Shown here: positions 1 through 64,000 of the stretch, piece by piece | How positions within the stretch are numbered: position 1 is the stretch's first letter | How the letters are laid out: every line of letters starts with the position of its first letter | Origin: the human T2T-CHM13v2.0 reference genome, Homo sapiens | Assembly (NCBI RefSeq): GCF_009914755.1 | Contig: NC_060935.1 | DNA length: 64,000 nucleotides | Strand: one strand, 5' to 3' | Made by a program: the position numbers and the translations under genes | Notes under the pieces: generated by a model | Told to the model about the DNA's origin: nothing | Seen by the model: only the letters and a program-made list of their open reading frames with translations | The model's database searches: none

Positions 1-257
1 TTGCTACACTACTCCTTTTTCCCATTACATTACTCAGTACATATGAGGCCAAAATGTATTTGTTTTTCACTATCTTTCAAACTTAATGCTATAAATCTGA
101 CTGTACAGACACAGATACAGAAGGGTTGCATGATTATGTTGTCCACTTACGTCTATAAAAAAGTAAAATATTTGATAAAGGGTGAAATATTACCTATGTG
201 GTCCTAACAATAATAATATTTAGATAGTGGGATTGCTACCTATGGGTGGAGACTTAC

Positions 258-355
258 CTCAGAATTGCATGAGCCTGTCCCTCAGTCCAGTGATGGGCCC
301 TGCCCTGAGCTCTAGATTCAGAGGCTGGGGCATGTGCAGCAGCACGGACTCACTC
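258..355 (-). pseudogene. 98-nt exon of a TRIM48/TRIM49/TRIM51-family gene copy, with an in-frame stop
   Basis: Reverse strand reads ttgcag|G AGT GAG TCC GTG CTG CTG CAC ATG CCC CAG CCT...CAA TTC TGA G|gtaagt = (R)[31 protein letters not shown]. This matches the linker exon preceding the SPRY exon in TRIM49-like proteins, with canonical splice sites. Confidence 0.85.
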
Positions 356-1034
356 CTGCAAGGAAAAACCTGCAGTTACAACATCTACAGCCATAAAATA
401 AATAAAAATAACTATTTCTATTTAAAATACAGTTCATGAGAATCCTTTGAATCAACAAATTTGATTATTCAAAAATTATTCCTTCCTTTTTGGAATTAAT
501 TTCTATTTACAGTTTCCAAATTTTAAAGCATAGTGGGAGAGTCTGAGTCAGAATTCAGTCTGATCTTTCTTTTTTTCTGCCCCACATGTGTAAGTATCCT
601 TAGCCTTATGGCCTTGAGAATATTTAGAAATGAAATTCTGAGTTCCACTTCTTGGCAGACTCCACTGACATCTTTGTCTGAAATAGCTGGGTTCTGGGGA
701 GACTGCTGCATCTGCTGCTTCCTTTTCAAGATAAAGAATGTGAAACTTGTTCTAAGCAGCTAGACCTGCCTTTTAGAAACAAGCTTCCCTAGAGACTTAT
801 ACAGTTCTAACACTCTACAGTTTTTTCAACCTATTTTTCAGGACTGTTAACTGATATGTATGTAGGTATGAACAACAAATCATCAACTTTTTCACTGCTA
901 AAATTCTTCCCCCACTTCTCTCCTGCTTCCTCTGGTGACTTTCTCACCATCCAGAAAATAAAACTTTATCTTTCACCTATGCAGGCTTTTAAGCAATAAA
1001 ACAAAATCAGTAATAAACATTTTTTTATTTCACT

Positions 1035-1075
1035 ATTTATTTATTTATTTATTTATTTATGTATTTATTTATTTA
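1035..1075. repeat. (TTTA)n microsatellite
   Basis: Visible tetranucleotide run with one interruption. Confidence 0.9.
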
Positions 1076-1229
1076 GTGTTCTTGTCTTTTTTGGTGTGAG
1101 AGTGAAAGCAGATGCAAAAAAAAAGGTAGTATCAATATCTTAATCATTTATGCCATGACTTTGGTAGAGCCTGCTTTGATATTCATGGAAACTGAAAGAA
1201 TATATGCTAAAATCTAGGTAAATACTCAC

Positions 1230-1252
1230 CTGTGTAATATGTCTCCAAAACC
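1230..1252 (-). pseudogene. 23-nt mini-exon of the same TRIM49/51-like copy
   Basis: Reverse strand tttttcttacag|GGTTTTGGAGACATATTACACAG|gtgagt = GFGDILH(R); phase-compatible with the 258-355 exon, giving [15 protein letters not shown]. Confidence 0.85.
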
Positions 1253-3134
1253 CTGTAAGAAAAACAGAAATATGTAGGACATTTCACAAGATGCACCTTT
1301 CACTAAGTTCAGTGTGAAATTTGGAGTCAGTTTCTAAAGATATTATTTCCTTACCATCTGGAAAGCATTTTCTATCTCTTCTGTAATGAAAAACCCAGTG
1401 AGTCGTTTTGTCATTAATTAATGTCCTGGTAAAGTCTGAGTCTTGAAGACATTCTCTCCAGGAGTGAAGGGAGAAGAGGCCCAGAAAGTCCATGCTCTGT
1501 GGTAGCTTCAAATAACCTACTCAGTCATCTTTCCCAGAACCTATTACCCAAATGAGGTGACCTCAAAATATTATTAATGTGAGCCTAGATTCCCAAAACT
1601 TCTGATCTTGCCATGTCCTCAAATTAACCTAAATGTAAATGAATCACTCATTATTTTATACATGTTAAACACCCCAAAATATATTACTGACTTAGAAATG
1701 ATTCAGAAGGTGCATTTCTCTAACATGTTTGTACCAATATAGGAGTTGGTCAAGAAGAAGACTGACATCTTCAACAAGTGAATTTTACCTCTGTGTGCAG
1801 GAAACTCCAATTTATTGCCATGTCCCATGCAGCACGAAAGCCGGAAGAAAAGTAGGAGGGAGAAGAGTATTTGGCTTTAAGGAAATCACCTGGTGTTTCT
1901 CACAATGCTTTTATTCCCGTCCTATAGGTTCAAAATTAGGCAGATGGGACACCAAGTTGTAATGTATCTGGGAATGCTGTTTGCACTCTAAGCCATATTT
2001 ATTCTTATCATTTAATTCAGAACAAATTAAATGACTGGCACAACTGAGAATAACCCAAGAGATTTGTTCAATGAAACAAAGCTGAACCTCAACCAAATAG
2101 ATAAGCTGCTGCCTAAGGTTAGCACCAGTTCTTAGTTACTCAAGAGTGAGTAAACCCTGCTTTTTACCACTGTCGAGGTGTCCAGTGTTGTCCTTTTTAG
2201 AGCCTGGCTAGCTGAGGCTTATGTGGCAAGAAACATCTTATTTGTGATTTAGTCCCTTAAATGAACGATTTGGATAGGAATGATTCTCCAAATTTTGAAA
2301 ATACTTATCAGAAATATTCTCTTATTCCTTCACTCTATGCCACGTAGACTATAATAAACTGTCTCTCTTCTGCCTCCACATATTTCATGCAGAAGATTAG
2401 GGCTTAGCAGAGAGAAAGCTTATTACCAGCTTCTTTTGGACTCGCTGCTTTTTTCCAAGTGATCTGAGATGATAAAATTACTCACCTTAGGTCTCCAACC
2501 CAGCACTCCTTTTTGATTGTCACCTATGTTTTGCGAGCTTTTCTGTTGATGCTAAAACTCTATGCAACAATCAAAGCCTCAAAATTTAATTACATTATTT
2601 GTTGCTAGATTTCAAGGAAAAATTTATTCCTGACATTCTTCTACTTTAGCTCAGATTCACTTTGGCAGAAAGACAGAATTAGCTACTCTACGATCACTTA
2701 GTATTTGACTCTGATTTTGGAAGATGAAACAGTTTTTGTGTCTATTTACCATATTTTCTTAGCCATTTAACCAAGATAATCTTATCATATTGATTCTCCT
2801 AGAGATACTTACTTTATTTATTCTCTTCACCTATCAGAATTTATGTTAGAATATCACCAAGACTTACTTACAATTGAAATAAATCAAAGAGAGAACACTA
2901 AGAACATTGTCAATCATTAATACATAAATCTTGAACTTCCTGAGATTTTTATCCCTAAAAGAAGTTATTTATCAATAGCCTGGTTACAGTTTTTTTTAAT
3001 ACAAGAATTTTCACTCTTCTATGGTACAAAAAGTAAAAATTGATAAAGAGGATAACTTGGAAAAAAATTAATCTAACAAAACAGAGACACATTCTTGGCT
3101 AGCACTTTATTTCTGTACTAAATTTAGGAGACAT

Positions 3135-3545
3135 GTAAATGGTAGGTTTCCTAAGTGAAATAAGACAGACACACAGAGAAAAAATACTTCATGGTCCCAC
3201 TCATATTTGAAATCTATTTTTATAAGTTTAATACATTCAAAAAGGTGGTTATATTGGTGGGAAGAAAATAGGTAAATGAAGGGCAAAAGTTGTAAAGGTG
3301 CAGTAATGTAGAATAAATGAATCTGATGTACAACCTGTAGGTATATTAGATAATCTTGTATTGTTTTTGGGAAATATTCTGAGGGACTAGATTTTTGGTG
3401 TTCTTATCATCAAGAAGAAGCAGAGCTAAGTGATATGATCGATTTGTTAATTTTCTTCATTATAGTGATCATTTCCTTATGCACATGTATCTCAAAATGA
3501 CATATTGTGCGCCTTGAAAATATAAAATAAAACAAATTTAAAAAT
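3135..3545 (+). mobile_element. Old L1M 3'-end fragment
   Basis: ctaagtgaaataagacagacacacag...cttgaaaatataaaataaa resembles a degenerate L1MA 3' end with A-rich terminus. Confidence 0.5.
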
Positions 3546-3683
3546 GAAGGTAATTTTGTTCCTGCATGTAAGCTGACAATAAGTGAAGACTGGATCAGTA
3601 ATAACATTGCTTTGCTGAATTAAGGGAATTCTAATGAAATTTTTTAGTTGGGAAGCTATCTGTATGAAATAAAATTGATCTAA

Positions 3684-3984
<301 letters not shown>

Positions 3985-4543
3985 TTATTTTTGGTAGCCA
4001 TGTTACCTGAAAAGTATAATTCTTTCTTCTACAATTAATAAATCTGCATGTGTCTAGGCCAGCTATATCAGGTAGAGCTTTTCCTCTAGTGCTTATATCT
4101 ACAAAACAAGTAAGACAATTATGAGGAGGCTCTAAGCAAAACAATTTTTTTTCTCATTCTGGACTTTGAGGTCTTAATTCTTTAGACTAATTTTCTGTCT
4201 CAATAGTGGATATCACCCTGAAACTTAATTTGTCCAAACACCTCACATAACCTGAGATTTTACAAAACATACAGTTCATAGGATCAGTATGTTCTTATGC
4301 CTTAAAATTCTCTGGGCATTCAAGGATGCTACTATGTGGAAACTCAGTCCTTCTACTGCATTATTGAAGAGCACATTTGAGACTCACAGGTCTGGTTGCA
4401 GGAGTCTCTTAACAGGTCTGGACAATGAGTAATGTCAGTCCAGATAATTCTGAGGAAGGCTTTCTGTCTTGTTATGAGGAGGATAATCAATGGAGACTCT
4501 AGACAAGTTCCCAGTCACCATTCCATCATTCAGTTGCTGTTTT

Positions 4544-4665
4544 TGTAATCCCAGCATTTTGGGAGGCCTAGGCAGGTGGATCACTTGAGGTCAAGAGTTC
4601 AAGACTGGCCTGTTCCACATGGTAAAACTTTGTCTTTACTTAAAATACAAAATTAGCAGGGGGTG
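4544..4665 (+). mobile_element. Partial Alu (left arm plus linker)
   Basis: tgtaatcccagcattttgggaggc...ggatcacttgaggtcaagagttcaagac...aaaatacaaaattagc. Confidence 0.8.
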
Positions 4666-5270
4666 GGGGGCGGGGAATATGGATTAGAAGGGAAGGAGAA
4701 CATACTTAACATACCATTGGAAGGTGAAATTCCTAATACTTGAGAATATTTTTGAGAACTGTTTAATTCTCACTATAAAAAGATGTACCCTTTGAGTGAC
4801 ATTAAAAATTCACTAGAAGAGTGAAGAATAATAGTTAAAATGTCACATGAGTAACAAGAGTCTCAAAACATAAAGTGTTCTAAAAGGTTAAAGTTCATAT
4901 TTGAGATAGAGAAGAGAATAAATAATAGTTAAATAATTAGAATTCATTATGTGAAAAGACTTTTCTAAAATCTTCCATAATAATTGAAGATATAAACTAC
5001 AATAATTAAAATATACAAAAAATAAAAGCATTAAAATAGTGAAAAATTTTAAAAAGTGTAAACTTGAAAATTATTTAATTTTTAATCTCAAAAATCAGAA
5101 AGTGATTTTATCAATGTCCTAAAAAATTAAAATAAAAACAAACAATAATGTAAAAGAAGGGAGGTTTCCACCGGGCTGGGGGCAGGAGCTAGGGCTTCCC
5201 TGGGGACGCAGAAGCAAGAAGCAGGGAACTTGGCGCACACCAGCATATGAATGAATAAAGGCAATGTGAC

Positions 5271-5322
5271 ATCTATCAATCTATCTATCTATCTATCTCT
5301 CTATCTATCTTTCATCTATCTA
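5271..5322. repeat. (ATCT)n microsatellite
   Basis: Imperfect atct tetranucleotide run. Confidence 0.85.
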
Positions 5323-6908
5323 ATGTACACATGCACAGATATACTCACATAATATATGGTATTATTAGCTACAGTCATTATGCTGTACCTTAGATCACCA
5401 GTATTACTTCATCCAATATAAATGAAAATTTATACATTTTGACCTCCATATTTGTATATTTAATGCAATAATATTACATAATAAAATATTATTTAACCCT
5501 TCAAAAGAACATTCTGCTCTTTTTGACAACATGAATGAACCTGGAAGACTTAATAACCTCTGTTTTATTTTGGTTTTATTTGACAAACAGTAATTGTATG
5601 TATTTGTGGAGTACAGTGTGATGTTTTTATATCACATGCAATAACACGGATGTACCTAGAGGAAATTATGCTAAGAGTAATGATGTCTTGAATAGATATT
5701 TAGTGCATTGATTTTCAGTCTTTACTATTTTCTAGCAAATGCAAGTAATATTTTAGCTGAGTCTTACAAGCTTTGATACGTCGTATTTTCATTATTATTA
5801 AGCTCAAAATATTTTCTAACTTCTGTGATTTATTTTTACAAATGGATTATTTAGAAGTGATTTGTTTAATGTTGAACCACAGAAAATTTCTGGCTAATTG
5901 GTAGTTTTTCACTTTTTAGCTGATTTTCTTCATGTTCAGTGACATATTTTATTATTAGGATTATTTGAAATTCATTAAGCATTGCTTTATCAAACAGCAT
6001 ATGATTGATTTTTGAAAACGTTTCATATGTTCCTGAAAAAGAATGTGTATTTTGCAGTTGTTACGTGATAATCTCTTATGTCAATGGGTCAAATTTATTA
6101 ATGGTTTTGTTTAAATATTACATATCTTTATAAATTTTTTGTGTGTATTTTCTAGCTGTTCAAATTGTGCTAAAATCTTCCTGTATTATTGCTGATTTGC
6201 CTATTTCTACTTTTAGGTCCATCTATTTTTTAAAAAAATAACTTATAAAGTTGTGCTTTGGGGTGCATACCAATTTATAATTTTATCTTCATGTTACTAA
6301 CCTTTTGCCATTACAAAAATTTATTTCTGGCAATATTTGTTGCCTTGAAGTCCAGTTTTGTCTGATATTAGCATGGAAATAGTGTCCTTTTGGTCATAGT
6401 TTATGCAGTTTAGTCTATTAATATATTTTTACCTTTTTATCCTCTTACTTAAGATGTTTCTCTTACAAGACTCTTACCATTGTTTTCTAATTTTAAATAG
6501 GAGAAAGTTGCTCCTTTAAAAAGATAAAATTAATTATGTATTGAATTTAAATCCACCACGTTTCTCTTGGTTTCGTATTTATTAATGTTAACTATGTTTA
6601 ATATTCATATCATTTATTCCTATATTTCTTCTTTCAATTAGTCTTTCTTCTTTCCTGCATTTCCTTTTTTCCATTTCAGAGCTTTTTCCTTCTCTCTGAA
6701 GATCATTCTTTAGAGCTCTTATTCTGTAGTCTGTGGCTGGTTCTAGAATCTCTGAATGTTTTCTTAATTAGTCAAAAACTCTGCATTTTACATTCACTTC
6801 TGTGAGATTTTAAATGGATTCTATGTCGATATTTATATTCATTCATCACTGTGAAGATGTATTTCTTTTGTCTTCTGGTTTTCATTGCATCTTTCAAGAA
6901 GTAGTTTG

Positions 6909-7428
<520 letters not shown>

Positions 7429-7690
7429 AGTCTTCTCTGTCACCCAGACCGGAGTGCAGTGGTGCCGTCTTGACTCCTGCAACCTCTACCTCCCAGGGTG
7501 AAGCAATTCTCCTGCCTCAGCCTCCCTAGTAGCTGCGATTACAGGTACCTGCCACCACACCTGGCTCATTTTTGTATTTTTAATAGAGACTGGATTTCAC
7601 AATGTTGGCCAGTCTGGTCTCAAGCTCCTGGCCCAAGTGCCTCAGCCTCCCAAAATGCTGAGATTACAGGCATGAGCCACCACGCCTGGC
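7429..7690 (-). mobile_element. Alu (AluJ/S-like)
   Basis: tctgtcacccagaccggagtgcagtgg...ctcctgcctcagcctccc...attacaggcatgagccaccacgcctggc. Confidence 0.9.
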
Positions 7691-8731
7691 TTTATTAAAA
7701 TTTTCTTGAATGCAGTATGTTCTTAAAATTTTTGTATGTATTTGGCTTTTATTCTGCTGTCCGTTTTTCGTTTATCCTCTTTAAACAAATTATTCTTTTA
7801 AAATTCATTCTTCATGAAACTCTTAACGCCTTATAAATTCATAGCTTAGTATCTTTGAGCAGTTTTAGAGAATTTTCAGCTGTATCTCTTCAAATAGTTT
7901 GCTTACCTGATTCTCTTTCTCTCCTTTTACTGGGATTGTAATTAAATTAAAAGCATGTCAGAGATTTGCACTGTGTCCTTTATATCTGTTTTATACTGTT
8001 TTCTGTATTTGCTTTTTTTGCTCTCTGCTTTGGTCTGCATATTTTCTTCTAATATTTCTTGCAGTTTACTAATTCTCTATTTTTTTATCTAATTTACTGT
8101 TAAATCCAACCATTGTGTTTTTAATTTGTTATTATATATTTTAGTTTTTCAATTTATTTGGTTCATTTTATTATCTATCTTGTGTTTTAGTATTTGTACA
8201 TACACAGCTTATTTAAAAATGCTTATTCATTAACTGGACCATGTATATTTGTTTTTATTGCACTCAGCTTTCAATCAGTCCATGTCTTCTATACTTTGTT
8301 ACTTTTTTTGAGTGCTTGATTTTGCATATGAAATGTGGCAATTCAAGAATTTTTTCGGATTTTTTTTTCTTTAAGAGAGAATTTCTTGTATTTCTACTCA
8401 AGAGTTGGGATTGGAGAAGTAAAAAATCCCAGATAGTCTTAATCCAATCAAGAAATCAGATGATGCAAGCTGGACTTCCGTTCCTTTGAGGACTGCCCCA
8501 TTGTCTGTGCATTCCTACTCCATGAGTAAATCTTCCTGGGGTCTCAAATGAAAGCCTTGCTGTTTACAAAGGATGCTTTTCCTTGGTAGACCTTCAATTT
8601 TACATGTTGTCACTTAGGGTAAATCATCTACAGAAAGTTTCACACAACTTTTCAGGTGTTCGTTTATGGCTTTTAGAATTATTTCACTTTTAGAGAAAAG
8701 AGACTCTAAATGTGGGGTTCTGATCTCTAGC

Positions 8732-8848
8732 TTTCTTTTTCTTTTTGGAGACAGGGTCTTGCTATGTTGCCCAGGCTGGACTCAAACTCCTGGGTTCAAG
8801 GGATTCTCCCACCTCAGTCTTAAAAATAGCTGTGACTACATAACATGC
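8732..8848 (-). mobile_element. Alu monomer fragment (FLAM/FRAM-like), abutting an LTR
   Basis: T-run then ggagacagggtcttgctatgttgcccaggctggactcaaactcctgggttcaag. Confidence 0.75.
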
Positions 8849-9201
8849 TGATATGGTGTGGCTGTGTCCCTGTGCAAATCACGTCTTGAATTATAATCCC
8901 CATTATGCCCATGTGTCATGGAAAGGACCAAGTGGGAGGTAATTGAATCATGGATGTGGTTTCCCCATGCTGTTCTCATGATTGTGAGTAAATTCTCATA
9001 AGATTTGATGGTTTTATAAGTGTCTGGTATTTCTCCTGCTTGCACAAATTGTCTCTCCTCCTGCCCTGTGAAGAGACATGATTGCAAGTTACCTGAGGCC
9101 TTCTCAATAATGTGGAACTGTGAGTTAATTAAACCTCTTTTCTTTATAAATTAATGACTCTTGGGTAATTCCTTCTAGCAATGTGAGTACAGATTAATAC
9201 A
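8849..9201 (+). mobile_element. Solo MaLR LTR (THE1/MST family)
   Basis: tgatatggtgtggctgtgtccc...attaaacctctttt...attaataca; TG..CA ends; 5-bp TSD catgc/tatgc. Confidence 0.88.
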
Positions 9202-12200
9202 TATGCATTTCTCCTTTTAAAACAATAAATATATATTGTGTCTATATTTCACTCTCTAATTTGGTAATACGTATGGATTGCAGACAATACTATGAACTAT
9301 GGATTTTTTGGCAATTTCTACATTAATTTTTGTATTTGTACATCATTATTTTTGAATAATTTTTTATTATTGGAGCAAATACATTCAGATTCTGTGCTGT
9401 TGTAGGTATCATACGACAAACACTTTTGTGTCATTCAGAGAAGTGGAAAGCATAGTAGATATTTGAATTCAGCTAGAAGGGATGTAGAGAATTATGGCTT
9501 AGTTTTGTATTAGTTCTCCATCTTGGAGTCATAGTTTAAGCCACAGTATCTTTGATCATATGTGATAGTTTTCAGAATTAAAGCTATGTTTGTGCATCTT
9601 TTACCACTTACCATTAAGAGAACACAGCACTTACAGACATTCTCTTCAAATTTTAGCAGTAATACATATTACATTTGGGGTAGATGAATTTAATCCATTT
9701 ATTAGGTTAGTTGAAAATGACCAACTTTTAGTGGAGCCTGTTACATGATAAAGACCTTATCTGGCTCAGATAGGTATTTATGAGACTCTTTATCTAAGGC
9801 TCTTTTGACACAGAAGATCCAATATTTAACTAAACATATGATAAGATGAAGGTGTTCCGTGGAGCCAATGGTAAGCCAAGTCATGGAAATAACAAAGGCA
9901 GCCCTTAAGCACTGTTCTCTTGTTGGCAAATAAAAATGTTTGTATTGTAGGAACAGTTATTGAATTGATATTGGAATAAAATTAAAGGATTGAATTAATG
10001 GACATAGATTCTGACATAGATTCAAGCCTTGATCAAAAGCCTGTATTCTAACCTAAATCTGCAGAACTGAGATGACCTACTTTTCCAAGAATCAGAATGT
10101 CAACTTCCATTCTTAGGCTCTCTGCCTCTGAGCCTCAGGGCTTCTTGGGAATGGACTTTCTAACAGGAAGGATAAGGCCCTCCTTGCTGGGAATATGCTT
10201 AGGGAAGAGAACCTGGGGCTGCTTTCCCCTTCATTCTGGCTTAAATATTACTTGTCTTTCCTCAGTATTTCATAATGTGAAAGATAATTTATTGTTCAAT
10301 TTACTTTAGAATATATTTTTCACATTATAGGCCTTTCACATTACTTGGCAATTAGTTACTGTTCCCTGCTGAGACCAAGTCTTTTTCCTCTAGAGATACT
10401 TATAAGAGGGAAAAAAGTGTTCAAAGGGATTACTGCATTTGAATTCATTCCAAATATTCAAATTACCTAATCTATAATGACCTTACTGTCTCTTTTATTT
10501 AAAATAGTGATGATGTAAGAGTCATAGATTTTGTCTACACCTATAAATGGAACATTTTCCTGATAGAATAACGCAACAGATATCTGAAGAGTTAAATTTC
10601 TGCCCAAGGTAGAGTATGTTTTCAGCTGGTATTGAGTCCTCTAGGTGTGATGTTTTATGTCATATCCTCCATTTCTTGTAAAAAATTGCGAAAGTTCTCA
10701 ATTTACTGGGATGAGGTGGGGGAGACATGGGGACATATTTTTAATTAGGAAGGAAGTGGACTTAGGTGTATGCTATTTGAATGACATTTGAATGACTGAA
10801 AGATTGAAAAGTTTGGCTTCTGCCTGTGAGAAAGCTCTGTCATTGGTTTTTCCATGAAATTAAATTTCAGCATTTTCCTTGTTAGGTACAAAGCTTAATA
10901 GCTGGGCACATGAAGGTTATCATAAATCCTCTGTCACAGGAAAGTACTTATTGTTGCTTCACCATAATCAAGTAAACTTTCACATAAAAAATTTTAGAGT
11001 AGGTGCATTTTTATTTACCTGTGTCACAAAATAACTGACTTATGCAGGTGAATTTCCACTAATTAGGTCAATTTTTACGTAGTCATGCAAAGATAGTGCC
11101 TTTGTTTTTCTATGAAGAAATTTTCCAGCAGGTGAGAATATTTAGCTACCTTTCTACATTATGTTCAAGCATCTTTATATTTTGCTCATCTGCTTTGGAT
11201 AGTGCCATACTTCTCTAATGACTAAGATAATGAGAAGCCTGTTTGGAACTGTGGGAACTGTAGCCTCTTGGCACTATTTCTATATCCGTGGATCAGCCAT
11301 CAATTTCATGTGTTTTGTGATACACATAGATGCATGAGGTATCTACAATAATGCTCAGTGAAAGAAGCATTGTTTTTCTGGACCATGATGTGACTATGTG
11401 AAACCACTGACAGGAGATATTCATTGAAAATGTTTGTGATATGTTGAAATGTAGCTAATGTCTTAAATCCATATGATGTTTTTGAATGAATTCTAATTGT
11501 GAAAGTTAAGCTAGCAAATATGAAACTGGTTCACAATATGGAATGTATATTTGATTTTAATATATAGCCTCTTTTCCTTTTCCATTTGGCAAATAAGAGG
11601 AAAAACAGTCCATATTGTATGTATAATAAACAGTAGGTTTATAATAATAATCGTAGTTTATGGGATGTTGTATTTTATATGATATATTAATAAAGGTGTA
11701 CAATTACTTTCAGATATATTTGATTTCAGAGTTTAAAATTGCAGATCATGTCAAGTGTGTTAGAGTGTGAAGGAACCAATATCTGTTATGTTCTGGAAGC
11801 ATAATATGGGTTTTTACTTAAGAATCTAAAAGTTATCCCAGAAAACATATCAGTAGATAAATATGCTGAGGAAAGTACCTAGTCTACTGTCATTTAAATA
11901 GATTTATAAAACTGTGACTGTGAAATATAATGTTACAGATTTTTTTGTCATACCAAATTTTATCTTTTGAAAATGTCATGTTCTTAGAAAACTATGTTAA
12001 ATCATTGTTTTTGTAGAAAAATGTTAACTTAGTAGTTTACATTGAAGGCCTAGTGATGCTTTTAGTTTTTAAAGTATAGTATTTTTAATTACTTAAACTA
12101 TAGAGAATAGTTTAAGTACCCTGTTTTTTATAAGTAAACATTTAAGTTGCTGAAAGAATTATCCTATTGAAATCTAGTTTGATGATGTAAGCCAGAAAAG

Positions 12201-14726
12201 GCACTAAACCTTGCAGCAAGTATTGTGTGAAAAAATAACAGAATTGTTTATAGACTACATTATTCTCTTGTATTCTTCAGCGCATGTGTCTCTATCGGTC
12301 TATAGCTTCAACAATGCCAGAACTCTGGAATCAGTTGGAAGTGGTAATGTGAATGAGACATGTGGAATGTGCATCACAGCTGGCTTCTAGAAACAGCTCA
12401 AATTCTCTCTGCGCACGTCCTCTTCCACTGCCAGATTTATTTAAATAGAATAATCCTGTTTAAATTTGAGGTTTAGTAATTCTGCAGTTTTCCTCAGCAG
12501 TGCTTAATCAGAAAGTCTGGGTTTGTATCTCTACTTGTCCCACTCTTCTCTCTGATTTAAGTTTGTCCTTAACCATCATATCTAGAGACTTAGAGAAACA
12601 ATGTGTTCTTTTTTTCTTTTGAATTTTCGTTTCTTTTTTTTTTTTAAAACTAGGATTATCTGTGTTTTTTAAGGCTACCTCCAAAAGCCTCCAGAGTCAC
12701 CCCAGGGACCCACAGGAAGTTGCACTTTCAGTATTTCCTCACGAAAAGGAAACTTTCTGAAGAAGATTTTAAAGGAATACCAGCCTCAGTTAAGTATATT
12801 ATTAATCTTCTTATTGCTTGCAAAAACTCATTTATTAACTACAATTTCTCCTTTTGCCATTTTATCCTCCTTTTCATTTCCTGAGCTCTTTCTGATGGTG
12901 GGTCCAACCTTTTCACTATAATTCTGCTTGCTTCTCATCAAGATGCATTCAACCACAGGTAAAATTACTACTCATAAAATTGTATCATTATTTTCTAAGA
13001 CATACAATTATATTATGTGCCCCCAAAAGGTTTTCCTGAATTATACGTATCTTATCCTTCTTTTTTCCTGGACTATGTCTATAAATCTTTTCACGTTGAC
13101 AAAGATCTGCATGATTTGTTCTGATTTTATGTTCCCAGTGAAGCATTCAAGAATACTAATTATAGCTATCATTTATTGAGTCTATACCAGGTACCAGCCA
13201 GTATTCTAGGCACTTCACTTTGTTTTAATAAAACAACAACTCTAAGAGGTAAGGACTATTGAGATCTCCATTGTAAAAGTGATGCAACTAAGGGATAGAG
13301 AGCTTTAGTAAATGGCCCAAAGTCTCATAAAAAGTGGTGAACCTGCAGTTTTAGCTGAAGCAGTGTGGCTTTAGTGTCCACATTATTCACCACATGCTAC
13401 ACTTTCTCTTCAAGGTTGCCTTGGATCTTAAATAGGTACATACTGAGTGAGAAACTTACAGTCACTATTTACTCACTGTAATCATGAAACCCCATGTCCC
13501 ACTGACTACCATTTTTCATGTAAGAGTCATGAGCTTGGAAATTTTTATTTAATTATAAATTTATAAAAAATGAAAAAAAATCATCACAAGAATACCATAA
13601 AGGAGAGGTGCACTAATGGTTTTGTAGATAGTTGACTAGGAAGGATTCTGAATTTCTCAAATTTAATCCCATTGTTTTAAAGTGAGCAAACTGAGAGACC
13701 TGGAAATACAATCAAAAAATGACTTGAATCCAAGCCTTCTTACACTGAACTTGGAACTTCTCCTAGAGTATGCTCCTTTTTGGAATCTGAACACTCAGGT
13801 TCTGTTTTTGAGTACTCTTGGTATCTAAATACTGTTATGAATAAAACCATGTCCCACTGTTCTGTACCTCTTTCTATAGTGTCTATTTTCTCATCTTTTA
13901 GTATTTAGCTCATCCCAAGAATTCACAGAAAAGTACTCACTGCTTCTTTGGTAGTTGGTGATACTCACGAGTTAGTTTACTTGATTTCAATAATATAAAT
14001 TGCTGAAAATTTGGATATTGAATGTAAGTGTAGTAAAAATTAGGGTATAGGCAAGGTTAAAATAGAGAGAATCACAGCTCCTTATAAGGTGGACAGAGAG
14101 TTAGACCAAGTAATTGCTACAAGGTACAATGTAATAAATAATATCATAGCTATTTATACAGTTTAGAGTCCTGCCTTTTGGCATTTAATGAAAGGCTACT
14201 GAAGACTGAACATACTTTGAGGCATGAAGGAATGAAGTCTAACAGTAGAAGGCCGGTGTAGTGAGTGAGATATTTCAGAAGATGTTATTCTCGGTGCCAC
14301 ACAGATCATATTATAAAGATACCACAAGTACAAACACAAAGGACCAAATCAGTTAGTTTACTTATTTAGAGTTTATTACCACCACCAGAGAGTAAGTTTC
14401 TAGAGACCAAGAACCTATTGCCTATTCATCATAGCTGACTTCTGTGCCAAGAAAAATTATTTAATAAGAAATTATGAAATGTATGAATGGCTGTTGGGAC
14501 TTTAACACTTCTTCTGTATAGAATATTCATTAAAGTTAGAGGTGGAAGCCTTTAACTGTGGCTGAAACTAAAATCTTTGAGGAGAAATAGAATTGTCAAG
14601 GGAAGATGGCCTCTTTGATGAGGAACTCAACAGAGACTTACTAAATGTTTATTGTGTGTAAATCTCTATTCAGGATACAACAATGAAGATGTGCTCTGTG
14701 ACACAATGTATGTAATCATATTCCTG

Positions 14727-14744
14727 TTCACTATTTTGTTACAG
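14727..14744 (+). promoter_or_regulatory. Probable 3' splice acceptor of the OR coding exon
   Basis: ttcactattttgttacag ends 51 nt before the ATG; identical spacing in all three OR copies. Confidence 0.65.
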
Positions 14745-14795
14745 GACCTTTTCTCCTGAGCTCTTACCTCTGATAGAAGACAGAAAGAAGAGTAA

Positions 14796-15741
14796 ATGAG
14801 ACAGAATAACAGTAGTACAGAATTTGTTCTCCTGGGCTTTTCTCAGGATCCTGATGTGCAAAATGCGCTATTTGTCATGTTTTTACTGACATACATTGTG
14901 ACAATGGTGGGGAACCTACTCATTGTGGTGACTATTATTGCCAGCCCTTCCTTGGGCTCCCCAATGTACTTTTTCCTTGCCCACCTGTCATTTATAGATG
15001 CTGTGTATTCCACCACCATTTCTCCTGTATTGATTGTAGACTTACTCTGTGATAAAAAGACGATTTCCTTCTGAGCTTGCATGGGACAACTGTTTATAGA
15101 CCACTTATTTGGTGGTTCTGAGGTCTTCCTTCTGGTGGTGATGGCCTGTGATCGCTGTGTGGCCATCTGTAAGCCACTGCACTATTTGACCATCATGAAT
15201 CGACAGGTTTGCATTCTTCTCTTGGTGTTGGCTGTGACTGGAGGTTTTGTGCATCCTGTATTTCAAGTTGTTGTTGTGTACAGTCTCCCTTTCTGTGGCC
15301 CCAATGTCATTGACCACTTTTTCTGTGACATATACCCTTTATTTGGAACTGGCATGCACTGACACCTACTTTATAGGCCTCACTGTGGTTTTCAATGGTG
15401 GAGCAATGCGTATGGTCATCCTCACCCTTCTACTAGTCTTCTATGGAGTCATCCTAAACTCCCTTAAAACTTACAGTCAGGAAGGGAGGCATAAAGCCCT
15501 GTCTACCTGCAGCTCCCATGTTACCGTGGTTATCTTGTTTTTTGCTTCCTGTATTTTCATATATGTTAGACCTGTTTCAAATTTTCTGTTGATAAATTCA
15601 TGACTGTGTTTTATACGGTTATCACACCCATGTTGAATCCTTTTATATGCATGTTGAGAAATTCAGAGATGAGAAATGCTATAGAAAAACTCCTGTGTAA
15701 AATGAACTGTAGTTAGAATAAGAGTGTTCCTTCCCACGTAG
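14796..15741 (+). pseudogene. OR4A11P: Olfactory receptor family 4A pseudogene (probably OR4A11P)
   Basis: OR motifs [32 protein letters not shown] and KALSTCSSH are spread over frames; premature TGA at 15072-15074; frameshifts near 15340 and 15585. Symbol is from recalled gene order upstream of OR4A16. Confidence 0.8.
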
Positions 15742-16699
15742 ATAAGGATGTATGTAGACAAGGTCTTCACAGTGAAATTTTTAACCTTTATATGTAGAGT
15801 GAGAGTGGGTAGGGCAGCTTGGGTGCAGATCGTATTGTGCATGTTTTAAATTATGGTTTTTCTCTATTACACATCTTTTGAGACACGGTGTTTCTTCCAT
15901 ATGCCTAGCACAGAATGGAGAAAGGGAGAAATAAGTAATTAAAATAGATGCTCCTGTTCAAAAGGGGAGGCTATGGTGCTTCCTTCAGTGTAATTTATTT
16001 AAAGACTTTTTAGAATATACAAGCACCATATTCACAAATATATTTGAAACTGGCCCTTCTCAGACTTGAGCCGAAACTCTATGTGGAGTCAGAAAATACC
16101 CTTAAGAATCTTAGAATTATGTTTGTCTAGTTTAAAGTACGTATGAGACACACCATTAAATTTTTCTGAAGTCTTTTCAATGTGTCTTAACATCCACAAG
16201 TTTGAAATGACTTTTAATTTTATGACCTTTCTTACTTTTAGAGTACTTAACTCTTTGCAGAGACTGGAAAGGGAAACCATTTTTATCTTTGAAACAAGCA
16301 AGTTCTGGCTCTTTTATGTTTCTTGTAATTCTGTCTGAAAATGTAACAGTTAATCTTTTAAGTAATTCCTTTTTAAAAAAATCCATGACCTATTATAAGA
16401 TACAATGCTATAAGAAACAGCCGTGACTTTCAATATTCTATTTGGAAATTTTAGCCAAATCCACCTATTCACTTAAGTAGGTTTTTTATTTTCTACCTTA
16501 CTACAGGGGACAGAATTACTAATTTTTTTTTGGCACTAGATAGAGACTCACTTTTTTCACAGCCTCTAGAACAGTTATGTCTGTATTTTCAGCCTTTACT
16601 TACAATATCCTGGAGTCCCCCTATTTTGAGGTACTAAAGCCAATTTCACACACTTCAAATTGTTGTTATGTAAGCACCACACTCTGAGGTGCCACTTTT

Positions 16700-17200
16700 T
16701 ATTCTGGTGCTGTATTTATGTATGGTGCAGGGCTCCACAGTTTTTGTTATTTCAAACAACCATCATTTTGTTTTGTTTCAAAATTTTGTGAGTCAGGAAT
16801 TCAGGCAGTTGTTGGGTATGTATATCTTCTGTTTTGTGTGGCAAGGACTGAAGTCACTGTTTTATTCAGCTGATAACTGAGTTTTATGTAAATGCACGAT
16901 AACTTAATTCACATTGATATAATATTGGAAGGGATGACAGTAAGAGATGCACTGGGTCCCTCTTCCTATCCCTTTAGATGAAGGACCACAAGATCACTCC
17001 AGAGAATAGTCAAGCTTTTTACATGGTGCTCAGAGATCCCAGCAGTAGAAAGTAGATGGGTCTAGCCAGTTTAAGGGCTAGGCACAATGTCACTTGTAAC
17101 ATATTCTATTTCTCATAGTCATCACATGACCACCCTAGATTTGAGGTTTTACAGAAATAGGTGATAATACTTGATGGGGAAGTGTCAAATCACTTTGAAG
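16700..17200. mobile_element. Old MLT1-like LTR (paralogous copy at about 24080-24590)
   Basis: tgtgagtcaggaattcaggcag...ttacatggtgctcag...cacatgaccaccctagattt resembles degenerate MLT1; present in both duplication units. Confidence 0.45.
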
Positions 17201-17683
17201 AGCAGCATGCAGAACAGTTGTCTGCATCTCAAAAAGAGCATATTGGAGTTTTATTCATTTTAAGCTGGATCCATAAATCATCTTGTACTAAGGATATCTT
17301 AGCAACATTGGGTTTTCTAATTCTTGAATACAGTATATCTGTTAGGTATTTTAAATGTTTATTTTTTAGGAGTTTTGTAGTTTTTATTCATGTAAGGATC
17401 TTCCTTATCTATTCCTAAGTGTTTATGTTTTCAGATTTCATCACAGATTTTTAATTTTAAAAAAAATTCTGTCATTGTTGCTAGTATATATAAAATAAAT
17501 TGAATTTTTTATTTGACAGTTGAGTCCTATCAACTTGCTAAATTTACTTCTTATTCCTACAAAGTTATTCTGTAGGGTTTTCTGAAACACTATCATGTTG
17601 TTTACAAGCAAGGATAGCTCATTGCTTGGAAAGAGAAGGGGTGTTTCCGTTTCTTTTTGTGTCATTTTTAGAAGGTTGTTCTT

Positions 17684-19132
<1,449 letters not shown>

Positions 19133-19704
19133 AGAAGGTTGTTCTTTCCCTACATTTTACCTAATTCATCTAAGCTGTCAAATTAATTGAAATAATGTAT
19201 TTCATAAGAATCCTTTTCTAACCTTTTAAGTCTAAAGGATCTATGGTGCTGATTGTTTGTTTTATGATTTCTGATATTGGTAATTTGAATTTCTCTTTCT
19301 TTTCTTTTGATCACACTTGCTAGCAATTTATCAATTTCATTATAAAAGTACCAATGTTTGGCTATTTTGATTTTATCTATTTTATTTTTTCCATTTTCTT
19401 GGTTTTCATCTTATATTTATGTCCTTTCATTTACTTGTCTTGGTTTTTGTTTACTCTTGTTGTTCTATCTTAATGTGAAGGCTCAGGTGGCTGCTTTTAA
19501 ACATTTATTTTAAATGTAGGCTTTTATAGCCATACATGTTTCTTTAAGTACTTTTTTGATCACACCTCACCCATTTTGATATGTTTTTGTTATTGCTGAT
19601 TTCTAAATATTTGCTTATTTCCATTATACTTTTTTCTTTGATTCATACTTTCACTAAATGTTTTTTGGCATGATTACCAATATTTGAAGCACATTCTAGA
19701 TAGT

Positions 19705-19915
19705 TATGAGTTATTTATTTATACATAGGAAATTATTTTAAAACTTAGTGATTTCAACAATATGTACTCATTCTCAATTTCTGTTGTTCAGGAAATTAAG
19801 GATGGTTTAGCAGGTTCCCGTGCTTCAGAGTCTGTCACAAAGCTGTAATCAAGGTGCTGGTTGGGGCTACCATCTCGTATGAAAGCTTGACTGAGGACAG
19901 ATCCACTTCCACACT
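19705..19915. mobile_element. MLT1-like LTR fragment
   Basis: aacttagtgatttcaac...ttctgttgttcaggaa...aatcaaggtgctggttggggct...gcttgactgagg. Confidence 0.5.
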
Positions 19916-20129
19916 GGTATTAAGAAATAAGTCCTATTTTTATATTAGTGCTTTATCTTGGAATCTTGGAATCATAATTTAAATCTCAGTGTCCTTGATC
20001 ATATCTGATAGTTCTTCAGAATTAAACATATGTTCATGCATGTTTTAACACCTAGTATAAGACAGCACAGCACTTGTAGACATGATCTTTGAATTATTGT
20101 ATTTACTCTGTTTTCTGATTTAGTCCCTT

Positions 20130-23100
20130 TTTCTTTCATTTTTTGCCATTTAGTTCTCTCTCTAATGATGGGTCCAATTTTTCTGTTGTAATTATGTCTG
20201 ATCTTGTCAAGATACATTCCATCACAGATAAAATCACTACTCATATGTAGTTAAATGGAAAATTCCTAAGACATACAATTATATTGTGTCCCCAAAAGCC
20301 TTTTCTGAATTATATGTATCTTCTTTTCTTTCTCTGGACTATGTCTGTAAATCTTTTCAAATTGACACAGATCCAGATGATTTGTTTTGATCCAATGTTC
20401 CCAGTGAAGCATTCAGGAACACAAGTAATAGCTATCTTTTACTGGGCCTTTACCAGGTGTCAGCCAGTGTTCTAGGCACTTTACTGTTTTGTAATAAAAT
20501 AACTGGAGATTTTAAATGAAAATGAGTCATAGAGAAGTTTAGTAAGTGGCCCAAAGTCACACAGTAAGTGGTGAAGCTAGGGTTGTAGCTGAGGTATTGT
20601 GGCTCCAATGTCCACATTATTCACCAAATGCTATGCTTTCTCTCCAAGGATATCTTGGATAAATAGGCACAAATTGAGTGGGAAACTTGTAGTCATAATT
20701 TACTCACTCTAATTATGAAACATCTACCACTGACTGTCATTATTCATGTAATAGCCATGAGCTTGGAAATTGCTATTTAATTATAATATAAGAAAAATGA
20801 AAAAAAGTCAGCAGAATAGAATAAGGGAGAGGTGCACTAATAGTTTTGTAGATGATTGACTGGAAAGGATTCTCAGTTCATCTAATTTAATCACATTGTT
20901 TTCCAGTGAGAAAATGAAGACAGACTTGTAAATGCATTCAGAAAATGACTCACATTCATGTCATCTTACAGTGAAGTTCAAATTTCTCTTTGAGGTTTTT
21001 TTTTTTTTTTGGGATACGAACACTAAGTTTCTATTTTTGAGTACTCTCTGTATCTAAATAATGTTAAAAATAAAACCATGTCCCACTGTTCTGTACCTCT
21101 TTGTACAGTGTCTATTTTCTTTTCTCTCACTATCTAGTTCACCCCAAGAATTCAGAAAAAAATAATCACAGCTAATGTGGCAGTTGGTGATAGTCATCAG
21201 TTAGTTTTCTTGAGTTCAAAATTAGTTGGTGAAAATCAGGATACTGTATGTGTATATGATACAAAATTGTGGAATAGGCAAGAATAAGATGCAGAGATGT
21301 GCAGATCCTTACAAGGCAAACAGAGGGTCAGACCAAGTAATCACTACAGGGAATAATGTGATAAATAATATTTTACTATTTATACAGATTAATGTCTAGT
21401 CTCTTAACATTTAATGAGATAGTCATAAAGACTGAACATCTTTCGAGGCATGAAGGTCCGAATGTGTAACTGTGGAATGCCACAGTACTGATTGAGATAT
21501 TTCAGAAGGTGCTATTTTTGATGCTACACAGATCATAAAGATACCACAACACTACAAACTCAAAGCACTGAATATATGCCAATTTATTTATTTAGAGTTT
21601 ATTACCACCACAGGAAAGTAACTTTCTTGAGACCAATAATCTGTTGTCTATTCATCATAGCTGACTTCTGTGCCAAGAAATATGTTTTAAATAAGGAGTT
21701 ATGAAATACATGAATGGCTGTTGGGCCTTTAACTCTTCTTCTGTACAGAATATTCACTAAAACTTAGAGGCAGAAGCTGTTACCTGTAGGCTCAAACTAA
21801 AATCTTGAGGACATGAGGAACTCAATAGAGACTTAACAAAATGTTTATCATGTGTGTAAACCACTATTGAGGATACAAAGTGAAGATGTGCTCTGTGACA
21901 TCATGGATGTATTCGTATTCCTGTTCATGATTTCATTACAGGTCCTGTTCTCCCAAGTTCTTTACTCTGATACAAGCCTTAGAGAAAAGTAAATGGGACT
22001 GAGTAACAATGTTACAGAACTTTTCCTCCTGGGCCTCACTCAGGATCTCGATGTGCAAAATGCATTATTTGTCATGTTTTTACTAACATACATTGTGACT
22101 ATGGTGGGGAACCTGCTCATTGTGGTGACTATTATTGCCACCCCATCCTTGGGCTCCCCAATGTACTTTTTCCTTGCCTGCCTGTCATTTATAGATGCTG
22201 TGTATTCCACCACCATTTATCCCAAATTGGTTGTAGACTAACTCCATAATTAAAAGACTATTTTGTTCCCAACTTGCATGGGCCAGCCACTTACAGACCA
22301 CTTATTTGGTGGTGTTGAGGTCTTTTTTTCTGTTGGTGATGGCCTGTGATCGCTATGTGGCCATCTGTAAGCCACTGCACTATTTGACCATCATGAATCG
22401 ACAGGTTTTCATCCTTCTGTTGGTAGTGGCTGTGACTGGAGTTTTGTGCGTTCTGTGTTCCAAATTGTTGTTGTGTACAGTCTCCCTTTCTGTGGTTCCA
22501 ATGTCATTGACCACTTTTTCTGTAACATGTACCCATTAATGGAAATGGCATGAACTGACACCTACTTTATAGGCCTCACTGTGGTTTTCAAGGTTGAAGC
22601 AATCTGTGTGGTCATCTTCACCCTTCTACTAATCTCCTCTGGCGTCATCCTAATCTCCCTTAAAACTTACAGTCAGGAAGGGAGGCATAAAGCCCTGTTT
22701 ACCTGCAGCTCCCGCATTACTGTAGTTGTCCTCTTTTTTGTTCCCTGTATTTTCATGTATGTTAGACCTGTTTTTAACTTCCCCATTGATAAATTTATTA
22801 TTGTGTTTTATACAGTTATCACACCCATGCTGAATCCTTTAATATACATGTTGAGAAATTCATAGACGAGAAATGCTATAGAAAACCCCTAGTGTAAAAA
22901 ATTAACTGTAGATAGAATAAGAGTGTACATCTTCATGTAGCTACAGGGTTGTGTAGACAAGGTCTTTCCAGAAAGGTTGTCAGACTTGTAATGGCAATTC
23001 AGGGATCCTAGATTGGGAAAGCAGGATTTATGAGCTCCCAGCTCAGTTAACTTGTCCCATCGTGGCCTCAATTTGACATCCAGTATTTCAAATTATATAT

Positions 23101-25495
23101 CCAGAGTGAGTATAGACAAAGCCCTTTTGGTACAATTTCTGAGGTAGGGCCTTTACTTTTGGTTCTTCTCTATTTTCAGATCTATAAACTAGAGACAGGG
23201 TTTTTCTTTCTCATTCTAGCATACAATGGAGGAAGAGATGAGAAGATAAACATAGACACTCTTGTTCAGAAGAAAAGACTAAAGTGCTTCCTTCAATGCA
23301 ATTTCCGTAAAAACTTTGTAACATTTCTGTGTTATTTTTATTGGCATTTACAACATTATACAAGGGTCATACTCACAAACATCTTTGCAACGGACTATTC
23401 TTGGGTTTGAGCTGAGAGTCTGTGTGTGTGCAGCGGGATAATTCCCATAGGAGTATTGAATTATTTTTGTTTAATTGGTAGGTTTTATGAGACACATTTT
23501 AAAATCTTTCTGAAGTTTTCTCAAAGAATCTTCCATTGACAACTTTGAGATAACCTTTTTTCTGCCACTCAAAGCATGTGGCATTGGCTTTAATATTAGA
23601 AGCTAGGTGACATTACTTACATTGAGAGTCTTTAGATCTTTGGAGAGACTGGAAAGGGAAACCAGTTTTATTTTTGAAACCAGCAAGTTTGGGCTGCTTT
23701 ATTTTTCTTGTAAGTTCTGCCTGAAAATTCAAGCTACTCTTTTAACTCATATTTTTATTTATGTCTTATCATATCTTACACTGTTATAAGAAACAGGTTG
23801 AACTTTCAATACTGCACTTGAAAATTTTAGCTGGATCCACCTGTTCATTTAAGTATACTTTCTGTTTTCTGCATTACTATAGATGGGAGTATTACCAAAC
23901 TTTTCTGGCACTAGATAAGGAGTCACATTTTTTCCCCCAGTTACTTCTGTCTTTTCAGCCATCAGTTACACTGTCCAGGAGATCATTCTAAGTGTCATCT
24001 AGCTTCTGGTATTAAAGCCTGTGCCACATGCTTTATATTGTTGTTATGGAAGCACCACACTTAACAGGTGCCACTTTTATTCTGGTTATCTCTTCCTGCA
24101 TTGTACAAGGCTCCACAGTTTTTGTGACTTAATCACCAATTTATTTTACTTTAAAATTTTGTGGGCTAGAAATTCAGGCACTGGTTCACTGGGTATTTCT
24201 TCTGTTTCATGTGACATGGACTGAAGTCAGTGTTGTTCAGCTGATAGCTGGATCATCTGTAGGATCCAGGAAAGCTTACTTCACATTTATAGCATCTTTG
24301 AGGTGATGACTGGAAGAGATCCACTGAGTCCTTCCTCCTATGCATTTTGATGGAGGACCACAAGATCTCTTCAAAAGATAGTCAGGCTTTTTACGTGGCA
24401 CTAAGAGATCCCCATGGTAGAAAGTAGAAGACCTCAGGCCAATTAAGGGCTATGTCCAGAACTGGCACAATCTCTCTTGCACCATCTTCTATATTTCAGA
24501 GTGGTCACATGACCATCCCAGATTTGAAATGTTACAGAAACAGACGATAATCCTTGATGGGGAAGTGGCAAAGTCACTTTGCAGAGCAGTGTGCAGAAAA
24601 TTGTCTACATCTGAAAAAGAACATATTGGGAGTTTTATTCAGATTGAGTTGGATCTATAAATCATCTTGGACTGAATTAACATCTTAACAATAGTGGCTT
24701 TTCTAATTCTTGAATGCCATATATCTATTATGTGTTTTAAATATTTATGTTTGAAAAGTTTTGTAGTTATAGTATAGGGATCTTACTCATCTGTTCCTAA
24801 GTATTTATGTGTTCAGATGCTTTCACAGGTTGTAATTAAAAAAATTTTCAATTGTTATTGCTGTTAGTGTATATAAATGCAATTGAATTTTTTCATTTGT
24901 CATTTGAGTCTTATAAATGTGCTAAATTTGTCACTTATTTCCAGCCATCTCTGTAGATTCTTTAGAGTGTTCTGAGATACTATCATATTATCTATAAACA
25001 AGAATAGTTCATTACTTAGAGGGATAGAGGAGCTTTTAGCTTTTCAATTTGTTTTGGGGGTCATTTTCAGAAGGTTGGATTTTCCCTACATTTTACCATT
25101 TTATCTAAGCTGTCGAAGTAATTAAACTAATCTTTTTGATAACAATCCTTTTCTATCCCTTTAAAGTCTAAAGGATCTATTTGAAGATGATTTTAAAAAA
25201 TCTGATATTGATAATTTGAATTTCTATTTCTTTTCTCTTTCTTGATCATTCTTGCTGGAAGTTTGTCAATTTTATTATAAAAGTACCAACTTTTCACTAT
25301 TTTGATTTTCTCTATTTTATGTTTCCCATTTTATTGATTTTTCATCTTATAATTATCACCTCCTTTCTTTTACGTACCTTGGCTTTAATTTACTCTTCTC
25401 AAAGTGAAAGTTCTGATTGGTGCTTTTAAATATTTTTAATATAACACTTACAGCTATAAATTTCCCTCTCAGTACTATTTTAATTACATGTGCCA
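20130..25495 (+). repeat. Tandem duplication unit 2 (second OR4A pseudogene plus flanks)
   Basis: Collinear diverged copy of unit 1 lacking the 1.45-kb L1; homology ends at the tail of the full-length L1. Confidence 0.9.
21993..22940 (+). pseudogene. OR4A12P: Olfactory receptor family 4A pseudogene (probably OR4A12P)
   Basis: [14 protein letters not shown]...PMYFFL; stop TAA at 22239; [15 protein letters not shown] in a shifted frame; TGA near 22551; [13 protein letters not shown] followed by TAG at 22863. Symbol is from recalled gene order. Confidence 0.8.
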
Positions 25496-25508
25496 AATCT
25501 TTTGGTTA

Positions 25509-31676
<6,168 letters not shown>

Positions 31677-34600
31677 TTGAATACCCTTTATTTCTATCTC
31701 TTGCCTGATTACCCTGGCCAGAACTTCCAACACTATGTTGAATAGGAGTGGTGAGAGAGGGCATCCTAGTCTTGTGCCAGTTTTCAAAGGGAATGCTTCC
31801 AGTTTTTGCCCCTTTAGTATGATATTGGCTGTGGGTTTGTCATAAAGAGCTCTTATTATTTGGAGATACATTCCATCAATACCTAGTTTACTGAGGATTT
31901 TTAGCATGAAGGGCCATTGAATTTTGTTGAAGGCCTTTTCTGCATATATTCAGATAATTATTTGGTTTTGGTCAATGGTTCTGTTTATGTGATGGACTAC
32001 GTTTATTGATTTGTGTATGTTGAATGGGCCTTGCATCCCAGGGATGAAGCTGACTTGATCATGGTGGATAAGCTTTTTGATGTGCTGCTGGATTCAGTTT
32101 GCCAGTATTTTATTAAGGATTTTTGCGTCGAAGTTCATCAGGGATATTGGTGCAAAATTCTCTTTTTTTGTTGTGTCTCTGCCAGGCTTTGGTATCAGGA
32201 TGATGCTGGCCTCATAAAATGAGTTAGGGAGCATTCCCTCTTTTTCTATTGATTGGAATGGTATCAGAGAGAATAGTTCCAGCTCCTCTTTGTACCTCTG
32301 GTAGAATTTGGCTGTGAATCTGTCTGGTCCTGGAGTTTTTTTGGTTGGTAGGCTATTAATTATTGCCTCAATTTCAGAGCCTGTTATTGGTGTAATGGTT
32401 TATTCAGAGATTTAATTTCTGCCTGGTTTAGTCTTGGGAGGGTGTATGTATCCAGGAATTCATTCATTTCTTTTAGATTTTCTAGTTTATTTGTGTAGAG
32501 AAATTTATAGAATTCTCTGATGGTAGTTTGTATTTCTGTGGGATTGACGGTGATATCCTCTTTATCATTTTTTATTGCTTCTATTTCATTCTTCTGTATT
32601 TTCTTCTTTATTAGTCTTGCTAGTGGTCTATCGATTTTGCTGATCTTTTCAAAAAACCAGCTGCTGGATTCACTGATTTTTTGAAGGGTTTTTTTTGGGT
32701 CTCTATGTCCTTCAGTTCTCCTCTGATGTTAGTTGTTTCTTGCCTTTTGTCAGCTTTTGAATGTGTTTGCTCTTGCTTCTCTAGTTCTTTTAATTGCGAT
32801 GTTAGGGTGTCAATTTTAGATCTTTCCTGCTTTCTCTTGTGGGCATTTAGTGCTACAAAATTCTCTCTACAGACTGCTTTAAATGTGTCCCAGAGATTCT
32901 GGTACATTGTGTCTTTTTCTCATTGGTTTCAAAGAACATCTTTATTTTGCCTTCATTTCATTATTTACCCAGTAATCATTCAGGAGCAGGTTGTTCAGTT
33001 TCCATGAAGTTGTGCGGTTTTGAGTGAGTTTCCTAATGCTGACTTCTACTTTGGTTGCACTGTAGTCTGAGAGACAGTTTGCTGTGATTTCTATTCTTTT
33101 ACATTTGTTGAGGAGTGCTTTACTTCCAACTATGTGGTCAATTTTGGAATAAGTGTGATGTGGTGCTGAGAAGAATGTATATTCTGTTGATTTGGGGTGG
33201 AGAGTTCTGTAGGTGTCTATTAGGTCCGCGTGGTGCAGAGGTGAGTTCAAGTCCTGGATATCCTTGTTAACCTCCTGTCTCGTTGATCTGTCTAATATTG
33301 ACAGTGGGGTGTTAAATTCTCCCACTATTATTGTGTGGGAGTCTAAGTCTCTTTGTAGGTCTCTAAGGACTTGCTTTATGAATCCGGATGCTCCTGTATT
33401 GGGTGCATGTATATTTAGGATAGTTAGCTCTTCTTGTTGAATTGATCCCTTTACCATTATGTAATGGCTTTCTTTGTTTCTCTTGATCTTTGTTGGTTTA
33501 AAGTCTGTTTTATCAGAGACTAGGATTGCAACACCTGCCTTTTTTTGTTTTCCATTTGCTTGGTAGATCTTCCTCCATCCCTTTATTTTGAACCTATGTG
33601 TGTCTCTGCATGTGAGATGGGTCTCCTGAACACAGGACATTGATGGATCTTGACTCTTTATCCAATTTCCCAGTCTGTGTCTTTGAATTGGGTATTTAGC
33701 CCATTTACCTTTAAGGTAATATTGTTATGTGTGAATGTGATCCTGTCATTATGATGTTAGCTGGTTATTTTGCTTGTTAGTTAATGTAGTTTCTTCCTCA
33801 CATTGATGGTCTTTACAATTTGGCATGTTTTTGCAGTGGCTGGTACCAGTTGTTCCTTTCCATGTTTAGTGCTTCCTTCAGGAGCTCTTGTAAGGGAGGC
33901 CTGGTGGTGAAAAATATCTCTCAGCATTTGCTTGTCTGTGAAGGATTTTATTTCTCCTTCACTGATGAAGCTTAGTTTGGCTGGATATGAATTTCTGGGT
34001 TGAAAATTCTTTTCTTTAAGAATGTTGAATATTGGCCCCCACTCTCTTCTGGCTCATAGGACTTCTGCGAAGAGATCCACTGTTAGTCTGATTGGCTTCC
34101 CTTTGTGGATAACCCGACCTTTCTCTCTGGCTTCCCTTAAATTTTTTCCTTCTCTTCAACCTTGGTGAATCTGACAATTATGTGTCTTGGGGTTGCTCTT
34201 CTTGAGGAGTATCTTTGTGGTGTTCTCTGTATTTCCTGAATTTGAATGTTGGTCTGCCTTGCTAGGTTGGTGAAGTTCTCTGGGATAATATCCTGCAGAG
34301 TGATTTCCAACTTGTTTCTGTTCTCCCTGTCACTTTTAGGTACACCAAACAAACGTAGATTTGGTCTTTTCACATAGTCCCATATTTCTTGGAGGCTTTG
34401 TTCGTTTCTTTTCACATTGTTTTCTCTAAACTTCTCTTCTCGCTTCATTTCATTAATTTGATCTTCAATCACTGATACCCTTTCTTCCACTTGATCGCAT
34501 TGGCTATTGAAGTTTGTGCATGCATCACGTAGTTCTCGTGCCATGGTTTTCAGCTCCATCAGGTCATTTAAGGTCTTATCTACACTGTTTATTCTAGTTA

Positions 34601-35262
34601 GCCATTCATTTAATCTTTTTTCAAGGTTTTTACCTTCCACGTGATGGGTTCAAACATCCTCCTTCAGCTCAGAGAAATTTGTTATTACCGTCCTTCTGAA
34701 GCCCTCTTCTGTCAGCTCATCAAAGTCATTCTCTATCCAGCTATATTCCATTGCTGGTGAGGAGCTGCAATCCTTTGCAGGAGAAGAGGCGCTCTGGTTT
34801 TTAGAAATTTCAGCTTTTCTGCTCTGGTTTCTCTCCATCTTTGTGGTTTTATTTAACTTTGGTCTTTGATGTTGTGACCTACAGATGGGGTTTTGGTGTG
34901 GATGTTCTTTTTGTTGATGTTGATGGTATTCCTTTCTGTTTGTTAGTTTTCCATGTAACAGTCAGGGCCCTCAGCTACAGGTCTGTTGGACTTTCCTGGT
35001 GGTCCACTCCAGACCCTGTTTGCGTAGATATCACCAGCAGAGGCTGCAGAACAGCAAATATTGCAGAACAGGAAACATTGCTGCCTGATCCTTCCTCTGG
35101 AAGCTTCATCCCAGAGGGGCACCCACCTGTACGAGGTGTCAGTCAGCCCCTACTGGGAGGTGTCTCCCAGTTAGGCTACATGGGGGTCAGGGACACACTT
35201 GAGGAGGCAGTCTGTCCATTCTCAGAGCTCAAACACCGTGCTGGGAGAACCACTGCCCTCTC
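31677..35262 (-). mobile_element. Second L1PA (about PA7-8), truncated at both ends
   Basis: Begins mid-RT (PLKTGTR...IRQE), contains the EN ORF 32942-33640, ORF1 34137-34838 and part of the 5'UTR. Confidence 0.93.
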
Positions 35263-36114
35263 CCTATGTATTATATCCACTTTCTGAATTCTTTTCTATA
35301 AATTATAATTTTTATATAATATTGTGTTTTTCAGCCTGAGGAACTTTTTTTTGCATTTTGCATAATACAGGTCTGATGGCTGTTACATTTCTCATCTCTC
35401 AAGTACTGAGCTAATTACTGAATTTCATATGGCAGTTTGAGACCACATTTAGATCTCCCCTAACACAAAAAAGGTAAAAGATTGAGAGTGAGAGGAAATT
35501 CCAGCAATTTGCTAGTACACGGGGTTTTGGAAAAGAGTTTGAAGTTCAATTTCTGCCCTAGTAGGGTGATGTAGTAAATTTTCAGCTTTCTGTTGAAACT
35601 CAATACGGTCCATGTCTCAGCATTAATGTCAACATTCCAGAATTAAGGATTATACAATAACACTTTTTGACATCCTTTATCAATAGGGCTACTCTCTTTA
35701 TCTTTTATGATCTTCACGTTTTTATAGTTATAATTTGTTTTTATGCAGTTGTATCAACAGAAGCATTTACAGCCTTGTATCTTTCCTACAAATAATACAA
35801 TTCTCAAACAGAGCATTAAATAACTTCAGTGTAGTTCTCCCATTCTAGTGAGAAGGGGTTCATCGTCCTTTCCTAGCATTAGCTGACTTCATGTCACATA
35901 TGAGAGAAACTGGAGTTTTATTCTCTGGAAACAAAATAATGTCATGTGTAAAGAATAAGAGTGTCCATTCTAGGTGCTATCACCCATTTGTGTGCTCCTT
36001 TTACATCTGACACGATTTTTCCTTTAAACTATTACCTATTTAATTCCAACTCATCTTTTAAAAAAGCCATTATTATATGGTTTGTAAGGGGTATAATATG
36101 TCCATTTGAGGTAC

Positions 36115-36416
36115 TTTTTTGTTTGTTTCTTTTGAGACAGAGTCTCACTGTGTCGTCCAGGCTGGGATGCAGTGGAATGATCCTGGCTCATTGCAACTTC
36201 TGCCTCCCAGGTTCAAGGTATTCTCCTGCCTCAGCCTCCCAAGTAGCTGGGATTATAGGCATGTAAGACCACACCCAGCTAATTTTTGTATTTTTAGTAG
36301 AGGCTGGTTTTCACCATGTCGGTCAGGCTGGTCTCAAACTGCTGACCTCAGGTGATCTGCCCACCTTGGCCTCCCAAAGTGTTGTCGATTACAGGCGTGA
36401 GCCACTGCTACCGGCT
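36115..36416 (-). mobile_element. AluS-like element
   Basis: T-rich tail, gagacagagtctcac...ctgacctcaggtgatctgcccaccttggcctcccaaag...gagccactgctaccggc. Confidence 0.9.
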
Positions 36417-36419
36417 TAT

Positions 36420-38042
36420 GTGATGTACTTCTTAGCTCATTTATGTCCACTGGCCATGAGAAAATTTGTGCTTTGATTCAATGAGATTTGGGGATCAAAT
36501 TGGTAGTCCATGTATTGTTTCACTAGCCAGATGGTGTTTTCATTTGTGGCTTGGATTACAGGCTAAGTGAATCTCAAAGTGTCATTAAAAGTCTAATCAT
36601 GATAAACCCATTTGACATCACTAGGAGCTATGGCTATTGATCCTTTGTAATAACCCTAAAAGCTCTGTTTTGGTTCTTGGCACTAGCAAGTACTCTTTAA
36701 TCCTATTTAAACAGTGTTTCTGCTATTGATAAAACACCTGAGTCTTTATGATATTACTGGTTTTGGTTGACTTAGTGGAGTATGTCACTATTCTTCCCAT
36801 CATTATGTGTCATTCATCTCATATATCCAAATGGCCACTGAAAATGCAGGGACAAAGACTTTCTATTCTTTTTTTAAAAGAATCAAAACCTAGGTTCCTT
36901 AAAGACCTATAGCACTCAGTTTAATCTTCCCTTAGAATCCTAATGTGGCTTCCACAATAGCATCCTCTGTTGCTGGATTTCTTGATCAACCATATGTATG
37001 AGCAGCAAAAACTTTAGTTCATGGAGCATTTGGTTCTCACTCTCAGAGCAATGTCTGAATATTTCCTGACACCTGTGGTGTAACCACACCATTTGGTCAG
37101 GTAGACCAGAGGTTTGTCTACCTGACCAAATGGTGTGGTTACACCACAGGTGTCAGGAAATATTCAGACATTGCTCTGAGAGTGAGAACCAAATGCTCCA
37201 TGAACTAAAGTTTATGCTGCTCATACATATGGTCATTCAGAGGACTTAACTTTACCTTCTTGAACCAAATTTCTACTATTCAGAGGGAGAATTTCAGCAG
37301 ATTTCCATATGAATCATACCCTTTCGTTTGAAAATCTCCATTAGGAAATTAAATATCTTGTTTTTCTTTATCAGGAAAAGGATAATTGCATTCATACCAG
37401 TGATTAGCAGGAATGAAAACCTCTGTCAGAGGTTCTATTTGTTCTGAAATTTATACTTATAAATATGATATATTTCTCAGAGCCACCCCCTTGAACATTT
37501 CTACATATGCTCTTTCAATTTTATTAAGAAACGTTGTCATGCCATGCTATGCTTTTTTAACTGGCCCTCTAATGTCACCATGACATCGAGGACACTCATA
37601 ATGAATTAATCTGTGTCTCTGTGAAAGTTCAAGCACTTCTCAGTAGTTGTCTTTCAAATTGCCCTCATCTGGCCAGTGTATTAGGAATATTGAATCCAAA
37701 ATGCCAGTTTTCATCCTAGGTTGGCAGAATTAGGCTTCTGTGGGAGTCTCCAGTGTGCATAACTTCCCATAGAAGACACTTCTGAAAACAACTGGGCATT
37801 AAGGTTATTGGGTTTCCATGGCATTGTGTGAGTAACTTCCCATTATAAATCTCCCAGAGTTATTGTTACTTCTTTGTGTTACTAGGATGTGAAAGAGATG
37901 TTATATTTGGTAATGTTTCTAAAATGTCTCTGTTGGTCATGGACCAAGTTGTTCCAAGGAACTTGCCTTATTACTTCAAACTCTGTATTTTGGCTAGACT
38001 GATGAGTCACACTAGACACTGATATTTACTGTCACTCCCATA
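36420..38042 (-). mobile_element. Highly degenerate ERVL-class pol/integrase relic
   Basis: Reverse translation near 36430-36600 gives DTLRFT*PVIQATNENTIW...QFDPQISLNQSTNF...K*AK, which resembles an ERVL integrase core (DT..F.FP...A...TI...G.P..I.SDQGTHF...WA). Extent is approximate. Confidence 0.45.
36989..37233. repeat. Near-perfect inverted repeat (118-bp arms, 9-nt spacer)
   Basis: 36989-37106 is the reverse complement of 37116-37233 except for one A:A mismatch (37008/37214); spacer cagaggttt. Confidence 0.98.
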
Positions 38043-40379
<2,337 letters not shown>

Positions 40380-40934
40380 ACTGAACATATTTATTCCTAG
40401 TTCTAAGGCAACAAATAGGCGGTAAAATACTGCAGTCAATTCAACAGATTCTGTAGGGATGCTTCTCTCTATCTACATAAAGCCATCAGAAAAGTAGTAT
40501 AAATTATCCACTGAGACTAGAATAAATCTAAAGAGAAATTTGGAGAATGAATAAAATCACAGGTACTGAATAAAAGGTCTTGGTACAAGTAAAAATAAAA
40601 CCAAGCTCACCTTGTAACTTTATTTTTCTCAGTTTATATTGAATTAGGACTTAAAGTTATTGATTATTTTCAAAAGAGAAAACACAAGCCACTTCTGTAG
40701 ATGTACTTTTACCCAAATTCATGAGAAAGCAATTTGGCTAATACTTAAAACAGATTTCTGGGGAAAAGAGAGTTGTTTTTAAATCTTATTTTTTTATTAT
40801 TCTATTAGTAAAGCAGCTTTCTGTGTTATTAATTTTGTTTTAAGGTTGCTTCCATTCCGCAAGTCATGTCTATGCATTTCCAGTTCAGGATATTTGGATG
40901 ACAGATGATATTGTCTTTAATGAAAGACAGGATT

Positions 40935-41211
40935 GGCTAGGTGCAGTGGCTCACACTTGCAATCGTAGGACTTTGGGAGGCCGAGGCAGGTGGATCACAA
41001 GGTCAGGAGTTCAAGACCAGCCCAGCCACGATGGTGAAACCCCATCTGTACTAAAAATACAAAAATTACTGGGGATTGGTGGCAGGCATCTGTAATCCCA
41101 GCTATTTGGGAGGCTGAGGCAGAGAACTGCTTGAACCCGGGAGGTGGAGCTTTCAGTGGGGCAAGATTGTGCCATGGCACTTCAGCCTGTGTGACAGAGT
41201 GAGACTCCATC
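40935..41211 (+). mobile_element. AluS-like element lacking its A-tail
   Basis: ggctaggtgcagtggctcacac...gagactccatc runs directly into L1 sequence. Confidence 0.9.
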
Positions 41212-41387
41212 AGGGGGGAGGGATAGCATTGGGAGATATACCTAATGCTAGATGATGAGTTAGTGGGTGCAGCACACCAGCATGGCACATGTATACATAT
41301 GTAACTAACCTGCACAATGTGCACATGTACCCTAAAACTTAAAGTAGAATAATAAAAAATAAATAAATAGATAAATAAATAAATAAA
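41212..41387 (+). mobile_element. Young (L1PA2-like) L1 3' end
   Basis: gggatagcattgggagatatacctaatgctagatgatgagttagtgggtgcagc...ccctaaaacttaaagtagaataataaa plus a (TAAA)n tail. Confidence 0.9.
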
Positions 41388-43775
41388 GAGAAAGGAACCG
41401 CGAAAAAAAAATAAAAAATAAATAAAAATTTAAAAAGGCACTCTTAGTGAACAATTTTGTAAGATGGAATGTAGATAATGATGAAAACAGATGCTAGTTC
41501 TTTACTGCAGGAAAAAAATACTTTAGTTTTTAGAATCATACTAATTCAAGTTATAAACACATTTTTATGATTTTCCTTGCTTGTTCTCATGTGCTTTTTT
41601 GCCACTCTCTGAAGAAAAGGCAAAGCTTCTTATATTCATGATGCTGAAAATATGGATAAGGAAAAGTGTTATTTAGCATAAGCAACATGTTTTCTAAATG
41701 TTGTATTTAAACTGCTAATAGACTTAAATAGATTTGTTGTGTAAGCAAAATTTTGGTTTTCAATTTCATGATAAAAAACAAGTTTTTCTCAGTGTGCAGC
41801 CACCTTAGGACATCAGAAAACAAGAAGATTGAATTGTTTTCATTATAATATAGAACACTATCTATGCTTTGTAAGAGTTAGTTTTTTAAAATAAATTTTT
41901 TTGTATGTTGAATATACAACATGATGTTACGGGATACATGTAGAGAGTAAAAAGGTTACTATTGTGAAGCAAATTAATATATGCATCATCTAAAATACTC
42001 ACTTTTTGTGGAAAAGCAGATAACATCTACTCTTTTAGCATGAATACCAAATACAGTAAAATTTTATTACCTATTGTCCTCATGTTGTATATTAGTCAGA
42101 GGATATAATGTAACAGAAGAAGAAATGAAAAATGAGCAAGTCTAGAGATCTCATGTACAAGAATTTACTTTTCTAAATGAAAACATATTTTATAACTTAA
42201 ATTACTTGAAAATTTTATAATTTGTATGCACATCAAATGATATGTGAAATTCAGAATATTATCAATGTAATTGAAACTACCTGTGTCTACCCCGCTGATG
42301 CCATTCCTCTTTTTCTCCCCAGGGATAAACCAAACACTAAAGTTTTTGTTAATCATAGTTAAAATAGTTTAATTACATATGTACTTTTCCTTAAAAGGTA
42401 TTGTTTAGATTTTCATATTCCTTGCCTTTATTAAAATTGTATTATCCATAGTTTTCTGAATTTTACTTTCTTTCACAATGTAAACATTCTAAGATTTGAT
42501 TATATTACTGTATGTTGCTTTAGTCTCTTAATTTTCCGTGCTGTATATTATTCCATGTGTGAATATACCACCAATTATGCATTGGTTCAATCAGAGGCCA
42601 TTTGCAGTGTTTATGTTTTTTTTTTAATTCATGTTGCACAATATGCAGCTATGGACATCCTGAAAAAATTATTTTGTGTTAAAAATAATGCTTATACACT
42701 TTTACAGATTACTGCATTTTTTTCCTAATGTATTATTAATCACCTCCTTAACCAGTTAAGTTACTTCTACCAACAGTGCATAACAGTTCCATTGCTCTAC
42801 ATCCTTACCAACACCTCACTATAGTGAGATGTTTGATAATTTTTCCTAATGTAATAGCTTTAAGGCTGTAAGTTCATTGTGGTTTTAATTTGCAGTCTTT
42901 ATTGCCACTGAAGTTGAGTATATTCTTAACGTGTTTATTGAATCTCATTTTTTTCTAATTTTCTATGAAATGTGTATTTATGTATCTTACCAACTTTTCT
43001 ACTGGTTGTTTTCTATTATTTTTAATTTATTGGACTTCTTTAGGAAACCTGTGTATTGAATCCTTATTGTTTATATGTATTGCAAACATTTTCTCAGTTT
43101 GTGATTTCCTTTTTTATACTTCTCATTTCATTTGATGAATAAAAGCCTCATGATTTCATTTTTTCTTTATTTATTAAACAAATAAAAATTGCATGTATTT
43201 ATTATATACAATATGTTGTCTTAAAACATGTATACATTGGGGAAGGATTAAATTGAGCTATTTAGCATATGCATTGCCTTACATAGTCATCATATTTTTG
43301 TGATGAAAACACTTAAAATCTACTGTCTTAGCAATTTTCAAGAATAGGTTGTTACTAACTATAGTCACCATGTTGTACAATAGATCTCTTGAATTTATTC
43401 CTTCTATACAATTGAAATTGTGTATTCTTTGACCAAAATCTCCCCAACACGCCTGGTAACCACTATTCTACTTTCTACTGTTATGAGTTCAACTTTTTTG
43501 GATTTCACATATAAGTGAGATTATGTGATATTTGTCTTCCTATGCCTGGGTTATAGCTTAATGCAATGTCCTCCAGTTTCATCCACATTGCCACAAATGA
43601 CAAGATTTCCTTCCTTTTAAAGGCTAAATAGTATTCATTGTGTATATGTACCACATTTTCTTTATCCATTCATCCACCGGTGGACACTTCAGTTGATTCT
43701 GTATCTTGGCTATTGTGAATAATGCTGCAATGAATGTAGTTGTGCAGATATCTCTTTGACATACTGATTTTCTTT

Positions 43776-44122
<347 letters not shown>

Positions 44123-44457
44123 CATACTGATTTTCTTTTTAAAAAATAATATATACCTAGCAATGGGATGGCTGGGTCATATGATAGCTTTAATTTTTGA
44201 GAACGCTTCATGCTGTTTTCCATAATAGCTGTACTAATTTACATTACTAGTAACAGTGTGCAAGGGTTCTCTGTTCTCCACATCCTCACCAACACTTGTT
44301 GTCATTTGTCTTTTTGATAATAGCCAGTCTAATAGGTGTGAGATAACATTTAATTGTGGTTTTATTTTGCATTCCTCTGATGATTAGTGATTTTGAGCAT
44401 TTTTATACACATATTGGTCATTTTTATGTCATGTTTAGAGAAATGCTTACTCAAATC

Positions 44458-46669
44458 TGATATGGTTTGGCTGTGTCCCTACTCAGATCTCATCTTGAAT
44501 TCCCACGTGTTGTAGGAGGGACCTGGTGGAAGGTAATTGAATCATGGGGGCAAGTCTCTCTCCTGCTGTTCCCATGATGGTGAGTAAGTCTCATGAGATC
44601 TGATGGTTTTATAAAGAGGACTTTCCCTGCACAAGCTGTCAGAAAGCTTGTCTGCTGCCATTCATATAAGACATCTCTTGTTCCTAGTTGCCTTTTGCCA
44701 TGACTGGGAGGCCTCCATAGTTATGTGGAACTGTAAGTCTATTAAACCTCTTTCTTTTGTAAATTGCCCAGTCTTGGGTACATCTTTATCAGCAGTGTGA
44801 AAATAAACTAATACAGTAAATTGGTACCGAGAGTGGGGCACTGCTGAAAAGATACCCGAAAATAAGGAAGCGACTTTGGAACTGGGTAACAGGAAGAGGT
44901 TGGGACAGTTTGGAGGGCTCAGAAAAAGACAGAAAAACATGGGAAAGTTTAAAACTCTCTAGAGACTTGTTGAATGGCTTTGACCAAGATGCTGATAATG
45001 GTGTAGACAATGAAATCCAGGCTGAGGTGGTCTCAGATGGAGATGAGGAACTTCTTGGGAACTGGAGCAAAGGTGACTCTTGTTACATTTTAGCAAAGAC
45101 ACTGGTGGCATTTTGCCCCTGCCCTAGAGTTCTGTGGAACTGTGAACTTGAGAGAGATGATTTATGGTATCTGGCAGAAGAAATTTTTAATCTGCAAAGC
45201 ATTCAAAGCGTGACTTCGGTGCTATTGAAAGCAATAGTTTTATAAGGGAAGCAGAGCATAAAAGTTTGGAAAATTTGCAGCCTTACAATAGTGATAGAAA
45301 AGAAATTTGCAGCCTTACTATACAATAGTGATAGAAAAGAAAATTCCATTTTCCAAGAAGAAATTTAAACCAGCTGCAGAAATTTGCATAAGTCACAAGC
45401 CAAATGTTAATCATCAAGACACTGTAGAAAGTGTCTCCTAGGCATATCAGAGAACTCTGAAGCAGCCCCTCCCAACACAGGCCTGGAGGCTTAGAAGAAA
45501 ATAAAAGGTTTCATGGGCCTGGCCCAGGGTTCCTCTGGTGTGTGCAGTCTAGGGACTTCGTGCCCTGCATCTCAGCTGCTCCAGCTGTGACTAAAAGGGG
45601 CCAAGGTACAGTTCAGACCATGTTTTCAGAGGGTGCAAGCCCTAAGCCTTGGCAGCTTCCACATGGCATTGAGCCTGTAGGTGCACAGAAGTCAAGAATT
45701 GGGGTTTGGCAACCTCTGCCTAGATTTCAGAGAATGAATGGAAACGTCTGGATGTCCAGGCAGAAGTTTGCTGCAGGGCTGGGGCACTCATGGAGTACCT
45801 TTGCTAGGGCAGGGTAGAAGGAAAATGTGGGGTTGGAACCCTGACACAGAGTCCCTGCATAGGGGAGCTTTGGAACTGTGAGAAGAGGGCAAAACCACAT
45901 GGTGGAGCTGCCCAAGAACATGGTAACCCACCTCTTGCATCAGCATGACCTGGATGTGAGACATGGAGTCAAAAGAGATGATCATTTTGGAGCTGTAAGA
46001 TTTGACTGCCCTGCTGGATTTCGGACTTGCATTGGCTGTGTAGCCCCTTTGATTTGGCCAATTTCTCCCATTTGGAATGACTGTATTACCCAAGGCCTGT
46101 ACCCCAGAAGTATCTCAGAAGTATCTCAAAAGTAACTAATTTGCTTTTGATTTTACAGGCTCATAGGCAGAAGGGACTTGCCTTATCTCAAATGAGACTT
46201 TAGACTGTGAACTTTGAGTTGATGCTGAAATGAGTTAAGACTTTGGGAGACTGTTGGGAAGGCAAGATTGATTTTGAAATATGAAAAGATGAGATATAGG
46301 AGGGGCTATGGGTGGAATGATATGGTTTGGCTGTGTCTCCACTCAAATTTCATATTGAATTCCCATGTGTTGTGGGAGGGACCCAGTGGGAGGTAATTGA
46401 ATCATACTGGCAAGTCTTTTCTGTGGTGTTCTTGTGATAGTGAATAAGTCTCATGAGTTCTGATGGTTTTATAAAGAGGAGTTCCCCTGGACAAGCTCTC
46501 TCTCCTTGGCTGCTGCCATTCATATAAGACATGACTTGCACCTCCTTGCTTTCCACCATGATTGTGATGCCTCCACAGCCATGTGGAACTATAAGTCCAT
46601 TAAACTTCTTTCTTTTGTAAATTTCCCAGTCTCAGGTATGTCTTTATCAGGAACATGACAACCAATACA
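44458..46669 (+). mobile_element. THE1 (MaLR) element: LTR-internal-LTR
   Basis: LTRs 44458-44815 and 46318-46669 (tgatatggtttggctgtgtc...aataca); internal ORF relic EGSEKDRKTWESLKL...DGDEELLGNWSKGDSCY; TSD aaatc/agatc. Confidence 0.95.
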
Positions 46670-47239
46670 AGATCCTTTGCCTATTTTGTATTTGCACTAT
46701 TTTTCTTTCTATTGAGTTGTTTGAATTCCTTATGTATTTTGGATATTAAGCCTTTATCAGTTATACGGTTTGCAAATATGTTTCTTCTATTCTGTAGGTT
46801 GTCTTTCCACACTGTTAATTGTTTCCTTTCTTTACAGAAGGTTTTTAGTTCAATGTAATCCCATTTATCTTTGTGCTTTTGGTTGTCTGTGCATATCCAA
46901 AAAATCATTGTCCAGACCAATATCATGGAGATTTCCCACTGTTTTCTTCTAACAGTTTTATAGTTTCAGGTCTTACCACATTTAAGTCTTTATTTTCTTT
47001 ATTCCATTTTGAGTTGACTTTTGTACATAATATGAGATAAGGGTCTAATTTCATTCTTCTGCATGTGGCTAGCTAGGTGTCCCAATGCCAGTTATTGAAG
47101 GTACTGTCTTTTTTCTTTTTTGTGTTCTAGGCACCTTTATCAAAAACCAATTGACTATATGGCTGATTTAGTTCTGGGCTCTCTGCTTTTTTCCATTGGT
47201 CTATGGAACCATGCTCTTTTGATTACTATACATTTGTAG

Positions 47240-49290
47240 TATATTTGGAGAATAGAAACTTCTTAATGTAGTAAAATTTCTGTCTTTATGTGTATAGTCA
47301 GCATTTCTATATTTTACTTAAGAAGTTCTTCTCTGTCATATGGCCAGGAAAATATCATTCTATATTGTTTTCTAAAGATTGTAAAATTGTGCAATTTTTA
47401 ATTTTCAATTTTAATTCACAGAATATTAATTTTTATGTACATTGTGAAATATATATTCAGTTTCATTTTTCTCTTAATGTAGATACTTGGCTGTCTAAGC
47501 ATCATTTATCAATCCTTTCACACAACAGGTTTTCATCTATGTTTGAGTCTAGTTCTACTTTATTCTGGTCAACTAATTCATTTATTTCTAACCTTGTTTA
47601 TTGCCATAACTGAATAATAACTGTTTAAATATGAGACGGAATCTCATAACATTTGCCTTTTCTTAAAATTAATTGCTTTATCTTTCTTGGTCCTTTGTTT
47701 CTCCATATACATCTGGTTCATGTTTATATACAGCTTGTCATGTTTTAAAAAATCTGTTGGGATTTTTATTGAAATTGCATTGAAGCTGTCAATAAGTTAG
47801 GAAAGAACTGACATCTTTGTAATATTGAATCTTCCTACTCATAAATATAACAAGTTTGTATTCACATCTTTTTTAATGATCTTAAATTTTGAAAAATTTT
47901 ATAAAAAGTCCTTTCATATCTTTTAATGAATTTCTCTTATACATTTTTGTTGCTGTTCACAACAGCCTTACTGAACATAGATTTTACTAATATTTGTGAG
48001 CTGCATTATGTAAGCAAACTGGTGTCACTTTAAATTAACAATTTATATTCATTTTGTTAATAGGGAGATAGTTTACCATTGATACTCCTTTTATGAATTC
48101 AATTTTCACATACTTTAATTTCATTGGCATGCTGAAAATCTTTTTATTGACAAAAACTTGTAAATTAAACAAAAAAAAATTTCTAGTTTTTATATTGTCA
48201 AAGGGTTATACTTTTTATTTCAATGATATTTGTCAATCATATTTTATTATAATTTTGTGTTTTCTAATTAAAGATTACTTAACAATTCATAAATATTTTC
48301 TTCTAGCTCACTTAATTTTTTTTCTTATTTAAAGCTTTGAGTGTACATATATTTATGTGTATGGGGAGATTTTAGAGAAAAAGATAATGTTTGTGTATAC
48401 GTGTGTTTCTTTGTGTGTACATACGTATAAAGATTTAAAACTATTTTTCAAATGGTTTTCATTTGCCCTAAAACCAATTTTTAAAACACATGAATAAAAA
48501 AGTTCAAACTCGTTTCCTAATCTAGTATGCCCTGTTTGTCATACTTAATGTCCAAATATTTATATATCTATGTGGAAAGTATCTCTTTTGATTGAATGAT
48601 TATTCCTAAGCCAGTACCCCACTATTTTAGTTCATGTAAATAGATTTTTTATATCTGATAATAGGCCTATCATTGAATACTCTTATTAAACAAAATTTTT
48701 CAACATTAATATTTGAGTAATCTTACAAGATTGCAGAAATTGCTGAGGCTGTTGACTGAGAGTATAATTAATAATTAATCTGGAAAATAATTGAAATCTT
48801 GAATACATTAAATCATTCTATCTGGCAACATGAAAAGTGTCTGCATTTATTTATTTAGGTTGCTGAGATTCCTCACTAATTCTTTTTTGTTTGTTTGTTG
48901 TTTTCATATTAGTCTTCACATTTTTTGTTTCTGATTATGTTTTGTAATTTGGGTTACATGAATGAAAGGTATCCTTTCCACATCATATCTTCTAGATAAT
49001 CATTATGTCTTATATTCAAGAAAGTTGAATCTTGAATTCAGGCACTGTACTGGACTCTCTTATTTAATGTAATAGATTTTTAGTTAACACTTTTGGATTT
49101 GCTAGACAAAAATATCATTTTAAGAATTTGTCTTTCTAATATTTTATATTATATTTCTCATTATATTAGTGCGTGTTAATTGGTATAAAAATGAGACAAT
49201 AATTGGATAGAGGAAAACTTGATTGAATTTTAGCTTCAATGGGGATGCCTGTGGTATTTCCTTTAAAAAATGTGCTCATTAAAAATTGTC
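47240..49290 (-). mobile_element. Very old L1M ORF2 remnants
   Basis: gttgggatttttattgaaattgcattgaag...gaactgacatctttgtaatattgaatcttcc resembles degenerate antisense L1 ORF2. Confidence 0.5.
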
Positions 49291-49899
49291 ACCCCCAGCT
49301 ATATTTCAGTATCCTGACAGGAACAGACACCACTCTTCAGAGGAACAGCTGAAGACTATTTACGAATTGTTTGCAGAGTTAATCACTTAAAAAAAAAAAT
49401 GGTAAAATACCCAGGGCTAGCAATAGTGGGAAATCATGACCATCCCTTGTTCTGAAGGGGCAAAGGAGAGATTTGTTTCAGATGGTGATAGCTGTAGCAG
49501 AGGAGGAGAGGTCACTGGTAAGGAGATATGGCTTAGTTAAAGAGACTGGAAATTTCCAAACCATGACCCACAAGGAAAAGTGCTTTGCATGAGTTAGCTT
49601 CCTAGAGCTGAAAACGCAGTGGAAACATTAGAAGTGGATCTGCAGAAGAAAATGTAGTATATCCATAACAATTCATCCTTTTTCGCTCCTACCATCCACT
49701 TTTGGCTTTTGGCCAGGAAGTAAAACTCTGTCCCAAACACAAGGAACATACAAAATCCCTTCACCTTCCCTATCATGAATTGGTTTCAAATTATACATAC
49801 TCCCACCTCAAACCAAATTGAAATATGAACCGCCAGTGCTATTATTTAGAGTAATGGGGAGGAGAAATAAAAGAGAAATGGCTAGTGAAACTATTACCA

Positions 49900-52130
49900 A
49901 AAATAAAACACATGCTTCAGTCCAAGCTTTTTAGGCTTGTCATATTAATAATGATTACTTCGTCTTCCACCATCCATTTTATATTGCTTTTACTTTTTGC
50001 CAGTTCCTCAGCTGATTGGAGTATTTAACCCAGCTGCATATTTCAAACATTCATTACCATAGGATTCGAATTTGTAAATATTTTATTAGTTTGCCTCTAC
50101 TCATTGTCCTCTAGCAGGCATGGCAGTAATAGGAGGGTGCAGAATTAGTCTCCCGTGTCTTCATTTGTGTGCAGCAACCCAGCTTCCCTTTGTTAATAAG
50201 GATGAAGTGCTCAGTTCAGTACAATGAGCTGCATGTTTGGTCAGCGCAGGGAACTCTACCTGATCATGTGACAGTTCTCATTTAAATTTTAAAAGAACAA
50301 TGACTGTATTCATTAGTAGAAGCATTCCATCTTTGGGCCCTGAGTTTTCAAACAAACCAGAGAGAAACTTCCAAGAACATGAATAAAAAATACCTTAAGT
50401 GGGTTACTATATATATTAGGTGTAATGACAAGCACCACCCTGACCTCCACAGTTGGTTCAAAGACTTGTTCATTCTGACTACAGGAGAGATGGTCTTGAT
50501 TGAGGTGTAACTCTTGGCTTAAGACTATATTACATGCTGTAGCATAGCAAACCAGTGTTGTTTTGTATTCTCTCTTTTCTCCCAGATGACACTGTCATAG
50601 AACCCTCAGCAGCCTATTTCGTCATTTTATCATGTCAGGTGCTTCCAGATTATGATGAAAGCTGTGAGATCAGTGAAGTTTATAAATATGAGCCCATTGC
50701 ATTGCTGCAAGGTAGCTTTCTTCATTAGAGACAATATTGGATTCAATTTCACGACAATAAACAAAAGTTCTGTGAATCTATGTACACTAGTGATAGAAAT
50801 AAAATATATCTATTACTTTGAAAACAAATCGCTGTCTCTTTTGTGTTTGACTGGGACTAATGTAATAAATATGGCATCATTATATCTGACTGGTCCCCTG
50901 GTGATTGGTGCTTAATTGGGTTCCCTGTGATGGCCTTCACTGATATTAGGCTTAACATTTTGCTACAGTGGTTATCAAATCAACCTTAGTGAGGGCAAAT
51001 CCATGTTACCGAGCCCATGCATAATATTCAACTGTCGTTAGAGCCTGCTTGTATATGGAAACATTTAGCAAGCCCTGAGGACTTGAATGGACCTTCACCG
51101 ACATTTAAAATGGATCATCATGTTAATTTGATCATCAAGAGTCTTTTCGTTGAGGTCTGATTGGCATTTATATGGAACATAAACATCTTTATATGTTGCT
51201 CCCATTCTGAGTCTTCCATCCACTGAGTTCTACATCTTTTGTCATTGACATTTAAATCTTCTTCTTTCCAAGATCTTTTCAATTTCCTGACCAGCTGACC
51301 AAGCCATAAATGGAGTAGATCTATGCCTCAGGTCATCTCTTCTTTGCAATATTCCTACCCAGATATAACTCCTGAAGTAATGTCCACTTTGGATATTTTA
51401 TTCATGGCTCCCTTTTAAGATGCCCTTGTTTGACTGTAATGCAACAATATTCTGCCAGAAGTCAGCATATTGTGTAAACTCACCTACGTAAGTCATTTTG
51501 GCCTTTAAAAAATCTGTTAACTTTTTTAGGTTACTCCTTATGAAACCTTAGGCATGGATGAGAGAGAAAGGAGATGAAACAAAAGGAGCAGTTAATATGG
51601 GAATTTGAGTCATATGCTCAAACAAATTATTTGTGTCTTCTGAACCTACTTGGGCCCAGATTTATATAAATGATTTCCATTTTAAAAATGGAGTGCAGTT
51701 CTACATATACATATTTACAATTTGTTGACTAAAATAATACCTACTTTACAAAGAACTTTTGTGTTCTCATAGTCTCTTGGAGTTCCATAGTTGAATTTGA
51801 TTTTTATCAAGGCCTGTTAGCAAGCTTTTGGGAAGCTTTGCCAAAGGGATAATATTTGTCAAAAGAAGAGTGCATGGAGTCATTAAAAATACTAGGGGTT
51901 TGCACTGTGACCCTCCTACTGGGGCTTGCCAAAAGCCTATATTACCACCCCTTTCTGCCATAAAAATGTCTGAGTACAATTGAATCTGCATAGTCAAAAG
52001 ACCTTTCTTTCAGGATAGTTTGTAATACAACCAGGACCTTTCATACAATCTTCTATTCTTCTGCATTCACTCAAAACTGGCCACTTTATAGGTAACTCAC
52101 TAATCAATGGCACATATCCAAGTATGTTGT
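49900..52130 (-). mobile_element. Degenerate ERVL internal (pol/integrase) sequence
   Basis: Reverse translation of about 50935-51022 gives YAWAR*HGFALTKVDLITTVAKC*A*YQ*RP, versus ERVL integrase YAWAQQHGLPLTKADLA...C..CQQQRP as I recall it. Boundaries are approximate. Confidence 0.6.
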
Positions 52131-52136
52131 ATGTTG

Positions 52137-55100
52137 CTGCCAAAATGGAGTGGAGGCAGCTCTGGATATTGGGGAGGTCAGGCTCTCTTGCATTCTCCCA
52201 GGAAAGTGGTCAAATCCAGGGGCCTAAGGAGTGACTGACTGCAGGTTTCACCTCTACTGCGCCTGGAAGGAGAAGGCCCACTGACATGGGAATCTAATCC
52301 ACCAGATTTCTCAGATTAGTAGCAGTTCCATCCTTCTCTGCGACGGAGCTTCCTCCCTCTGAGAGGGGCAACCCTCCATTTCTGGTCTCTCTCCTTCCTC
52401 TTGCTATTGGCCTGCAGGCTCTGGGGGGTGCACAGTGACTATGGACAGATGTCGATTCCCCAGCACAACATAGTGGCCCTATAAAAACGCAGCCAGACTG
52501 TTTTTTTACACTGGTCTCCAGTCCTCCTTCTCCTCAGTGGGTAGGACCTCCTGACTTGGGACTCCAGCCAACACCCTGACCCTCCTTGGCTCTCAGGCTA
52601 GAAAGAGCTCTGCACTTCCCTGAGAAAAAGCTCCCACAGGGAGAAGCAAGCCACCATTTTTGCTTTCTTGCAGCCCTTGGTACTGTTGCCTTCAGGCTCT
52701 GGTGGGTGTGTGGTGACTAGGAATTTGGGTGGATCCTCAGCACAATGCAGCAGCCTCACGGAAAAAGTGACCAGACCATTTTCCACCTGGGTCAGTGATC
52801 CTGCTTCCCCTTACTGGTCAGGGCCTCCCAACCTGTGACTCCAGCACAATGACCCTGTCTCAGCCTGAACAGTTGGAAGCAGCTGTGCAGCTCACTGGGG
52901 AGGAAATCTCAGTGACAACCCACAAGCTCTCTGCCATTGCAGCTGCAGTGGTACTGGCCTAACTACCCTTGGGCTGAGGAAGGAAAAAAGGTCTTAGTCA
53001 CTGCACTGGCACCTCCAACACACTGCAATCACCATATGGAGAGGGTTCCAGATCCTCTTCCCTGTGATCCTCCATGCCCCACTGTTCACCAGGCAGGGCC
53101 TCTGGCTGCAGATAGAAGATCAGTAACCCCTGCCATGGCTGAGCACACGCAGAGGTAGTGGCTCTGAGATCCCCTGAAGAGGGGCTTCCAGAGGAAAATA
53201 ATTACCACTCTTCCACTGCCACAGCAGCTGTTGTGCCCTTGCTGTGCTCAGTCTGAGGAAGAAACAAAGAGCCTGAGGACTTCACCTGTGTTCCCCATAC
53301 ACCACGGTCACCATACAGAGAGGAGCTCAGTCTCACCTTTCTGGGAGTCCTTGACCCTTGCTCCTTAACAAGGGGAGCCCCAAGTTCAGGCCAGCAGTGC
53401 AGCATCCCACACTCTGGTTGAACATTTCCAGTAGAAGCAGCTCTGCATTTCTCTGAAGTGTAGCTCCCAGAGGCAACTGAAAGCCTCTCTCCCACTGCCA
53501 CTGCAGCAATACTTCCCTTGCTGCCCTCAGACTGAGGAAGGAGCAAAGAAACTGAGTGTTTTAACTACACCTCCTGAAAGTTGCAAGTGCCTTAAGGAGA
53601 AGGGGCCAGTCTGTGCCTCATTTATTACCAGGCAGGCTCCGTGGCTTGGGCCCACAGCACAGCCACTTCATCCTGGGTTGATTACACTGATTGATAGTGG
53701 CTCCACATCTCTTTGGGTGGAGCCTCGAGAAACAAGTGAAAGATCCCCTGTGACAACCACTGCTAAGGTCCCTTCCTTGTTTTCCCCAAGCTGGGGAGGA
53801 CACATAAAGCCCAAGATTGCCCCAGAGCTGCAGTGTGCAGCCTGGGAGTGCCAAGCCAAGATCTTCAGCCAGCACTCAGTGGGAGAGGAACCCACACTTT
53901 CAGAGCACTGAGAGGAAGCATGGCTGCAACTGTGAGTAAATACAGAGGAGCCATGTGGCTGAGCAAGAGCTGACCTACTGGCCAGTTTGCTTAAACGCCA
54001 CCTACTGGATCACAGACCAAAATTCAGCACCAAAAATACTTTGTTAGTATGCCCCCTTGTGAAACCAAGGACAATAATTCAGCTACAAATAAAGACCTTG
54101 CACAAAGCCTTGGCCCTCTGAAAACATCCTGAAAAGAAGTCTACTGACTGTACTCAAGTTATGCCACAGTTACAGGAACAGCAGCTAACATAGATGAGTA
54201 AGAACCAGTACAGTAACTCTGGTAACTCAAAAAGCCAGAATGGCTTTTTTCCTCCAAATGACTGCACTAGTTCCCAAATAACCATTCTTAATTGGGCTGA
54301 AATGACAGAAATAGAATTCACAATACAGATAGGAATGAAGATCATTGAAATACAGCAGAAAGTTAATATCTATTCCAGGGAATCTAAGGATTATAGTAAA
54401 ATGATACAAGAGCTGCTAGATGAAATAACTATTATGAAAAAAACTGATTTGGTAGAACTGAAAAACACACTACAAGAATTGCATATGCAATCACAATTAT
54501 TAACAGCAGAACAAGCAAACCTGAGGAAAGAATCTCAGACTCAAAAGCTGGCTCTTTGAAATAACTCACTCAGACAAAAATGAAGAAAAAAAGAATTTAA
54601 AAAATAAATAAAACTTCTCAGAAATTGGGATTATGTAAAGAGACCAAGTCTGTGACTCATTGGTGTCCCTGAAAGAGATAGGGAGAAAGCAAGAAACTTG
54701 GAAAACATATTTCAGGATGTACTTCATGGAAACTTTGCCAACATTGCTTGAGAGGGAAACATTCAAACTCAGGAAATGTAGAGAACCCCTGTGAGATAAT
54801 ACACATGAAGAACATTCCCAAGACACGTAATAATCAGATTCTCCAAAATTGAAATGAAAAAAACATTTTTAAAGGTAGCTATACAGAAAGGGCAGGTCAC
54901 TTCCAAAGGGAACTCCGTCACGCTGATAGTGAACCTTCCAGCAGGAAACCCTACAAGCCAGAATAGAGGTCTCTATTCAGCATTTTTAAGAAAAGAATTT
55001 CCAATCAAGAATTTCAAATCTGGCCAAATTAAGCTTCATAACTGAAAAAGAAAAAAAAAATCTTCTCAGACAAGCATATGCTGAGGAAATTTGTTACCAC

Positions 55101-57540
55101 CAGACATGCCTTACAAGAGATCCTAAAATGAGAACTAAATATGGAGAGACTATTACAGCCACTACAAAAACACACTTGACTACACAGACCAGTGACACTA
55201 TAAAGCAACCACACAAACAGGGCTGCTTAATAACCAACTAACAACACAATGACCAGATCAAATCCACACGTATCAATACTAACTTGGAATGTAAATGGGC
55301 TAAATGCCCCAATTAAAAGCCACAGAGTGGAAAGCTTGATAAAGAACTAAGATCCAATAATGGTATGCTGTATTCAAGAGATCCATCTCACATGCGATGA
55401 CACCCAGAGACTCAAAGTAAAGAGATGGAGAAAAATCTACCAAGCGAACAGAGAACAGAAAAAGCAAGGGTTCTCATCCTAATTTCAGAAAAGAAACAGA
55501 CTTTAAACCAACAAAGATAAAAAAGACTAAGAAGGGCATTACATAATGGTAAAGGGTTCAATTCAACAAGAACTAACTATTTTAAATATATGTGCATGGA
55601 ACAATGATGCACCCAGATAAATAAAGCAAGTTTCTAGAGACCTACAAAAAGTCTTAGGTTCCCACACAACGATAGTGGAAAACTTCAACATCCCTCCGAC
55701 AGTATAAGATTATTAAAACAGAACACTAACAAAGATATTCAGGACCTGAACTCAACACTAGACCAAATGGATCTAATAGAATTCCCCAACACAAAACAAC
55801 AGGATATACAATCTTCTCATCGTCACATGGCACAAAATCCAAAATCAACCCAACTGAACATACAACAATACTCAGCAAATTCAGTAAAACTGGAATCATA
55901 CCAACCACGCTTTCAGATTTTCTCAAAAATAAGAAAATTTCACAAACCTTACAATACATGGAAATTAAACAATCCGCTCCTGAATGACTTTTGAGTAAAT
56001 AAAGAAATTGAGGCAAAAATCAAGAAGATCTTTGAAATTAATTAGAAAAAATACAACTTAAAAATCTCTGGTACACACTTAAGGCAGTGGTGAAAAGGGA
56101 AGTTCATTGCATTAAATGCCCACATCAAAAAGTTAGAAATATTTCAAATTAACAACCTCACAGCTAGTGGCACTAGAGAAGAAAGAGCAAACCAACCCCA
56201 ATGCTAGTAAAAGTCAAGAAATAACCAAAATCAGAGCTGAACTGGTAAAAATTAATACACAAAAAATTTTACAAAAGATTAACAAATTCAGGAGTTTGTT
56301 TTTTGAAAGAATAAGTAAGATAGACAAATAGCTAGACTAATGAAGAGAAAAGATAGAAGATCCAAATAAACACAGTTAGAAATGACAAAGAGGATGATAC
56401 CACTGAACCCACAGAAATACAAAAAACCCTCAGAGACTACTATAAACATCTCTATGCAGAGAAACTAGAAAATCTAGAAGAAATGAATAAATTTCTGAAT
56501 ACATAAAACCTCCCAAGACTAAACCAGGAAGAAACTAAATTCCTGAACAGATCAATAATGACTTCCAAAATTGAATAAGTAATAAAAAGCCTACTAACAA
56601 AAATCAGCTCAGGACCAGATGGATTTACAGCTGAATTCTACTAGATGTATAAAGAAAAGGTGATACAATTCCTATGGAAAGTATTCCAAAAAACTGAGTA
56701 GGAAGGACTCCTTCCTAAGTCATTCTGTTAGGCCAGCATTATCCTGACACCCAAACATGGCAGATACACAACATAAAAAGAACACTTCAGGACAATATCT
56801 TTGATGAAGATAGATGCAACAATTCTTAACAAAATATTAGCAAACTGAAACTTACAGCACAACAAAAATCTAATCATCCACGATCAAGTATGCTTTATTC
56901 CTGGAATGCAAAGTTGATTCAACATATGCAAATCAGAACATGTAATTGATCACATAAATAGAACTAAAAGCAAAAATAACATAATAATTTAAATAGATGC
57001 AGAAAAGGCTATTGATAAAATTCAACAATGCTTTATGTTAAAAAACCTCAATAAACTAGGCATTGAAGGAATGTATTAATACTTCAAAATAATGTCTTCT
57101 GTGACAAACCCACAACCAACATCATACTGAATGAGCAACAGCTAGACTCATTCCCTTTAAAAACTGGCACAAGATAAAGATGCCCTCCCCCACAACTCCT
57201 CTTCAACATAGTACTGGAAATCCTGGCCACAGCAATCAGGTAAGAGAAATAAGTGAAAGAAAATAGGAAGAGAGGAACTTAAACTATTCCTGTTTGCAGA
57301 CAACATAATTCTGTATTTAGAAAGCCCCATAGTCTTGTCCAAAAACACCTTGATCTGATAAACAACTTCAGCAAAGTCTCAGGATACAAAATCAATGTAC
57401 AAAAGTCACTAGCATTCCTGTGCACCAGCAACAATCAAGCTAAGAACCAAATCAGGAATGCAATCTCATTCATAATTTCCACAAACAGAATGAAATACCT
57501 AGGAATACAACTAACCAGAGTGGTGGAAGGTCTCTACAAT
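52137..57540 (+). mobile_element. Older primate L1 (L1PA13-16/L1PB-like): long 5'UTR, ORF1, ORF2 to mid-RT; 3' end missing
   Basis: ORF1 start MSKNQYSNSGNSKSQ at 54194; ORF2 start atgaccagatcaaatccacac at 55249; tttgcagacaac (FADD-like) near 57293; ends abruptly at 57540. Confidence 0.88.
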
Positions 57541-57550
57541 AATGTTTTCT

Positions 57551-57677
57551 TTTTACTTTTTTCTCCTTTGGAGTCAGGGTATCACTATTTTGCCATGGCT
57601 GAGCTTGAACTCACAATCTTCCTGCCCTAACCTCCAGAGTACTTGGGACTACAGGTGTGTGACTGCACTCTGGGCCC
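57551..57677 (-). mobile_element. Old Alu monomer (FLAM/FAM-like)
   Basis: T-rich tail, ggagtcagggtatcactattttgcc...gggactacaggtgtg; TSD aatgttttct at 57541 and 57678. Confidence 0.7.
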
Positions 57678-60600
57678 AATGTTTTCTATAGAATTTTTTG
57701 GGGGAGTTCAGCATCAAATCTGGGGTCATACATTAAATTTAGTTGATATTTCACTTTATTTTATCCTGAACAGCTTTCTAGTACTTCTTTAACTTTTTAT
57801 TGCATTAACATTTTGAGGAACATCTCCCATTTGCTTTGCAGAATACCTTTCAATCTGAAACTGATAATTTCCTTATTTTGAGACCAAACTTATCCATACC
57901 TGTCAGGCATGTTACATCCCAGGTTATCTTTGCCTTTGCCTGCATCAAATTACAAATTGAATTAAGGGTAAAAAGGTTCAACCTGTTTACCTTGATTAGG
58001 ACATCTTTGAGGCCACCCCTACCTCGAAATTTCCTGTAATACTGGCCTTTGATGCAATTATGTTCATGTAAATGTCTCTCCCTGTCCATTGCTTTGTTAC
58101 AGGTGTTATTCCCTAGAGCACTCACCAACAAATCCTGCAAAAAAATCTAGCAGAAACTATTTTTTTCGAAACCCAACATACACATTTTTGTAAATGTTCT
58201 TGGCTCTTGCTTCTCTCAGAGGGGGTCATGAATTGAATTGTTGTGGTTCTCTTTTTGCGGTTTCTTCTTATCAGGACTTTGTATGGAGTTACACTGATTT
58301 TTGTCTTCTGTTCATTTTGAAGTCCTGAAGTGAGTCTTCTGTATAGATAGAGTAAGAGTTAAGGTTTTGGTGTGTTTTCTAAGATTTCTAGTTTATAGGT
58401 GTCTTTTTAAATATAATTTTCTCAGCATAGTACAAAATTTAAGTGAGGAAGGAAGAATTAGAATACCTTTAGATTTTGTCATACTTCTTTGTTTCCTCAG
58501 GACTTTAATTTCCTCTTTTTACTTCCTTACTTTTCTTTACCATGAAGTCTCCCAAGAGTACCTTTCCTTGCTACTTATCCTCATCTCCTCCAGAAGTGAT
58601 ACATTTTGGAGAATAGGAGAATACCATCATAGGTCCTGCATATTTTCATTCTTTCCCTCTGCTCAACATCCTGCTCTATCAGACATCAAACCACTTTCGT
58701 TAATGATTTTGAAATTAGTGTGACTTACACTTTTGTGGGTGATTCTGGCTGTGCTCCATCTCCCTTAGGCTTCATACTTCCCTCTACTGTTCTCTATAGT
58801 CTTTTCAGGGTTCCCTCACCTTTCTCTCTGGATCAGCAGAGGATCTCTCTGCTGGGATTTGATGTTTATTTCTCTATTTAGAGGTAATTTGAGTTTCATA
58901 GTATTCTCAGTGTCACTTATGCTGAATGTCCTAGTTATGTGTGATATTATATACTTGCTGTGCTGTATGTATTGAGTTATTTTTGGAGGATATGTAGAGA
59001 GATTCTGACTTCAGGAGCTGCCATTATTATATAAAAGACATCTGAATATCAAGTGTCAAATATTTCCGTATTTTAATTTTTTCTTATCTTACTTCATAAT
59101 AATCATTTTAAAATTATAGGTCCTAATTACTAGTTTCTGTATTTCTTTTTAAGAAATATTTTCCCCTCTCTGGATGAAATTTCTGAGGTGGGTTTGATAT
59201 GTGGATGTTATCTCATCTGAGTTGAATTGAAACTTTTAGTAAGTTGACTAACAATGATCTTTTGCTATTCTCATTAGGTATGTTTGCCATACACAAAGCC
59301 TTAAGCTTTCCATTTTACTCTGGTGCCTTCTTAGAGTTGAGAATTTCAACTGTATACTTTTTAATCAGAAGCAAAGCAATCTTGTTCATGCAAATTTGTG
59401 TCTTTGTTTTTAATAAGGCACTTGCTCTTTGATGTTACAGTGCAATTTTTTTGCACCTAATTATTCCAAAGTAATTGTCAAGGAGAAACTTCTAAAAATA
59501 TAGAATACCCTGGAAAGATCATGTGGAAGGGCTCTTTTCTCTGGGGCATGATTCCTCGGTGAATTACTATGGAATGAGCAGCCGTGGGGACGAACAGTTT
59601 GAACAACTCAGTGAAATATTTTGTTGTTTATTGTTAAGTCACATCTTGTCTTAACTGAGAGAAGATTTCTCCTCAGGTATTAATGTTAGTGTCAAAAATA
59701 AAATAAAAGCTATTATCTTACTAGACATGAACCATACTAAAGCAGTCATATGAACATATGAGTGCTTTTAAAATATTCAAAACAAAGCCAAGTTTCTAGA
59801 TTATCTTTGTGCACTATTGACCAAGAATGTTTTAAAAGGTTCGTTCAACCAATGAGGTCAGTAAACTTAATAGGGAGGTTTTAAATTTCTTTAATTTTAA
59901 TATATACATTCTCAATTACATCTTTCCAATTTGATGATTCATCAGTCATATCAACTGTTTATTCCCAAAACCAACTCTGGATAATCCCATAATCCAAACA
60001 AAAATATTTACGAAAGTTGGAGAAGATGATCATTCTTTGTTCAGGCAAAAGGAGATACATCCCTGTGTGACAAAGCATTTGCAACTTTAGTGACCGTGTG
60101 CCCTCTTCTTTTCTTTGCAGTCATGCCTGGATTCACAGGGTTTTAATCCTGACTAATTTTCAACAAACTAGGCAGTCATCTTCTAGGACCAAAGAAAAAA
60201 CTGCATAAGCCTGGATTTGGAACAAGTGACCAAGGAGGAGATAGAAAACCAAGGTAACAAATTTACAAAAAGTTTTTCACTGCTATTATGATAGGGATAA
60301 AATAGATTTTATTTGAATGAGTTATGCGTCTTTCTTAAGAAGTAGGTTTTATCACTTAATCTCCAGCATTTTATGCCAGAACCTCCAAGAATAAGACATC
60401 TTACACATTTTCTTCATTTTATAAAATATTATTAGAATAAGTACAATGGCAATAATGTTCTCTAAATTTTTAATTAGAATTGTTAAATTACATATTGAAA
60501 TACAGAAATTGCATAGTACAACGTAACAATATAACATGATTATATTTATTATTTATAATGGCTTCATTTAGATTGCTTTATGTAATTTAGAGAATACAAC

Positions 60601-60724
60601 AATTATTTACCTTATATCTTAATACATTGATAATAATAGTAGGGATTACTATAGTTCTTTATTTTTTTTTACCTTGTATATAGTATTTTAAAATGTTCTG
60701 GTTCTGTGCTGATCTTTTATCTGT

Positions 60725-61200
60725 GTTTTTTTTATTGTGATGAAATATACATAACACACTGTTGTGCAATTATCATCACTGCCCATCTCCAAAACCTTTT
60801 CATCATCCTAAACTGAAACTCCATACCCATCAAACAATAATTTTTTCTTACCCTCTCCCCTTAGCCCCTGGTATCCACCAGTGTACTTTCTGTGTCTGTG
60901 AATATGACTATTCTAGGTGTCTTATAAAAGTGAGATCATAACATATTTGTCATTTTGTGTCCGGCTCAGCATGTCTTCAAGGTTCACCAATGTTGTAGCA
61001 TTATCACAATTTCATTGCTTTTTAAGGTTGAATAATATCCCCTTGTATGTATATACTACAATTTGTTTATTCATTCATTAATTGATGGGCATTCAAGTTG
61101 TTTCCATTTTTTGGCTACTGTGAATAATTCTGCTATTGAACATCAGTGTCCAAATATTTGTTTCAGTCTTTGATTTCTATTCTTTTGTGCATATACCCCA
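60725..61200 (-). mobile_element. L1MB-like 3' fragment
   Basis: catcatcctaaactgaaactccatacccat...gtgtctgtgaatatgactattctagg...ttggctactgtgaataat. Confidence 0.7.
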
Positions 61201-61567
61201 AATAACATTCACATCACCATGTGAAAATTCACCATCTGTCTTTCTCCATAGCTCTTTGACATGTATCATTAAAACTAATTTAATCTGAGGTACCTTTTTA
61301 TAGATTAGGGGATCAATTGGGTACATAACATGATGTGTCCAGTTTTACTCACTACAATTTTAAAACCCTAAAAATAGGGACATATTCACATAATTAACTC
61401 ACAGGCAGAAATTGATGTTGGCATTTTCCCTAAGCTTCTGTAGATCTTGTACCTAATGAAATTTATAACCTCTTTTTCCATGGACACTAAATTACCGTTT
61501 CTAATAAGGTGTATGTGTAGGTGCATAAATTTACTTAGGAAGTAGACTTTTCAGAATACAAGTTTTT

Positions 61568-61737
61568 ATATTTTGTAAAAATTGTTACTCTGGGATACCT
61601 ATCATGGATTCACTTTTTTGAGTATTTCTTAATTATTTACTTGTTCTCATTGATATTTTGTAAAAATTGTTACTCTGGGATACCTATCACAGATTCACTT
61701 TTTTGAGTATTTCTTAATGATTTACTTGTTCTCATTG
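61568..61737. repeat. 85-bp direct tandem duplication (2 copies)
   Basis: 61568-61652 and 61653-61737 differ at only 3 positions. Confidence 0.95.
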
Positions 61738-63129
61738 AATATGTTAAGAAATTTGAAGAATATTACAAATGTTTCAATCAGATATATACTTTTTCATAAA
61801 ATACATTGATAAAATACAGAATTTTGAATCATTCAAAGTGATAATTTTCGGTAGTTTAGAATAATAGTAATGCTCTTAAGAACATTTTAATAAGTGAAAT
61901 ATCTATTGAGTACTTAAAATGATATAAACAAATAAGTGTTATAAGTACAAAATGTCAACAGGAGAGACTGTCCTACTGGAAGTTTTCTCTTGAATGCTCA
62001 GATAGCTCCTATAAATTATGAGTACTCATTTCCATTATAAATGCAGAATAGTTTCATAATTGCCAGTAAAGGTATTTAATTATGTATATATGCAACAAAA
62101 TATCAGAATCCCCAAAGACAGAACTTCCAAGGAAGCTAATCTTACCTACTGACCTACCCTAAAGTTTAAAATCTGATTTTCTTATTTTTCTTTGGCCCAA
62201 ATGTATAAAGATTCCTAGAAGCAAGTGCTGATACTGATGCTGAGTTACCTTTCTGGCCACCTCCTGATTGACAGCTCTGGGAATCTGATATTCTTCTGCT
62301 CTCAACTAATTCAGTTCCCTCACCCAAAATGCTTACCAATATTTCATTCAGCTTGTGGCCTTTACTTATTTCCATATGCCTTTACTAAGTTATCTCTTAT
62401 TTTATTTATGTCTACACTTTTACTCTCCCTCTGATCCTTAAAGATGTCTTGGCTTGCTTTGATGCATAGATAGAATAATCTCCTGACTATCACAAATGAT
62501 CATCACTAACACAGAGCATATTTAAAATAATCCTGCTAATACAAACTTGTGTATATGACACATAAAATTGGGCCTGGATCACATCTGAAAGGCCCAACAG
62601 ATTATTTGATTTATTTTACTCAAGTGAGAATGAATATTTTGTATTTGACATAAATTCCAATAACCAAGAACTAATAATATGAAAAAACCCTTATGTATTA
62701 ATTACTTTAATAATTAAATAACCTTTAGCACATACTAAACCTGGTTTATATAAAAATGGTCTACCAGCAAAAATGTCATCATGTTGTCTAGGATACAGGT
62801 GTCAATGATAAGAATCCAGAAACTCATTTATCTGGAAGGATCATTACATTTCCAGTAAGGAATTATAAGGTGGGATGTGATTTTCCTGAGATGACTAAGC
62901 TCAAAATCAACTAATATTTTCAGATTTTTAGTATAGAATTATTTCTACTACACCATGATTTTGCCTGGAGTCTTTATTTTTGACATTCCAAATTAATCTG
63001 TAATTAGCCATGATCAGTCTTAAACAAATGCGAAAAGTGGGGAAAATGTCTCTGCATTGCCCCCCGACTTTGATTTGTATTACCTGTTTTTTTCCTCTAA
63101 TGACCTACGTTGTAATAGATGAAAATTCA

Positions 63130-63130
63130 G

Positions 63131-63165
<35 letters not shown>
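63130..63165. repeat. (TG)n microsatellite
   Basis: Interrupted TG dinucleotide run. Confidence 0.9.
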
Positions 63166-63687
63166 AGTTTCTTTTCAAATAAAACTTTGCTTTCATTGGA
63201 CTTTCATGGCTGGCAAGATTTTAATACATTTATTTCCACATACTTGCTCTCTGAGCTTTGAAATTTGGTTTAATAAAATTTAATAAACATTTAGTGAGCA
63301 CTCACAATGTGTCTGGTTCTTTGAGCGAGTTATTCCTGGATTCTAGGAGCTCACAGTACAGTGTTTCAGAATGGCAAATATCTAAACATTAGCCTGTAAT
63401 CTTATGCTCCATATACTGGGTACTACTTTACATAAATATATAAGTAAAGTCAACACATATGAGGCTGTTTTCTTGATAGATCATGGAAGGACAAAATCTG
63501 TTCAAAAAAAGATAAATACTATATAAATATCAAAAATACAGTCTTTTTAAGGGATGTTCTCAAGAAAGCAGCTCTATTTTGATCTGTAATAGATTATCTC
63601 ACATATATATTCACTCACATATACCTTCCAGTTAAAATCATGAAGCCTCATCATTGCAGTTAAAGCAATACATTTGTATTTTTTAAA

Positions 63688-64000
63688 ATTCTTTTTTTAA
63701 AATTATACTTTAAGTTCTGGAGTATATGTGCAGAATGTGCAGCTTTGTTACATAGGTACACATGTGCCATGCTGATTTGCTGCACCAATCAACCCATCAC
63801 CTGCATAGCGTATTTCTCCTAATGCTATCACTCCCCTAGCTCCCCACTCCCCAACAGGCCCCGGTGTGTGATGTTCCCCTCCCTGTGTCCATGTGTTCTC
63901 CTTGTTCAACTCCCACTTATGAATGAGAACATGCAGTGTTTTGTTTTCTGTTCTTGTGATAGTTTGCTGAGAATGATGGTTTCCCGCTTCATCCATGTCC
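63688..64000 (-). mobile_element. L1PA 3' end (continues past the window)
   Basis: ttttttaaaattatactttaagttctgg...gtgtgatgttcccctccctgtgtccatgtgttctc. Confidence 0.92.

What the first reader, a model, noticed from the sequence alone, without database searches (positions are those of the whole stretch)
36989..37233. 245-bp near-perfect palindrome inside an ancient retroviral relic upstream of OR4A16
Seen: 118-bp arms with 117/118 complementarity and a 9-nt loop; each arm also holds a mini-hairpin (gtggt-gta-accac). It has no TSD or MITE-like termini, and the host sequence is a heavily decayed ERVL-like pol. The arm identity must therefore be recent (fold-back/template-switch inverted duplication) or maintained by arm-to-arm conversion. 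Established: palindromes this long with a tiny spacer extrude hairpins or cruciforms, are fragile, and are uncommon outside repeats. If transcribed it would give a ~118-bp dsRNA stem, a candidate ADAR/Dicer/PKR substrate. It lies 2.2 kb from the OR4A16 ATG, where a 5' intron or promoter could be.
Basis: partly seen in the sequence, partly recalled or inferred. Interest (0 to 1): 0.8.

Follow-up and report, generated by a model that had tools for sequence, protein, structure and literature searches.

The report
Recent inverted duplication near OR4A16
A 245-base near-perfect DNA palindrome 2.2 kb upstream of the smell-receptor gene OR4A16 is real and arose when about 113 bases were copied backwards next to their source, but it does not sit in an old virus remnant and nothing yet shows that it does anything.

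Summary
The palindrome is real. Its arms are 36989-37106 and 37116-37233: 118 nt each, 117 of 118 complementary, with a 9-nt spacer. The longest exact stem is 98 bp, against 10-14 bp in 20 simulated 64-kb sequences.

It is not a transposon. The T2T genome holds only two other matches, both on chr11, and each has a single arm. All 5 of 5 paralogues that span the site run straight from the left flank into the spacer and right arm. So the left arm, about 113 new bases replacing 4, is an inverted copy of the adjacent right arm. One junction shows 4-5 nt of microhomology. This is the known '1-4-3-2' template-switch pattern (PMC5453318).

The one arm mismatch lies in the new arm. One difference in 236 sites suggests an age of about 4 My (95% range 0.1-24 My at 1e-9 per site per year). 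The nearest paralogue differs by 7.0%.

The 'ERVL-like pol' host is not supported. The flanks are not repeat-masked, are copied only within the chr11 OR4A clusters, and give no Pfam hit. The large repeat upstream is LINE-1-like.

RNA and fragility effects are untested. Ape orthologues and other human haplotypes could not be examined.

The parts
36989..37106 (.). Left arm: the new, inverted copy of the right arm. The novel bases are about 36994-37106. 36989/36990-36993 is shared with the ancestral flank.
   Evidence: Absent from 5 of 5 junction-spanning paralogues. 117 of 118 complementary to the right arm. It carries the only arm-private change.
36990..36993 (.). Junction microhomology (CCAT). 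It is present both in the paralogues' flank at this place and as the reverse complement of the outer end of the right arm. It is 5 nt if 36989 is counted.
   Evidence: Alignment A1; sequence read.
37107..37115 (+). 9-nt spacer. It is ancestral sequence in its original orientation.
   Evidence: It aligns to the paralogues together with the right arm.
37116..37233 (+). Right arm: the ancestral sequence and donor of the copy.
   Evidence: It is contiguous with the right flank in the paralogues: window 37107-38043 matches L002 1501-2436 at 93.4%. 5 of 5 paralogues agree with it at the arm mismatch.
36412..36988 (+). Left flank: unmasked intergenic sequence belonging to a block duplicated locally within the chr11 OR4A clusters.
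   Evidence: 8 places in the genome, all on chr11. No masked stretch of 100 bases or more.
37234..38037 (+). Right flank: the same locally duplicated block.
   Evidence: 9 places in the genome, all on chr11. No masked stretch of 100 bases or more.
36109..36411 (.). Masked repeat, Alu-like. The name is recalled from motifs, with no library call. It forms an inverted pair with 38038-38288.
   Evidence: (I1).
38038..38288 (.). Masked repeat, Alu-like (name recalled). Homology to the closest paralogue ends here.
39439..40425 (+). OR4A16 coding exon (public annotation), 2206 bases downstream of the palindrome.
   Evidence: Gene table supplied with the finding.

Best explanation
The palindrome is the product of one templated mutation, a switch-and-return template switch during DNA synthesis. 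It is type 1-4-3-2 (mirror case 3-2-1-4) in the four-point model.

A growing strand left its template at a 4-5-nt microhomology. It copied about 113-118 nt of the neighbouring sequence (now the right arm) in reverse complement. It then returned 4 nt beyond the point it had left. The result is a 9-nt ancestral spacer between two near-identical inverted arms.

The event happened in ordinary, locally duplicated intergenic DNA of the OR4A olfactory-receptor cluster, not in a retroviral remnant. It happened late on the lineage of this copy, roughly the last tenth of the time since it split from its 93%-identical paralogue. That places it around 4 My ago with very wide limits.

Shown: the anatomy, the polarity (which arm is new), the local donor and the relative date.
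Inferred: the enzymology (replication fork versus break repair; intra-strand versus inter-strand) and the absolute date.

It is most likely selectively neutral. Its capacity to form a hairpin, cruciform or dsRNA is a physical prediction only.
For: - Arms and spacer.
- The genome holds only 3 places that match the arm, and the other two have one arm each.
- 5 of 5 paralogues that span the site go from window ~36991-36993 directly to ~37107 (alignments A1 and A2).
- The donor is the adjacent arm. The left arm is 99% identical to it, against 91.7% to the closest paralogue. It shares the right arm's state at 8 of 8 sites where the right arm differs from that paralogue.
- At the single arm mismatch, 5 of 5 paralogues agree with the right arm.
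- Window versus closest paralogue: 84 differences in 1200 sites. Of these, 26 are polarised to the window lineage, 31 to the paralogue lineage and 27 are unresolved. The arms show 1 difference in 118 pairs.
- Mechanism in print (passages seen):
  - PMC5453318: type 1-4-3-2 'creates an inverted repeat' and makes up 31% of high-confidence human-chimp events.
  - PMC9435742: the longest events are 119 and 125 bp in one variant set, 90 bp in complex sequence, and 318 bp in the per-individual sets.
Against: - The ancestral state is inferred from paralogues, not from orthologues in other primates. No ape or monkey sequence was available.
- The return junction shows no microhomology.
- A copied tract of about 113-118 nt in complex sequence is at the long end of what the papers I read report.
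- One mismatch gives a very wide date range. If that mismatch is a copying error made during the event, the event could be arbitrarily recent.
- Gene conversion between the arms would produce the same picture from an older duplication.
- Only one assembly was seen.
Confidence: 0.8

Rival explanations
1. The inverted duplication is old, close to the split from the 93% paralogue or earlier on this lineage. The arms have been kept nearly identical by repeated arm-to-arm gene conversion.
For: Arms this close (9-nt spacer) are good conversion partners (general knowledge). All 8 of 8 differences from the closest paralogue are mirrored in both arms. Conversion would also produce that.
Against: 5 of those 8 differences are changes on the paralogue's lineage and only 1 is clearly on the window's lineage. 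Mirroring is therefore what a late copy predicts without any conversion. Both the sister paralogue and 4 older paralogues lack the arm at the same junction, so the event is confined to this lineage. No positive sign of conversion was found.
Confidence: 0.1
2. The same inverted templated insertion was made during repair of a double-strand break (synthesis-dependent microhomology-mediated end joining with snap-back synthesis), not at a replication fork.
For: 4-5 nt of microhomology at one junction, none at the other, and 4 nt lost at the site. This fits end-joining with a templated insertion as well as it fits a fork switch.
Against: Templated insertions of this repair type are usually much shorter than 113 nt (recalled, not checked in a paper here). 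The sequence alone cannot separate the two routes.
Confidence: 0.2
3. Assembly or sequencing artefact: the left arm does not exist in the donor genome.
For: Only one assembly was examined. Palindromes are hard templates for some sequencing chemistries.
Against: The extra arm is embedded between flanks that are collinear with the paralogues on both sides. It carries its own single difference from its donor. At 245 bases it is far shorter than the long reads used for such assemblies (general knowledge).
Confidence: 0.04
4. A palindromic mobile element (MITE-like DNA transposon or a hairpin-forming retroelement fragment), or part of an ERVL provirus.
For: The shape alone. Many MITEs are near-palindromes.
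Against: - No target-site duplication.
- 3 places in the genome and only this one is palindromic.
- The arm sequence is the local ancestral sequence.
- The flanks occur only in the chr11 OR4A clusters, at 9 and 8 places. A true interspersed repeat 4 kb upstream gave 5187 candidates on many chromosomes with the same tool.
- 0 Pfam families for 10 open pieces at E up to 10.
- Protein-level genome searches of two pieces found only the chr11 paralogues, plus one chr9 match at E = 0.03.
- No LTR-like direct repeats bracket the site.
Confidence: 0.02

Closest known systems
Template-switch mutations (TSMs), four-point model type 1-4-3-2 / 3-2-1-4 (Löytynoja & Goldman 2017, PMC5453318; Löytynoja 2022, PMC9435742)
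   Same: A tract is inserted that is the exact reverse complement of adjacent sequence. The flanks are unchanged and a few bases are replaced at the site, creating an inverted repeat in one step. My own assignment of the switch-point order, is 1-4-3-2.
   Different: The length. About 113-118 nt in non-repetitive sequence lies at the upper end of the reported range. Passages of PMC9435742 give 90 bp as the longest in complex sequence in one set, 119 and 125 bp overall in that set, and 318 bp in another set. Here the ancestral state comes from paralogues rather than from an orthologous outgroup.
TSM-born RNA hairpins and de novo miRNA genes (Mönttinen et al. 2023, PMC10710096; Mönttinen & Löytynoja, PMC8794818, listing and abstract only)
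   Same: A perfect stem created in a single event from sequence with no prior inverted repeat. A later point change then introduced a mismatch.
   Different: The stem is about 118 bp, far longer than a miRNA precursor. No transcript, small RNA or host intron is known here. Rfam gives only sub-threshold, structure-driven hits: MIR6224 at 64.9 against 171 bits and MIR400 at 59.7 against 83 bits.
PATRRs, the palindromic AT-rich repeats of human chromosomes 11, 22, 8 and 17 (review PMC7999016, passages)
   Same: A near-perfect palindrome of a few hundred bases with little or no spacer, the class known to extrude cruciforms and to break.
   Different: PATRRs are described as more than 90% AT and 200-600 bp long. 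This palindrome is 42% G+C and 245 bp. No rearrangement is known at this site.
Quasi-palindrome correction (Ripley model, as cited in PMC5453318)
   Same: A nascent strand copies from the opposite or its own strand within a hairpin-prone region.
   Different: That model needs a pre-existing near-perfect inverted repeat. The paralogues show none here.

Membership tests
Template-switch mutation, type 1-4-3-2 | The novel tract is the reverse complement of nearby sequence on the same molecule | tested here: met
   117 of 118 complementary to the adjacent arm. The adjacent arm is a better donor than any other place in the genome, where the next best match is 92-93%.
Template-switch mutation, type 1-4-3-2 | The flanks are collinear with the ancestral sequence, and the order of switch points 1, 4, 3, 2 along it gives an inverted repeat with an uninverted spacer | tested here: met
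   Left flank to ~36993 and spacer plus right arm from 37107 are collinear with 5 of 5 paralogues. The spacer is in its ancestral orientation.
Template-switch mutation, type 1-4-3-2 | The ancestral state is established from an orthologous outgroup or from segregating alleles | not testable with these tools
   No primate genomes, other human assemblies or reads were available. Paralogues were used instead.
Endogenous retrovirus (ERVL) internal region | Similarity to a core gene (gag, pro, pol) | tested here: not met
   0 Pfam families at E up to 10 for 10 of the 21 listed open pieces of at least 35 aa. PDB sequence search of two pieces found nothing relevant. The test has low power for a badly decayed gene.
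Endogenous retrovirus (ERVL) internal region | Dispersed copies across the genome | tested here: not met
   DNA flanks match 9 and 8 places, all in the chr11 OR4A clusters. Protein pieces match the chr11 paralogues only, plus one chr9 match at E = 0.03. Positive control: an L1-like piece gave 5187 candidates.
Endogenous retrovirus (ERVL) internal region | Flanking LTRs, or masking as a repeat in the reference | tested here: not met
   No masked stretch of 100 bases or more in 36412-38037. The direct repeats in 27000-43000 are the L1-like pair and the Alu-like pairs only.
MITE / palindromic DNA transposon | Target-site duplication and many copies with the same terminal inverted repeats | tested here: not met
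   No direct repeat at the ends. 3 places in the genome, 1 of them palindromic.
PATRR | AT-rich (more than 90% AT in the review's words), several hundred bases long, a recurrent translocation site | tested here: not met
   G+C is 42.4%. Translocation involvement was not testable.
Rfam miRNA precursor families | Score at or above the family's gathering threshold | tested here: not met
   Best hits are 64.9 against 171 bits and 59.7 against 83 bits.

The most novel reading that the evidence does not exclude
The hairpin is specific to hominids or to humans and lies in an unannotated 5' transcribed region of OR4A16. It would then be a newborn long-hairpin RNA locus (a substrate for editing or small-RNA processing), or a structural variant that alters choice or expression of OR4A16, or a polymorphic fragile site in the OR4A cluster. 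Nothing seen here excludes this, and nothing supports it beyond position and shape.
Probability: 0.06. Interest if true: 0.6.

Novelty: new member of a known kind. Interest (0 to 1): 0.3.

Why it matters
This is a clean and unusually long example of a one-step template-switch mutation. It made a 245-base near-perfect palindrome out of ordinary sequence, and the pre-event state is preserved in five paralogues of the same genome. Such cases show how long hairpins are born, and they mark places that may be unstable or hard to genotype with short reads.

For the scan it also serves as a correction. The 'retroviral relic' label does not hold, so there is no virus remnant here to date or name. The only large retroelement nearby is LINE-1-like.

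Tried and rejected
Retroviral host.
- Pfam scan of 10 of the 21 open pieces of at least 35 aa that the tool listed over 35261-38037 gave nothing. Of the 11 dropped, 8 overlapped masked repeats and 3 overlapped a chosen piece.
- PDB sequence search of two pieces: one returned only thymidylate synthase at E = 1.5-2.1 and the other returned nothing.
- Six-frame genome searches of two pieces found only the local paralogues, plus one chr9 match at E = 0.03.
- A search for LTR-like direct repeats found none.

Promoter or 5'-exon idea.
- No blastn match at E up to 1e-3 between window 36400-39438 and the annotated first exons (with about 1 kb of flank) of OR4P4, OR4S2 and OR4C6.
- No OR4A16-like coding sequence within 8 kb downstream of 5 of 5 paralogous sites.
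- The arm is not a conservation island among the paralogues.
- Homology to the closest paralogue stops at the Alu-like repeat at 38038-38043.

Known RNA family. Only sub-threshold hairpin-shaped hits.

Literature.
- A search for 'OR4A16' found 33 papers, of which 15 were listed. No listed title or abstract concerns this palindrome (listing only).
- I found no paper describing this locus's palindrome.
- The palindrome catalogue (PMC7680136, passages) counts 783 palindromes of 100-200 bp and 718 over 200 bp, the longest being AT-rich. It requires a perfect central 8 bases, so a 9-nt-spacer repeat like this one falls outside its definition.
- Supplementary figures with TSM length distributions (PMC5453318 Fig. 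S3; PMC9435742 Fig. S12) were not visible. They bear on how unusual 113-118 nt is.

Full report
1. The observation.

The sequence at 36989-37233 is a near-perfect palindrome. Its arms are 36989-37106 and 37116-37233, 118 nt each and 99% complementary, with 9 nt between them.

It stands far above chance.
- Across the whole window, a scan for inverted repeats of at least 25 nt with arms no more than 200 nt apart lists three pairs. The other two are 71-73% complementary and 28-33 nt long.
- The longest exact stem with a spacer of up to 50 nt is 98 bp here. In 20 first-order Markov simulations of 64 kb it was 10-14 bp.
- Folded as one strand, it gives -147.5 kcal/mol as DNA and -224.9 kcal/mol as RNA. 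The shuffle means are -28 and -63, and none of 200 shuffles folded as well.

The small 5-bp hairpin in each arm is there, but it is of a size expected by chance (my estimate). The ends carry no direct repeat. The OR4A16 start codon is 2206 bases downstream (gene table).

2. Which arm is old, and what happened.

A search of the whole T2T genome with the 245 bases found two other places, both on chr11. One is at 48.74 Mb (92-93% identical) and one at 55.34 Mb (76-77%). Each matches one arm's worth of sequence only.

Pairwise blastn shows that the closest paralogue (L002) is collinear with the window in two blocks. Window 36718-36993 matches L002 1220-1496, and window 37107-38043 matches L002 1501-2436. 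Four paralogue bases therefore stand where the window has about 113.

I fetched more paralogues.
- Five span the site: L002, L004, L006, L007 and L008. All five show the same thing.
- A sixth has a deletion across the site.
- Two more begin further right.

So the spacer and the right arm are ancestral. The left arm is an inverted copy that was inserted next to them.

The donor was the adjacent arm itself. The left arm is 99% identical to it but only 91.7% identical to the closest paralogue. At all 8 of 8 sites where the right arm differs from that paralogue, the left arm has the right arm's state.

At the left junction, the four bases CCAT are both the end of the ancestral flank in the paralogues and the start of the inverted copy. 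This becomes five bases if 36989 is counted. At the other junction I see no shared bases.

The reverse history is unparsimonious. It would need an old palindrome that lost the same arm at the same junction in the sister paralogue and in four much older ones.

3. Mechanism.

The anatomy has three features: a reverse-complement copy of adjacent sequence, unchanged flanks with a few bases replaced, and a spacer left in its original orientation. This is the switch-and-return template switch of the four-point model.

Projected on the ancestral sequence, my assignment of the switch points gives the order 1-4-3-2. [quoted passage not shown] Reported lengths reach 119 and 125 bp in one variant set, 90 bp in complex sequence, and 318 bp in per-individual sets (PMC9435742, passages). 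About 113-118 nt in non-repetitive sequence is therefore long but within the known range. The supplementary length distributions were not visible to me.

The sequence cannot tell whether the switch was at a fork or during break repair, or whether the nascent strand copied itself or the opposite strand.

4. Date.

The arms differ at 1 of 118 positions. At that position 5 of 5 paralogues agree with the right arm, so the change is in the new arm.

The window and its closest paralogue differ at 84 of 1200 aligned flank sites, or 7.0%. The K2P distances are 0.068 for the right piece and 0.094 for the left. Of the 84 differences, 26 fall on the window lineage, 31 on the paralogue lineage and 27 are unresolved.

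Arm divergence is thus about one eighth of the paralogue divergence.

| Rate (per site per year) | Point estimate | 95% Poisson range |
|---|---|---|
| 1e-9 | about 4 My | 0.1-24 My |
| 0.5e-9 | about 8.5 My | 0.2-47 My |

These figures come from one change in 236 sites. If the mismatch was made during the copying itself, the event could be younger still.

The older paralogues are at K2P 0.32-0.39. The host block is therefore an ancient local duplicate.

Conversion between the arms could mimic recency. Nothing requires it. Of the 8 mirrored differences, 5 are changes on the paralogue's side, 1 is clearly on the window's side and 2 are unresolved.

5. Is the host a retroviral remnant?

I find no support for this.
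- Stretch 36412-38037 holds no masked repeat of 100 bases or more in the reference's own masking. Its neighbours 36109-36411 and 38038-38288 are masked and look Alu-like (name recalled from motifs).
- The two flanks match 8 and 9 places in the genome, all in the chr11 OR4A clusters at 48.7, 50.07, 54.67 and 55.31-55.42 Mb.
- Ten open pieces from the region gave no Pfam family at E up to 10.
- Two of them, searched in six frames against the genome, found only those paralogues and one chr9 match at E = 0.03.
- PDB sequence searches gave nothing relevant.
- No LTR-like direct repeats bracket the site.

As a positive control, a 582-base piece of the masked block 4 kb upstream gave 5187 first-look candidates. 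All 40 scored matches were 94-100% identical and were spread over many chromosomes. One open piece there matches the Exo_endo_phos endonuclease family above Pfam's cut-off, 30.1 against 24.5 bits. That domain marks a LINE, not a retrovirus.

The protein tests have little power against a very decayed gene, and short masked fragments under 100 bases would not show in my list. A named repeat library should therefore settle the matter.

On the operators' three questions:
- Real? The palindrome is real and the virus remnant is not shown.
- How old? Given above, for the palindrome.
- What family? There is no viral family to name.

6. Function.

No functional element, upstream exon or transcript is annotated at the site. 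The region has no detectable homology to the annotated first exons of three OR4 genes whose 5' exons lie 2.3-3.1 kb upstream of their coding exons. The paralogous blocks are not followed by OR coding sequence within 8 kb in 0 of 5 cases. The arm is no better conserved than its surroundings.

Rfam gives only sub-threshold hairpin-shaped matches.

The review literature says that close, highly similar inverted repeats are the risky kind. The studied human cases (PATRRs) are far more AT-rich than this palindrome, which is 42% G+C (PMC7999016 passages).

My reading is a neutral structural mutation with a physical potential for hairpin, cruciform or dsRNA formation that remains to be observed.

7. 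Verdict.

This is a real, recent, single-step inverted duplication of the template-switch kind. It is unusually long for its kind, sits in ordinary duplicated intergenic DNA, and is not inside a retroviral relic. It is a new member of a known kind and of modest interest.

Noticed in passing
window 27504-35260: Two collinear repeat segments, 27504-31013 and 31677-35229, are offset by about 4.19 kb and are 83-93% alike. A 582-base piece has thousands of near-identical copies genome-wide. One open piece on the minus strand matches the Exo_endo_phos endonuclease family. The block is LINE-1-like, either as two insertions or as a local duplication. The rest of the block was not framed.
   Followed up: partly
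window 36196-36348 and 38048-38200: An inverted pair of Alu-like repeats, 153 nt, 77% complementary and 1699 nt apart, brackets the palindrome. If the region is transcribed, this pair would itself form imperfect dsRNA.
   Followed up: no
window 37054-37168: Rfam E-value mode gives sub-threshold hits of plant miRNA precursor models centred on the palindrome: MIR6224 at 64.9 against 171 bits and MIR400 at 59.7 against 83 bits. I read them as matches to hairpin shape alone.
   Followed up: yes
L004 (chr11:55341495 region) and L002/L015 (chr11:48.73-48.74 Mb): The 55.34-Mb paralogue has a (TA)n run directly after its single arm. In the 48.7-Mb paralogue the left flank is split: window 36412-36727 matches about 5.6 kb further upstream at 96%. 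That suggests an insertion or rearrangement there.
   Followed up: no
chr11 OR4A clusters (48.7, 50.07, 54.67, 55.31-55.42 Mb): The intergenic block hosting the palindrome exists in at least 8-9 local copies on both sides of the centromere, at 66-96% identity. It is not followed by OR coding sequence within 8 kb at 0 of the 5 sites examined.
   Followed up: partly
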